DNA of 64,000 nucleotides from a virus (lineage: Duplodnaviria; Caudoviricetes): the IMG/VR virus record IMGVR_UViG_3300037714_000131, positions 19,911-83,910 of that record; one strand, given 5' to 3'. Positions 1 to 64,000 of this stretch are shown one piece after another. Position 1 is the stretch's first letter; each line of letters begins with the position of its first letter. The notes beneath the pieces were generated by a model. The model did not search any database, was not told the DNA's origin, and was given only the letters and a program-made list of their open reading frames with translations. Made by a program: the position numbers and the translations under genes.

Positions 1-19
1 ATGTCTTCGAACACTTCCA

Positions 20-610
20 TCATACGGCAATCTCCAACGCCTTCAGGTGGAGGTACACCCGCAAGCACGCCGTCAGATCGACCATCGCATCGTGTGCGCC
101 TTCAAGCTTCTCACCGAAAAAGTGCTCAATGCATTCTTCGAGCTTCGGAGCTTTCGGCTTGTTGAAGCCAGCGGCAAGCATGCGGTCTGTGGGCGGCATA
201 TTGATAACGGGAGTGGCCGTTTCCATCGTGCAGAAGCAAGGCTTCGTGATGCGCATTTCCTTGCCCTGCTGGCGCGTCATGGCCACTTCCATCACCATCT
301 TGTCGAAGCGGATGTTATGGGCGATGATCAGGTCCGCGCGCTGATGGAAATGGGCGAAATGCGCGAGTGCTGAAGTCGGAGATACGCCGAACTGAACAGC
401 CCTCTCTGCCGTGATGCCGTGTACAGCTGCCGCCTTCTCCGGGATCTCGACGCCGTTGTCGATGATCAGCGAAAACCCGGCGATCGGCTTGCCGTCATCC
501 TCGCAGAGTTGGGCTGCGAGCTGGACGATATAGGGCTGGTCCGGATGATCCAGCGGAAGGTTCGGTTTGGTAAACCCGCTCGTCTCGGTATCTATGGCTA
601 AGATTGTCAT
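20..610 (-). CDS. DEDDh 3'-5' exonuclease (DNA pol III epsilon-like)
   Basis: ExoI IDTETSG, ExoII IAHNIRFD and ExoIII AHDAMVD motifs. Confidence 0.88.
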   Translation of the reverse strand: MTILAIDTETSGFTKPNLPLDHPDQPYIVQLAAQLCEDDGKPIAGFSLIIDNGVEIPEKAAAVHGITAERAVQFGVSPTSALAHFAHFHQRADLIIAHNIRFDKMVMEVAMTRQQGKEMRITKPCFCTMETATPVINMPPTDRMLAAGFNKPKAPKLEECIEHFFGEKLEGAHDAMVDLTACLRVYLHLKALEIAV

Positions 611-1674
611 CAGAATTTCATCTCGATATGAGGGATATTGCCCGCGATAATGGCGGCGACGATGGTCTCTGCATGATCCTGGGGGATGCCTCGCTGGCAG
701 ATCGCGGTGATGGCTTCCTTGGTGAGCTTGGCGCGGTGCTTCTTGTTGGCTTCGCGTTTCGCCTGCTCGGCAGCGGCGCGCTCCTCCTCCGCCTTGCGCT
801 CGGCTTCCTTGCGTTCCTGCTCGCGGATCAAAGCCTGTTTTTCGGCTTCGGCTTTCGCAATAGCGGCTTGCTTCTCGCGTTCGGCCTTGGCGATGGCTTC
901 CTCAGCCAGGCGCTTTTCATCGGCGCGCGCCCGTTCGGCAGCCTCTTCCTCGCGGCGCTTGGCTTCTTCGGCGGCGCGGTCTGCCGCTTCCTTGGCGATG
1001 CGATCCAGCTCGGCTTTCTCCGCCGCTTCGCGCTCAGCCTTGATGCGGGCTTCGTTCTCGGCGCGGAGACGTTCGAGTTCGCGGGCGTCAGCTTCTGCCT
1101 TCTCAGCGGCAGCTAGCGCTTGCGTCAGATTTTCGTACGCAACGGCGAGCGCTGACTCGCCTTCTGCGGTGCGTTCCAACAGAACCGTTCCATCAAGCGT
1201 CATTTCGGCGAGACGGTTGAGCCTCAGCTTGATTGCGTCGCTATTCGCGCCGTGTTCGAGCGTCTTGTAATCGCGGATGCGATGGAAGAATTCGGCCACG
1301 GCGTCTGTGCGCCGTTCCTCCGCTTCTTCCCACTCCGTAACCGGCCAGCGCGCTTCGGCGGCAAGCTCTTCCAGTTCTTCCCGAACTCTCTTGCGTTGCG
1401 CATTCACCTGATTGGTCAGCTTCCGCCATTCTTCGGTTCGGCTCTTGCCTGCATCGTCGATGGCTGTCTTCGACCGCGTGATCTGATAGGCTAGGGATTT
1501 GATTTTCTTCCGGCCTGTTTCGGTCGATACATCCGGCTCCGACGCTGCAATCTTAGCCTTGATGGAAGCGTAGAATTGCTCGTATGTTTTTACGTCCGTC
1601 AGAACCATGACGGGATTGGTTTCGACGAGTGCCGAAATGTCAGTGGTCTGCTCTTTCACGGCTGCTTCAGCCAT
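610..1674 (-). CDS. Coiled-coil phage protein of recombination module
   Basis: 354-aa ORF with a long E/A/R/K-rich helix, overlapping erf and the exonuclease. Confidence 0.7.
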   Translation of the reverse strand: MAEAAVKEQTTDISALVETNPVMVLTDVKTYEQFYASIKAKIAASEPDVSTETGRKKIKSLAYQITRSKTAIDDAGKSRTEEWRKLTNQVNAQRKRVREELEELAAEARWPVTEWEEAEERRTDAVAEFFHRIRDYKTLEHGANSDAIKLRLNRLAEMTLDGTVLLERTAEGESALAVAYENLTQALAAAEKAEADARELERLRAENEARIKAEREAAEKAELDRIAKEAADRAAEEAKRREEEAAERARADEKRLAEEAIAKAEREKQAAIAKAEAEKQALIREQERKEAERKAEEERAAAEQAKREANKKHRAKLTKEAITAICQRGIPQDHAETIVAAIIAGNIPHIEMKF

Positions 1675-2416
1675 TTTTCAATTTCCTCTTGGCTGCGAAA
1701 ATGTTCATCGCTTCTTGGAAACGGCGTGCCGGAAGTTCCTTCACGTCGCTGATGCCGAAATGCTTTTTGAACTGTTCGAGGTCCGATGCGGTGTCATCCA
1801 GAAGATCGTTGATCGTCTTCACCTGCACGTCGTTGATCGGCGCAACGCCGGCAGAATTGCCGTCGTCGTCCTTGTTGCCTTCCTTGGTGGCAATCCCGGT
1901 CACGGCTTCGAACGTCGCCAGCTTCATATAGGTCGTAGCGGACTTGATTTGCTGGATCGGATTTTTGTTTCCCGACTTGTCTGGCGCTGACTTCATCTCC
2001 ACGCTTACGCTGTGCCCCGCTGGATGTGTTAGCGTGCAGATTACGATTATGATGCCGTCAGCGTTTTCCGGCTGCTTGATGTCCCAGCTCGCGTCCAGAT
2101 CGTATTGTCCGAGAACTGCATTGATCGTGTTGACGACGTTGCCGATCGTGGCGTACGCTGAATTGTACTGCTTGTTTTCGGCGTCCTTAACCACCGTCGG
2201 TGCGTTGGCTTTGAACTTCGCCTTGGCCTCGAAGAATGCCTTGCGAGCCTGGGCTTTTTCCCAGCGCTCGTGGAGATCCATGAGTTTCTCCATCTTGTCG
2301 ACGGCATCCCCGCGCTCAAGGGCGGCGTTCAGCATGTCGAGCGGGGTTACGGCCCGCTGCTGTGCTGTCACCTCCCGGCGTTCCTCTACCGTCTGTAGCT
2401 GCTGTGCGGTACTCAT
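1667..2416 (-). CDS. erf: ERF family ssDNA-annealing recombinase
   Basis: YNSAYATI, TLTHPAGHS and QQIKSATTYMK match the ERF pattern (GSaiTYakRY-like). Confidence 0.85.
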   Translation of the reverse strand: MSTAQQLQTVEERREVTAQQRAVTPLDMLNAALERGDAVDKMEKLMDLHERWEKAQARKAFFEAKAKFKANAPTVVKDAENKQYNSAYATIGNVVNTINAVLGQYDLDASWDIKQPENADGIIIVICTLTHPAGHSVSVEMKSAPDKSGNKNPIQQIKSATTYMKLATFEAVTGIATKEGNKDDDGNSAGVAPINDVQVKTINDLLDDTASDLEQFKKHFGISDVKELPARRFQEAMNIFAAKRKLKNG

Positions 2417-2667
2417 GACTGCTTCCTCTCTTTGATCAGTTCCCGAAGCTCCTTAAGCTCCTCCGGCGTCATGTGAAGGATCTCCATCAGGAAATCGTCA
2501 CGGCCTTCAGCGTCTTCCGCGCGCTTCTCTGCTATGCGGAGACGGGCTTCAAGATCGGTGATCTTGGCGTCCTTGGCGTCGAGGGCGGAAACGATCAGAT
2601 CATGTGTGTTTGAGACCGTTTCGCCTGTGCGAATCCATTCAAGGAGCCGTTTGTTATTGTCGGTCAT
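2413..2667 (-). CDS. Hypothetical early protein
   Basis: ATGA-coupled ORF in the leftward operon; start MTDNNK chosen. Confidence 0.6.
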   Translation of the reverse strand: MTDNNKRLLEWIRTGETVSNTHDLIVSALDAKDAKITDLEARLRIAEKRAEDAEGRDDFLMEILHMTPEELKELRELIKERKQS

Positions 2668-2912
2668 GCTCCGCTCCCTTCGAGCTTGGCGAGTGCCTTG
2701 GAAAGAGCTTCGACCTTCCAAGTTTCGACCGGAACCCAGTCGTCTGATAGATGGCGGTCGAGCACTTCGACGATCTCGGTCGCAGGCTTCAGCGCTTCCC
2801 GCAGTTCTGCTATCTCTGCGGATAGGGATTCGAGAGCGTCGGCGGCATCCAAGTGCAGAGCAGGCGCGGCATCACGGCGTAGCCGCTCTATGAGCTGTTG
2901 GTTGTCAGTCAT
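2664..2912 (-). CDS. Hypothetical early protein (Ead/Ea22-like helix)
   Basis: Coupled ORF; AEIAELREALKP resembles the neighbouring ORF. Confidence 0.6.
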   Translation of the reverse strand: MTDNQQLIERLRRDAAPALHLDAADALESLSAEIAELREALKPATEIVEVLDRHLSDDWVPVETWKVEALSKALAKLEGSGA

Positions 2913-3225
2913 TGGAGGCTCCTTCGAGCTTGGCGCGGGCGTAACGGAAGTCACTCGGCCCGAACCACGTCGAGATCGGCTCCCGGTGAATATTCGATGT
3001 CCAGCCGTTGTCATCGACGTTGACGCCAAAATCTGAGAAAGGCCTCAGCGCTTCCCGTAGCAGCTCTATCTCTGCTGCAAGCCGGTTATTCTCGCGCGCC
3101 AGATCGTTTACGAGGTATGATGTCCCCATATGCATGCCGAGAGGCTGGCCGGGTAATGCCATCTGGTTGAACAGGTTGACGCGCTCTTCCAAGCTTCCCT
3201 TGTCGTTGGTGAATGCATTGGTCAT
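2905..3225 (-). CDS. Hypothetical early protein
   Basis: Coupled ORF containing AEIELLREALRP. Confidence 0.6.
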   Translation of the reverse strand: MTNAFTNDKGSLEERVNLFNQMALPGQPLGMHMGTSYLVNDLARENNRLAAEIELLREALRPFSDFGVNVDDNGWTSNIHREPISTWFGPSDFRYARAKLEGASND

Positions 3226-3521
3226 TGGACGATCCCCCGCTTAGTGTTCTGATGGGTGATATCGCTATCGACGCCCCAGCAAATCCCATCACCTGATTCA
3301 TACGGATAGGCGTAGACGGAAATTCTCAGCTCTTCATGCTCACGGGCGCAGCGCTTGCCACGCTGGCGGCATTCCTCTATCACTTCGTTCACAGCGTCCT
3401 GTACGCTCTCGCAAAGGTCTTCGAGGCGGTCGCCGGCGGCCAACCGAGCATCCCGTTCTTCCCTGCTTATCAAGCCTTGTCGGTTAGCCGTGTAGAGGTT
3501 GATGCGGTCAAGGGGGGTCAT
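3222..3521 (-). CDS. Hypothetical early protein
   Basis: ATGA-coupled ORF. Confidence 0.6.
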   Translation of the reverse strand: MTPLDRINLYTANRQGLISREERDARLAAGDRLEDLCESVQDAVNEVIEECRQRGKRCAREHEELRISVYAYPYESGDGICWGVDSDITHQNTKRGIVQ

Positions 3522-3778
3522 GTGCGCTCCGTGAATTCGACTGATTCAGATTCATCAACCCCATGAAGGTCCACGGCCTTTCCCTGCTCGGTAACTCTGA
3601 GCCGTTTCTTGTTGTATTTCTCAGCAAGGCCAGCTTTAATGAGGGCGTTCCAAGTCGATCGCATAACGCCTGCGCGTTCGCCTGCTGCGGTCAGCACGCC
3701 GTTTTTATCGAACAGGCCGTCGCCAGAATGATTGATCAGCCACTTCAGCGCGCTTTTCTGAGATCCCGTTAAAGTCAT
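3518..3778 (-). CDS. Hypothetical, possible winged-helix protein
   Basis: MTLTGSQKSALKWL...TWNALIKAGL...LRVTEQG pattern. Confidence 0.55.
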   Translation of the reverse strand: MTLTGSQKSALKWLINHSGDGLFDKNGVLTAAGERAGVMRSTWNALIKAGLAEKYNKKRLRVTEQGKAVDLHGVDESESVEFTERT

Positions 3779-3981
3779 CCCGCCACCCTTTCCCGGTTCT
3801 CGCGGTTCATCCTCTCCGCCCGTTCCCAGGCACCGGCTTCTGCTCTGTAAAGATCGTCGATTTGCTCGTCTGTGAGCCAATCAGCTCCGCGTTCTGACAG
3901 CATCAAGAGGACGCTCTTGCGGAGAGCGGTGAAGCCAGCTTCGGCGATGAAGGCGAGCTTGCGCTCGCGCTCTGTGATCAT
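3775..3981 (-). CDS. Hypothetical early protein
   Basis: Coupled ORF. Confidence 0.55.
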   Translation of the reverse strand: MITERERKLAFIAEAGFTALRKSVLLMLSERGADWLTDEQIDDLYRAEAGAWERAERMNRENRERVAG

Positions 3982-4316
3982 ATCCGTGCCCCTGCATCGA
4001 CATGCGTTGACCCGACATCACCGCCAGCAGGACGCCGACAATCGTCAGCAACGCCACCTTGTTCTTCCGCCCATTCAAGCCAGTCGTGATCCTTGATCAG
4101 GATGAGAGCGGCTTCGTCGTGACGATCTCCGGTGAGACGTTCCTTGAAATCGACATGTTCGGAGCCGACATAAATGGCGGTGATCTCGAAATCTCCCGGC
4201 ATCATTCCCGGCGCGACATCTGCCGTCAGATCACATGGGAACATTCCGCCCTTGTCGCTGATCGTGTAGCCGGTGCCGTCTAAACTGATGTAGGCTTCTA
4301 CGGATGGGGTGGTCAT
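3978..4316 (-). CDS. Hypothetical acidic early protein
   Basis: Coupled ORF. Confidence 0.55.
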   Translation of the reverse strand: MTTPSVEAYISLDGTGYTISDKGGMFPCDLTADVAPGMMPGDFEITAIYVGSEHVDFKERLTGDRHDEAALILIKDHDWLEWAEEQGGVADDCRRPAGGDVGSTHVDAGARI

Positions 4317-4534
4317 TGCTCGCGCTCCACATCAACGAGTTCGAAGTCGTTGCTCACGATGGTTTCGATGGGATGCCGGTCGTTGCCGTATTTGTTGAAC
4401 GGGCCGAGGCCGAGACCTTGGATTGCCGACTTGAGAACGCCCCGAGCCATTTCCTTATTTGTCGGTCCAGAGACATGGACACGGCGGCGAACGGTCACGA
4501 TGACATCGAATTCGTAGGTCGGGGGTTTGCTCAT
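4313..4534 (-). CDS. Hypothetical early protein
   Basis: Coupled ORF. Confidence 0.55.
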   Translation of the reverse strand: MSKPPTYEFDVIVTVRRRVHVSGPTNKEMARGVLKSAIQGLGLGPFNKYGNDRHPIETIVSNDFELVDVEREQ

Positions 4535-4878
4535 TGCTCGCCTCGTGCTTTGGCCAGTGCTGCTTCGACTTTGGCGAGAGTTGCAAATTCTGGGTCACCC
4601 TTTCGGGAGCCGACAACCTCGATTGCGTTCGAGATCGCCTTCCGCGCGTCTTCGAGCGCCTCGTACATGTCCCAGCTCGCAGCAAAAAGCTGTGCCGTGG
4701 CTTCCAGTTCTTCAGGGGGAGCGCCGCGATCCTTGCCAACGCCACTGACATGAGCCTGAAAGCGGTTCACAAAAAACGGGCTGCCGTCCTCGTGATAATC
4801 ATCCCGATGCTCAAGCTTATAAATCGTCGTGCGTTCGCGAATGTACGGTCCCGGCGTTGCCTTAAGCTTGCTCATCAT
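4531..4878 (-). CDS. Hypothetical phage protein (TPGP...AALAKARG type)
   Basis: Common small phage protein pattern; coupled to neighbours. Confidence 0.6.
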   Translation of the reverse strand: MMSKLKATPGPYIRERTTIYKLEHRDDYHEDGSPFFVNRFQAHVSGVGKDRGAPPEELEATAQLFAASWDMYEALEDARKAISNAIEVVGSRKGDPEFATLAKVEAALAKARGEQ

Positions 4879-5017
4879 CTTCCTCGCTCTGATGGCACTT
4901 GCACTCACAAGGCCCGCCATCCATCTCGATGGCAGCAATATCCTGCTCGTCTATGCCGTAGCGGTGTGCATGGCATTCGTAGGCGTCAGGGGAGACGCAG
5001 GCGCAGCGGTCGGTCAT
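4862..5017 (-). CDS. Small Cys/His-rich protein (51 aa, not in ORF track)
   Basis: Hand translation MTDRCACVSPDAYECHAHRY...GPCECKCHQSEEDDEQA; the start overlaps the upstream stop (ATGA). Confidence 0.55.
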   Translation of the reverse strand: MTDRCACVSPDAYECHAHRYGIDEQDIAAIEMDGGPCECKCHQSEEDDEQA

Positions 5018-5205
5018 TGGTCGCCTCGCTGAATTAGAGAGATCTCATGCTGCTCGGCACCGATCCGCAGAAGTTCTCCAGAGCGGTTCCGCAGCCACTC
5101 GGCGCGGGTTACGGCCTTGATGCCATCGGGGCTGACCATCTCTTTGTACTGAGCTTCGGCGATTGCACGAGCTTCAGAGACGGTGACGGGGGTGCGGTCG
5201 GTCAT
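5014..5205 (-). CDS. Hypothetical early protein
   Basis: Coupled ORF. Confidence 0.55.
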   Translation of the reverse strand: MTDRTPVTVSEARAIAEAQYKEMVSPDGIKAVTRAEWLRNRSGELLRIGAEQHEISLIQRGDQ

Positions 5206-5588
5206 GTCTCTGCCATCGCCAGTTTGAGCGCTGCATCAATCTTCGCCCGTGCCATAGGCGGCATCGTATTCAGTCCATCACGCTTGCAATCTTCGTCAGC
5301 GTCGCGCACCATTTCGAGAGCTTCCACGAGAGGCGTAAGCGGGGCAATCACAGCAATTGGATTGCGGAGGTTCCACGCTGAAACCATGTCCTCTACATGC
5401 TCGTAATGGGTGCCTGTCGATGCCTTGCACTGCGTGCAGTTGATCCAGAACCCTTCACATTCAGGGTGGGGATCTTCGTTGAAGACTGCTTCACCGCCGC
5501 AGAATGGACACGGCTTGATGCTACAGGTGGCCCGCTGATACTCTTCCTCTGTCGGAAGATCGGGTCCGTCTTCGTATTGGCTGATCAT
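5202..5588 (-). CDS. Lar-family restriction alleviation protein
   Basis: KPCPFCGGEA...INCTQCKAS...SAWNLR zinc-ribbon signature. Confidence 0.75.
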   Translation of the reverse strand: MISQYEDGPDLPTEEEYQRATCSIKPCPFCGGEAVFNEDPHPECEGFWINCTQCKASTGTHYEHVEDMVSAWNLRNPIAVIAPLTPLVEALEMVRDADEDCKRDGLNTMPPMARAKIDAALKLAMAET

Positions 5589-5589
5589 G

Positions 5590-6108
5590 TCAAGCCGCTC
5601 CATCTGTCTTGAAAGGGACAACGACGGCGGACCCATTTACCCCGCTAGGCGAGTCCGCCGCCGCGCCGCGCGCCCTCTTGGCCACAAGAGGGATAGCGCC
5701 CCGCTGCAGAAGGTGTTCGGCATATAAAGTGTTATATTCTTTGATAAGCCGCTCGCGGGCGCATTCCGATGCCTTGTATCCATCAGCAAGTACATGCACG
5801 CGCTTGTGCATCTCGCACCAGTTGCGATAGCCTGTATGCAGATCCCTGCGCATCCGGTTCAGGACGTGAACGATGTAGGCTACCGCCAGCGTTGACCATC
5901 CGGTGACGGCAATGATGCCGTCCCACTGCATGGGAAATACCGCTGAAACGAACATGAGTGGCAGGATCGAGACGCCCGCGCAGATAGAGGGGATGTAACC
6001 ACGGGCCAGTCGTTTATTCATTGAGTGTTCTTCTGACTGGCCCGCATACTGCTCCTGAGAGGAGTCTGGGGAGGAGATAAGACTTTCAACTCTCGGTGCA
6101 GAAATCAT
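5590..6108 (-). CDS. Hypothetical membrane protein (2 TM + coiled coil)
   Basis: Two hydrophobic segments; true start uncertain. Confidence 0.55.
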   Translation of the reverse strand: MISAPRVESLISSPDSSQEQYAGQSEEHSMNKRLARGYIPSICAGVSILPLMFVSAVFPMQWDGIIAVTGWSTLAVAYIVHVLNRMRRDLHTGYRNWCEMHKRVHVLADGYKASECARERLIKEYNTLYAEHLLQRGAIPLVAKRARGAAADSPSGVNGSAVVVPFKTDGAA

Positions 6109-6132
6109 TTAATCAATCCTCTGTTTAAAACT

Positions 6133-6206
6133 TGGTGAGCGGAGAAGGCTTCGAACCTTCAGATTATTCATGAGCCTCATCGGTCTATGCTTCTGGCCAA
6201 CCGCCT
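6133..6206 (-). tRNA. Degenerate tRNA-like element (CAT anticodon loop)
   Basis: Minus strand has a T-arm GAAGG-TTCGAAG-CCTTC, a 3' ACCA and a CT-CAT-GA loop. The acceptor stem is imperfect and the anticodon stem is unpaired. Confidence 0.4.
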
Positions 6207-6297
6207 ATTGCTTTCCGGGCTATCCCCCTGCGGGGCCGCTCATAACTTCTATGCAGTTGCTCTCTTCCATTACTGAGGGAGGAGGCAGAGAGTTCGG

Positions 6298-7164
6298 TTA
6301 TTCCGATGCAGGTTCCGTTTCAGCGCTTTCATCAACCCACGGAGCAGGCAGCAAGCGGCTATCAAAAAACTGAATGAATTCCTTCGCCCGCGCCCGATAC
6401 AGCGGCGGGATTTCTTCAATCGTCCTGACGTTGAAAGCGTGCGCCATCGGGCAGTTGGTCCAATCGTGGCAGTCCCAAGCGCCTGACTGTTTGATGTCAT
6501 CCAGCGTCTTGCCGCCAGCGGTCAGCAGTGCGGGAACAACTTCGCGCTTGTACTGGCTGAACTTCAGGCCGTCTGGCATGGTGAAATCGGGAATGTCTTT
6601 GGCACCCGAGAGGTAGGCACCCGAGAGGTCGGCACCCGAGAGGTTGGCACCCGAGAGGTTGGCACCCGCGAGGTCGGCACCCGCGAGGTCGGCACGCGCG
6701 AGGTAGGCACCCGAGAGGTAGGCACGCGCGAGGTTGGCACCCGAGAGGTCGGCACCCGCGAGGTCGGCACCCGCGAGGTCGGCACGCGCGAGGTCGGCAC
6801 CCGCGAGGTAGGCACGCGCGAGGTTGGCACCCGAGAGGTCGGCACCCGAGAGGTTGGCACCCGAGAGGTCGGCACCCGAGAGGTCGGCACCCGCGAGGTC
6901 GGCACCCGCGAGGTCGGCACGCGCGAGGTAGGCACCCGCGAGGTCGGCACCCGAGAGGTCGGCACGCGCGAGGTCGGCACCCGCGAGGTAGGCACGCGAG
7001 AGGTCGGCACCCGAGAGGTTGGCACCCGAGAGGTCGGCACCCGCTTCAACAGCCTTCTTCACTGCTAAGCCTAATTTGATGCTGATCGGCGTATCTTCGG
7101 TGGCTTCGATTTCAGCCGTGAAGATCACTGAGCCGGTAAATCGATTTGTGATTTTGAATTCCAC
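6298..7164 (-). CDS. Pentapeptide-repeat protein
   Basis: About 30 A(D/N/Y)L(S/A)(G/R) repeats after an N-terminus (V)EFKITNRFTGSVIFTAEIE; GTG start at 7164 preferred. Confidence 0.85.
   Translation of the reverse strand: MEFKITNRFTGSVIFTAEIEATEDTPISIKLGLAVKKAVEAGADLSGANLSGADLSRAYLAGADLARADLSGADLAGAYLARADLAGADLAGADLSGADLSGANLSGADLSGANLARAYLAGADLARADLAGADLAGADLSGANLARAYLSGAYLARADLAGADLAGANLSGANLSGADLSGAYLSGAKDIPDFTMPDGLKFSQYKREVVPALLTAGGKTLDDIKQSGAWDCHDWTNCPMAHAFNVRTIEEIPPLYRARAKEFIQFFDSRLLPAPWVDESAETEPASE
6600..7045. repeat. 15-bp coding tandem repeat (ggcacccgagaggtc consensus), about 30 units
   Basis: Visible directly; encodes the pentapeptide repeats. Confidence 0.95.
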
Positions 7165-7267
7165 GGCGTTTGACCCTTCTTGCTCTTTGAACCCGGACCA
7201 AGCTTCAGGGGCGAGGTCCGGGGTTTGGTAGAGTTCGGAGGCGACCGGGGGGAAGCCGTCCGATGAA

Positions 7268-7324
7268 TTGGAATTTAATTCCATTCAAAGGGCGCGTCAA
7301 GTGGGAATTGGAATTTTAATCCAA
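7268..7324 (-). promoter_or_regulatory. PL-like promoter with two operators
   Basis: Minus-strand TTGACG(7300-7295)-17-TAAATT. Operators are TTGGA-N7-TCCAT (7268-7284) and TTGGA-N7-TCCAA (7308-7324). Confidence 0.7.
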
Positions 7325-7358
7325 TTTATTCACAGAGGCTGATTCGGTGATATTTCCG

Positions 7359-8018
7359 CTACAGGTTCTTGATGACCGCCATACAGCGACAGATGATCCG
7401 TCCGGGGTGGTCGGTGTCGATCAGGTCAATGGGGTAGTCGGCATTCAGGGGGCGAAGCTCTATCCTTGGCGTGCCGTTGCCAGCGGCCTTCGCAAGGCGA
7501 TACTTCCTGAATACGGCTTTCTCGCTGCCATTTGCGAGGGCAAGGACGTAATCGCCTGGTTCTATTGTGGCTTCCGGGTCACAAAGCAAGGTGTCGCCAA
7601 CCGAGAATTGCGGCAGCATACTGTTGTCATCAACATCGACGGTAAAGCAGGACGCGCCATGCGCCCGATCGATTGGTGTGCTCATGTCCCCAGACCAGAT
7701 GCTTAGAATATCGTGTCCCGCTTTATAATTAGAGAGATCTTTCAGTGTGACTTTCGGGACGCGCAAGCTTTCTTCTACATTGGGCAGTTTGTCATAATTG
7801 AATAACTTATCTGCGCTATCAACCCCAAAGATCAGGAATTGCTCTGACACATCAAGAGCTTCAGCAATTTTACTTATAGTGCTCCCGCGCGGCTGATCCA
7901 CCGCGCCGCGTGCGTATTTCGTGATCTGGTGATAGGGGACGCCAGAGCGCTCGGCGAGCACTGTCTGTGACCATCCCCTCTCATTCATCAATTTTACCAT
8001 GCGTTCATGCCATCTCAT
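7359..8018 (-). CDS. cI: CI-like repressor (XRE HTH + S24 peptidase)
   Basis: HTH WSQTVLAERSGV; S24 motifs DNSMLP and AVFRKY; divergent from the cro-like gene. Confidence 0.9.
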   Translation of the reverse strand: MRWHERMVKLMNERGWSQTVLAERSGVPYHQITKYARGAVDQPRGSTISKIAEALDVSEQFLIFGVDSADKLFNYDKLPNVEESLRVPKVTLKDLSNYKAGHDILSIWSGDMSTPIDRAHGASCFTVDVDDNSMLPQFSVGDTLLCDPEATIEPGDYVLALANGSEKAVFRKYRLAKAAGNGTPRIELRPLNADYPIDLIDTDHPGRIICRCMAVIKNL

Positions 8019-8066
8019 GATTTCCACAATAATGGAGATCACAGGCAGGGCACTGGAAAAAAACGC

Positions 8067-8096
8067 TTGATCTTTGGAATTATAGTCCAATATAAT
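8067..8096 (+). promoter_or_regulatory. PR-like promoter with operator
   Basis: TTGATC-18-TATAAT with the palindrome TTGGA-attatag-TCCAA (8074-8090) in the spacer. Confidence 0.7.
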
Positions 8097-8104
8097 GCCA
8101 TGAA

Positions 8105-8350
8105 ATGTCAAATCACATTCTCACATGCCAGCAGATTGTCCAGCGTTGCGGCGGACCCGTAGAGCTTTCGAAGAAGGTCGGGCGGACGCATTGGGCCATC
8201 TACAAGTGGAACAAGAACGGCATACCGGATGAGTACTGGGATCTGATCATGACGCTGGCGAAGGTCTCCGTCGATCAGATCTACAACGCCAATTTGCGGG
8301 CGCGCGGCGCGGAAGGCTCCATTCGCGAGCATGAAGGTGCCGCCGCCTAG
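8105..8350 (+). CDS. cro: Cro-like transcriptional regulator
   Basis: GGPVELSKKVGRTHWAIYKWNKNGIP HTH; position opposite cI. Confidence 0.8.
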   Translation: MSNHILTCQQIVQRCGGPVELSKKVGRTHWAIYKWNKNGIPDEYWDLIMTLAKVSVDQIYNANLRARGAEGSIREHEGAAA

Positions 8351-8631
8351 TTCCCGAGTTTACCGACCGCCCCTCCTTTCGGCGGGCGACAGTATAGAGG
8401 GCGTCCGAAATACCCAATGCGTGAGTCAAAGGCGGTGGGCTGGTCGGCCTGCAATGCAGGCATTATTTGAAGCCGCCAAATTGGGTAGTCCCTCGTGTGT
8501 TTCGTAAGCGTTGCGTTCGGCATGTTACGCGTCGCCGCGAGTAAGGATTAGCGAATAGGCAAATCCCTCTAGTTGCCCAGGTCCGCAGGTAGCCCCCCAT
8601 CGCCTGCGGACCACCCACACGGAACGAGACG

Positions 8632-8964
8632 ATGGCCGGATGGACTGACATCGAAAAGCAAAAGCTCCGCAACCTCCATGCGCAAGGTCTGACTCCCGCT
8701 GAGATGGTTGACCATTTCCCCGGCCGGACGCGCAATTCCATCATATCGCGCCTGCGTGACATGAATTTGGCAACGCGCTCGACCTTCCTTGAGCGCGGGA
8801 TGGCTGGCCGCCGTGAAGGATGGAGGGGAGAAGATACCGATCTGGTCATCCGCCTTCGTTGCAAATGGAATTGGCCGCCAAAGTCCATAGCTCAGGCGCT
8901 CGGGAAGCGCCCAAAGGCGGTTTACAACATCCTCGACAAATATACGGAGTGGCCCGCTGCATGA
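8632..8964 (+). CDS. GcrA-N/Myb-like tandem HTH protein
   Basis: WTDIEKQKLRNLHAQGLTPAEM...GRTRNSIISRL resembles the GcrA N-terminal HTH; a second HTH follows. Confidence 0.6.
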   Translation: MAGWTDIEKQKLRNLHAQGLTPAEMVDHFPGRTRNSIISRLRDMNLATRSTFLERGMAGRREGWRGEDTDLVIRLRCKWNWPPKSIAQALGKRPKAVYNILDKYTEWPAA

Positions 8965-9137
8965 GCGATTACCCTCGCCTTGATGACTACGATCTCCGCC
9001 GCGCCATCAATATGTGGTGGCGGAAATTCAACACAACTCAGATCGCCAAGAAGCTCGATGTCGATGAGGCCAGCGTCGCCAATTCCATCGGCCATTGGAG
9101 AGACAAAGAATACCTGAAACGGCGGGCCGTGGCATGA
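8961..9137 (+). CDS. Small HTH-like protein
   Basis: MWWRKFNTTQIAKKLDVDEASVAN; coupled. Confidence 0.55.
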   Translation: MSDYPRLDDYDLRRAINMWWRKFNTTQIAKKLDVDEASVANSIGHWRDKEYLKRRAVA

Positions 9138-9295
9138 CTAAAATCGGCGACATCTACCGTCTTCAAATCGACAAGGACGGCAAAGTCAAAGTCGAACGCG
9201 ATGAGGCCAAGGTCAAATCCCGTAAGCCTGTATGCGCTCGTTACGCGAAGAATAAAACGCGGGTCGCCAAGCGCGGGGAGGTCTCGAATGTATGA
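9134..9295 (+). CDS. Small basic hypothetical protein
   Basis: Coupled ORF. Confidence 0.5.
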   Translation: MTKIGDIYRLQIDKDGKVKVERDEAKVKSRKPVCARYAKNKTRVAKRGEVSNV

Positions 9296-10103
9296 CGCTG
9301 CAGACAATTCGAGCAAGTCATACGACGTGGCGATTTCTTCCCTGCGGGAACGGCTGGAAAAATCGAAAGTCGTGATCGGCGATTGTACGCTGTATTGTGA
9401 GGATTGCCGGTTCATCCTGCCGACGCTCCACAACATTGACGCCGTCGTGACCGATCCCCCCTACGGGATTTCTTATGTTTCCTCCAGGAGGAAACACGGC
9501 GACACGATCATGCTCAATGAGGATGATCGTGCCGCCATAGATACTGTCGCAATGATGGCGCGTCCGCTTCGGGATGGCGGCGCTATGTATTTGTGCACAC
9601 GTTTTGATGTTGCGCCGCTCTGGCAGCAAACTATTGAGCAGGCAGGGTTAACCCTCAAGACGCCAATCGTCTGGGATAAGACCAACCACACCAGCGGCGA
9701 TCTCACTGGCGACTATGGCAATCAGGTCGAACTGATCCTTTTCGCACATAAGGGCCGCCACGTGCTCCGCAATGGCAGGGATGCAAACCTGTGGCGGATA
9801 GCCCGCCCGTTGTTCGGGGACCACCCTACACCGAAGCCTGTAGCCCTCATGGCGCGCATGATCCGCAATAGCACCGATGCCGGAGATACGGTGCTGGACG
9901 CCTTCATGGGCGGTGGCCCGACTGCGATTGCCTGCATGCAGCTTGGTCGCAAGTTTATCGGCATCGAAAAAGACGCGGGACACTTCAAGGCAGCAGCGCG
10001 CCGCATAGAGCAAGCCTACGCCCAAGGCGATCTCTTCGTCGCTGCTCCAAGCGCGAAGCCTAAGCAGCTCGATCTGGAGGAAAGCCTCTCCAATGTCAGA
10101 TGA
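9288..10103 (+). CDS. N6A/N4C DNA methyltransferase (beta arrangement)
   Basis: VTDPPY precedes HPTPKP and LDAFMGGG (SAM-binding). Confidence 0.9.
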   Translation: MYDAADNSSKSYDVAISSLRERLEKSKVVIGDCTLYCEDCRFILPTLHNIDAVVTDPPYGISYVSSRRKHGDTIMLNEDDRAAIDTVAMMARPLRDGGAMYLCTRFDVAPLWQQTIEQAGLTLKTPIVWDKTNHTSGDLTGDYGNQVELILFAHKGRHVLRNGRDANLWRIARPLFGDHPTPKPVALMARMIRNSTDAGDTVLDAFMGGGPTAIACMQLGRKFIGIEKDAGHFKAAARRIEQAYAQGDLFVAAPSAKPKQLDLEESLSNVR

Positions 10104-10181
10104 TTTTACGAGATCCCGCTGTTAGCGCAGCGGGTACACAGTGGCTTCAAAGTCACATCTTTCAACGAAAGTGATGATACC

Positions 10182-11111
10182 ATGATTAAAGCACTTGCAT
10201 CAACCAAAATCGCCACAATCGCGGCAGGAATTTTGGCATTTTCTGCCCCTGCACACTCGGCCGATATTTTCGACAAACGCCATGATGAAGCCTATGGCTC
10301 GGCTCCGCAGGGAACTGCGGTGAACTGGACTGGATTTTATCTCGGCGGTGCTATCGGGTATGGGAACGCAAATCACGACCTGAGCGTGCGGGATTATTTC
10401 AAAGGGTACTGCTCTGATAATACGTCTAGCATTGACTTCGATCCGTTTTCCGATCCGGACAGAGAGAAGACACTGGAGAACCGAATTGAAGCAGCTGACC
10501 CTAACCCAGTGTGGGCTTCATGTGAAGATGTCGATACCAAAGCGGAACCCGACGAATCGTTTTCAACGATCTCCGGCGACAGCCGCGAAATCGCCTCTCT
10601 CGACGGCCTGAACAGCACCGGCCTCGTCGGCGATATCCGCGTCGGCTATGACCAGCAGCTCAGCAATCGCCTTCTGGCCGGCGTCTTCGGCACCTATGGC
10701 TTTTCGAGCATGGATGCTGACGGCACGAATGTCTTGTTCGGTGACAGCTTCAAGCTCGAACGCGGCGATGACTGGTCGGTTGGCGCTCGCGCCGGTGTGC
10801 TGGTCAACAACAGTACTCTGCTCTACGCCCTCGCTGCCTACACTCAGACCGAATACGATCTGAGCGTCACAAGCAATGCGGCCACTCTCAGCAAGACCAC
10901 GACCTTTGACGGCATCACTGTCGGCGGCGGCATCGAGTTTGCAGCAGCCAACAACATCTTCCTCGGAATCGAAGGCACACACACCTTCTACAACAAGGAA
11001 ACGATCTTCGATGTTTACGACGCTGACAGCAACGTCGGCACCAGCGTTGACGATGATCTCGGGGAAACGAAGATTTTAGGCACGCTGAAAATCAAGCTCA
11101 ACAGCTTCTAA
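10182..11111 (+). CDS. Outer-membrane beta-barrel protein (Omp25/RopB-like), moron
   Basis: Signal peptide ending AHSAD, NWTGFYLGGAIGYG, alternating beta-strands, GGGIEFA and a C-terminal Phe. Confidence 0.85.
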   Translation: MIKALASTKIATIAAGILAFSAPAHSADIFDKRHDEAYGSAPQGTAVNWTGFYLGGAIGYGNANHDLSVRDYFKGYCSDNTSSIDFDPFSDPDREKTLENRIEAADPNPVWASCEDVDTKAEPDESFSTISGDSREIASLDGLNSTGLVGDIRVGYDQQLSNRLLAGVFGTYGFSSMDADGTNVLFGDSFKLERGDDWSVGARAGVLVNNSTLLYALAAYTQTEYDLSVTSNAATLSKTTTFDGITVGGGIEFAAANNIFLGIEGTHTFYNKETIFDVYDADSNVGTSVDDDLGETKILGTLKIKLNSF

Positions 11112-11179
11112 TCCCTAACGTTTCACCAAGCCCGGCGGCAATACGCTGCCGGGCAGCAATCAACAATGGAGACTGACAC

Positions 11180-11374
11180 ATGGACGAAATGACCGACTAC
11201 CGCGCCGAAGAGCAGGAAGAGTGCGAGGTCGATAATAGCACTCGCTTTAACGAAAGCGAGCAGCGCCGGATCATTGCGCTGGATATGGCAATCAGGGTTC
11301 GCGGCGACATGCCCGACGATGAGAGTATCGTCAAAACTTCCCGCGCTTTCGAAGCTTTCCTTAAGGGAGACTGA
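11180..11374 (+). CDS. Hypothetical protein
   Basis: SD GGAG upstream; 64 aa. Confidence 0.6.
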   Translation: MDEMTDYRAEEQEECEVDNSTRFNESEQRRIIALDMAIRVRGDMPDDESIVKTSRAFEAFLKGD

Positions 11375-11376
11375 CA

Positions 11377-11517
11377 ATGACAGAATTCCTAAAAGCCTAT
11401 TGGCCCTGGATCGCGCTGATCGCGGTCCTCGCAGCACTAGGATTAGCTGCGTCTGAATATATTGACGCCGCCCCGAGCATGCTGCCAGGCGGTGAAGGAA
11501 CCGGAGGAGAACGCTGA
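11377..11517 (+). CDS. Small single-TM protein (46 aa)
   Basis: Hand translation MTEFLKAYWPWIALIAVLAALGLAAS...; fills the gap between neighbours. Confidence 0.5.
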   Translation: MTEFLKAYWPWIALIAVLAALGLAASEYIDAAPSMLPGGEGTGGER

Positions 11518-11720
11518 TGGAAGACCGTATGCTGCAGTTTTTCGCTTTCGATCATCTCCCTGATCATTTGAAGGAAGTGAGCCGACAATTTCACATGACG
11601 GCGGAATGGATCGTCCAGTTCCTTCCTTCTAACGCAGAACGGACGGTCGCCCTGCGGAAGCTGCTCGAAGCCAAGGACTGCGCCGTGCGCGCTCGTCTCT
11701 ATGTGGAGCCGACACAGTGA
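11517..11720 (+). CDS. Small helical hairpin protein, Acb2/Tad1-hairpin-like
   Basis: ERTVALRKLLEAKDCAVRA resembles the RE-S-A-TKLEEA-W-A helix of sponge-type anti-defence proteins. Confidence 0.5.
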   Translation: MEDRMLQFFAFDHLPDHLKEVSRQFHMTAEWIVQFLPSNAERTVALRKLLEAKDCAVRARLYVEPTQ

Positions 11721-12031
11721 GCACCGTAGCAGAAGACGCCCCGGAAGCGAAGCCCCACGGCGGCTACGCGGCGTACCACATCCCGACGCGGATGGAACGG
11801 TTCTGGCGCTCGATGGGCTTCCGTTTCCATCATGGCGAAGATCCCGAAGGCGTTGACGATCTTCCGGGCTGGATGCGCTCGGAAATCCGCTTGAACTTCA
11901 GCTTCAGCGACAGGCTCCGCCTTTTGCTGACCGGGCGTCTCCGGCTGACGCTGACACAGTACACGCCGGTTCAATGTGATTTCGCGAAGAACCGGCTGGA
12001 CTGGTCGATCAAAGCTCCGGGGGAACGATGA
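11717..12031 (+). CDS. Hypothetical protein
   Basis: Coupled ORF. Confidence 0.6.
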   Translation: MSTVAEDAPEAKPHGGYAAYHIPTRMERFWRSMGFRFHHGEDPEGVDDLPGWMRSEIRLNFSFSDRLRLLLTGRLRLTLTQYTPVQCDFAKNRLDWSIKAPGER

Positions 12032-12264
12032 GAGCGAACGTCTGTCTTTGGCCGCCGGCACGTCCAAAGAAGCAGGAAGCCGAACTTTATGAAGGCATCC
12101 GGTCAACGATCATCCGCGCGCACTGTTCGGCCAAGCGTGGCCCGCATCTGTGCTGTGGGCGGATAACGATAGATCGAACCGAAATGCTTCTGCAATGCCC
12201 TCTCTGCGGAGATGTGAAGATGCAGCTCGGAAAGGATACGCAATGCGCACACGAGACAAACTAG
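12028..12264 (+). CDS. Hypothetical Zn-ribbon protein
   Basis: HCS...HLCCG...CPLCG. Confidence 0.55.
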   Translation: MRANVCLWPPARPKKQEAELYEGIRSTIIRAHCSAKRGPHLCCGRITIDRTEMLLQCPLCGDVKMQLGKDTQCAHETN

Positions 12265-12491
12265 CCGCCGAGCTTCGCAAGGTTGCTGAACAGGCGTCAC
12301 CAGCGAATGCAGCGAAATACGAGGCGTTCGCGAAGCGTGCGGCAACCGGAGAGTTCGACGCCACGAAAGAAGAATCCGATGAGTGGGTCTACAGCGAAGA
12401 TGGTCAAGCCGCTTTCCGTCAACTGCCGGCGGAAATGCGCAAGGTCATCAACGGTGGCGTCGATCCGCTTATCCCGGATGTGAAGCACTAA
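12243..12491 (+). CDS. Hypothetical protein
   Basis: MRTRDKLAAELRKVA... start chosen. Confidence 0.55.
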   Translation: MRTRDKLAAELRKVAEQASPANAAKYEAFAKRAATGEFDATKEESDEWVYSEDGQAAFRQLPAEMRKVINGGVDPLIPDVKH

Positions 12492-12505
12492 GGAGAACGC
12501 TGACC

Positions 12506-13734
12506 GTAACCGATCCCCGCCCTGAAGGACGAGGCTTTTCCCTAGGCGGCATTTTAGGCGGCCTGAGAACATAAGGGCGGGGTTACAAGTGCCGCCCTCG
12601 CCCGCAACGCGATGTTGCGAGCAGCGTGTAAATCGGCGGGCTCAGAATGAGAGCACGCAACACAGGAGAAGGTAGCTTGATTAGGTCTGTTCCTATCGTC
12701 GATCGTTCCGCAGACGCGGCACCCTTTGGAGGTGTAGCGCGGATCGACCTTGACGACCGGAAGCCCGGCGAGACGCGACTTGTATTCGATAAAGGCGCGG
12801 AGCTGGGCGAAAGACCAGGAATGCAAGCGCGATCGTTGTGGGCGGCGGGCCTTAACCCTGCGGCGGATATGCGTGAGTTCCTCAATCGCAATCGCGCGCC
12901 GGGAGCGTTCAGCCTCGGTAACGAGCACCTTCGATATGCAGTGGTTAGTGTGTTTTCTAAAGCGGGCCTCCTTACCCGCGAGTGCTTTCAGGCGACGTTT
13001 TGCGGCCTTGGTTCCACGGCTTTGAAGGCCGGCCTTGCGGCGTGCGAGCTTACTGCGGACTTTCTCGATGTCCGCTCCGGTATGGCTGTTGCCGTCACTA
13101 TCGAAGGCGAGATTGACGATACCGAGATCGACGCCAAGAACACCTTCGATGCCGATCTCTTCCGGGTCCGGAACGTCGCAGACGCAAGCGAGATACCACT
13201 TGCTCTTGACGAACATCAGATCGACTTCGCCCTTGCGGAAGGCGAGCAGCGCGCTCTGGCGTTCACCACAGACGAAGGGGATCTTCTCGCGTCCGGCAAG
13301 CGTCCAGATACTCACTCGATCATCGGACAGGAAACGCACGATCCGGTCATCATAGGGCTGTGCGGCGAAGCGGCGGAAGCTGCGTTGCCCGTCTTTGCCG
13401 ACCTTGTAGGCGTCAGCCACTTTGGCGATGCAACGGACGGCGGCTTGCGCGGTCAGCCCGTACATCTCGCGAATTTCAGCGTAGGCCAGCCGGTGCAAGT
13501 CGAATTGCCGGGTCTTGCCCGTCTCGAAGCCGCGAGCGGAGAGGTAATTGCAAGCCTGATTGCAACGCTCAAGTGTCTGCCGCAACAGACTTTCCTGCTC
13601 TGGCGTCGGCTTGAGTTTGATATTCGCAATCAGTTTCATTCTCTCCATATTGGAGATGTTCTTGAAAAGTTCAAGCAAGAAAGGCGCGAATTCCTCCCCG
13701 GCCTGAACGCCGGGGTATCCTTCGCGGAAATCAG
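12506..13734 (-). mobile_element. Non-autonomous IS200/IS605-family (IS1341-type) element
   Basis: Terminal hairpins CCCCGCCCTGAAGGACGAGGC (right end, ending GGTTAC on the minus strand) and CCCCGGCCTGAACGCCGGGG (left end). TCAT TAM adjoins the left end; there is no tnpA. Confidence 0.85.
12554..13639 (-). CDS. tnpB: TnpB RNA-guided nuclease (canonical RuvC D-E-D)
   Basis: VDLGIVN, IAIEEL, VDPRYTS, CxxC/CxxC zinc finger and ADLHAARNI. Confidence 0.93.
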   Translation of the reverse strand: MKLIANIKLKPTPEQESLLRQTLERCNQACNYLSARGFETGKTRQFDLHRLAYAEIREMYGLTAQAAVRCIAKVADAYKVGKDGQRSFRRFAAQPYDDRIVRFLSDDRVSIWTLAGREKIPFVCGERQSALLAFRKGEVDLMFVKSKWYLACVCDVPDPEEIGIEGVLGVDLGIVNLAFDSDGNSHTGADIEKVRSKLARRKAGLQSRGTKAAKRRLKALAGKEARFRKHTNHCISKVLVTEAERSRRAIAIEELTHIRRRVKARRPQRSRLHSWSFAQLRAFIEYKSRLAGLPVVKVDPRYTSKGCRVCGTIDDRNRPNQATFSCVACSHSEPADLHAARNIALRARAALVTPPLCSQAA

Positions 13735-13917
13735 ATGAAAGTCATACCGTACCCGATGAGCGCCATGAGGATCAGCTTCAGCATTTGCCCGTTCACCTTC
13801 TGGTGGAAGCCGAGCTTCACGAAGAAAGACCTCACCGAGTTTGCCCGCGAGCAGGGCGCTACACTCTGGTGGGCGCGCTGGCTTTGGTTCCAGATTTCTT
13901 ACGATCGAATGCTTTGA
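13735..13917 (+). CDS. Small Trp/Phe-rich hypothetical protein
   Basis: The ATG directly abuts the IS left end; its original SD lies across the IS. Confidence 0.55.
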   Translation: MKVIPYPMSAMRISFSICPFTFWWKPSFTKKDLTEFAREQGATLWWARWLWFQISYDRML

Positions 13918-14031
13918 AAAGCGAAAGCCGGGAACAGGCCCGTCAGCCTTCCCGACTTGTGAAGTCCCATCAATGTAGCGTCCCGCGTTCCAGTTCCCCC
14001 GCGTATCCGAGTAGCAATCGTAGAGGTAATC

Positions 14032-15264
14032 ATGACTCAACGCAAGGATCTATGGTGGGTTGCTCCGGCATCGCTGGCGCTGCTTATCCTGATTGGCGTC
14101 TCTGGCGCGGGGAACTTTCTGTATGGCCTGTCATTCGGCGGTCCAATCATTGGTGCTGCGTCGATCGCTTTCGACTTCCTCAAGATCGTCGCGCTGATCG
14201 GCGTTTTCGTCTTGTGGCACAAGCGATACCCGCTGCAAGCCATCGCGCTGTTCATGCTGTTTATCGGCGCGACCGGCTGGTCGATGTTTTCGGCTGTCGG
14301 TTTCATGTCAAGCCAGTTTGCCACGTTGCAAGATGACCGTGGAAAAACGGCATCACAATGGCAAGCGCTGACATCGCAGATCGATCAGTTGCAAGAGCGC
14401 CGCAAGCATGTCGAAGCGGCGCGGCCGCAGAACACCGTACGGGCTGACATCGACGCTCTGCTTCGTGTACCGGGCATAAACGGTTGTCAGAAAATCGACG
14501 GCCCGGTGACGGCACAGCACTGCCCGCAATACGACAAGCTGAAAGCGGAGCTTGGCAACGCCGAGGCGGCGGCATGGTTGGACGGCAGACTTGACGAACT
14601 GCGTCAGGAATTGCGCAAGACTGATCGCGTTACTGTCATCGATCCACGGACGGACTCGATAACGGCGCTCAGTGGCGTTGCGGCTGCAAGCGTTGCGCTC
14701 TTCATCAAATTTTTCTTTGCAGGGCTGATCGAGTGCGCAACAGCATTCGGCCTTTGGGCTGTCTGGTCACCGTTCTTTGGCCGCAAGATCGTCAGAGAGC
14801 CGTTGTCAGCCCCGGAAGCCGATAGCGCTCCGATCGTTGCCAGCGAACCGCCCAAGTCCCTGACAACGCCTGCTGGCCCGTCTGGAGGTACAAGGAAGAC
14901 TGGCAATGCTCTTGGCGACATGGTCAAGCGCGAGATGGCGTTGTCAGTTCAGTTGTCAAAGCCTGAAAAACCAACGCTTACCGTTGTCAGAGACAAGATC
15001 GTCAAGCCGGAAGAAATCGCCCGTGCATGGTCGCTGGAATTCGCCCCTCCTGGCACTGGTCGCCGCGTTGTCAGTGCTGTCAGCGCCCGCTGGCATCACA
15101 GCCAATGGTGTTCGATGGCCAATGTCAAAAAGCTTGGCCCGCAGCAACTCGGTCTGGCGTTGAAAAAGGTCGGCGTCGGCATCGACCGTTCGAGCGGAAA
15201 GGGCTCGACTTACATCTTTAACCCGATGGAGCAGGAGGTTGAGAAGATCGCCGTTTATGGCTGA
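14032..15264 (+). CDS. Multi-pass membrane protein with coiled coil and C-terminal soluble domain
   Basis: About 4 N-terminal TM helices, a Cys pair, a later TM, then a cytoplasmic tail. Confidence 0.75.
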   Translation: MTQRKDLWWVAPASLALLILIGVSGAGNFLYGLSFGGPIIGAASIAFDFLKIVALIGVFVLWHKRYPLQAIALFMLFIGATGWSMFSAVGFMSSQFATLQDDRGKTASQWQALTSQIDQLQERRKHVEAARPQNTVRADIDALLRVPGINGCQKIDGPVTAQHCPQYDKLKAELGNAEAAAWLDGRLDELRQELRKTDRVTVIDPRTDSITALSGVAAASVALFIKFFFAGLIECATAFGLWAVWSPFFGRKIVREPLSAPEADSAPIVASEPPKSLTTPAGPSGGTRKTGNALGDMVKREMALSVQLSKPEKPTLTVVRDKIVKPEEIARAWSLEFAPPGTGRRVVSAVSARWHHSQWCSMANVKKLGPQQLGLALKKVGVGIDRSSGKGSTYIFNPMEQEVEKIAVYG

Positions 15265-15456
15265 TCGGCCGTGTCTGGCTTGGGGGCTTGGACACGGCGA
15301 GGCTGGTGGGCTGTTGGCAGCAGCCCATCCAGAATTTCGCAGAGTTTGATGAATGACTTGGGGGCTTTTGGCAACCCGCCCCGGAGGCAGAGGCTCAAGA
15401 AGATGAGCCGAAAACTGAAACACAACATTTAGCGGTGGCGAGGAGGCCACTTACAA

Positions 15457-15900
15457 ATGCAAGAGATATATAACCGCAAATCATATTCGGCGCAAGCCTT
15501 GGATGAACTGCCGCTAGACACCGTCAACATCGGTGCCGATGGCGACGACTTCACGGCGATAGACATCGGCCCCAAGCTTGCGCCACCGGAGCAGAGACAA
15601 GCGCTTTTCGCCCGGTTCAACGCCGCCCCCGATGCAAAGTTCATCTACCGTGGCATCATCAGGGAATGGATCACATCCTGCTACAGCGCCAAACACGCGG
15701 TTTTCTCGCTTCGTGTCTGTGGCCTGATTGCAGACCCGTACACTGGAGATCCATATGATCTGATGTCTCGGGCCGCTGAAACCGAATTCCCCGGTGTAGC
15801 GCTTCCTGAGCGTGTCTCAGCCCCTATTCAACCAGAATACGTCAATCCCGATCTTGTCGCCGCTCTTGCGCCGGCTCGCACGGTTGGAGGCGCAGCATGA
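15457..15900 (+). CDS. Hypothetical protein
   Basis: SD GGAGG; the stop overlaps the tnpB start. Confidence 0.65.
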   Translation: MQEIYNRKSYSAQALDELPLDTVNIGADGDDFTAIDIGPKLAPPEQRQALFARFNAAPDAKFIYRGIIREWITSCYSAKHAVFSLRVCGLIADPYTGDPYDLMSRAAETEFPGVALPERVSAPIQPEYVNPDLVAALAPARTVGGAA

Positions 15901-16991
15901 AACTAACATACAAGTTTCGCCTTCGCGACAGGCACTCGTCTGAATTGAACCGGCAAGCACGGGCGATAAACTACGTCTGGAATTACTGCAACGAAACACA
16001 GCAGAAAGCAGTCCGATCCGGCCGCAAATGGCTAACGGCCGTCGATCTCCAAAAGCTAACATCCGGGTCGTCGGAGATGCTCGGACTTTCAGCGCAAAGC
16101 ATCTGCAAGGTCTGCCAGCAATACGACCGTTCACGAAAAACAAAGCGCAAACCGTGGCTCCGTTGGCGCAGCCGCAAATCGCTTGGGTGGATACCGTTTC
16201 ATGCTGAGTCCGTGTCGTTCGACGGCGAGACATTCAAGTTTCGTGGGCAACACTATGACCTGATGCACCAACGCGATTTTCCGGAATGCGCAAAGTTCGG
16301 TGCAGGCTCGTTCAATCAGGATTCGAAAGGCCGCTGGTACATCAACGCCGTTGTCGAGGTCGCGACTGCCGACCATGCCCCGCTCACCCGCGTCGGCATC
16401 GACCTTGGCCTGAAAGATCTCGCCACACTGAGCGACGGTCGGAAGATCGAAACTCCTCGCTTCTATCGCAAATCCGAGGCTGCGCTTGCCGTCCTTCAGC
16501 GCGCCCGGAAATCAAAGCGCGTTCGCAACATTCACGCCAAGATCGCGAACCGTCGCAAGGATTTTCTACACAAGGCCAGCACCGCGCTGGCGAAGGAATA
16601 CGGGCTGATCATCATTGGCGATGTCAGTCCGTCGAAGATTGCTCGGACTCATATGGCAAAGAGCGTGCTCGATGCCGGATGGGCGGACTTCAAGAGCCAG
16701 CTTTCGTACAAGGCAACTATGCATGGCGGAAGCGCTCTTGAGGCCCGTGAGCGCAACACTTCCGGGGACTGTTCTTCTTGCGGTGCAAGGAGCGGGCCGA
16801 GAGGCTTGAAGGATCTCCGAATAAGAGAATGGGACTGCGGCGAATGCGGAGCGGCGCACAACCGCGACGTGAACGCTGCGCAGAACATTCTCCGTCTCGG
16901 GCTGGAGACGCTTGCAGAAGGAGCCCGGAAATTTGCACCGGGAGCAGCCACCACTGGCTGGAAGGGCTTTCACACGGGAGAGCTGGTATGA
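15897..16991 (+). CDS. tnpB: TnpB-like protein, operon-embedded, RuvC-II rearranged
   Basis: VGIDLGLK, AKSVLDAGW, zinc finger and NRDVNAAQN. The canonical Glu position reads IIIGDV; a Glu occurs instead in ARERNTS. Confidence 0.88.
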   Translation: MKLTYKFRLRDRHSSELNRQARAINYVWNYCNETQQKAVRSGRKWLTAVDLQKLTSGSSEMLGLSAQSICKVCQQYDRSRKTKRKPWLRWRSRKSLGWIPFHAESVSFDGETFKFRGQHYDLMHQRDFPECAKFGAGSFNQDSKGRWYINAVVEVATADHAPLTRVGIDLGLKDLATLSDGRKIETPRFYRKSEAALAVLQRARKSKRVRNIHAKIANRRKDFLHKASTALAKEYGLIIIGDVSPSKIARTHMAKSVLDAGWADFKSQLSYKATMHGGSALEARERNTSGDCSSCGARSGPRGLKDLRIREWDCGECGAAHNRDVNAAQNILRLGLETLAEGARKFAPGAATTGWKGFHTGELV

Positions 16992-25801: not shown

Positions 25802-25986
25802 GAGCAGTTCTCCTACTTGTAGCAGCCCTTTCGCCGATTATAATCCTCGCGGCCATCGGTATTGCGAACGCGCCTTCGGCTGGCGCAGATTGTGATGCAA
25901 GAGGCGGCGTTGTTGTCGCGCGTGGCTTCGGAACGGCTTGCGTGATGCGCGCTGACCGGGCCAAGCTCAAGGAGCTTTACAGATGA
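25798..25986 (+). CDS. Small secreted/membrane protein
   Basis: Hydrophobic N-terminus, DCDARGG...TAC. Confidence 0.5.
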   Translation: MRAVLLLVAALSPIIILAAIGIANAPSAGADCDARGGVVVARGFGTACVMRADRAKLKELYR

Positions 25987-26177
25987 GTGAGGGACACGCA
26001 AGAAACGCGCCGAGGGAAAATCACATGACTGAATACGACCCAATCACAGATCCGGTCTTCGCGGTTGTCGAAGCGGCCCGCAGCGCTCTGGTGGGTCTCT
26101 GCTGCGCCGTGACGGCTTATGACGGTCCAAGCGACCTTGAGCGTGCCGAATTCGAAGCTTCTCGCTCCGCCCGTTAG
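25983..26177 (+). CDS. Hypothetical protein
   Basis: Coupled ORF. Confidence 0.45.
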   Translation: MSEGHARNAPRENHMTEYDPITDPVFAVVEAARSALVGLCCAVTAYDGPSDLERAEFEASRSAR

Positions 26178-26196
26178 ATAAACAGGAACAACTCAA

Positions 26197-26298
26197 ATGC
26201 CAAAGCTTCAAGGCTACCCCAGCAAATCCAGCAAGAAGATCGTCAAGCCCAAGGGATCGAAGTCCATGAAGGCTGGCGGCAAGAAGGGGAAGAAGTAG
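26197..26298 (+). CDS. Lys-rich 33-aa peptide
   Basis: MPKLQGYPSKSSKKIVKPKGSKSMKAGGKKGKK with SD AGGA. Confidence 0.5.
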   Translation: MPKLQGYPSKSSKKIVKPKGSKSMKAGGKKGKK

Positions 26299-26335
26299 GT
26301 CGAAAGTAGATGAGAAAGTAGATAAGAAAGTAGAT
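26290..26335 (+). repeat. 3-4 tandem 12-bp repeats (AGAAAGTAGAT) before terS
   Basis: Visible directly. Confidence 0.8.
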
Positions 26336-26337
26336 AA

Positions 26338-26622
26338 ATGGCCAAAGGTGAAAAGACTGGCGGTCGCAGAAGGGGAACTCCGAACAAAGCGACCACTGCT
26401 CAGGTAAAGAAGGCTAGGGAGATAGCCGAATCTGGCATGACTCCGCTTGAATACCTGCTCAAGGTCATGCGTGACGAAAACGTACCTCAGAATGAGCGGG
26501 TTGATGCAGCAAAAGCTGCAGCGCCTTATGTCCATCCGAAGCTGGCAAACATCGAGCATAGCGGAAAAGGCGCAGGCGGCGCAATCCAGATCATCATAAG
26601 CCCCGATGACGCAAAATTATGA
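26338..26622 (+). CDS. terS: Terminase small subunit
   Basis: KTGGRRRGTPNK...AAKAAAPYVHPKLANIEHSG pattern, directly upstream of terL. Confidence 0.8.
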   Translation: MAKGEKTGGRRRGTPNKATTAQVKKAREIAESGMTPLEYLLKVMRDENVPQNERVDAAKAAAPYVHPKLANIEHSGKGAGGAIQIIISPDDAKL

Positions 26623-27938
26623 CAGTTTCCCTTACGGAGAAGCAGAAAGAAGCTCGCATCCTACTCGGCGGCGACCAGACCCACACGCTCCTGGTCGGTG
26701 GATCAAGATCAGGAAAAACGTTCCTGATCATGTATGCGATCATAATGCGATCGTTGCGCGTTGGTGGCGCAAGGCATTTGGTTGCTCGGTTCAGATTCAA
26801 TCACGTAATCAGTTCGATCTGGCATGACACCTTTCCAAAGGTGATGAATGCAGCTTTCCCGGGCGTTTCGTATAAGACCGATAAATCGTCATGGCTTATC
26901 CGCTTTCCGAATGATAGCGAGATATGGTTTGGCGGCCTTGACGAGAAAGAGCGCACAGAAAAGATTCTTGGTCAAGAATACTGCGGCATATTCATGAACG
27001 AATGCTCGCAGATCGGTGTGGCGACCGTTGAGACGGTTCGCACCCGCCTTGCCCAAAATGTCGGATTGCCGCTACGCATTTGGTACGATTGCAATCCCCC
27101 GCTCGCTACGCATTGGACGCACAAACTGTTTGTCGAGAAGCGGGACGCAACGCCGCCTTACAAGCCGCTCACCAATCCGGAGCAGTATGTCTGGCTTCGC
27201 ATCAACCCGGTTGACAATACGGCGAACCTGCCAGCCGAGTATATTAGGGAACTTGAGACTTTAGGACCGAGGGCGAAGGCCCGCTTTCTCGAAGGCAAAT
27301 GGGGGTCCGCCGGCGAGAATGCGCTCTGGTCATACGAGGTTATCGAGCAGCACCGTGTTGTGTCTCACCCTGATCTCCAGCGCGTTGTTGTGGCCATTGA
27401 CCCGTCTGGCACGCATGGGGAGGAAGACAAGCGCTCCGATCATGTCGGTATCGTGATTGTGGGTCTGGGCATAGACGGTGACGCTTATGTGCTTGAAGAT
27501 CTCACGATCAAAGCCCCGCCGGCGACATGGGGTCGGGTAGCTGTGATGGCATATGAGCGGCACGCTGCCGACGCCATCATCGGCGAGACGAACTATGGCG
27601 GCGCGATGGTGGCTCATGTCGTCAAGACATCAGCACGCGAGATGAATACAACGATCTCCTACAAGGAAGTGACGGCATCGCGAGGCAAGGTCGTAAGGGC
27701 TGAGCCGATCGGCGCGCTCTATGCGCAAGGCCGAGTGCATCATGTAGGCAGTCATCCGGAGCTTGAAGACCAACTCTGTTCATTCACGACTGCAGGCTAC
27801 ATGGGCGACCGTTCGCCCGACCGCGCTGATGCCTGCATATGGGGACTGTCGGACCTGTTCCCTGGCCTTACGCGCAAGGCCAAACCCGGCAAGGTCAGCC
27901 ACGAAAGCATGTCGGGACACGACGCACATGGATGGTAA
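26619..27938 (+). CDS. terL: Terminase large subunit
   Basis: Walker A GGSRSGKT, Walker B IFMNEC, nuclease VAIDPSG and SPDRADA. Confidence 0.93.
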   Translation: MTVSLTEKQKEARILLGGDQTHTLLVGGSRSGKTFLIMYAIIMRSLRVGGARHLVARFRFNHVISSIWHDTFPKVMNAAFPGVSYKTDKSSWLIRFPNDSEIWFGGLDEKERTEKILGQEYCGIFMNECSQIGVATVETVRTRLAQNVGLPLRIWYDCNPPLATHWTHKLFVEKRDATPPYKPLTNPEQYVWLRINPVDNTANLPAEYIRELETLGPRAKARFLEGKWGSAGENALWSYEVIEQHRVVSHPDLQRVVVAIDPSGTHGEEDKRSDHVGIVIVGLGIDGDAYVLEDLTIKAPPATWGRVAVMAYERHAADAIIGETNYGGAMVAHVVKTSAREMNTTISYKEVTASRGKVVRAEPIGALYAQGRVHHVGSHPELEDQLCSFTTAGYMGDRSPDRADACIWGLSDLFPGLTRKAKPGKVSHESMSGHDAHGW

Positions 27939-27941
27939 CAC

Positions 27942-28406
27942 GTGAAACCAGGCGACATTCTTGAGCTTGCCATCTGGCTTGCCGGCACGGAAACCGAAGC
28001 TGATCTTGCAAATTGGAAATCAGGCTGTGACGGCATCGCCCGCAAATGCGAGAAAGAGCATGGCGTCATCATTGCGCCGATGGAGTTTGTCGTCAAGGAC
28101 GTGATGGATGACCGCGTGCCGCCAGTGCCGGATCACATCTCCGGTCCTGATGTCAGGCTGCTTGTTGGCGAAGCGATCGTGAAAGCATGGGCGCTGACGC
28201 CACGCGAAGATCCCGGCTTTGTTGCCGACATCGAGAAGGACGATCTCGAACGGCTCCGCGCCATGACCCGCAAGGCTCACAGGAAGGCAAAGCCGAGAGA
28301 TCCAGCGCTCACCGACCGTCAGTGCGACCAGATCATCAACAGTCTCGGCCCGGACGCCGCCGTGAAGACGCTCAGAGGCACCGCTGATGGCCGAAGCCTT
28401 CACTAG
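27942..28406 (+). CDS. Hypothetical protein
   Basis: ORF between terL and the portal. Confidence 0.65.
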   Translation: MKPGDILELAIWLAGTETEADLANWKSGCDGIARKCEKEHGVIIAPMEFVVKDVMDDRVPPVPDHISGPDVRLLVGEAIVKAWALTPREDPGFVADIEKDDLERLRAMTRKAHRKAKPRDPALTDRQCDQIINSLGPDAAVKTLRGTADGRSLH

Positions 28407-28572
28407 GCCGCTGACGCCAGAGGAAATCAAGAATGGGTGGACAGCCGAAACCCTGGCCGTCTATCTGCGTGACAGCGAGATGCGGGCACGCAAGCGCATC
28501 CTCGGCGATCCTGACGCCAAGCCGATGCCGAAGATCATCAACGGATCGGCGTTTGATCCACATAATTGGTAA
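28387..28572 (+). CDS. Hypothetical protein
   Basis: Short overlapping ORF. Confidence 0.55.
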   Translation: MAEAFTRPLTPEEIKNGWTAETLAVYLRDSEMRARKRILGDPDAKPMPKIINGSAFDPHNW

Positions 28573-28587
28573 TAGGGAATAAGCATC

Positions 28588-28800
28588 ATGAGCGGACTAT
28601 TCGGAGGCGGCAGCAAATCAGCATCGACCGCACCTGTTGCAGCATCTGCGCCAAGGGCAGCAGCAGAGGCAGCGCCGGTTACGCAGACAACGGGCCGTCC
28701 GGTTGCCGCCGGCGGATCGACGGATCTGATCCGTCGGCTTGGTTTTACCGGCGCGAGCGGCCGCGGTGGAGCAACGGGCTCGTCGATGCTCGGCAAGTAG
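28588..28800 (+). CDS. Small Ala/Gly-rich virion-associated protein
   Basis: MSGLFGGG...SSMLG; paralogous in style to the next ORF (pre-portal small proteins). Confidence 0.6.
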   Translation: MSGLFGGGSKSASTAPVAASAPRAAAEAAPVTQTTGRPVAAGGSTDLIRRLGFTGASGRGGATGSSMLGK

Positions 28801-28824
28801 TCTCCGCACAATTTACGGATTTGC

Positions 28825-28848
28825 AGGCCCTTCACGGGGCCTTTTTTA
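28825..28848 (+). terminator. Rho-independent terminator
   Basis: AGGCCC-ttcacg-GGGCCT followed by a T-tract. Confidence 0.8.
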
Positions 28849-28863
28849 TTGGAGAACACGCAG

Positions 28864-29067
28864 ATGGCAGGATTATTCGGCGGCGCAAAGGTAGAGCCGC
28901 CCAAGGCTCCGGCGGCGCCGCCCCGTCTTTCCGAAGGCCAGGTCACATCGAAGGAAGCCCAGGGAGAAATGCGCAAGCGCCGCGGCATCGAAGATCAGAT
29001 ATTCACGCTCGGCCGGCCATCGCGCCCCGGCTATAACTCGATGCTCGGCCAGTCAAGCAATCAATGA
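28864..29067 (+). CDS. Small pre-portal virion-associated protein
   Basis: MAGLFGG...NSMLG; coupled to the portal. Confidence 0.6.
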   Translation: MAGLFGGAKVEPPKAPAAPPRLSEGQVTSKEAQGEMRKRRGIEDQIFTLGRPSRPGYNSMLGQSSNQ

Positions 29068-30728
29068 CAGCTAAAGTCTGGGACATCCTCGACCGCCAGA
29101 AGCGGATGGAGAATCGCAAAAGCCCGTGGATGGAATACTGGCAGCGGCTCGGCGACATTCTGCTGCCGAACAATAATGATTTTACCACGAGTCATTCCGC
29201 AGGCCAGCCGCGCACCGACCGGATATATGATGGCCAGCCCAGACTTGCCGCGCGCCAGCTTATCACCACTGTAGACGGGCTCCTCAAGCCCAAGCATCAG
29301 CGCTGGTTCTGGCTGACCGTGGACGATCAGGATCTCGCTGAGGTCGATGAAGTCAAGTACTGGCTCGAAGACACGACGGATCGCATGTGGCACGCGGTCT
29401 ACCGGCAGGAAGCCAAGTTCACCCAGCGCTCCGCCGAGGTCGATGAAAGCCTTATCATTTACGGGCTCGGCGCGCTCTGGTGCGGTCTGAACCGCGATCA
29501 GGACGGCCTGTCGTTCCGATCTTTCCGGCTCCGCGACTTCCATATCGATGAAAACGGCGACGGCGTTGTCGATGTCTTCTCCGTCATCGAGCGGCTCACC
29601 CCGCGCCAAGCCGTGCAGCGGTGGGGCGAGGAGGCGATGTCGAAAGGCGCGCTCGACAGGCTGAACGGCGACGCCAAGATGGCGGACATGAAACTGCCGT
29701 TCCTGCAGATGATCTTGCCGCGCGACGACCGCGATGCAACGAGGATCGATTCCGGGAACAAGCCTTACGCATCGATCGTCATCGATGTCGATAATGAGCA
29801 CGAGGTCAAGGCGTCAGGCTTCGACGAGTTTCCTGTCGCGGTGCCGCGTTGGGATACAGCGCCTGGAGAAATCTATGCGCGCTCACCTGGTATGTATGCG
29901 CTTCCCGACGCCCGCACGCTTCAGGCAATGGCCAAAACGCTTCTGCGAGGCGGTCAACGCGCTGTCGATCCTCCGACATGGGCGATCTCGGACGGTGTAT
30001 TGTCGCCGGTGCGCACCTTCCCCGGTGGCTTGACCATCATATCCGCCGATGCCGTCAACCAGATGGGCGGCCGTCCGCCGATCGGCGTTCTCGACATGGG
30101 CGCGAACATTCCGCTTGGCCTCGAGATGCAGCAGGATGTCCGCATGCAGGTCGAGGCGGCGTTCTTCAAGGACATCTTCGCCATGCCGATCGAGGGCCGC
30201 CAGATGACGGCGACCGAGATCCTTGAGCGCAAGGAAGAGTACCAGCGCACCATCGGTCCGGTGTTCGGGCGTCTTGAGTCGGATTACATCGGCCATATCA
30301 CCGAGCGGATCTTCAAGGTAATGATGCGCTTCGGCGCATTCCTGCCGATGCCGGAGATCCTTGCCGAGGCTGGCGGGCTCAAGTTTGAATACATGTCGCC
30401 GGTGCAGCAGGCGAGAAAGCAGTCGGAAGCAGCCGGCCTGATCCGCGCATTCGAAGTGCTTGGACCGCTTGCCGAGGTTCAGCCGGAGATCATCGACAAT
30501 TTCGATGGCGACCAGATCGCGCGCGACGCCCCGGAGTGGGCGAACTTTACCCAGAAATGGCTGAGACCGAAATCAATCGTAGAGGAACTCCGTGCCTCAA
30601 GGCAACAGCAGATGGAAGCAGAAAGCGCAATCCAGACCGGCATTCAAGGCGCGCAAGCAGGGGCAGATGTCGTCAAAAATATCGCACAAGCCGAACAGTC
30701 CGTCATGGCCGAGCCAGCAGTCGCTTGA
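29064..30728 (+). CDS. Portal (head-tail connector), T7/BPP-1 type
   Basis: YARSPG, MTATEILER and GPVFGRL motifs; 554 aa. Confidence 0.92.
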   Translation: MTAKVWDILDRQKRMENRKSPWMEYWQRLGDILLPNNNDFTTSHSAGQPRTDRIYDGQPRLAARQLITTVDGLLKPKHQRWFWLTVDDQDLAEVDEVKYWLEDTTDRMWHAVYRQEAKFTQRSAEVDESLIIYGLGALWCGLNRDQDGLSFRSFRLRDFHIDENGDGVVDVFSVIERLTPRQAVQRWGEEAMSKGALDRLNGDAKMADMKLPFLQMILPRDDRDATRIDSGNKPYASIVIDVDNEHEVKASGFDEFPVAVPRWDTAPGEIYARSPGMYALPDARTLQAMAKTLLRGGQRAVDPPTWAISDGVLSPVRTFPGGLTIISADAVNQMGGRPPIGVLDMGANIPLGLEMQQDVRMQVEAAFFKDIFAMPIEGRQMTATEILERKEEYQRTIGPVFGRLESDYIGHITERIFKVMMRFGAFLPMPEILAEAGGLKFEYMSPVQQARKQSEAAGLIRAFEVLGPLAEVQPEIIDNFDGDQIARDAPEWANFTQKWLRPKSIVEELRASRQQQMEAESAIQTGIQGAQAGADVVKNIAQAEQSVMAEPAVA

Positions 30729-31044
30729 TGATATCCGGACGTTGTTCGAAGCGCTCGGCCCGGTCGCAGCAAGTGATGATGGTCCATACACGTTCCTCGA
30801 TGAACAGCGGGATTTCCTCGCCGTCTTCAACGGCAACAGCACACCGGAACAGGGCCGCCGCGTGCTGAGCATCATCGCATCTGTCTGCGAAGGCCCGGCG
30901 GTTTCAATTCATGAAGTCTCAGACCATGCCAAGCTTGCATGGCGCTACGCCACGCGTTCGGTAATGCATGAGATCACCCTGCGGATGGCCGGACGCCGCG
31001 GCCCGGTAAAAGTTGAACAACAGCAAGAGGATGAGTATGTCTGA
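30667..31044 (+). CDS. Bbp19-like small protein after portal
   Basis: VFNGNSTPEQGRRVLSII; conserved position; start uncertain. Confidence 0.55.
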   Translation: MSSKISHKPNSPSWPSQQSLDDIRTLFEALGPVAASDDGPYTFLDEQRDFLAVFNGNSTPEQGRRVLSIIASVCEGPAVSIHEVSDHAKLAWRYATRSVMHEITLRMAGRRGPVKVEQQQEDEYV

Positions 31045-31999
31045 TCAGCAGACGAGTGAAAGCACTGGCGCAACGGAAACTGCGGCAGAAAGCACAGACG
31101 CCGATACCGGCGCCGTAACGGAAGCGCTGGCGACCGATGCCAATGTCGCCGCGGCAAAGACTGCTGAAGGCGAGCAGGCGACGGAAGCCGCAAAGCCCGA
31201 ATTTGTCTACTCGGATTGGGCCAAGGGTCTGGCCGACGAGAAGCGGCGCGATTATGCTCAGCGCTTCAAGTCCATCGACGACGTGCTTAATGGCGCGATG
31301 AAACTTCGCGAGGAAATATCATCTCGCATCAAGCTCCCCGGCAAGGACGCCAAGCCCGAAGACATCGCCGCATTCAGGAAGCAGATCGGTGTGCCGGATA
31401 CGGCGGACGGCTATGAGGTCAAGGCTCCGGAAGGATACAACCTCGATGGCCCGGTCGGCCTTGTCGTCGATATGTCGAGGGATCTTGCTCACAAGAACCA
31501 TATTCCCGCCGGCGCATTCCAGGATTTCGCTGATGGCATGATCAAGATCGATCAGGAAATCCAGCAGCAGGTCAACGAAAGCGTCAAGAAATGGCGCTCG
31601 GACAAGGAGCAGGAAATCCGCAAGGAGTTCGGCGGCGATTTCGAGGCGAACCTGAATGCAGGCAAGCGCGCCCGAGATGTCTTTGGCGGCGAGGAACTGA
31701 CGGAGTTCTTCAACACGCAGGTCACGATCAATGGCGTCTCCATGACGCCCGGCGATCATCCCGCCATGATCAAGTTCATGGCCACATTGGGTAAGCGCAT
31801 GGGCGAAGACGGCGTGATCGGCATGACATCGGAATCCGAACGTCAGAGCACCAAGGAACGCATCGACGAGATTTACGCCAAGACGCCGCCCGGTACTGCC
31901 GGATACGCGGCGCCTGCCGTGCAGAAAGAACTTCAAGCCCTGTTCGAGAAGCTTGAAGGCAACGGCGCTGTCGTCGGCTCTGGCGGCCGCACATACTGA
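31037..31999 (+). CDS. Capsid scaffolding/assembly protein
   Basis: Acidic A/T/E N-terminus, GVPDTADGY, EFGGDFEAN and GDHPAMIKFM. Confidence 0.8.
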   Translation: MSDQQTSESTGATETAAESTDADTGAVTEALATDANVAAAKTAEGEQATEAAKPEFVYSDWAKGLADEKRRDYAQRFKSIDDVLNGAMKLREEISSRIKLPGKDAKPEDIAAFRKQIGVPDTADGYEVKAPEGYNLDGPVGLVVDMSRDLAHKNHIPAGAFQDFADGMIKIDQEIQQQVNESVKKWRSDKEQEIRKEFGGDFEANLNAGKRARDVFGGEELTEFFNTQVTINGVSMTPGDHPAMIKFMATLGKRMGEDGVIGMTSESERQSTKERIDEIYAKTPPGTAGYAAPAVQKELQALFEKLEGNGAVVGSGGRTY

Positions 32000-32220
32000 A
32001 TTCCGGGATCTCCCCGGCATCCCCTGGCACGGGCAACTGCCAATCACATACGCACTGAACGAAGCCCCGTAGACGGCTGAGACCGCCCTGCGGTGAAGAC
32101 CATTCGCGCGCCCCGGCAACGGCTCCCGCGCATTCCGGTCTGATACCCGCGGCTCCCGGTCGCAATCCCCTGCGGCTCCCTGAGCGAAGTGCTTGTCGAA
32201 ACCTCAAGTAGGAGGCTCTG

Positions 32221-33767
32221 ATGAGCACCACTATTACTAACTCCTTTGTGCGTCAGTGAACTCTCTTGCTGACGATAAACCCCGTTAATTGCTGGAACGC
32301 CCCAAAGCCTTGCTATAGTTCCTGAACCTTGCTAGGGTGGGAATCATGAATAAGCGCAAGGATGCACAATGGGCAATCAGCAGGGAAGTCTCGAAACTGA
32401 AGATTTGATAGCCCTGCCAGGATACGACGGCTACTACACGGACGGCAATGGCAATGTCGTCAGCCGAAGAAGGGGTTCAACCCTTCGCATCCTAAAGCCG
32501 CATCAGCATAAAGCTCGCGGCAGAAAAGCTTACCTTCGAACGAAGATGGCCGGCAAACTGGTTCTTTTGCATCGCGCCATTGCCTCGGTACATGCCAAAC
32601 GCCGCATCGAAGGGGGCGAAGTCGTCAATCACCTCAATGGCGACACACTAGACAACAGGCTTGATAATCTGGAAGTTGCCTCTCACCGCACCAACGTGGA
32701 ACATGCGGTTAGCAACGGTCTCTATTGCTCCGGAGAGCAATGGTACGCCGCGAGAGGTAAAGAGAAACCTTCAACGACTAGTCGCAAGACGTAGGCTCAA
32801 GCGAGCCGAAAAGCGGGGCCCCCGAAAGGGGTGAAGATATAGTCTGTTCTGCATCGAAAGATGCAGCTGCCCAATGGGCGGGTGAAACGTAGCGAATTTC
32901 ACTGAACATCTAGATGAGAAAGACCTGCACGCCGTATTCCAGAGGATGGGTGGATATCTTCGCCCGACTGTCCGCATGAAACCCGGCGTAGTCGGCAAGT
33001 CTACCACCTTCCAGAAGGTGGGCAAGGGTACAGCCACCACCAAGGCCCGTCACGGCGTCATCACTCCGATGAACCAGACGCATACAGCCATCGAGTGCAC
33101 GCTCGTTGACTTCTATGCAGGCGACTGGGTAGACAAGCTGGATGAAGCGAAAGTCAACATCGACGAACGTCTCGCCATCGCCGAAGGCGGCGCCTGGGCG
33201 CTCGGCCGCAAGGTTGACGATCAGATCATCACTGCGCTGGATACAACCACGCAGACAAGCGTAACGATCACTGTCTCGACCGATGCACCCGTTCTCAACG
33301 GTCTGCTCGAAATGCGTAAGGGTCTGGACAGAAACGATGTGCCCAATGATGGCCAGCGTTTTGGCCTCCTGACCCCGATGATGTGGTCGCGCGCCATGCG
33401 CGTCGAACAGTTCTCAAGCTCTGATTATGTCACGGCAAACGATCTGCCCTTCCTCAAGGGCGGCACGTTCGGGAATTCGTTCATTCGCTGGATGGGCATC
33501 CTCTGGCAGGAGCATACCGGCCTGCCCGGTGAGAATACGGCGTCTGCCGACAGTTTCGTCTACCACAGGCGCTCCATCGGTTATGCGTCCGGTGCGCATG
33601 CGGGCAATGTTGCCGAGAACGAATCCGTCTCGGCCGATATCACCTGGCACGGCGACCGAGCCGCGCATTTCGTTAACCACATGATGTCCGGTGGGGCAGT
33701 GCTGATCGACGACACTGGCGTCATCCGCGGTACTTCCAACGACACCACGCCGTTGGCGGTTGCGTGA
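32221..33767 (+). CDS. Major capsid protein, spliced: join(32221..32257,32914..33767), 296 aa
   Basis: Joined exons read MSTTITNSFVRQYEKDLHAVFQRMGGYLRPTVR, the typical N-terminus of this podovirus capsid family; SD GGAGG. Confidence 0.9.
32258..32913 (+). mobile_element. Group I intron
   Basis: P1 CGTCAGT/GCTGACG with a U-G pair at the splice site; core AATTGCTGGAA, GGCAATCAGCAG, CAACGACTA and AAGATATAGTCT; terminal G. Confidence 0.92.
32369..32794 (+). CDS. Intron-encoded HNH homing endonuclease
   Basis: LLHRAIA...VVNHLNGDTLDNRLDNLEVASHRTNVEH (HNH_3 type). Confidence 0.85.
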   Translation: MGNQQGSLETEDLIALPGYDGYYTDGNGNVVSRRRGSTLRILKPHQHKARGRKAYLRTKMAGKLVLLHRAIASVHAKRRIEGGEVVNHLNGDTLDNRLDNLEVASHRTNVEHAVSNGLYCSGEQWYAARGKEKPSTTSRKT

Positions 33768-33779
33768 TAGGAGGCAGCA

Positions 33780-34052
33780 ATGGCTAAATTGTGGGTGACC
33801 GTAACTAACAATGGTTTGGGGTCCGGTGACTATCAAACCATTGTGCTGGATTTCTCTTCGGGTCCGGTACAGACGAATGTGCTTCCCAACGCATTGGTCA
33901 ACGTTCGGCTATGTGCATATTCTCCATGCTATTTTGATGTCGGCAGCAGTCCGGTGGTTACGGAATCTTCTCCGTATCTTCCTGCTGGTGAGATCGAGCG
34001 TACCAGCTTGGCTCCGAATATGCGCATCCGCGTTGCCGCAGCAGCCGAATAA
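33780..34052 (+). CDS. Putative minor capsid/decoration protein
   Basis: Beta-rich 90 aa directly after the capsid gene. Confidence 0.55.
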   Translation: MAKLWVTVTNNGLGSGDYQTIVLDFSSGPVQTNVLPNALVNVRLCAYSPCYFDVGSSPVVTESSPYLPAGEIERTSLAPNMRIRVAAAAE

Positions 34053-34065
34053 GGAGGGCTGAACA

Positions 34066-34425
34066 ATGGCTTTTAAACGTGCAGCCACTTCTGGCGATTA
34101 TACCAACCACAAGAAGTATTTCTGGCTCATCGGTGAGCTGAACAATGGCGTCAAATGGTGGGGTTATGTGACCCCAGACACGATGGCGACCATCGAGATC
34201 AGCTCGTATTTTTCCGATCAGGAATGCCTCGACACCATGAAACCTGGCGATCGTATCTCGGTCTGGCAGGTTTCTGCGATCGACGACACGCGGCAGACTA
34301 TCCAACTAGATATTGGAGCTGGATTCGTCGATTTCAATGAAAGCTTTGTCGTCGCTTCGGATGGGGCTGGAATTAATATCTCTCCGACTGCGATCGCAGG
34401 CAGCATTGAGTACTCGTTGCCTTAG
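34066..34425 (+). CDS. Putative minor virion protein
   Basis: SD GGAGG; 119 aa, beta-rich. Confidence 0.6.
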   Translation: MAFKRAATSGDYTNHKKYFWLIGELNNGVKWWGYVTPDTMATIEISSYFSDQECLDTMKPGDRISVWQVSAIDDTRQTIQLDIGAGFVDFNESFVVASDGAGINISPTAIAGSIEYSLP

Positions 34426-34431
34426 TATTAC

Positions 34432-34468
34432 TGTGGCGGGGGCAAGTCTCCCGCCACATCTATTTGTT
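34432..34468 (+). terminator. Rho-independent terminator after capsid genes
   Basis: TGTGGCGGG-ggcaagtct-CCCGCCACA plus a T-rich tail. Confidence 0.7.
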
Positions 34469-34493
34469 TATTACATTAAAGGATCAAGAGACT

Positions 34494-35142
34494 GCTCGCA
34501 AAGGTTCAAACCCGCATCCAGCCGCCGATCATTGAAGGCCACGCGGCGCAAGGCTCACAGCCCGGCTATCCGCATCTGCATTCCGGCACGGTCCTTGTCT
34601 GCGGGTTTGCTGCAACCTTGTGGGATGATCTCGAAGCAGTCGAGGCAGTCCGGCCGGGACTTCCACGGATTGCAGTGAATGAAGCGGCGGTTCATATCCC
34701 AGCATTTGCGATTTATTCATTTCATACCGAGCACACGAAGCTTGGCCGTTGGGCGAATGAACAGCGGAAAAACTTCGGCGACGGCTTTACAGTTCACGGC
34801 TCGGGTAGTAAAGATTTCTATGAGCACAATATTCGAAATTACCCGCATGTTCAATATTGGTGGAGCGCGACGGCTTCGCGGGGATCGTCCGGCTGGTGCG
34901 CGAGAATACTCGGAAGGCTGATGGGCTTCGATGAGGTTGTCCTGTGCGGCATCCCGCTCGATCATCGCCGCTACGCCGACAAGAAACCGGCATGGTACTG
35001 GCAGTCAGGACGGACGAATGCCGTCACGGTGTTTCAGAAGGCTGTGAAGGAAGATGTGGTGCATCATGCGGGGGTGGTTTCGATGAGTGGTTGGACGCGG
35101 GAATTGTTAGGAGCGCCGGAATGGCTGACATCAAGCAAATAG
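34494..35142 (+). CDS. MptE/Maf-like Rossmann protein (start uncertain)
   Basis: VLVCGFAATL...IAVNEA...SSGWCARILGRLMGFDEVVLCGIPLD; the frame is open from about 34479. Confidence 0.55.
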
Positions 35143-35447
35143 CTGCCACATACGCAGCTCGCATATTCGACCGCATGGAAATGTGCCGAGGCTCTGCCAT
35201 CCTGAAATCGGATATTGAGCGGGAAGTTGAGGCGGCGTTGCGAGAATATACGGGTCCGCACATGCCAGAAGGACCAGTTTACGGCGCATCGCCTGCGATG
35301 GGTATACTCGGCGAACATCGCAAGTGCCTTGAGGAATATCGAATAATCTCTGAGCGCTCAGTCGATCCTCCCCAGATGAAAACCGCAACCGAAGTGCAAG
35401 AGAGACTGGACGAATATCAGGCGAGGCTCAATGCAAAGAACGCCTGA
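35121..35447 (+). CDS. Hypothetical protein
   Basis: ORF between enzyme genes. Confidence 0.55.
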   Translation: MADIKQIAATYAARIFDRMEMCRGSAILKSDIEREVEAALREYTGPHMPEGPVYGASPAMGILGEHRKCLEEYRIISERSVDPPQMKTATEVQERLDEYQARLNAKNA

Positions 35448-36132
35448 AGCCTACGCCGCCGCCTTCGAGCGCGAGCGCGTCAACGAATATCCGGTGATCG
35501 ATGCGCTTGAGGCTCGCCTTGGCTTCGCTGTCGATCGCGAGCGCCTTGAAGCAGCAGCACGAGTGCTGGCGTGTCCAGTGAAGAAGAATCCGCCGAACTG
35601 GGCTCACGGTAGACTCCTGTATGCGCTTGGACGGTCATATCTGGCGCATGACGCCGGGGAACAATATTGGCTCGACGTGGGATCTGCTAAGGGCTACAGC
35701 GCTGTCTGCATGGCCTGGGCGTTTGATGACAGCGCACGTGAAGGCAGAGTGCTGTCGATGGATGTCATCGATCCGAACAGCCGCGAGCCGCGCAACTCCG
35801 TCGATGACAGCAAAACGCTCGCCGAGTTCACGCAGGATTATATGCCGATGGGCAGCGATGTCATGTTCATGCGGGGCTCGGCCGCTGATGTCATCGGGAA
35901 CGGTGAGCCAGAGCGTATCAACTTCGCCTTCATAGACGGTTCTCACCAATACGAGAACGTGAAGTCAGACATCGCCACCGTGACGCCACGCCAGCAATCC
36001 GGTGACATCATCCTGTTTGACGATCTCCAAGCTCCCGGCGTCGCCCGTGCCGTCAGCGAGTTGCAGGGGTATGACCTTGAGCATATCGAAGTCCTGCCGA
36101 CACGGAAATATGCAATCGCGGTGAAGCCATAA
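35431..36132 (+). CDS. Class I SAM methyltransferase (Methyltransf_24-like)
   Basis: LDVGSAKGYS, FAFIDGSHQYENV and LFDD. Confidence 0.85.
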   Translation: MQRTPEAYAAAFERERVNEYPVIDALEARLGFAVDRERLEAAARVLACPVKKNPPNWAHGRLLYALGRSYLAHDAGEQYWLDVGSAKGYSAVCMAWAFDDSAREGRVLSMDVIDPNSREPRNSVDDSKTLAEFTQDYMPMGSDVMFMRGSAADVIGNGEPERINFAFIDGSHQYENVKSDIATVTPRQQSGDIILFDDLQAPGVARAVSELQGYDLEHIEVLPTRKYAIAVKP

Positions 36133-36761
36133 TGGGTATCGGTCCTGTCCACTGGACGCTGGTCCAGTCTCTCGATCTGCCGTCAGGCTTCACCGTCTGC
36201 GAACTCGGCAATCAGATATACCTGCTTGACGGCAAGCGCGGCGACGGCGAAGAGCTTTACCGCAGTCTCGGCTGCTCGCGTTACACCAACATCGACGGCA
36301 ATGGCGACGGTCTGATCGAGGCCGATCTGAATTTCCCGCTCGAACTCAAATGGCCCGGCGAGTTCGATCTCGTCACGGATTTCGGCACCAGCGAACACGT
36401 ATTCGATTTCGCCCAATGCTGGCGGACAATCCACAGCCTGTGCAAGCCCGGCGGGCTCATCGTCTTCGACAAGCCTTATCAGCGCTACAAGGATCACGGG
36501 TTCTACAACGTTCACAAGACGCTGATCAAGGACATCGCGCGGGCGAACCGTTATGAAATCCTCCGTCTGATAAAGGATACCAGCAAGGATGGCGAGCGCT
36601 GGATCGGCGTTTACCGGCGCACGAGCGAAGCGCCCTGGCAAAATCCGAACCAGGGAAAGTACACCAAGCGTCTCAAGGTCGGAGAGCAGGCCAATGCGTC
36701 TGGAAGACCGGCTCCGGGAACTCTACCAGCAGACGATGGGCTTGCCGCTCGATCTGAATGA
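36132..36761 (+). CDS. Class I SAM methyltransferase
   Basis: VCELGNQ, IDGNG, FDLVTDFGTSEHVF and LCKPGG. Confidence 0.8.
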   Translation: MGIGPVHWTLVQSLDLPSGFTVCELGNQIYLLDGKRGDGEELYRSLGCSRYTNIDGNGDGLIEADLNFPLELKWPGEFDLVTDFGTSEHVFDFAQCWRTIHSLCKPGGLIVFDKPYQRYKDHGFYNVHKTLIKDIARANRYEILRLIKDTSKDGERWIGVYRRTSEAPWQNPNQGKYTKRLKVGEQANASGRPAPGTLPADDGLAARSE

Positions 36762-37521
36762 CCCTCGCGGCTACAACGCAAAACTCCAGTGGCTGAAGCT
36801 CTATGACCAGATGCCGGAGCATATCGCCTGCTGCGACAAGATTGCTGTGCGGGAGTATGTCGCCGAGCGGATCGGCTCGCAATATCTGATCGACCTCTAT
36901 GCCGTCACGAACGACGTTGACGCGCTCTACCGCAAGCCGCCCTTCATGGCGAAGACCAGCCATGACAGCGGATCAGCGCGCGCGGTTCTGAGCGCGGCAG
37001 ATTGGCCGGAGATCAGGCAGCACCTCAGGAAGCGTTTCAAGCGTGCGTACGGCGTCGAGAAGGGCGAATGGGCCTATGCTCATATCCGCCCGCAATACCT
37101 GTCAGAGCGACTCCTGACGCTGCCTGTGACCGATTACAAATTCCATTGCTGCAACGGCAGCGTCAAGTGGGTGCAGATCATCAGCGAGCGCGAGGCAGTG
37201 CGTCCGGTGGAAGTGAATGTTGACCGGCGCGGACTGCCGACAGGCTTGCATCTCGACCATAAATTCCGGTGCAGCCATGAAGCGCCGAAGCTTCCGGCGA
37301 ACTGGAAAGAGATGACCGGCATCGCCAAGCGGCTCAGCGGGCCGTTTCGCTATGTCCGCGTTGATCTTTACAGCGTCAAGGGACGAACGTATTTCGGCGA
37401 ACTGACCTTCTGGCCGCGGGCGGGTTTTTACAGGACGGATGATGAAATGGCGTTCGGCGAACTGCTGGATTTCGATATGTCGTTCAAGCGTGAGCCGGTT
37501 GACTTCGCAATAATCCATTAA
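36694..37521 (+). CDS. TupA-like ATP-grasp protein
   Basis: KLQWLKLYD, CDKIAVREYV, KTSHDSG, DYKFHCCNG, YVRVDLY and YFGELTFWP. Confidence 0.85.
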   Translation: MRLEDRLRELYQQTMGLPLDLNDPRGYNAKLQWLKLYDQMPEHIACCDKIAVREYVAERIGSQYLIDLYAVTNDVDALYRKPPFMAKTSHDSGSARAVLSAADWPEIRQHLRKRFKRAYGVEKGEWAYAHIRPQYLSERLLTLPVTDYKFHCCNGSVKWVQIISEREAVRPVEVNVDRRGLPTGLHLDHKFRCSHEAPKLPANWKEMTGIAKRLSGPFRYVRVDLYSVKGRTYFGELTFWPRAGFYRTDDEMAFGELLDFDMSFKREPVDFAIIH

Positions 37522-37534
37522 TGAGGAAAAGATC

Positions 37535-37780
37535 ATGGCGACAGTAACTATGCCTGTAGGTTTCGTTAAAGCTGAGTTTTTGGGGCGGAATGGATCTGGC
37601 CCAGTTAGCGTTCCCGGAGTCAAAGCTGGCGATGTGGTCGTCATGTACAGCAATGATAACCACGAACGCACTGAAATTGCATTTGAATGCACCATTACAA
37701 CGGATGACGAGGTCCACCAGTTCTACTCAGGCAATTGGTCTGGAGACACTTTCGTTATGGTTTTGCTTCGCGGCGTTTAG
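37535..37780 (+). CDS. Small beta-rich protein, possibly virion
   Basis: SD GAGGA; lower GC than the neighbours. Confidence 0.55.
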   Translation: MATVTMPVGFVKAEFLGRNGSGPVSVPGVKAGDVVVMYSNDNHERTEIAFECTITTDDEVHQFYSGNWSGDTFVMVLLRGV

Positions 37781-38496
37781 TGCGGCGAGAGAAAAGGTTG
37801 CCGCATCTTCAATGGCGGCAGTGCGGTGACAACCTCTACCACGTGAAGGTAGGCGCAGAAGAGATATATATTGCTTCGCAAACGCGCATCGCTAATTACC
37901 GCTTCGGTATAGCCAAGAGGAATGTTGCACTCGCTAAGCAATATGGCGCTGCGAACCTCGGGCCTCAGATGTGCGGCAAGGTCGTTATCGACGTGGGCGC
38001 GAATGTCGGGGAGTTCTCCCGCTTCGCGGCTGCCTTCGAGGCGAAGGTGCACGCGATTGAGCCGGACCCCCTGGCATTCGCGGCGCTGAAGAAGAACGCT
38101 AAAGGGCGCGGGATCAAGTGCCATCGCCTTGCGCTGTGGAAGGAAAACGCGACGCTGCCGCTCACGCTGATGACGAACAGTGCGGACAGCAATGTCCTCC
38201 CGATCGGCGCTGAATCAACGCTCCAGGTCAAAGGCGTTACGCTTAAACGGTTCATGGATGTCCTGAAGCTCGACGATGTCTTCCTGCTCAAGGCCGACTG
38301 CGAGGGTGCCGAGCCGGAAATGCTGGAAGGCGCAGGCGATGCGCTCCGGCGGATTTCCTACATCACCATCGATTGCGGGCCGGAGCGCTATCACCGGACG
38401 ACGGTCGATGAATGCGCGGCAATACTGAAGCGGTGGGGCTTCGAAGTCAACCGGCTCAACCAAAAGCGCGTCGTGCTTTTCTGCAAGCGAACTTAA
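37780..38496 (+). CDS. FkbM-family methyltransferase
   Basis: VIDVGANVG, AIEPDP and LLKADCEGAE. Confidence 0.88.
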   Translation: MRREKRLPHLQWRQCGDNLYHVKVGAEEIYIASQTRIANYRFGIAKRNVALAKQYGAANLGPQMCGKVVIDVGANVGEFSRFAAAFEAKVHAIEPDPLAFAALKKNAKGRGIKCHRLALWKENATLPLTLMTNSADSNVLPIGAESTLQVKGVTLKRFMDVLKLDDVFLLKADCEGAEPEMLEGAGDALRRISYITIDCGPERYHRTTVDECAAILKRWGFEVNRLNQKRVVLFCKRT

Positions 38497-39206
38497 TCAA
38501 GCCAAGCCCAACGGTGGCGCTTGTGTATTCCATAGACGGTTCCGTAGGGGATTCCGAGCTTGCTTGCGACATCACTACAAGAGAATTGTTCGCACAGTTC
38601 TCGAATTAACAAAACTTGGTCACGCGTTAATTTGGCTGATCCGCAGCGCTCGCCACGAGAGTGAGTGCCGTGAACGATCATATCTGATGCATTGTCGCCG
38701 CGCGTCTTCCATGTCAGATGTTTTTGATTGCAGCAACTTAGGTGACCGTTGCCGCAAAGATGCGCGGCTTCGTGCTTGGGGGTGGGCGGAGGGCCTTCTT
38801 TGCGTTCGCATACAAGGCGATGCACATAAAGCATTTTTCCTTCTATGGAGACTTGCCCATACCCAGCAGTGCTCTTTGCGTATGGCCAAAGCAGACACTC
38901 GTCGCCTATATGTGAATAGACGACCTCGGTGAGGTAGCGGTGTGGCTCGCCCTCGCATGTCCTACCGAGTAATGGATTCCCGTGCCGTTTCCACCGGTTG
39001 TAATGAATATGACAAAAACCACGAGCGTCGTGTGGTCTGTCGCAATCTTCTACTGAGCAAATTCCACCTTTGGTGTATTGAAGTATGTCGCCACCAACCA
39101 ATGGGTTGCGGTATTTCTTCCATCTCAAATAGTGAGCTTGGCACCATCCGCGCGATGCATGAGGCTTGCCGCATCCTGGAATAGAGCATATGCGTGTCGA
39201 AGCCAT
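38493..39206 (-). CDS. Free-standing HNH endonuclease with two N-terminal CxxxxC..RGxCxxHYxRW repeats
   Basis: VHRLVC...EAAHLCGN...CCNQKHL...DN; antisense to the late operon. Confidence 0.85.
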   Translation of the reverse strand: MASTRICSIPGCGKPHASRGWCQAHYLRWKKYRNPLVGGDILQYTKGGICSVEDCDRPHDARGFCHIHYNRWKRHGNPLLGRTCEGEPHRYLTEVVYSHIGDECLLWPYAKSTAGYGQVSIEGKMLYVHRLVCERKEGPPPTPKHEAAHLCGNGHLSCCNQKHLTWKTRGDNASDMIVHGTHSRGERCGSAKLTRDQVLLIRELCEQFSCSDVASKLGIPYGTVYGIHKRHRWAWLD

Positions 39207-39312
39207 TCTCGAACCTCCAATGTTCGGGCTTGGTTAGAGCGCGCCAAGGTGGATCAGACCTTCGGCGCGTTCGCCATTTGTAACCACCTTTTCTCAAAAC
39301 ATCAATGGCAAT

Positions 39313-40011
39313 ATGAAGAAGATCACCATAGTTTTCGCATACTACATGAACGCCTCTATGTTGATGAGGCATGTTGAAACATGGAGTTCATTCTCTGATT
39401 CTGTTAAATCAATGCTATCAGCAATAGTCGTAGATGACGGCTCGCCAACTAAGCCTGCCGTTGAAGTTCTTTCGGATATTGCTCACCCGATACCGATTAA
39501 ACTATTCCGTGTAGAGCAGGATATTAGGTGGAATTGGGGTGCATGCCGGAATATTGCCATGCACGAATCGTCAGGTGAATGGCATTTGCTGACCGACGCC
39601 GATCATTTGGTGTCGGAGGACTTGGCCAAGGCGTTGATCTACGGTGATCACGACGAAAGGAAGGTCTACAAGTTCGAAAGGCGAGAGCACACTGGCGAAA
39701 AGATCAAATCGCATTCGAATTCTTATTTCATGACAAAAGCCATGTACCAAAAGATAGGTGGTCATGATGAATCGTTTGCAGGATTTTACGGTGGAGATGG
39801 CCCTCACCGCAGGCTGGTTGAGAGCAAAGCAAAAGTCATCACGCTTCCCGATGAGCTGATCCGCTACGAGTATGTCGGCGACAGTTCAACCACGACATAC
39901 GAGCGCAAGACACGCGCAGATCTCGAACACCGACAGAAAGTTCTGAATGCGCGGAAATCCGGATGGAAACCGAAGACGCTTACCTTTGCCTACCACGAGG
40001 TAGCGCTTTGA
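39313..40011 (+). CDS. GT-A glycosyltransferase (GT2/GT7C-like)
   Basis: IVVDDGS, CRNIAM, LTDADH and GGHDESFAGFYGGD. Confidence 0.85.
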   Translation: MKKITIVFAYYMNASMLMRHVETWSSFSDSVKSMLSAIVVDDGSPTKPAVEVLSDIAHPIPIKLFRVEQDIRWNWGACRNIAMHESSGEWHLLTDADHLVSEDLAKALIYGDHDERKVYKFERREHTGEKIKSHSNSYFMTKAMYQKIGGHDESFAGFYGGDGPHRRLVESKAKVITLPDELIRYEYVGDSSTTTYERKTRADLEHRQKVLNARKSGWKPKTLTFAYHEVAL

Positions 40012-40787
40012 AGCCCATAACATTCGTAATATGGCTCTGGAGCGGCGCAACGATGGGCAAGGAGCGCGTCGAGTACATCGCGGATCACGCAAATCGGTGT
40101 GCTTCCATGATCCGGCGCAACTGCACTCTGCCGCATGAGATCGTGGTCGTTACAGACATGCCAGAAGGCATCGACAGTTCCATCCGCATCGTACCGCTGT
40201 GGGATGATCTCCGCAATCTGGGCAAGTGCTACACCCGGCTGAAATGCTTCGATCCGGCCATGAAGGACATCCTCGGCCCGCGTATCGTGTCGATCGACCT
40301 CGATGTCGTGATCACCGGCAGCATCGATCACCTGTTTGACCGCAACGAACCTTTCGTAATCTGGGGCGACCGCCTCGTTACCAACATCGCCAACAAGACC
40401 GCCTATTGCGGCTCGCTCTGGATGCTGGACATCGGCTACCGGCCGGACATCTTCTTTGATTTCGATCCGCAGGAAGCGCTGAACCTGCGCGAGACAGAGA
40501 AGCTGATCGGCTCCGATCAGGCCGTCATGTCTCACAAGATCAAGGGCGCACCGACCTGGGGCCGGAAGGACGGCATTTATTCCTTCCGGCTCGACATCAT
40601 GGCCCAGTTCGGGCGGCAGAAAGCGGGCTTTGGTTTCAAGAGCTTTGCTCAGGCCAAGCATCTGAATCAGAAGCGAAGCGGGGAGCTTCCCGAGAATGCG
40701 CGGATCGTGTTTTTCCATGGAGTGCATGATCCGTCTCAAACGCATCTGCACCCGGCCCACCCTTGGATCAAGCAATTCTGGAAATAG
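40008..40787 (+). CDS. GT-A glycosyltransferase (GT8-like)
   Basis: VVVTD, SIDLDVVITGSID, GSDQ and IVFFHG..DP. Confidence 0.8.
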   Translation: MKPITFVIWLWSGATMGKERVEYIADHANRCASMIRRNCTLPHEIVVVTDMPEGIDSSIRIVPLWDDLRNLGKCYTRLKCFDPAMKDILGPRIVSIDLDVVITGSIDHLFDRNEPFVIWGDRLVTNIANKTAYCGSLWMLDIGYRPDIFFDFDPQEALNLRETEKLIGSDQAVMSHKIKGAPTWGRKDGIYSFRLDIMAQFGRQKAGFGFKSFAQAKHLNQKRSGELPENARIVFFHGVHDPSQTHLHPAHPWIKQFWK

Positions 40788-40795
40788 GAGTACCA

Positions 40796-41479
40796 ATGCC
40801 TTATCGTATCACCGATCAGTTCATATTCACCGGCGAGCGTGTTCAAGTCGGGCAGCACCACACGGCGAGCATCCATGTCCCCATTCTTGATGCGACAGAA
40901 TCGGATGAACTTCTACTCAACGTCAAGGGACGACTCGCCGCCGGCGACAAGATTACACTAGTCTATCACGGGGCGGCCCTTGGGGAAGACCCACGCAAGC
41001 AGCGCCTGATAGAGGTCGGAGAAATCCGCGTGGTCGAAGTCGGGGACAAGTCCGTCGAGTTCCGCCGTGTTGGCGAGATCGAGCGTTATGAACCGCGCGC
41101 CAAGCCGAAAGCTGAAACGGTGGCGCCGGAGAAGCGTGAACTCAGGATCGAAAAGCGCCTCGCCGGCGGCTATGCCGTGAAGGACTCGGATAGCGATCAC
41201 GACCACGAATGGTTCGCCACGCTCCCCGAGGCAGTGGACTACGTGGCGCGCGAGGGCGATCAGGGGGCACCTGAGACGGTGATTGAGCAAGAGCCGCCCG
41301 AAGCCAAGCCGGAAGTCTCCGAGGGACCTGAAGCGGCTCCCATGACCGTTAAACGCGGTAAGGGAGAGTTCCTCGTCCTCGACGCCAATGGCGCGGCGCT
41401 GGAATCGTTCAAGACCAAGAAGCTTGCTGAGGAATATGCGGCGGCTTACGGGGCTCCGCAAGAGGCCGAAGCGGCCTGA
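40796..41479 (+). CDS. Hypothetical protein
   Basis: SD GGAG; 227 aa. Confidence 0.65.
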   Translation: MPYRITDQFIFTGERVQVGQHHTASIHVPILDATESDELLLNVKGRLAAGDKITLVYHGAALGEDPRKQRLIEVGEIRVVEVGDKSVEFRRVGEIERYEPRAKPKAETVAPEKRELRIEKRLAGGYAVKDSDSDHDHEWFATLPEAVDYVAREGDQGAPETVIEQEPPEAKPEVSEGPEAAPMTVKRGKGEFLVLDANGAALESFKTKKLAEEYAAAYGAPQEAEAA

Positions 41480-41504
41480 CGGCATCCGGACATGACTGAT
41501 TTGC

Positions 41505-41530
41505 AACCCGCTCTCGCAGCGGGTTTTTTA
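41505..41530 (+). terminator. Rho-independent terminator
   Basis: AACCCGCT-ctcgc-AGCGGGTT plus a T-tract. Confidence 0.8.
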
Positions 41531-41546
41531 TTGGAGAAATCCCCAA

Positions 41547-42179
41547 GTGGCCGATAAGACCGGGATTATCAACGTGGCACTCAGAAGGATCGGAGAGTCG
41601 AGAATTGTCAACCTCGATTCCGATACGTCGAAGGAAGCCCGCGCCGCCCGCGATCTCTACGAGGAAGCGCGCGATGATCTGTTGCGCTCGCATCCGTGGA
41701 ACTTCGCGCTCAAGCGCAAGAAGCTGGCCCAGCTCGCCACATCGCCGGTCTTCGGCTGGGAATACGGCTATGGCCTGCCGGCCGACTGGATACGCACCGT
41801 CTCGGTATATCCCTTTGACGGCTATGACAGCACGAATTGCGAATACCGGATGGAGACGCAGGACATATCCGGCACGCCGACGCGCGTCCTGCTCGCCAAC
41901 TCCAATCAGATTTATATGCGCTATGTGGCGCAGATCGCCAATGTCGCGCTGATGGCTCCGGATTTTCGCGAAGCCCTCGCCATGCGGCTGGCGCGCGATC
42001 TGTCTGTCGCGATGCAGAAGTCCTCCTCTGTCTACGAGATGATGGACAAGCAGTACAGGCGGGCGCTGTCCAACGCTCAATCCGTCGATGGGATGGAGGA
42101 TCATCCGGAGAGCTTCCGTGAAGGATCGTGGGTGACTTCCCGCCATCTCTGGGATGACTATTCACAGTGGGGTGACTGA
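41547..42179 (+). CDS. Tail tubular protein A / head-tail adaptor
   Basis: IINVALRRIG...LLRSHPWNFALKR...YGLPADWIR. Confidence 0.85.
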   Translation: MADKTGIINVALRRIGESRIVNLDSDTSKEARAARDLYEEARDDLLRSHPWNFALKRKKLAQLATSPVFGWEYGYGLPADWIRTVSVYPFDGYDSTNCEYRMETQDISGTPTRVLLANSNQIYMRYVAQIANVALMAPDFREALAMRLARDLSVAMQKSSSVYEMMDKQYRRALSNAQSVDGMEDHPESFREGSWVTSRHLWDDYSQWGD

Positions 42180-42181
42180 CC

Positions 42182-45169
42182 TTGGCACGCGCCGCGCCCT
42201 TACTATCAAGCCTGAACTCCGGAGAGTTCTCCCCCCGCATGACATCGCGGGTGGATTTCGAACGCTACCTCAACGCCTGCGCCCGCGCCCGCAACCTCGT
42301 TCTGCTTCCGCAAGGCGGCTTCACCAAACGGTCGGGGAGCCGCTACATCACCGGGATCAAGACGCAATCCCTGGTCGGCCAGCTTCTGCCGTTCCGGTTC
42401 TCGGCAACGGATTCCTACATCATCGAACTCGGCAATCAGTTTGCCCGTTTTTGCCGCTACCAAGCGCAATTGACTGTCGCCGATACCGACGCTGCGATCT
42501 CGAACGGCACGTTCACATCGAATATAACCGGCTGGGATGACCAATCAACCGGTTCTGGCGCGATCGCTCATGATGCCACGAACGGCCGGCTGCAACTGAC
42601 CGGTGCGGCGAATTCGATCGCCTGGGCGGAGCAGGATGTCACAACATCGAATACCGGCGTCGAGCATGTCCTGCGCTTCAAGTCCGAAGGCGCGCTCGGC
42701 GCATCGGTCTGGGTGCAGATCGGTTCGACTTCGACGGGCGAGGAACTGTTCGCCGAAACCGAACTCGGCATGGGCTGGCACACTATCCAGTTCACGCCGT
42801 CATCATCGCCCTTCTATGTGCAGTTCAGGAACAAGAACGATCCGGCAGAAACCATCTATATCGACGATGTCGATCTGCTGGACGACGCGCCGCTTGAAAT
42901 CGTGACCGATTACACGACGGCGCAATTGCCGGATATCCGCACGGTGCAGACGGCGGATGTGCTCTACCTGCTCCATCCCGACGTAGCGCCGCGCAAGTTC
43001 GAACGCCGCGGTGACAAAACATGGTCTCTGGTCACTGTTCCGTGGGATGATGGCCCCTATAATGAGCCGAATGAAGGGCTGGATGTTTCGCTCCGGCAGC
43101 TGATCAAGAACCCGGATTTCGAAGACGGCATCCGCAATTGGAGCGATGAATCCGGCACGGATGCAGGGATCGAATACGACGGTGCACAGAAGATTGCCAT
43201 CCTGACGCCGGGTGACGGAGCCAGCGAGCCCGCCATCATTGAGCAGGAAGTATCAACCGGCGCTACCGCAAGCAGCGCCTTTGTGCTGCATTTTCAAATT
43301 CTCGGTTCCAGCCGCTCAACCAACAAGACCAATCTGCAAATCGGGACGTCATCCGGTGGAACGCAGATCATGAGCGCGACAGAATACGAACAAGGCTGGC
43401 ACTCGATCAAGATATCATCCAGCGCTGCAACATGGTTCATTCGATTTAGCCTTCAGTCGACTTCAACCGCAAGCGTTCTCTACACGAGCGCGCTCGGCGG
43501 TGTTTTCCTCTATCGCGCCAATTCCCGGTTGCTGGAGCTTTCCGGCACGACAGGCGCCGTGACATGCACGGCGCTCGGCAATTTCGCACCATTCGCCTCG
43601 ACCGATGTCGGCCGGATCATCCGGTTCTCATGGCCGGGCAAGGAAGCGACATGGGGTGTCATCACGGCATACACCAACAACCAGACCGTGACCGTGCAGC
43701 TTCGGCGTGAAGCGGCTTACGCCAGCGTACCGACAGAAAACTGGCAACTTGGCTCATGGTCTGAAACCAACGGCTATCCCAAGGTCGCCGGTTTCTTCCA
43801 GTCCCGGTTTATTGCGGCCAACACCGATACGATGCCGCAGACGCTATGGTTCTCGCAAAGCGCGGACATAGAAAACATGCGCCCGGACAGCTTCGAGAGC
43901 CTGACGCTGCAAACGCAGGATGACGACGCGCTGATCTATACAATCAATTCCGCGCAGATTGATCCGATCTCATGGATCGCTGGCGAGCGCAAGCTTTTGA
44001 TCGGGACCGGCGGCGGGCAATGGGTGGCCGAAAGCTCGGGCGTTGCCATCACAGCGACGGATATCCAGATCAACCGCCATGCACCAGAGTTTTGCAAACA
44101 GACCGGAGCTATTGCCAGCGACGAAGCGATTATATTCATCGAGGCGTCCGGCCGCAAGATTTTCGATCTTGGGTTCCGGTACGAGCAGGAAACATTCCTC
44201 AGCGCTGACATCACGGTGCTTGCCGACCATATACTGAAATCCCCGGCCGAGGAAATCGCTTATCAGCGCAGGCCGTTCTCTCTGATATGGACACGCCGAA
44301 CCGACGGCAGACTGGCATCGCTCGCCTATGGCCGGCGTCAGGATGTCATAGGCTGGTCTCAGACCATTCTTGGTGGATCTTTCGGCAGCAGCGAACCTGT
44401 CGTTGAATCCATCGCGATCATACCAGGAAACGACGACGCCGGACAGGTGATGTCGTCGGACGAGCGCGATGAAGTCTGGATGATCGTCAAGCGCACGGTC
44501 GATGGCAACACGGTCCGCTATATCGAGATGTTCGAGCGCTATTACGGCGTCGTCGATGGCGAGCTGCGCGAGGATTCCGACACTGAAGCCGAATGGGAAA
44601 CTGCCGTCAAGGACGATATGAAGAACGCCTTCTACGTCGATAGCGGCATCACCTATGACAGCACGGCGACCGACACAATCAGCGGTCTTGATCATCTGGA
44701 AGGCGAGAGCGTTGTGGCGCTGGCTGATGGCCGTGTCGTCACCGGGCTGACGGTTGTCAGCGGCGCCATAACGCTTCCGTTCGAAGCCGAGAAGGTTCAC
44801 GCCGGTCTGCCGTTCACCTGGGAGTTCGAGACGCTGAAACTGGCCTACGGTACGCAATCCGGATCAGCGCTCACCAAGACCAAGGCGATTACCGCCATCG
44901 GCCTGGCGTTGATGGAATCTGGAACCTTCAAATATGCCTGCGTCACCTATGACCAGATCGACGGTCGGCGCGTTCACGAACTGCACGAACATTCGTTCAT
45001 GCGCGACGAGCTCGCGTTCGATGGGCCGATCCCGCTCTTTACTGGCGAACTTGTGCGGAAACCGGAAGGCATATCCGCAACCGATGCACGTATTTATCTG
45101 GAAGGAAGCGCGCCATTGCCGTTTACCTGCCTTGCGATTGCACCTCAAATGTCAGCGGGTGAGCGATGA
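42182..45169 (+). CDS. Tail tubular protein B / nozzle (T7 gp12-like)
   Basis: LNSGEFSPRM...QGGFTKRSGS, YPKVAGFFQSR, DVIGWS and FYVDSG. Confidence 0.88.
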   Translation: MARAAPLLSSLNSGEFSPRMTSRVDFERYLNACARARNLVLLPQGGFTKRSGSRYITGIKTQSLVGQLLPFRFSATDSYIIELGNQFARFCRYQAQLTVADTDAAISNGTFTSNITGWDDQSTGSGAIAHDATNGRLQLTGAANSIAWAEQDVTTSNTGVEHVLRFKSEGALGASVWVQIGSTSTGEELFAETELGMGWHTIQFTPSSSPFYVQFRNKNDPAETIYIDDVDLLDDAPLEIVTDYTTAQLPDIRTVQTADVLYLLHPDVAPRKFERRGDKTWSLVTVPWDDGPYNEPNEGLDVSLRQLIKNPDFEDGIRNWSDESGTDAGIEYDGAQKIAILTPGDGASEPAIIEQEVSTGATASSAFVLHFQILGSSRSTNKTNLQIGTSSGGTQIMSATEYEQGWHSIKISSSAATWFIRFSLQSTSTASVLYTSALGGVFLYRANSRLLELSGTTGAVTCTALGNFAPFASTDVGRIIRFSWPGKEATWGVITAYTNNQTVTVQLRREAAYASVPTENWQLGSWSETNGYPKVAGFFQSRFIAANTDTMPQTLWFSQSADIENMRPDSFESLTLQTQDDDALIYTINSAQIDPISWIAGERKLLIGTGGGQWVAESSGVAITATDIQINRHAPEFCKQTGAIASDEAIIFIEASGRKIFDLGFRYEQETFLSADITVLADHILKSPAEEIAYQRRPFSLIWTRRTDGRLASLAYGRRQDVIGWSQTILGGSFGSSEPVVESIAIIPGNDDAGQVMSSDERDEVWMIVKRTVDGNTVRYIEMFERYYGVVDGELREDSDTEAEWETAVKDDMKNAFYVDSGITYDSTATDTISGLDHLEGESVVALADGRVVTGLTVVSGAITLPFEAEKVHAGLPFTWEFETLKLAYGTQSGSALTKTKAITAIGLALMESGTFKYACVTYDQIDGRRVHELHEHSFMRDELAFDGPIPLFTGELVRKPEGISATDARIYLEGSAPLPFTCLAIAPQMSAGER

Positions 45170-46515
45170 CTGTCGCATCTGAAACATCAAAGATCAGCTA
45201 TGCTGGCGACGGATCAACCGACGAATTCGCCGTCACCTTCAAATACACGGCGAAGAGCCAGATACAGGCCATCCTGTCTGATGCGAGCGGCGATGAAACC
45301 ATCTGGGTCGAAGACACCCAATACACGTTGACGGGTGCAGGCGCGAGCGGCACGCTGACGGTATCGGCGTCTCAGTACATTCCCGCCATCGGAGAAACGC
45401 TGACGATCAGGCGCAAGCCAACACTGACGCAAAGTTCCGATTACATCACTGGCGGTGGACTGACTGCGGAAGGCGTCGAGGCGGATTTCGACACTCGCAC
45501 GATCCAGGTCCAGTGGGTGTTCGAAAACGTCAGCCGTGCGCCGAAGCTGCGCGCCGGATCGCAATCGACGACGCCGACGTTTCCTGAGCCATCAGCAGGC
45601 AAGCTGGTCGGATGGAATTCTGACGGCGACGATCTCGAAAACAAAGCCATTGCCGACATCAGCGACGATCTTACGTCGGTATCTGCTCCGCTCGATCTGA
45701 CGGCAGGCGTCCTCAGCGTCGGCACGGCATCTGAGTCTGCGACTGGCGTCATTCGCCGCGCTACTGTCGCCATTGCCGGGACGGGGACAAACACGGATCG
45801 CGCCGTGACGCCTGCAGGATTGTACCCCGCCTATGCCGATGTCGCATCTGCAACGACAACGGACATCGGCGCGGCAACGACCGACAAGGTGCGCATCACC
45901 GGCACGACGACGATTACCGGGTTTGGCACGGCGAATGCCGGCATCAAGCGTAAGATCAGATTTGCCGCCGTGCTGACGCTGACGCATCACGCAACGGCGC
46001 TGATCCTGCCGTCGGGCGCAAACATCACAACCGCCGCAAATGATTGTTGCGAGGCGCATTCGCTCGGCTCCGGCAACTGGATTGTCGTTGATTATCAAAG
46101 AGCGGACGGCAAGGCCATCGTTGCCGGAGAAGTGGCTGACGATACATCTCCCACTCTCGGCGGCGATCTCGATGGCGATGGCAACACGATAGAGAATTTC
46201 AAGAACGGCTACAAGGACGAGACCGGGACAACCTACGAGTTCCTGGCGAGCGACACCGGCAAGGTAATCACCTTCACCAATGGTAGCGCGATCACAACGA
46301 CCGTTCCGAACGATCTGCCGAAAGGCTGGGGCGTGACCTGCATTCAACTCGGAGCCGGACAAGTAACGTTCTCACCAGAAGCTGGAACAACGATCAACAA
46401 CCGCCAGAGTCATGACAAGATCGCTGGTCAGTACGGGATGGCGTTGCTTTCGGTCTACGCCAATTCGGATAATGAAAGCGCCACGCTTGCCCTTGGCGGG
46501 GACACTGCCTCATGA
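45166..46515 (+). CDS. Tail fibre (T7 gp17-like N-terminal adaptor)
   Basis: YAGDGSTDEFAVTFKY...LTIRRKPTLTQ N-terminus. Confidence 0.85.
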   Translation: MTVASETSKISYAGDGSTDEFAVTFKYTAKSQIQAILSDASGDETIWVEDTQYTLTGAGASGTLTVSASQYIPAIGETLTIRRKPTLTQSSDYITGGGLTAEGVEADFDTRTIQVQWVFENVSRAPKLRAGSQSTTPTFPEPSAGKLVGWNSDGDDLENKAIADISDDLTSVSAPLDLTAGVLSVGTASESATGVIRRATVAIAGTGTNTDRAVTPAGLYPAYADVASATTTDIGAATTDKVRITGTTTITGFGTANAGIKRKIRFAAVLTLTHHATALILPSGANITTAANDCCEAHSLGSGNWIVVDYQRADGKAIVAGEVADDTSPTLGGDLDGDGNTIENFKNGYKDETGTTYEFLASDTGKVITFTNGSAITTTVPNDLPKGWGVTCIQLGAGQVTFSPEAGTTINNRQSHDKIAGQYGMALLSVYANSDNESATLALGGDTAS

Positions 46516-47165
46516 CGTTGCTCCTACCTGCCGCGCACCTGCATGTCGGTGGAGCCGCCGTGACAACGCTATCATTCGTCGATGCGGTAACAACAGACAA
46601 TCAGTCGCTAACAGCAATGACGGGAATTAATGCGGGAGATCTGCTGGTCTGGCATGACTATGCCGCATTCGCGTTAAGTCCGGTGGTGCCGTCCGGATTT
46701 ACACAAATCGGCACTACTCAGTCATTAAACGAAGCCGATGCGGTGACTGCCTATAAGATCGCAATCGGCAACGAGAGTGGCACACTCATATCAGGCATGA
46801 ATGGTTCTGAAGTCGAGCTTAAGTTATTGCTCCAATTCAGGGGAAATTCACCGATCACCGTTGTTGCGGATCAAGATATCGCTCAACAAATTACAGACGG
46901 AAACCCTGCATCGCAAACCTGCAATGCATCAGGCGGTGCTGTTCCTTTGATTGTATTCGGCACTTACGCTTCTATTGTTAGACCGGTAGATCCAAGGACG
47001 TTCAGTCCTGCTGCGGATGGCGAACATAGCATTGCGGCTTTCAGTGGTGCGCAAGCGGTTGTGAAATATAAAATATATAACTCATCGCCACAAGACATAT
47101 CCATAGATATGAATGATGAAGGCTCAAATAATGTACTTCAAAGTTTTTTCCTTGAGGTGGAATGA
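46512..47165 (+). CDS. Tail-fibre-associated/receptor-binding protein
   Basis: Beta-rich, lower GC, coupled to the fibre. Confidence 0.55.
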   Translation: MTLLLPAAHLHVGGAAVTTLSFVDAVTTDNQSLTAMTGINAGDLLVWHDYAAFALSPVVPSGFTQIGTTQSLNEADAVTAYKIAIGNESGTLISGMNGSEVELKLLLQFRGNSPITVVADQDIAQQITDGNPASQTCNASGGAVPLIVFGTYASIVRPVDPRTFSPAADGEHSIAAFSGAQAVVKYKIYNSSPQDISIDMNDEGSNNVLQSFFLEVE

Positions 47166-47234
47166 TCTACATATGATTTACGAGTATTTCAAGGAAGATT
47201 TCGAAACTTTCGGATACGCGCGATAGCCTCCTGA

Positions 47235-47663
47235 ATGCAGATCATAGAGTTCCAGGGTCATCATCTCGAAGAATTGCGAGATTTTGCGGGGCAGGAATGG
47301 ATCAGCACTTATCTCGATCGCTTCTCACCTGCTCAATACAAGGATGAAGGCCCGTGCTTTTCCGGCGCGGTCTCCGGTGAGATCATCGGATGCGCTGGCG
47401 TTATCGCCGTGAACGATTACCGCGCCATAGCATGGGCCATTCTGGCTAGCGGCGCAACGCAGCACTTCACGGCCGTCCATTGCGCGGTGAAGCGGTTTCT
47501 TGACGAAACGAGCTTCAAGCGCATCGAAGCCTACACGGACACAGAGTTTCCCGAAGCGGCACGCTGGGTCAAGGCGCTCGGTTTCACACTCGAAGCTGAA
47601 GCGCTTCGCTATTTCCAGCCCGACGGGCGTTCAGCCTCGCTCTGGGCCAAGCTGAAAGATTAG
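47235..47663 (+). CDS. GNAT-fold internal virion protein (T7 gp13-like)
   Basis: IIGCAGVI...ARWVKALGFTLE; conserved position. Confidence 0.75.
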   Translation: MQIIEFQGHHLEELRDFAGQEWISTYLDRFSPAQYKDEGPCFSGAVSGEIIGCAGVIAVNDYRAIAWAILASGATQHFTAVHCAVKRFLDETSFKRIEAYTDTEFPEAARWVKALGFTLEAEALRYFQPDGRSASLWAKLKD

Positions 47664-47675
47664 AGACCACACAAC

Positions 47676-48185
47676 ATGGCATTCCTTTTACCGATAGCTG
47701 GTGCGGCCGGCGGCGTCGCCGGCGCGGCTGGCGGTCTGGGGTCGATCCTCGGATTTGCGGGCACGATCCTGTCGGCTGTCGGCTCCATGCAGCAGGCCAA
47801 GGCGCAACAGCGCGCATCGGAATATAACGCCAAGATGGCGGAAGTCGAGGCCGCTGGCGAACGCGATGCCGCGAGTGCGGAAGCCGACGATTACCGCCGC
47901 AAGCAGCGAGGCGCAAGGGCGGGCGCGATTGCCGAGCGCGCGGCATCTGGCGTGCAGCTCTCAGGTACGCCGCTCCTGATCGATGAGGATATTCTCGGTG
48001 AAATCGATCTTGGCGCAGCCCGAATCGGGCATCAGGGGCAGACGCGCGCCACCGGACTTGAGAACGAGGCGAAACTGGAAAAAGCCAAGGCGAAGAATTA
48101 CGGGCAGGCAGGGAAGCTTTCCATGCTGACAGGATTTGCGAAGGCTGGGTCAAGCCTGCTCGGCGGTGCAAGGAGTTTCTCCTGA
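47676..48185 (+). CDS. Internal virion/ejection protein (T7 gp14-like)
   Basis: Gly/Ala-rich N-terminus and AASGVQLSGTPL. Confidence 0.8.
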   Translation: MAFLLPIAGAAGGVAGAAGGLGSILGFAGTILSAVGSMQQAKAQQRASEYNAKMAEVEAAGERDAASAEADDYRRKQRGARAGAIAERAASGVQLSGTPLLIDEDILGEIDLGAARIGHQGQTRATGLENEAKLEKAKAKNYGQAGKLSMLTGFAKAGSSLLGGARSFS

Positions 48186-50669
48186 ATGGCGAAGGTTTTT
48201 TCAGCTTCGGATATCGCATCTATCTCTCCGGCGCGCCCAACGCAATCACGGGCGGGCGCGGCGTCGTTTGGCGCACCCCAAGGTGCGGCCCTTGAAGGTT
48301 TCGGCAACGTCATCGATGCGCTTGGCGCAAGGATCGCTAAGGAAGACGCGAACAAGCAAGGCGTGGAAGACAGCGCATTCCTTGATCATGTCGATATGGA
48401 ATTGGATCTGGGTTATCAGGGCATATTCGACGAAGAAAAGGGTAACATTACCGGCGGACAGCCCGTCACGCCGGCTGTGCGCAGCCGGTTCGAAGAGGCG
48501 ACACCCGAGATTGTTGAGCGCGTCCGCGCCAAATATGGCTACCGGCCGAGTGAAGACGCTCTTGCCAAAGTGGAAAGGCTGTCGGTTAAGAACCAGCACA
48601 GCCACCTCAAAAGAGCCGCCGTTTACGAGCACAATGAGCGCATTCGCTATCTGGGCGAAAGGGTTATCGAAACCACCGCCCTTATCGCCAACAAGGGCGC
48701 GCAGAGCGGGGACATCGAAGGCGCGCTGACCCGGATCGATCAGTCCATCAATGACAATGCCGCAGTCTTTGGCCCGGACAAGGTTGCCGATGTTCGCCAG
48801 AAAGCGGCGGAAACACTGCTTGAGCAAATACGCGCCAATCAAGATCCCGAAGCCGTCGCGGAAATGACTAGGGACTATATCAACCGCTATCGCGATCGCG
48901 GCGACAAGAAGGTCGAGGTCGAAGCCGGTACGGGTCGCGCCGGGATGGCGGCACCCACGCAGAGCGCCGATGATGCGGCTATTGCGGCGATCTCCGTCCG
49001 GCTCGAAACAGGCAAGACAGATCCGCTTGAAGGCGTCAGCCAGGTCGCTCGGGATAGCGGCGGCTCGAAGTCTTACGGCAATTTCGGACTGAACTCCGGC
49101 GGTTCCGCTCAGCGGTTCGCCAAGGAATACGGCAAGCCGTTCGGACTGACCGCTGAACCGGGCACGGCAGAATTCGATGCGCAGTGGCGCAATGCAGCGG
49201 GCGCGGCTCCTGACGAACTTCATGCCGCGGAAATGGACTGGTACGGCAAGAATATCCTGTCTGACATCAAGACGAAACTGAAGGGAACCGGGCTCCCCGA
49301 TGTCGTCGCCAATGACCCGCGCGTAAAAGCCTACTTTGCCGACCGTTCGATACAGCAGGGACCGTCGTCGATCGACGGTATGAAGAAGCACAAGGCGCGC
49401 ATCAAGGCATCGTATGATGCGGCCGATGGTGATGTTGCTGCGTTTCTGGACAATATCACCGAAGCTGACCGTGTAGCAATCGGAAGGGATTTCCCAACCG
49501 CTTTGCGCACCGGCGTTTATTCGGATAGCGGCCACGATACCCGGCTGAACGGACGGCTTGGCATGGCGCTTGCGGTCGGCGACCGTGTCGCGGCCACGCA
49601 AGGGGAAGAAACCCTTGAAGGTCATTTCGTCCGTGAACTCATTGACAAGCAGGGAGAAATTCAGAGAAGCGTCCGCAGCGCCTATTCTGCGCTGAAAGAG
49701 GAAATGCACCAGGCGCTGGACGACGATGTCCGTTCGATCCGCGAAACGGGCGTCAGCACGAACCCCGATCTTGAGAAGGCAAGCAAGGCGCTCACCGCGA
49801 ACCGGCTCAAGAAACACGAGTTGGATCGACAGGAAGCCATCATGGAGTTCAATGCTCTCGATGGCATCGAAGCCTTGCCGGAACAGGATTTGCAGGAACG
49901 GCTGAACAATCTCGAACCTGATCCCGGCGAAACTTTTTACGAGATGAAGGCCAAATCGTTCGCGAAGGCGATGACCCGCGCCGACAAGATCCGCGACCTG
50001 CGCGAAAGAGACCCTGCCAGCGCCGTATCCAGTTTGCCCGATGTGCAGGTTGCCGAGCAAGGCGTCCGTGAAAATCCCGGCGATCCGCAGTTCGTCCAGG
50101 CACTTGTCAAGGCGCGCATGGATGCGCAAGCGGAAGTCATGCCTGACAGTGAGGGCTTGTGGTCACCGATCACGAAACAGGAATCCCGCGTCATACTCGC
50201 CCCGACAAAAGGGCTTGAAGGCAACGCGCTCTACAAATCACTGGAAGAAGTTCAGGCCAAGTTCGAAGAGCAGTATGGACCCTATGCCCGCGTCGCCGCT
50301 GCAAAGGCGTTCGAATATGACGGACGCTCGAAAGAGACAGCGGAAGAACTTGCCGGGTTCGTCGATGGTCTGTTCAAGGGTGAGAAGATCTCCGCATCGC
50401 AGATCCGGCGGCTTGAGTTCCTGAACGAGACCGATCTTGCAACACGCGCATTCGGCGGGGATTTCGTCGGCGATCCGGTGCGGCAGTATCAGGGGCGGCC
50501 GGAAGGACCGGAGACCGGCATGCCGCTGCAGGTCAATCCAGCGAACGCCTACCGCATGCGCAAGCCGCCGAAAGCGGCAATCGACGCACTGCAAGCCAAT
50601 CCAGAACTGCGTGATCAGTTCGATGAGTTTTACGGAAGCGGTTCGGCCGAACGCGTGCTCGTCCAGTGA
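48186..50669 (+). CDS. Internal virion/ejection protein with lysozyme-like domain
   Basis: ISVRLETG...DSGGSKSYGNFGLNS segment resembles tail-associated muramidase folds. Confidence 0.7.
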   Translation: MAKVFSASDIASISPARPTQSRAGAASFGAPQGAALEGFGNVIDALGARIAKEDANKQGVEDSAFLDHVDMELDLGYQGIFDEEKGNITGGQPVTPAVRSRFEEATPEIVERVRAKYGYRPSEDALAKVERLSVKNQHSHLKRAAVYEHNERIRYLGERVIETTALIANKGAQSGDIEGALTRIDQSINDNAAVFGPDKVADVRQKAAETLLEQIRANQDPEAVAEMTRDYINRYRDRGDKKVEVEAGTGRAGMAAPTQSADDAAIAAISVRLETGKTDPLEGVSQVARDSGGSKSYGNFGLNSGGSAQRFAKEYGKPFGLTAEPGTAEFDAQWRNAAGAAPDELHAAEMDWYGKNILSDIKTKLKGTGLPDVVANDPRVKAYFADRSIQQGPSSIDGMKKHKARIKASYDAADGDVAAFLDNITEADRVAIGRDFPTALRTGVYSDSGHDTRLNGRLGMALAVGDRVAATQGEETLEGHFVRELIDKQGEIQRSVRSAYSALKEEMHQALDDDVRSIRETGVSTNPDLEKASKALTANRLKKHELDRQEAIMEFNALDGIEALPEQDLQERLNNLEPDPGETFYEMKAKSFAKAMTRADKIRDLRERDPASAVSSLPDVQVAEQGVRENPGDPQFVQALVKARMDAQAEVMPDSEGLWSPITKQESRVILAPTKGLEGNALYKSLEEVQAKFEEQYGPYARVAAAKAFEYDGRSKETAEELAGFVDGLFKGEKISASQIRRLEFLNETDLATRAFGGDFVGDPVRQYQGRPEGPETGMPLQVNPANAYRMRKPPKAAIDALQANPELRDQFDEFYGSGSAERVLVQ

Positions 50670-50701
50670 TCATCATCATTTCCAATCGCAAAGGCTGACC
50701 T

Positions 50702-53700
50702 TTGGCAGAGAACATATTTGAGCAGTTCGGCTTTGATGACGACGAAGCCGAACCGATCACGCGCGACGTTCCCAGCGAGGGGCCGAAGAACTTTTTCAGC
50801 GTGTACGACCGCGAGCCGGACGCCGTCGAAGTTGTCACGCCTGAACCGCCTGCGCCGGTCACGCAGGATCAGCCATTCGAGCCCGTTGCCGGCGTCAAGG
50901 TCAACTGGCTTGCCGACGAACATTACGAACGCATTGCCCGTGAGAACGCCGAACGCAAGCGGCGCGAGAAGGAAACGCTGGACAAGCAGCGCGGCGATGG
51001 CTTTCTTGAAGGTATAACCGATCTGCAGCAATATGGCGAGTTCGCGAAAGGCGTTGTCCCCGGCGCGATCCGGTTTGCGGGAACGTCGGCAAAGGGCGTC
51101 GCCGGTATCCAGCAGGCATCATCGCTCGCGTCGCAGACTGACGCCCAGCGTCAGTTGGCGATTGTCGATAGTCTGGATCGCGGCGAACAGCCTGCGGACG
51201 CAACCGGCTTTGAGATCGAAATATCCGCCTACGGGCAGATGACGCCGGAGCAGAAACAGGCTTACCGTCAGAAGCTTCAAGGGCAGTCCACATCGCCGCG
51301 CACGCCGCTTGAAGACCGTACATTCTATCAGACCGGCGAAAGCCTGACAGAATATGCGCAAGGGCTGTTCCCGGCGGCGCAAGGATATGACGAAGCAGTC
51401 GGCCGTCAGCTTGGTGAGGGCATCGGTTCGATGCTGGCCGGATTGCCTGCTGGTTTCCTCGGCCGTGTTCCGGCACTAGTCTTCTTCGGCTCCGGTGGAT
51501 CTGGCGAAGCGCTCGAACGCGCCGTCCAGCACGACAAGACGGAGAAGAAAGCCGGGCGGCCCGGTCTCACCGAAGAACAGCTTGCGACCGCAACGCTCTG
51601 GGGCATCGGTCCCGGCGCCACCGATCTGCTGCCGGTGGAAACCCTTCTTGGGCGTCTCAAGATCCCGCAGCCGTTCCGCGGACCCATCGCCAGAGCCATT
51701 GGTCGCATCGGTGGCCAGGCGTTCGTCGAGGGTATGCAGGAAGCCGGACAGGCGTTTCTCCAGAACCTGATTTCGCAGCAGGTCTACAACGACAGCCAGA
51801 CACTTGGCGAGGGCGTTGTTCCGGAAGGCGGGCTTGGCGCAGGCGTTGGCGCACTCGCAGAAACCGGGCGCATGCTCATTGCCCGCTTTGCCGGACGCAA
51901 GAAGCCCGGCGGCGCCCCGGCAACCGACGACGATCTGACCCTTGAAGAAATCGCCGAAGCCATCGACAATCCTATGGATCAAGGGCAGCAGGTTGCCCGT
52001 GAAACGAAGCAGGATAAGCTTGATGTAACGGAACAGGCTGGGGAGACGCTCCCAAAACTCGCGGAAGAAGGCAGGCGTCTTGTAAGTGCAACCCATCCAG
52101 ATTGGCAGGCTTTTGCCAAAGTGCACGGGAACGATGCAGCGATCGCTCTCGCTGCTGCACAGATGGACGGTGAAACCGTCACGTTGGATGAAATACTTCA
52201 AAGAGCAAAACTAGCCAGCGATGAAAGATCTGCTGAGCGCGCGGCCCAAGGCATTGCGGATCCCAGAGGGCAAACTGAACAGATCGCGCAGCCGCAAGCC
52301 ACAGAAGCGCACCCATACGACGCAGTGCCAGCCTCCGCGATCAATGGAGATCTTGTTCATAATTTGGGACGGTTCTTCGGCGAAGCTTACCAAGGGAAGC
52401 CCGTACTGCTTACCAACAACGGCTTCAGACCAGATGAGGTCGCAGCCCTTGAACGAGTTGGGATGGCCTCAGATGGTCATATGTCGCTCGAACAATTCCA
52501 ACTCTATGACCAGGAATATGGCTATCGCGTTAATCGGAGGATTGGCAAGGCAGTAGAGCGGGACTTCGGCCCCAAACCCCAGGCTAAACGTTTCCAGCGT
52601 CGCGGCGAGCGCCCGGCAGAGACACCCTCCGAGAATGTTATCCGCTTCATCCGTGAACGCGGCGGCATCCAGCCGTCCGGCGAAACTGATGCAATGGATG
52701 CCGGCCGCTATCCGGGGCTGGTCTCTCAGCGCGGCATGACGCCAGATCAGGCGCGCGAAGCACTCGTTGAGGCTGGCTTTCTCACTGAATCCGGGGCAGA
52801 TGAAACTGCCGTCACGACGCCGAATGATGTCTACGATCTTCTCGACCGCGCCATTCGCGGCGAACGCGTCGTGCCTGTCGCAGAACAGGCTGCCGACCGT
52901 GAACGCATTGCGACAGAAGAAGCCTACGAATTTGACCGCGAACTTGAAGCAGCGGAGCAGAATTTCGTTTTCCCGGCGCTTGCCGAGATCGATGCCGAGA
53001 TCGGCGCGCCCGTTCTGGCCGATGCCTACCGCAAGCTATCGAACGACGACAAGGCTGAACTCATTGAGCGGTTCTCTCGCGAGGGAGAAGGCATTGACGC
53101 CATCCTCGAAGAGATGGCAATCCGCAATGAAGACGCGCCGACCATTGCAGCAATGGCGATCCGCCGCGGGGCGACGCCGGAACAGATCGAACAGCTTCGC
53201 GGCGTCATTCAGCAGGCGTCGCCAGAGCTTGCCACCGTATTCGATGAACTGGTGGCATCGTTGCCGAAACCGAGGCAGGCGAAAGCCAGAAAGCCAGCCG
53301 CACCGGTTTCTGAAGCCGGTCGCAATGTTATCTCACGGCTTGAAGGTATCGGCAAGCAAGCGGAGCTTCGTTCAGCCGTTGAACAGCTCGGCCCGACGCT
53401 GAAGGCCGATGAATGGAAGTCCGTCGCATATGAAGTGACGGGGCGTAATTTCCCGAGCGGGAAACAGGCACGCCAAGCTGTTCTTGATCGTCTGAGTGAC
53501 AGACTGCTTATGGATGAGCGCGTTGAGGGCATCAAGCGGCTGTTCGGGCGCGAAGAACAACAGGAGCGACCGAGGCTCTCATTCCCAAAATCGATGTCCG
53601 CAAGGCCATCTCGCTACAGAACCGGCGGGCAGGCAGAGACAGCGCAAGCACCACAGCGCAAGGAAGTCGGATCGACCCTGACCGACTTTGCGCGCGCATC

Positions 53701-56700
53701 CAGCGCATCCGAGATAGCCGAGCGTTTCAACATCCTGCAGGAAGATGCCGCATCCCTTCTGGCGCGCAATGCGTTCACGGGCGAAGCGAAAACGATTGTC
53801 GAACGTCTGGCTGGAAAAGCCGCCGAAGCCAACACGCATGCCCAGAACAACGATTGGGAAGCCCTCGGGCAAGTCGTCGGCGACATGGTGGCTGATGCGG
53901 CAACGCTGACTGAACTCGACGCAAGGCCGACAGCAAGGGTCCTCACTCAGTGGGTTGACACTGCCAGCCGTCTGGCGCGAGAAGGCAATATTCCCATTCC
54001 GGAGCGGGCCGAAGCCGATCCGCAGCAGGTGCGCCGTCAGTTTGCCTCCATCCTGAACAGCAAGACCCCGCGTTCAAAATGGGCGTCTACCCTCGGAATA
54101 TCCGAAGAACAGCTTGCTCCGCTCATTGATGAAGCGGTAAGAAAAGGCTTCCTTCGCCGCGATAGAAACGGCAATGTCCGCCGTGTGCCGCAGTCCCAGA
54201 GATCGGGAAGCTTCGCGGCGATGGTGATCCCGGAGAATTTGCCCGATACGATCCCAGGTGTTGGCGATGTCGTGCTGACGCCGAAAGCAGAAGCCGCAAA
54301 GACCGAACTCCAAGCCGCCATCGACCGCGCCGCCGCAAAGATCCTCCCCGAAGCCGTCAGCATAGACGTTCGCGATAATATCGCAATCGCGACGCTAAGG
54401 CGAGAAGATCAGATGCTGGCGTTGCAGAGCGGCGGTCTTGCCGGGTACATGTACCGAGAGGCTGTATCGCGCGCAGAAGACCTTCGTTTAAGAGCATTTC
54501 AAGCCAAAACGGCGAAAGAGCGCGAGGGTTTAGTTCGAGCAGCACGAGAAGAGCTTGAGAAAGCAGATCGCATTCGCAGGAATTACCTTCAAACTGATAA
54601 CATGCTGGCTCTCCGTACAGGACGGGGGCAGACAGAATCCGATCCATCTGGTGAGGATGCAGAAGCGACCAGCGCCGCAAAGATCCTCCCCGAAGCCGTC
54701 AGCATAGACGTTCGCGATAATATCGCAATCGCGACGCTAAGGCGAGAAGATCAGATGCTGGCCCTCTCAGCGAGAGCACAGCAAAGCTGGCAGCAGCAGC
54801 TTCAGGCATTTCTCGACGGCGTGTTCTCGAACGAGTGGATCAATGGCGAAGGCTTTAAGGCTTATGTCCGCAAAAGCGAACGGCTCGATCCAAATACGGG
54901 TGAGGTGCTCCCGACACTGGATATTGCTTCAATTGAAGTCTCGCGCGAGCAGCGAGGACAAGGTACGTTCCGCGACGTATTGGCATCCGCTATCGAGACG
55001 GCCCAGCGCAACGGCATTCAGGCGGTCTATGTCGAAAATGTGCTGACCGATCAATTCGCGAGTTTCTTCCGTAACGCAGGCTGGACAGAAGACAGCCGTT
55101 ACGGCCCCCCATCGTTTCACCTGCGGATTGATACAGGCCGGGGGCAGACAGAATCCGATCCATCTGCTATAGTGGGTGAGGATACAGAAGCGACCAGCGC
55201 GGCTGAAATCAGCAACGAGCTTGACCGGATCGACACCGAACTCCGCAGCCTGTCCGCCGGGCTCGGTCGCATCATGCGCATCCCGTCAGCAAAGCGCGAA
55301 GAACGCCGCAAGGAACTTGTCAAAGAGCGTGGACGGCTGATTGAACTTTACCGCGACCTTCCGCTTGAGGCAAGGGCGGCACTCGCCGGTCGCAAGTCTG
55401 AAACGGCAGAATCACCACGCGTCAATGATAAAGGCTTCATTCTTCGTCTTCCATTCAAGGAACGCTGGGGCGATCCGCGATTCAACGATGCCGATCAGGT
55501 TCGGGCCATAGGCCGATTGCGCGAAATCCAACAGATGGATGTCAAGAATGCAAGTTGGGCAGATCTTGTCCAGGCACGCAACGACATCAACGAGATAACT
55601 GCGCAATTATTCTATTACGAGCCTGATGTGGACTTGTCGCCATATACTTACGAAGGCGATCTTTATGGGTATTTGCAGGACCTGCGCGGCTTCTCGCTTC
55701 CTGAGGGTTTCCGGCCATCAATTTTTTCCGCAACCGATCTGAGTCCGGAAATCCGTGACATCGTCGCAGAAGGCAAGGCTGCAATCGACAATATCGCGGC
55801 ATCGAAGCGGCGCGGCATTGAAAACTTCCTGGTATTTGGTGACACGCCACGGCTACGCAAGACGGCCGAGATCGATCCCGCCATGATTGGCGAAACGCAG
55901 CGCTCCGGTTTCTTCTTCCTCGCCGCGCGCAAGCTGGCCGACGTGCCGGACGCCTTGTTCCAGCAGGGCGGGCAGTCAGTTATCGATCATCTGCGTCAGG
56001 CCGGCGTCAAGCGCGCCGAAATCGAACATTTCCAACTAGGAGAATTGGCCGGGGAAAAAACCGTCACGCGAGAAGCCTTCCAGAAGAAGATCGCCGAACG
56101 GATGTTCGATTTCCGGCAGAAAACGTCATGGCTTAATCCGGAGCGCTCACGGAAGGATTACGAGTTTGGCGGCACCCGGGCCTTTCGCGGACCGCGCATT
56201 CCCGGACGAGGTGTTTATTTCGAGCGCCTGATGGCATTCCCGAAGAAGCTGAAGGGCGGCGAGCCATTTGCGCCGGGGCACTTTCAAAGCCCGCATTGGC
56301 AGGATGCACTTGCCGGAACGTGGGCGTCGTGGCGCGGTTCAACGCGCGATGTTCCCGGCTATGGAAAGATGGTTGTCGGCGAGGAAGGCCAGACCGATTA
56401 CATGCAGGGTGCATTAGGTCGGGGTGATGACTGGACCGGAAAGCGCCCTCGGATCAGCGAGAAAGAATATCTGGCGCTCAAGAAAGAGCGTGCGCTTTAC
56501 AAGAAGGTCGGCGATGAGATATCCGGTCTGATCTCGAACATCAATTATACGTCACGGATGCCATACGAAACAGGTCTGAGTTTAGACCGGGATCTGACGC
56601 CGGGTGAAGATTTTACAGAGGCAGCCAAGGAATCATGGCCGGAACGGATTGCACAACTGCGCGAGTTCGCAGGCGATGACGCCGAGTCGTTGAAGGCTGT

Positions 56701-59700
56701 CTCACGCATTGAAAAATTGCATGCCGAGAATGAGAAATTTTTTGAGCCTGACGCTTTTCAGAAATATGCTGAAACCGAGAAGTCCTTTACGCCAGAAAGC
56801 CCGCTGGATGAGAGCTATGTGCGAACGATGGTTCGTGACTTGCTTCTGCTTGCCTCAAAGCAAAAAGCCGATTCGATAGCGATCTCGACATCCGAGACCA
56901 CGAACCGCATTCAGGTCAATACAAAAACAAGCGCAGCGCATTTCTACGATGCACAGCTTAAGCCAGCGCTTGAGAAGGAATTGCGCAAGCTGACCGGCGA
57001 CAGTTCGATCAAACTGGAGCAGGTCAAGCTTCCCAAGGCGATCGGCGCTCCACGCAATGAGAAGGCGTACACGGTATGGGCGACGAAGCTTGATCCTGAT
57101 GCATTGGCCAAGGTTCGCGACGAGGGGCAACCTATGTTCGCAAGAACAGATGGCAAGGCTCGCGAGCATGTTATTCGGCGATTGGCAGCAGGAAGGCCGG
57201 TTAGCGTTGAGCAAGAGGTTGTTTCTGCGGCTATGGCGGCAATTCAACCAATCACGATCCCGGAAGGTGTAAGGATCGGCGCGATTGCCAGTCTGTATCC
57301 AATGCCGGATGGAGACTTCGATGCGACCTTCACAAGCCCAGACGGTTCAAGCTTCCACTTCGTCATCGACCGGGACGACGTTTGGAGCGGACGCGCCATC
57401 TTCCATCCCCCGACCGGCACTATCCTGTCCATGCGCTTCGGCAGCTTCCCTGGCCCGACGCCTGGCGACGAGTTCGTTCGCACCGTGCGCGGTGAGGTTT
57501 ATCATGAAGTCGTCCACGCTGTCTGGCGCGGTCTTTCCGGTGCTGCTAGAAATAGGCTCGCGGGCCATGCGGAATCCCTCAAAATTCTGGATAAGTCGTT
57601 TAAAGAATACCTGAAATCAATCGGCGAGCCAAGCGCAAATAGTGCACCTGTAGAGTCGATCAGGTATATTTACGAGGAGGCTTATCAAGGACGCCAGAAC
57701 ATTGACGACCTTCTGGCGCAGGAAAGCGTCGCGCATATGGTTGAACTCTACAGCCACGGGGTTCTCTCAGACGCAGACATTGCGCCGGTTCGTGGTTTGC
57801 TGGAAGGCGTAATCCCCGGCGTCCGTCCATTCGACGATCAGCCGCTGTTTGCGCGCCGAGGCGAAACGCCGGACCCGCACAACATGATTATCTCCATCAC
57901 CATGAATGCGGTGGAGGCGGAAGCAAAAGCCAAGGACGTTTCGACAGAGCAGGAAGCCGTTCGCGTCTTGCGCCGGGAAGCGATCAAGTTCTTCAAAGAT
58001 ATGGGCATCTTCACCGAAAAGGAGTGGAACACGCTCAAGTCAGCGGCGAAGCGTAATGGCTGGGTAGAGACGGCGGAAGTTCGAAAAGCTCTTGCCGAAG
58101 CTGGCGCTCCAGACGCTGATGCGATCGCCACGACAGCCATCGCCGAACAATATAGCGAATTCCACCTGAACCAGAAACAGTTCACCGGAACCATCGCCGC
58201 GGTATTCCAGAGGATCAAGGATTTCATCGCCCGCATCTCCAGCTTCATGCGCGGCGAAGGTTTCCAGACCGCTGATGATGTCTTCACAAAGATCGATGAA
58301 GGAGAGTTCAAGGCAAGGTTCAATGAAGCGTTTCCGGAGTTTGCGCCGGAAGTGGCGACAGATCAGCTCTCCGATGTAGCGGCGCAGGCGCTACCTGGCA
58401 ATATGCCGAACCCGCCACTTGCGCCTCCGCCGTCTGGTGCGACGCCGGGGCTTGCTCCCTCACCGGCTGGATCGCTGATCGATATTCAACGGAACCTGCG
58501 CAAACGGCTCGGGCTGACGGTCAAGCGGGGTCGTTTGAGCCCGGAGATGAAGCGCCTTGCTGCCCAGATGGGTGGGATGCTTCGCGGCCAGTTCAGCCGC
58601 CAGACCGGCGTCATACGCCTTGCTGTTCTGGAAGACATCGACAGTGAAGCCCATGAGGTTGGACACGCACTGGAAGATCGGTATGATCTGGCGCCACTAA
58701 AAGCCCGTCATCAGAGAGACCTGATCGGCATAGCGCAGATGAGCGGGCGCGATACCGTCTCGGAAGGCTTCGCCGAATTTTTCCGACTGTATCTCACAAA
58801 TCCGCAGGCAGCGGAAGCACATGCGCCGGGGTTCTTCAGCGAATTCGAAGAGTTCATGGATGCGCAAGATCCGCAGACGCTTGCTGACATTCAGGAGATT
58901 CGCGACCAGTATCAAGATTGGCGAAATGCATCATCTGCTGGGCGCATCACGGCGGCGGTCAAGTCAGGTGTGCCGGAAAGCACATTTCAGGCAATCCGTA
59001 ACGAGTACAACGAAGGCGGAGTTGCTGCCGTTTCCGGCATGTACTGGCGCTATCTGGAGCGCGTCTATAAAGGACGTTTTGACCGCACCAATGCGATACG
59101 CAAGCTGATGATGCGTATCGCACGACAGGCGGAGAGGAACAATCAGGACCTTGATCTGTCGGCGTGGCGCAATCCCCAGATGCAAGCGCAGAAGATCGTT
59201 TCGTCCGATGCCGCCGCCTATATCGATCTGACGCAAGGCGTGCACTGGGAGAATTCTTCCGACAAGGGCACAGTCAGTCTGCGTGACGCGCTGCTGACGG
59301 CATATGGTGGCGTCGAGTTCAACAACTGGTCCGAGCAACAGCGTAACCACTTTGGTGGGTACATGATCGCACGGCGCGGGCGCTGGCTGTGGCAACGCCA
59401 CGATATGAGCCCGGCGCAAAATCGTGGGCGAGGACCGAACCCGCCGGGCAATCCCGGCGAGGGGGATTGGTATTTCGACACAATGCGGCGTCAGCGCCGC
59501 ATTTTTCTTGCCGGGCGTTGGGAAACCGAACTGATGCGCCCGCCGGATAAGCACAACCGTGCCGATCACGAGCAGGCGGTGGCCGATCTGGAAGCGGCAA
59601 ACCCGCAATTTGCGCAAGCGTCGCAGATGGTTTATCAGTTCCTGCGGGATCTGGCACTAAAGCGTTATCAGGCCGGTCTGGATAGCCTGGAAGAATACCA

Positions 59701-62338
59701 GTACAAGACCGGCACGCCGGATTATGTCCCGTGGTTCCGTGACATGTCGGACGAGATTTTCAAGGGCACCGCGGTCAGCGGGCGAAAGGTCGCGGCGAAA
59801 TTCGCGATCAAGGGATCGTACCGGGATTTCATCGATCCGATCGAGGGCATCGCCCGGCAGGTCTACGACACCAATCAGGAAATCGCCGTCAACAAGCCGA
59901 AATTGCTTCTGGGCAAGATGGCCGATGAGGTCGAAAACGCGGGGCAATATGTCGAGATCATCCCAGCGACACGGATGAGGGTGGAGGAAGTCAGGATTCG
60001 CGATGCGCTGCAAGCGGCGGCGATCGAGGAAGGCTTGCCGCCGGAAGACGCCAAGGAGATGATTTCCACCGTCGCTTCAATGCTCGGGGAAGACGCTGTC
60101 GCCAAGCTGTTCAAATCGGAACAGGCGGGCGAAGGCCGCGATGCGATCCTGCACTACATGGATAACGGCGTTCTCAAGATGCTGCAAATCCATGATGACG
60201 GGCACGGGATCGCGAAGGACATTCTCGGCTTTTTCGAGATGACGCGCGGCACGCCGTTCGGGGATAGCTTCTTCGATTTGATTACGGCGGTCGTTCGGAC
60301 TCCGCAACGGGCCATCACTTCGACGCCTGGGTTCCAATGGCGGAATCTCATCCGAGACATGTTCAATGCCTTAGTCTTGCAATCTGGATATTTCCCGCTC
60401 GTTTCCAATGCAAGGACGGTCATTGACAATCGCAGGCGTCTTGCACGCGGCGAAGAAACGTGGGCGCAAATCCTTGCCAGGCATGGCGGCATCATGGGCG
60501 GCATCAACCGCTCCAGCATCCAGCAATTGCGTCAGGGCCGCGTTTCCAATCTACGCACGGAAGGGGTCGTGCTTAACCCGGCCCGGCGTGATTTTTTGAC
60601 GAAAACCGTCAACCCGCTCCATGAAGATTTCTGGAAATGGGCGGAATGGACGGAAGCCAATACCCGGCAATCAATTGCTCGCATTTCGTTCAACCGGGCG
60701 CTCAAGGATGCGCAAAGTCGCTACCCGACAATGCCGCAAGAGCAGCAGACTTTCATCGCGCTTGAATCGGCGGTGCAGCGGTCGAGAGATTATACCGACT
60801 ATGGGCGTTCCGGCGATTTTGCGAGCCAGGTCGTGTTCAATCGTTTGGTGATGTTTTTAAACCCGGCATTGCAGGGTCCGGACAAAATGTTTCGCAAGCT
60901 ATTCCTGGCGCAGACCGATGAAGGCGTGTTCGCCGCCGCGCAGGTGGTGAGGAAAAAGCTCGCTCCGCTGTTCGATGATCGCCAGAGATCGCAAGCAGAG
61001 AAGACCCTTACGAAGTCCGAAAAGGACGCATTGAAGGACTCCATGCGCGCGTGGACGACCGTTGCGATGATCGCCGTCGCTCATCTGATGCTTGAGCTTA
61101 TGCTCAATGATGAAGACGAATTGCGGGACAAGTCAGAGCTTGAGCGCGCGCTCAATATTCCGATGACGATCAACGGTCAGCCCTACCGCATTCCACGCGG
61201 GTTCGACATTGTGAACGTCATGTCGAATGCGGTGCGCGCGCAGTATGATAGCTGGCGTTATGAAGATCCGACAGCATGGCAGCGTTTCCGCCGGACGCTT
61301 GGGTATAGCCTTGTTCCGCCGCATTCATCGCCATTGCTCGACATGTATATCGGATGGAAGCATAACCGAAATAATTTCTTCGATAGCGCGATCGAACCTG
61401 AGTATATGCAGGGTCGTTTGCCGGAGGATCGTTATAAGGCTTACACGTCAGGTCTTTCGAAAGACATGGCCGAGGGGATCAACTCTGTCGCGCCGTTCGA
61501 AGTGTCGCCACTCATGGTCGAGTACACCATGAACACGCTTGGCTCGGATTGGGCGCGGGACATCATGAGCGCATATGATGTTCTTGACCCAGACAAACCT
61601 GCATTACGCTGGCAGGAATATCCGTTCATCCGCACGACGCGCGGATTGCGCGGCACGCGCGGCGCAGAGGATTTCTGGGATCTCATGGGGCGGGATGGCG
61701 GAGACTTCATACAGCCGGCCGGTTCATACAAACAAGAAGCCGTCAAGAACAAGGTCTGGACGCAGGAGGACATACGCAAATTCTTTGAACGCCGGGTGAC
61801 GGATGACGACGCCAGAGCCTATGCAATCCTGAATGGACATTACGATGTCGATCAGCGCCGCCTGCATCCGATGGAACGCGCGAAAGAGTTCATCGCCGCG
61901 CTCAGCGCAACATCCAGGCAGGTGGCGTTCAACCGGGTTGACGATCCAAGAACCGGGAAGCGTCTTGAGGTCACGCGCGCCGTCCGTCAGCAGGCTAACG
62001 AGATCATGAGCGAGATCAGCAGACGGGAATATCTGAACGGCCTGATAGCGATCCAGCGCCCCGGCTACGAGTTCCGGGAACCGATGCCGGTGAAGCCATA
62101 TCTGGAAGAGCTTAAAACGGTCTCGCCGAGAATCCATGCCATGCTGATTGACAAGATCAAGATCAAGCGCGGCACGAAGGTTTACGATTACGATACGGTG
62201 CGGGAACTCTGGCCAGAAATCCGCCGCCGTCTCCTTGATGCAAACAGGCGCGAGACCATCATCGAAAAGCGGGCGCAGGTCGAATTCAACGATCTGAACT
62301 ATGCCGTCGGTCGGGCAAGAGCGCTCGGAATCCGCTGA
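50702..62338 (+). CDS. Giant ejection-type polyvalent protein (3878 aa; LPD/DarB-like, C-terminal LPD38-like region)
   Basis: Last gene of the virion operon, with a mosaic of domains including a GNAT-like insert; the C-terminus has FLNPALQG, YRIPRGF and SPLMVEY. Confidence 0.8.
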   Translation: MAENIFEQFGFDDDEAEPITRDVPSEGPKNFFSVYDREPDAVEVVTPEPPAPVTQDQPFEPVAGVKVNWLADEHYERIARENAERKRREKETLDKQRGDGFLEGITDLQQYGEFAKGVVPGAIRFAGTSAKGVAGIQQASSLASQTDAQRQLAIVDSLDRGEQPADATGFEIEISAYGQMTPEQKQAYRQKLQGQSTSPRTPLEDRTFYQTGESLTEYAQGLFPAAQGYDEAVGRQLGEGIGSMLAGLPAGFLGRVPALVFFGSGGSGEALERAVQHDKTEKKAGRPGLTEEQLATATLWGIGPGATDLLPVETLLGRLKIPQPFRGPIARAIGRIGGQAFVEGMQEAGQAFLQNLISQQVYNDSQTLGEGVVPEGGLGAGVGALAETGRMLIARFAGRKKPGGAPATDDDLTLEEIAEAIDNPMDQGQQVARETKQDKLDVTEQAGETLPKLAEEGRRLVSATHPDWQAFAKVHGNDAAIALAAAQMDGETVTLDEILQRAKLASDERSAERAAQGIADPRGQTEQIAQPQATEAHPYDAVPASAINGDLVHNLGRFFGEAYQGKPVLLTNNGFRPDEVAALERVGMASDGHMSLEQFQLYDQEYGYRVNRRIGKAVERDFGPKPQAKRFQRRGERPAETPSENVIRFIRERGGIQPSGETDAMDAGRYPGLVSQRGMTPDQAREALVEAGFLTESGADETAVTTPNDVYDLLDRAIRGERVVPVAEQAADRERIATEEAYEFDRELEAAEQNFVFPALAEIDAEIGAPVLADAYRKLSNDDKAELIERFSREGEGIDAILEEMAIRNEDAPTIAAMAIRRGATPEQIEQLRGVIQQASPELATVFDELVASLPKPRQAKARKPAAPVSEAGRNVISRLEGIGKQAELRSAVEQLGPTLKADEWKSVAYEVTGRNFPSGKQARQAVLDRLSDRLLMDERVEGIKRLFGREEQQERPRLSFPKSMSARPSRYRTGGQAETAQAPQRKEVGSTLTDFARASSASEIAERFNILQEDAASLLARNAFTGEAKTIVERLAGKAAEANTHAQNNDWEALGQVVGDMVADAATLTELDARPTARVLTQWVDTASRLAREGNIPIPERAEADPQQVRRQFASILNSKTPRSKWASTLGISEEQLAPLIDEAVRKGFLRRDRNGNVRRVPQSQRSGSFAAMVIPENLPDTIPGVGDVVLTPKAEAAKTELQAAIDRAAAKILPEAVSIDVRDNIAIATLRREDQMLALQSGGLAGYMYREAVSRAEDLRLRAFQAKTAKEREGLVRAAREELEKADRIRRNYLQTDNMLALRTGRGQTESDPSGEDAEATSAAKILPEAVSIDVRDNIAIATLRREDQMLALSARAQQSWQQQLQAFLDGVFSNEWINGEGFKAYVRKSERLDPNTGEVLPTLDIASIEVSREQRGQGTFRDVLASAIETAQRNGIQAVYVENVLTDQFASFFRNAGWTEDSRYGPPSFHLRIDTGRGQTESDPSAIVGEDTEATSAAEISNELDRIDTELRSLSAGLGRIMRIPSAKREERRKELVKERGRLIELYRDLPLEARAALAGRKSETAESPRVNDKGFILRLPFKERWGDPRFNDADQVRAIGRLREIQQMDVKNASWADLVQARNDINEITAQLFYYEPDVDLSPYTYEGDLYGYLQDLRGFSLPEGFRPSIFSATDLSPEIRDIVAEGKAAIDNIAASKRRGIENFLVFGDTPRLRKTAEIDPAMIGETQRSGFFFLAARKLADVPDALFQQGGQSVIDHLRQAGVKRAEIEHFQLGELAGEKTVTREAFQKKIAERMFDFRQKTSWLNPERSRKDYEFGGTRAFRGPRIPGRGVYFERLMAFPKKLKGGEPFAPGHFQSPHWQDALAGTWASWRGSTRDVPGYGKMVVGEEGQTDYMQGALGRGDDWTGKRPRISEKEYLALKKERALYKKVGDEISGLISNINYTSRMPYETGLSLDRDLTPGEDFTEAAKESWPERIAQLREFAGDDAESLKAVSRIEKLHAENEKFFEPDAFQKYAETEKSFTPESPLDESYVRTMVRDLLLLASKQKADSIAISTSETTNRIQVNTKTSAAHFYDAQLKPALEKELRKLTGDSSIKLEQVKLPKAIGAPRNEKAYTVWATKLDPDALAKVRDEGQPMFARTDGKAREHVIRRLAAGRPVSVEQEVVSAAMAAIQPITIPEGVRIGAIASLYPMPDGDFDATFTSPDGSSFHFVIDRDDVWSGRAIFHPPTGTILSMRFGSFPGPTPGDEFVRTVRGEVYHEVVHAVWRGLSGAARNRLAGHAESLKILDKSFKEYLKSIGEPSANSAPVESIRYIYEEAYQGRQNIDDLLAQESVAHMVELYSHGVLSDADIAPVRGLLEGVIPGVRPFDDQPLFARRGETPDPHNMIISITMNAVEAEAKAKDVSTEQEAVRVLRREAIKFFKDMGIFTEKEWNTLKSAAKRNGWVETAEVRKALAEAGAPDADAIATTAIAEQYSEFHLNQKQFTGTIAAVFQRIKDFIARISSFMRGEGFQTADDVFTKIDEGEFKARFNEAFPEFAPEVATDQLSDVAAQALPGNMPNPPLAPPPSGATPGLAPSPAGSLIDIQRNLRKRLGLTVKRGRLSPEMKRLAAQMGGMLRGQFSRQTGVIRLAVLEDIDSEAHEVGHALEDRYDLAPLKARHQRDLIGIAQMSGRDTVSEGFAEFFRLYLTNPQAAEAHAPGFFSEFEEFMDAQDPQTLADIQEIRDQYQDWRNASSAGRITAAVKSGVPESTFQAIRNEYNEGGVAAVSGMYWRYLERVYKGRFDRTNAIRKLMMRIARQAERNNQDLDLSAWRNPQMQAQKIVSSDAAAYIDLTQGVHWENSSDKGTVSLRDALLTAYGGVEFNNWSEQQRNHFGGYMIARRGRWLWQRHDMSPAQNRGRGPNPPGNPGEGDWYFDTMRRQRRIFLAGRWETELMRPPDKHNRADHEQAVADLEAANPQFAQASQMVYQFLRDLALKRYQAGLDSLEEYQYKTGTPDYVPWFRDMSDEIFKGTAVSGRKVAAKFAIKGSYRDFIDPIEGIARQVYDTNQEIAVNKPKLLLGKMADEVENAGQYVEIIPATRMRVEEVRIRDALQAAAIEEGLPPEDAKEMISTVASMLGEDAVAKLFKSEQAGEGRDAILHYMDNGVLKMLQIHDDGHGIAKDILGFFEMTRGTPFGDSFFDLITAVVRTPQRAITSTPGFQWRNLIRDMFNALVLQSGYFPLVSNARTVIDNRRRLARGEETWAQILARHGGIMGGINRSSIQQLRQGRVSNLRTEGVVLNPARRDFLTKTVNPLHEDFWKWAEWTEANTRQSIARISFNRALKDAQSRYPTMPQEQQTFIALESAVQRSRDYTDYGRSGDFASQVVFNRLVMFLNPALQGPDKMFRKLFLAQTDEGVFAAAQVVRKKLAPLFDDRQRSQAEKTLTKSEKDALKDSMRAWTTVAMIAVAHLMLELMLNDEDELRDKSELERALNIPMTINGQPYRIPRGFDIVNVMSNAVRAQYDSWRYEDPTAWQRFRRTLGYSLVPPHSSPLLDMYIGWKHNRNNFFDSAIEPEYMQGRLPEDRYKAYTSGLSKDMAEGINSVAPFEVSPLMVEYTMNTLGSDWARDIMSAYDVLDPDKPALRWQEYPFIRTTRGLRGTRGAEDFWDLMGRDGGDFIQPAGSYKQEAVKNKVWTQEDIRKFFERRVTDDDARAYAILNGHYDVDQRRLHPMERAKEFIAALSATSRQVAFNRVDDPRTGKRLEVTRAVRQQANEIMSEISRREYLNGLIAIQRPGYEFREPMPVKPYLEELKTVSPRIHAMLIDKIKIKRGTKVYDYDTVRELWPEIRRRLLDANRRETIIEKRAQVEFNDLNYAVGRARALGIR
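54331..55200 (+). repeat. Internal direct repeats A (54331-54420 = 54673-54762, 90 bp identical) and B (54616-54675 ~ 55132-55200)
   Basis: Aligned by eye; the B copies differ by a 9-bp indel and two substitutions. Confidence 0.9.
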
Positions 62339-62453
62339 CGATCTTGCCGATAATGTGGACGGTGTTGCCTACAGTCATGATGAACAACCACCATATTCCG
62401 ACAAGGGCACCAGTAACGATCAGGTAGATGGCAAGCGCTTCGATGAATGACAT
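62286..62453 (-). CDS. Possible small membrane protein (55 aa)
   Basis: MSFIEALAIYLIVTGALVGIWWLFIMTVG...; overlaps the end of the giant gene. Confidence 0.3.
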   Translation of the reverse strand: MSFIEALAIYLIVTGALVGIWWLFIMTVGNTVHIIGKIVSGFRALLPDRRHSSDR

Positions 62454-62563
62454 TGGCTTGATCTTTCGCTGAACTCTGTGTAGAACATCATAAGAACAGA
62501 CGGGCAGGTCCGAGGTTGCAACTCGGACCTGCCCTAACCACGCCTGATCACTGGAGGATCAAG

Positions 62564-63175
62564 ATGGCTGATAAACCTGTATGCAAATATCCCGGCTGTG
62601 ACAACAAGCGAATTGCTCGCGGCTATTGCAAAAAACACTACAGCAAACTCATGCGGACGGGTGATCCTGCCGGGGTTAATCGCCCCGATAGGGTCGTAGC
62701 CAAGGGTGTGGGGAATAGTGAGATTAACTTCTCGAATCGAGAGCGCATTCGCTTTGAGAAGAAGTTCATAACCGAGCCAAATTGTGGATGCTGGCTGTGG
62801 ACGGGCGCTTTGACCGGTGACGGTTATGGTAACTTTCATTTTCGTGGCAGGGCAGAGCGCAGTCATAGACTTTCTTACAGAGCGTATGTAGGCGCTATAC
62901 CCGAAGGCCTGACGCTTGATCATTTATGCCGCGTCCGAAGCTGCATAAATCCTCAACATTTAGAGCCGGTCACTCTCTTGGAAAACACCTTGCGGGGTGA
63001 GTCTGGCGCACAATTTCTAGCGCGAACCCACTGCCCAAGAGGACACGCATACACACCGGACAATATTCTTAAAAGCAATGGAAAAAGCAGGAATGGAACT
63101 CCGCATCGCGGGTGCAAGGCATGCTCGCGAGAGCGGAGCGTAATAAGAAAGGCCCGCACAATGGCGGGCCTTTAG
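62564..63175 (+). CDS. Free-standing HNH endonuclease
   Basis: CKYPGC..RGYCKKHY, CWLWTG, SHRLSY, LDHLCRVRSCINPQHL and CPRGH. Confidence 0.88.
   Translation: MADKPVCKYPGCDNKRIARGYCKKHYSKLMRTGDPAGVNRPDRVVAKGVGNSEINFSNRERIRFEKKFITEPNCGCWLWTGALTGDGYGNFHFRGRAERSHRLSYRAYVGAIPEGLTLDHLCRVRSCINPQHLEPVTLLENTLRGESGAQFLARTHCPRGHAYTPDNILKSNGKSRNGTPHRGCKACSRERSVIRKARTMAGL
63148..63174. terminator. Bidirectional terminator-like hairpin
   Basis: AAAGGCCCGC-acaatg-GCGGGCCTTT between convergent genes. Confidence 0.7.
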
Positions 63176-64000
63176 TTAAGCCGTGACATTCGATTTTCTC
63201 CGCGGGCGGCGTGCATAGCGTCGATCCGGTTCGCCGTCCTTGCGGCGGACAACATACCGGCGATCACGTTCCCCGTCCTTACGGAGAGGAACGCGACTTC
63301 CCGAGAGAAGATCTTCGAGAAGCTTTGCGGAGTCGGCTTCAGTCCAGAGTTCGGCCGGTTCTTCCGGCTCGGGTTCAGGTGGTGCATTTTCTGCACCAAC
63401 TTCCGTACGTTGCGCGACGGGTAGCGTAGTGGCTTGGGCATTGCTGGCTAAGGCTAGATACATGAACAATGTTGCCGCAATGTCCAAAACGATCGCCATG
63501 AATATGGGCAGAGCCTTGCTGACCGTCGCGGTGTCAGCTTGGATGACCCACCCGATGGTGTCAGCCTGGGCGTCGGATGTTGCAGGTTTCCCTGCGAGGA
63601 CGATGGCCTGAAGTTTGTCGGCCTTCGCCTGCGTTGCGCTGAGTTGGTCACAGAATGTAACCGACTGCTCGACAGTCACGTCCGTACAGCCCTTGGTGCT
63701 TTCCCATCGGCGATTGCCCTTCATGGCTGTAAGGCGCTCTGTGGCCTGCTCAAGGCCCTGCTGAGCGGTCGTGTAGGCGGCGATGGTATTCTGCTTCTCG
63801 CCGACTGTAGTCGTTCTGTGCGAGGCTGTGTAGCCGATAGCGTTGGCAAGCACAAATCCGGTGCACAGGAGCCACCCGGCGCGCGCGAGCAGATTGCGCG
63901 ACAGTGGCAGGATGAACCAAGATCCGATCACGACGGCTGCGAACGCAGCGCCGAACATATCGCCGTCGATACCCGGAGCAAGGGTTTGGCCGTTTCTGAA
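63176..64000 (-). CDS. Membrane/coiled-coil protein (5' end outside window)
   Basis: TM helices, a Cys pair and TM, then repeated RKDGE.DRRY; architecture similar to 14032-15264. Confidence 0.7.
   Translation of the reverse strand, partial: FRNGQTLAPGIDGDMFGAAFAAVVIGSWFILPLSRNLLARAGWLLCTGFVLANAIGYTASHRTTTVGEKQNTIAAYTTAQQGLEQATERLTAMKGNRRWESTKGCTDVTVEQSVTFCDQLSATQAKADKLQAIVLAGKPATSDAQADTIGWVIQADTATVSKALPIFMAIVLDIAATLFMYLALASNAQATTLPVAQRTEVGAENAPPEPEPEEPAELWTEADSAKLLEDLLSGSRVPLRKDGERDRRYVVRRKDGEPDRRYARRPRRKSNVTA

Follow-up and report, generated by a model that had tools for sequence, protein, structure and literature searches.

The locus studied here (designated WIN) belongs to a window of 64,000 nucleotides, the whole stretch of DNA that was analyzed, from a complete phage genome of 83.9 kb, and it contains a tnpB gene placed in line where two stop/start-coupled genes meet in an operon of the phage replication region (Table 1). 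The explanation that we favor, and to which we assign about an even chance, is that the locus represents a TnpA-independent, left-end-less TnpB-omegaRNA cassette from a phage-enriched lineage with rearranged RuvC-II site, and that this cassette would exhibit RNA-guided, homing-like behavior. As related phages have either an empty junction or a wrecked copy, the cassette looks like a selfish passenger, possibly of the homing type, rather than a domesticated regulator of the phage; a domesticated, phage-owned RNA-guided protein had been proposed in a sequence-only reading of the same DNA. TnpB, from which Cas12 evolved, is also a compact genome editor, and there is continuing debate about how its very many transposase-less copies are maintained and disseminated. 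The cassette departs from the IS200/IS605 textbook picture in that it lacks a left end, is flanked by a target duplication and brings its own signal for translational coupling. The related loci with which it was compared are designated L004, L016, L022, L028-L031, L033 and L035.

Table 1. Features of the tnpB cassette and its neighboring genes (positions in the window; residues refer to the TnpB protein)
Feature	Position	Strand	Remarks
Upstream gene, 147 aa	15457..15900	+	Phage gene without assigned function; C-terminus ...ARTVGGAA*, stop overlaps tnpB start
Native junction copy, CAC-GGTTGGAGGCGCAGC-ATGA	15879..15900	+	Carries SD (GGAGG) for tnpB, upstream stop and tnpB start
tnpB, 364 aa	15897..16991	+	NCBIfam guided_TnpB; last 13 codons extend beyond scaffold end into relic flank
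TnpB key residues	D169, G241, E285, D324		RuvC-I, canonical RuvC-II position, alternative Glu and RuvC-III, respectively
TnpB zinc finger	C292/C295/C314/C317		CxxC...CxxC
Predicted omegaRNA-scaffold hairpin P1 (CGTCTC / GAGACG)	16893..16910	+	Conserved; within 3' coding part of tnpB
Terminal scaffold hairpin (CCCGG ... CCGGG)	16924..16942	+	Stem preserved despite sequence differences in L016, L028, L033 and L031
Scaffold / right-end terminal motif GGAGCAGCCAC	16941..16951	+	Conserved in the family
Predicted guide segment	16952..16971	+	By position alone, first ~16-20 nt past the scaffold (homology)
Relic duplicates (two, overlapping) of the upstream gene 3' end	16952..16991	+	CAC-TGGCTGGAAGGGC, then GGCT..TCACACGGGAGAGCTGGT-ATGA
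C5-cytosine DNA methyltransferase	16988..17800	+	PF00145, E 2e-41; translationally coupled to the preceding ORF

A tnpB gene at a coupled phage gene junction

The identification of the open reading frame as TnpB, already made in the sequence-only reading, is borne out by profile searches: the product is a full-length TnpB that matches the NCBIfam model guided_TnpB (NF040570; E 2e-64, 218 bits with a cut-off of 100) and exceeds the gathering thresholds for PF01385 and PF07282. Position 15897 is the true start, as judged from the N-terminus MKLTYKFRLRD that is kept in homologues; for the same reason, the 304-aa database call P0008 was rejected as starting too late. The ATGA overlaps noted previously at both ends of the gene are real, with the tnpB ATG overlapping the TGA of the upstream gene (15897-15900) and the tnpB TGA overlapping the ATG of the methylase gene (16988-16991), and the gene is co-oriented with its neighbors in the phage operon. 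Neither a promoter nor a terminator was found inside the tnpB module. The upstream protein, whose C-terminus ...GG.A* is the same in five homologues, has no match in Pfam or PHROG, nor did a scan of IMG/VR with this protein as the query yield one. BLAST of positions 14000-19200 against phage records retrieved methylase and tnpB fragments only and no related phage.

Genes for a Y1 TnpA (PF01797) or a serine recombinase (PF00239) are absent from the complete phage genome, and there is no left-end hairpin, because the native coding sequence of the upstream gene with its C-terminus ...GGAA* reaches the tnpB ATG, just as it does in homologues; on both points the earlier reading was accurate. In the absence of both a transposase and a left end, peel-and-paste movement of the IS200/IS605 type is impossible. 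The cassette shares with IS200/IS605 TnpB-omegaRNA systems such as ISDra2 the RuvC/zinc-finger core, a scaffold that overlaps the tnpB 3' end and stops at the right end, and a right-end hairpin. It differs from them in the exchange of the RuvC-II Glu for Gly with relocation of the Glu, in the lack of TnpA and left end, in its flanking by a duplicated target junction and in its stop/start coupling to phage genes on both sides. Measured against autonomous or trans-mobilisable IS200/IS605 elements, WIN has the right end but neither the left end nor a Y1/serine TnpA nor a duplication-free insertion. It is therefore hardly credible that WIN is an ordinary non-autonomous member of this group for which a host TnpA provides mobility in trans: this would agree with the right-end hairpin and terminal motif and with the multicopy insertion sequences with both ends among the distant relatives, but it is contradicted by native coding sequence up to the ATG in place of a left end and by the target duplication, since Y1 transposition makes none.

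Catalytic residues and 3' RNA scaffold

Solved structures are available for ISDra2 TnpB (8EXA, 8BF8, 8H1J), and the RuvC/zinc-finger core of the phage protein (residues 152-336) aligns to it at E 3e-29. At the level of sequence, alignment to this solved TnpB settles the assignment of the catalytic residues. G241 (IIIGDV) is aligned with the catalytic E278 of ISDra2 TnpB, and E285 is located six residues ahead of the first CxxC (ERNTSGDCSSC; E285-x6-C292), which fits the ExxxxxxCxxC pattern (PMC10711439). The replacement of the RuvC-II Glu by Gly with a Glu in ARERNTS, as read from the letters alone, thus proved correct and places the protein in the rearranged clade. As published for the RIIr TnpB branches (Altae-Tran et al. 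2023, PMC10691335) and the 'Ealt' TnpBs (Yoon et al. 2023, PMC10711439), in the parts of these papers that deal with such proteins, a RuvC-II Gly is combined with a Glu that precedes the zinc finger by six residues, and a DRDxN-type RuvC-III motif (NRDVN in WIN) is also shared. According to the same parts, some of these branches are virus-specific and predicted to be active, while an operon-embedded, left-end-less layout with junction duplication is not described there. The combination of Gly and alternative Glu in WIN is this published "RuvC-II rearranged / Ealt" state, which is predicted to be active and does not indicate domestication. D169, E285, D324, the zinc-finger cysteines and also G241 are invariant in 52 of 52 relatives. 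As these include multicopy, hairpin-ended bacterial insertion sequences, the rearranged site is uninformative with regard to domestication. Judged by its sequence and by dN/dS values of 0.13-0.22 (versus L035, L031 and L033), tnpB is intact and under purifying selection. Fanzor and pro-Fanzor proteins also have an alternative RuvC-II glutamate position, but in RuvC-I they have D-P-G where WIN has D-L-G (GIDLG), and WIN resides in a bacterial phage without an IS607 serine recombinase.

The gene is accompanied by a conserved 3' RNA scaffold with covariation, for which a role as omegaRNA is predicted. In hairpin P1, compensatory double changes occur at all six pairs among six sequences, and the same was seen in 14 sequences. 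The family consensus of the terminal motif is GGAGCAGTCAC, with ...GATGTCAA in distant members. Family alignment and covariation place the scaffold end at 16951, and four multicopy elements from Malikia begin to diverge exactly past the terminal motif. The omegaRNA anatomy proposed in the sequence-only reading does not agree with this: its outer stem GAGCCC/GGGCTT crosses the scaffold end, is missing from the MFE fold and has no counterpart in homologues, and the supposed terminus TTTCAC is not conserved, the family scaffold ending at the terminal motif instead. An Rfam scan of positions 15000-18000 returned no omegaRNA family; an antisense match to Sernc389 was discarded because it stayed below threshold (32.7 bits versus a gathering score of 74).

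Empty, occupied and overwritten junctions

A single phage junction provides a clean natural series of empty, intact occupied, and occupied but overwritten states. In L029 and L030, which are natural empty sites, the upstream gene, ATGA and methylase gene are directly coupled (...ATGAcctatcgtg...). L028 carries the same insertion as WIN, with the interior of tnpB swapped in frame for an EndoVII/HNH-like nuclease; as this interior matches phrog_1035 endonuclease VII (E 4e-14), the junction is a slot that hosts selfish nucleases. The fixed site between conserved genes is thus polymorphic, with WIN and L028 occupied and L029 and L030 empty, and the tnpB insertion is dispensable, given that related phages carry an empty junction or a degenerate copy. 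With two empty sites and one wrecked copy, the claim of domestication is not sustained. The earlier expectation that deletion of tnpB would restore a coupled junction was not confirmed in this form: removal of the ORF only would leave an extra 36 nt (16952-16987), located before the ATGA, that the empty sites do not have.

An imperfect junction duplication of ~19-30 nt brackets the insertion in both WIN and L028. Its left copy in WIN (15879..15900) has homologues in the empty L029 and L030 junctions as well as in the left junction of L028, and local alignment to these junctions and that of WIN itself identified the relic duplicates on the right (40 nt), which supply the methylase SD (GGGAGAG) and ATGA. 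Because the junction with SD and ATGA is duplicated, both tnpB and the methylase gene stay translationally coupled. The post-scaffold segment, which is not present at the empty sites L029 and L030, is by this alignment derived from the interrupted junction. The 14-nt segment past TTTCAC, to which the sequence-only reading had drawn attention, does carry the methylase SD, but this is relic sequence copied from the 3' end of the upstream gene and not a demonstrable guide. The tnpB remnants of WIN and L028 share 76-80% of their nucleotides and the flanking upstream gene 76%; a remnant divergence equal to that of the flank is consistent with a single old insertion that was inherited vertically rather than with recent homing.

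The closest TnpBs (73-81% amino acid identity) are encoded on unrelated phage contigs at sites that lack synteny with WIN, co-oriented with an upstream gene 0-17 nt away, and more distant relatives retain recognizable left-end hairpins and right ends, some of them being multicopy bacterial insertion sequences (Malikia). Scattered sites and relatives with recognizable ends, which the earlier reading had itself listed as a refutation, speak against a phage-owned protein, and the comparison of synteny across phages that the earlier reading had suggested as a check revealed none that is conserved among close homologues. WIN falls into a clade of 18 members (SH-aLRT 96), 17 on viral or phage-like contigs and one a Sphingomonas locus, the latter being the single relative with more than 50% identity when 185,579 species genomes were scanned. 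In 9 of 16 clade members, tnpB ends with GAAGGAGYC-N5-6-ATGA and thus brings a built-in SD and start for the downstream ORF; in WIN, the native stop in this SD-ATGA context is lost and the ORF continues for 13 codons into the relic flank.

Predicted guide and competing explanations

In the homing-type explanation that we favor, read-through of the operon would transcribe the tnpB cassette, TnpB would generate, by processing the 3' portion of this transcript, an omegaRNA with the guide at about 16952-16971, and the resulting RNP would cut the DNA of related phages bearing a matching junction allele. Recombination during co-infection would then copy the cassette in, or the competitor would be excluded, such that the cassette would act as an RNA-guided, free-standing homing endonuclease and not as a regulator. 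L028 has the geometry that a junction-directed guide would be expected to have, as its 19 post-scaffold nucleotides equal its own left junction except for two positions when two 1-nt gaps are allowed. The match of the WIN guide region to known junction alleles is imperfect (13/16 with one gap), and the predicted guide is unmatched in the empty alleles of L029 and L030, both of which are distant; it may be an orphan. A general rule that post-scaffold sequence copies the sequence before the ATG was dismissed, since local alignment reached significance in no loci other than L028, L004 and L022, with L031 a borderline case. The 5' flanks of relatives with or without left ends did not yield a shared TAM, being CCAC/GCAC-like at some sites and unrelated elsewhere.

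A rather unlikely alternative is that an old IS605-type insertion has lost its left end and transposase partner, has become immobile and is retained solely because it does no translational harm after restoration of coupling by the junction duplication, with no current targeting and with decay ahead as in L028. The equal divergence of tnpB remnants and flank, the decayed or replaced copy in L028, the loss of the native tnpB stop and the searches for guide targets, none of which revealed a target in the phage's own genome, IMG/VR or metagenomes, all agree with such a stranded copy. Low dN/dS and complete retention of catalytic residues, zinc finger and RNA scaffold across phage-borne relatives speak against it, as does the scattering of the subclade over many unrelated phage contexts, which requires some mobility or selection. 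The same searches bear on the improbable proposal that the guide is directed against something unrelated to the junction (a rival phage, a prophage or a locus of the host) and serves exclusion rather than homing. Nuclease and scaffold are intact, the 20-nt predicted guide finds only itself in its own genome at up to three mismatches, and one 20/20 match was found within a tyrosinase-like gene of bacteria, present with identical sequence on four contigs from soil metagenomes. Yet the 24 matches of the guide 16-mer in IMG/VR have unrelated flanks and are about as many as chance would give, the two independent 20-mer matches in metagenomes are unrelated and judged to be chance, their count being that expected for collections of such size and no flanking motif recurring, and the local junction is the visible source of the guide region.

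Repression without cutting, by an RNP that binds a partly matching phage or host site in the manner of TldR or a short-guide TnpB, is one form of the domestication put forward in the sequence-only reading and is decidedly improbable. WIN resembles TldR in being TnpB-derived, transposase-less and set in a prophage/phage context (PMC10705468), its gene is embedded in an operon without mobility genes, and a TnpB switch between editing and repression by guide length has been engineered (PMC13507860). There is also a 13-nt exact repeat of 16973-16985 at 24560-24572, and this second copy lies just 3' of a promoter-like site. As a guide match this repeat was rejected, as it starts 22 nt past the scaffold end, beyond the predicted guide, and is no more than expected by chance, with exact repeats of at least 13 nt occurring in 23% of random 56-nt segments of the genome. 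In TldR proteins, RuvC is inactivated and guides match promoters (PMC10705468), whereas D169, E285 and D324 are intact in WIN, as is the triad clade-wide, and there is no credible promoter match; the empty or wrecked sites in related phages and the lack of conserved synteny likewise contradict a regulatory role.

The favored homing-type cassette has close analogs in the free-standing homing endonuclease genes that phages carry (T4 Seg, Mob), with which it shares the position of a nuclease gene between conserved genes, variable presence among relatives and, in L028, a slot taken by an HNH/EndoVII-type nuclease; unlike theirs, its recognition would be RNA-guided, and homing is here a proposal from sequence. 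'Intronless homing' of such genes has been reviewed, and TnpA-independent 'non-restorative homing' of IS605 discussed, in PMC13565253. Should the cassette home between co-infecting phages, this would directly demonstrate that RNA-guided nucleases serve as viral homing endonucleases without a transposase; if it does not, we are dealing with nothing more unusual than a stranded TnpB from a rearranged clade that is already known. We tentatively raise the possibility that members of the phage-enriched lineage are an RNA-guided equivalent of free-standing homing endonuclease genes. They would be minimal cassettes of tnpB and scaffold, lacking left end and TnpA, that enter phage operons at or near gene junctions by a non-Y1 route leaving target duplications of 6-19 nt, keep neighbors coupled by their own SD-ATGA and have the duplicated junction as the source of their guide.

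Anchored flanking repeats of 6-10 nt were detected at 5 of 24 clade loci. Short target duplications at several clade members are left unexplained by homing through homologous recombination. For the insertion in L031, a search for the empty site gave no viral relatives and only distant protein homologues, which bear out an 8-nt duplication at the protein level.

Catalytic site and operon setting

The window's tnpB lies on a complete phage record of 83,910 bp with direct terminal repeats. Its product matches NCBIfam guided_TnpB with 218 bits (cut-off 100) as well as Pfam OrfB_IS605 and Cas12f1-like_TNB, and its PHROG matches are transposase families. Two unknown genes, a 147-aa gene, tnpB, and genes for a C5-cytosine methylase, a 130-aa protein, a DnaD-like loader and a primase/helicase follow each other co-directionally, and neither promoter-like nor terminator-like sites were found within or adjoining the tnpB module. 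The tnpB ATG shares an ATGA with the upstream TGA and has GGAGG ahead of it; its own TGA (16989-16991) is overlapped by the methylase ATG, with GGGAGAG ahead. Because the N-terminus MKLTYKFRLRD is kept in relatives, 15897 is the true start, and the 304-aa database gene call was rejected as starting too late. The dN/dS values of the gene against three close phage-borne relatives are 0.16-0.22, and all six pairs among these four genes fall between 0.13 and 0.22.

In an HMMER alignment, G241 (IIIGDV) stands opposite the catalytic E278 of the solved ISDra2 TnpB. The 52 aligned relatives, of which 27 come from viral or phage-like contigs and 25 from bacterial genomes, all keep D169, E285 and D324, and position 241 is Gly in 51 of them and Ser in one; the sequence-only reading was thus correct in proposing a rearranged RuvC-II site with Gly and an alternative Glu. 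Yoon et al. (PMC10711439) give ExxxxxxCxxC as the 'alternative glutamate' pattern, with which the position of E285 agrees, and Altae-Tran et al. (PMC10691335) describe RIIr clades with a Glu-to-Gly rearrangement and a compensating Glu, which G241 and E285 fit; these clades are predicted there to be active, and virus-specific rearranged branches are noted. A second tnpB of the same phage, outside the window and of a different lineage, has Glu at the position of G241 and Pro at that of E285. Its RuvC-II Glu is thus canonical (IAVEKL), its N-terminus is of the HTH_OrfB type, and it shares 40% identity with the window gene across the C-terminal half.

Features of the tnpB module and of related loci (L-numbers denote related loci or contigs, G000 the phage's genome record)
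Feature	Position	Strand	Details
tnpB	15897-16991	+	364 aa
RuvC residue	D169		GIDLG
RuvC residue	D324		NRDVNAAQNI
C4 zinc finger	C292/C295/C314/C317
Alternative Glu	E285		six residues N-terminal to C292
P1 helix	16893-16898 with 16905-16910		compensatory double changes at every pair (RNAalifold)
Terminal hairpin	16924-16928 with 16938-16942		RNAalifold
Second tnpB	G000:C1:9311-10438 (L002:1030-2157)
Methylase, window	16988-17800
Methylase, L028	L028:1159-1935
Methylase, L029	L029:1861-2535
Chimeric ORF, L028	L028:401-1162		in-frame; same junction as window 15897-16991
L028 chimera, N-terminal part			28 TnpB residues
L028 chimera, insert			177 aa; PHROG 1035 'endonuclease VII', E 4e-14; H-N-H-like motif
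L028 chimera, C-terminal part			TnpB C-terminus with RuvC-III (EW.C..CG..HDRDVNAAQNIL), scaffold end GGAGCAGCCAA
Exact flanking repeats	L004, L031, L025, L005, L009		9, 8, 10, 7 and 6 nt

Ends of the element and its RNA scaffold

The reported lack of tnpA and of a left-end hairpin held up. Profile searches of the whole phage, which gave matches in control genomes, retrieved neither Y1_Tnp nor Resolvase. More distant clade members have a hairpin left end 40-80 nt ahead of the ATG; the 147-aa upstream protein can be aligned with five homologues through its final residues (...ALAPARTVGGAA), and a left end can therefore not be hidden there. Four nearly identical Malikia sp. MAG copies (L065-L067, L069) of a multicopy IS that belongs to the rearranged clade have a small Arc/RHH-like ORF, about 150 nt ahead of tnpB, with its stop overlapping the tnpB start in an ATGA, so a stop/start-coupled start is native to the family. 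For comparison, a 2026 bioRxiv preprint bears the title 'Arc represses gene expression in IS605-family transposons'.

When the 3' regions of 14 relatives were aligned, a conserved order emerged: hairpin, GAAGGAGCC motif, variable hairpin, GGAGCAGYCAC. Past this block similarity ends altogether; RNAalifold supports two helices in six short-form members. The Malikia copies begin to diverge exactly past the equivalent ...GATGTCAA, which proves this to be the right boundary of the element, and together with the conserved block it sets the scaffold end in the window at 16951. The RNA terminus had consequently been misplaced at TTTCAC (16969-16974), and the GAGCCC/GGGCTT outer stem is a scaffold-flank pairing that is absent from the MFE structure and unsupported by homologues; most other listed sequence features are real. 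In L010 (4236-4346), the terminal scaffold piece CCGGAGTAGCCA(C/T) is present twice, about 60 nt apart, which suggests that the right end was duplicated in tandem.

Empty sites lack 16952-16987 in addition to the tnpB ORF. Local alignments relate 16952-16967 (CAC-TGGCTGGAAGGGC) to CAC-GGYTGGAGG.GC at the 3' end of the upstream gene, and identify 16965-16991 (GGCT..TCACACGGGAGAGCTGGT-ATGA) as another copy of this 3' end that extends through the ATGA and is closest to the allele of the empty site L029. The occupied site L028 has one 19-nt copy (GGTTGGAGGTGGGCA-ATGA) after the scaffold, which, with two 1-nt gaps allowed, departs from the left junction of L028 at just two positions. An imperfect direct duplication of the junction therefore brackets the cassette: its left copy retains the true C-terminus of the upstream gene and serves tnpB, and in its right copy the methylase's SD and ATGA are preserved. 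Nine of 16 clade members have the usual tnpB stop inside GAAGGAGYC-N5-6-ATGA; in the window this stop is lost, so that the ORF runs on for 13 codons, over scaffold end and relic, as far as the methylase ATGA. This motif, an SD-like scaffold motif plus the ATG that opens the downstream ORF, stands at the tnpB 3' end in L035, L107, L031, L106, L009, L007, L016, L005 and L015; in L106 the scaffold end encodes the first codons of the next gene.

By position, the predicted guide would cover about 16952-16971. It has no second match in the phage genome at up to three mismatches. An exact 16-mer had 24 matches in IMG/VR, with unrelated flanks and in about the number due to chance, and a 20-mer had two independent matches in metagenomes, one inside a tyrosinase-like bacterial gene; both sets were regarded as chance. 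The 12-13 nt after TTTCAC, considered as a match to the start of a late transcript, are a real repeat but lie 22 nt beyond the scaffold end; an exact repeat of equal length exists for 23% of random 56-nt segments of the phage genome. A sub-threshold match to Rfam Sernc389, a Saccharopolyspora antisense sRNA (16331-16591, minus strand, antisense to tnpB; 32.7 bits, gathering score 74), probably reflects tnpB-derived sequence in the seed of that family.

Distribution of the cassette and its interpretation

Contigs encoding homologues of the 147-aa protein were compared at the junction. In L029 and L030 the upstream gene leads to the methylase by direct ATGA coupling (...ggtgaggcATGAcctatcgtg...). 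The Hyphomicrobiales MAG contig L028 carries the insertion of the window at the identical ATGA, with a chimeric ORF; here the tnpB interior has been overwritten by an HNH-type nuclease, which the slot of the window cassette hosts in this relative. Between window and L028, the tnpB remnants share 76-80% DNA identity and the upstream genes 76%; the L028 methylase shares 86% with its counterpart in the empty L029, well above the 68% with that of the window. L028 is mosaic, its methylase being nearest to L029 and its upstream gene to the window. These identities and the methylase mismatch indicate an old insertion with partly vertical inheritance in a mosaic neighbourhood. The insertion is dispensable.

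More than 4,700 proteins were retrieved at E<=1e-60, the closest 73-81% identical. On the contigs examined, the nearest relatives sit between unrelated phage genes (e.g., DnaB, ERF/YqaJ, Dam, integrase, ProQ-like), co-oriented, usually 0-17 nt past the stop of the preceding gene or across it; in many cases the next ORF overlaps them. A scan of 185,579 prokaryotic species, one genome apiece, gave more than 50% identity at a single locus (Sphingomonas, 60%); other loci, classic multicopy IS among them, reach at most 49%. A tree from a quick maximum-likelihood search, with sampling drawn from a viral collection, placed the protein in an 18-member clade (SH-aLRT 96), in which the Sphingomonas locus is joined by 17 viral or phage-like contigs.

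A domesticated, phage-owned RNA-guided function, as first proposed, is unsupported: homologues occur at scattered sites and recognisable IS ends exist in the wider clade, a pattern that the sequence-only reading had itself named as refuting it. The rearranged RuvC-II is a lineage trait common to multicopy bacterial IS and no sign of domestication or inactivation. The evidence best supports a selfish TnpB-omegaRNA cassette, independent of TnpA, from a phage-adapted lineage that is catalytically rearranged yet probably active. The most economical mechanism, we infer, would be homing of the cassette between co-infecting phages.

Five of 24 clade loci repeat exactly, at the left boundary of the element, the 6-10 nt that directly follow its right end; about 2% of non-cognate pairs match at 6 nt. 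Comparison with homologues of the interrupted protein shows the native ...ADERTA|E... to be encoded by both copies in L031, so the repeat there is a genuine target duplication. No such duplication flanks the Malikia IS copies. Since Y1 transposition leaves no duplication, a non-Y1 route seems to have brought in some of the phage-borne copies. The target-DNA repeats begin exactly at the right-end boundary, which is unexpected for IS200/IS605-type elements. L033 (3900-3985) and L034 represent the same tnpB-bearing phage in two samples and differ by a 76-nt deletion through which the gene immediately ahead of tnpB loses its 3' end.
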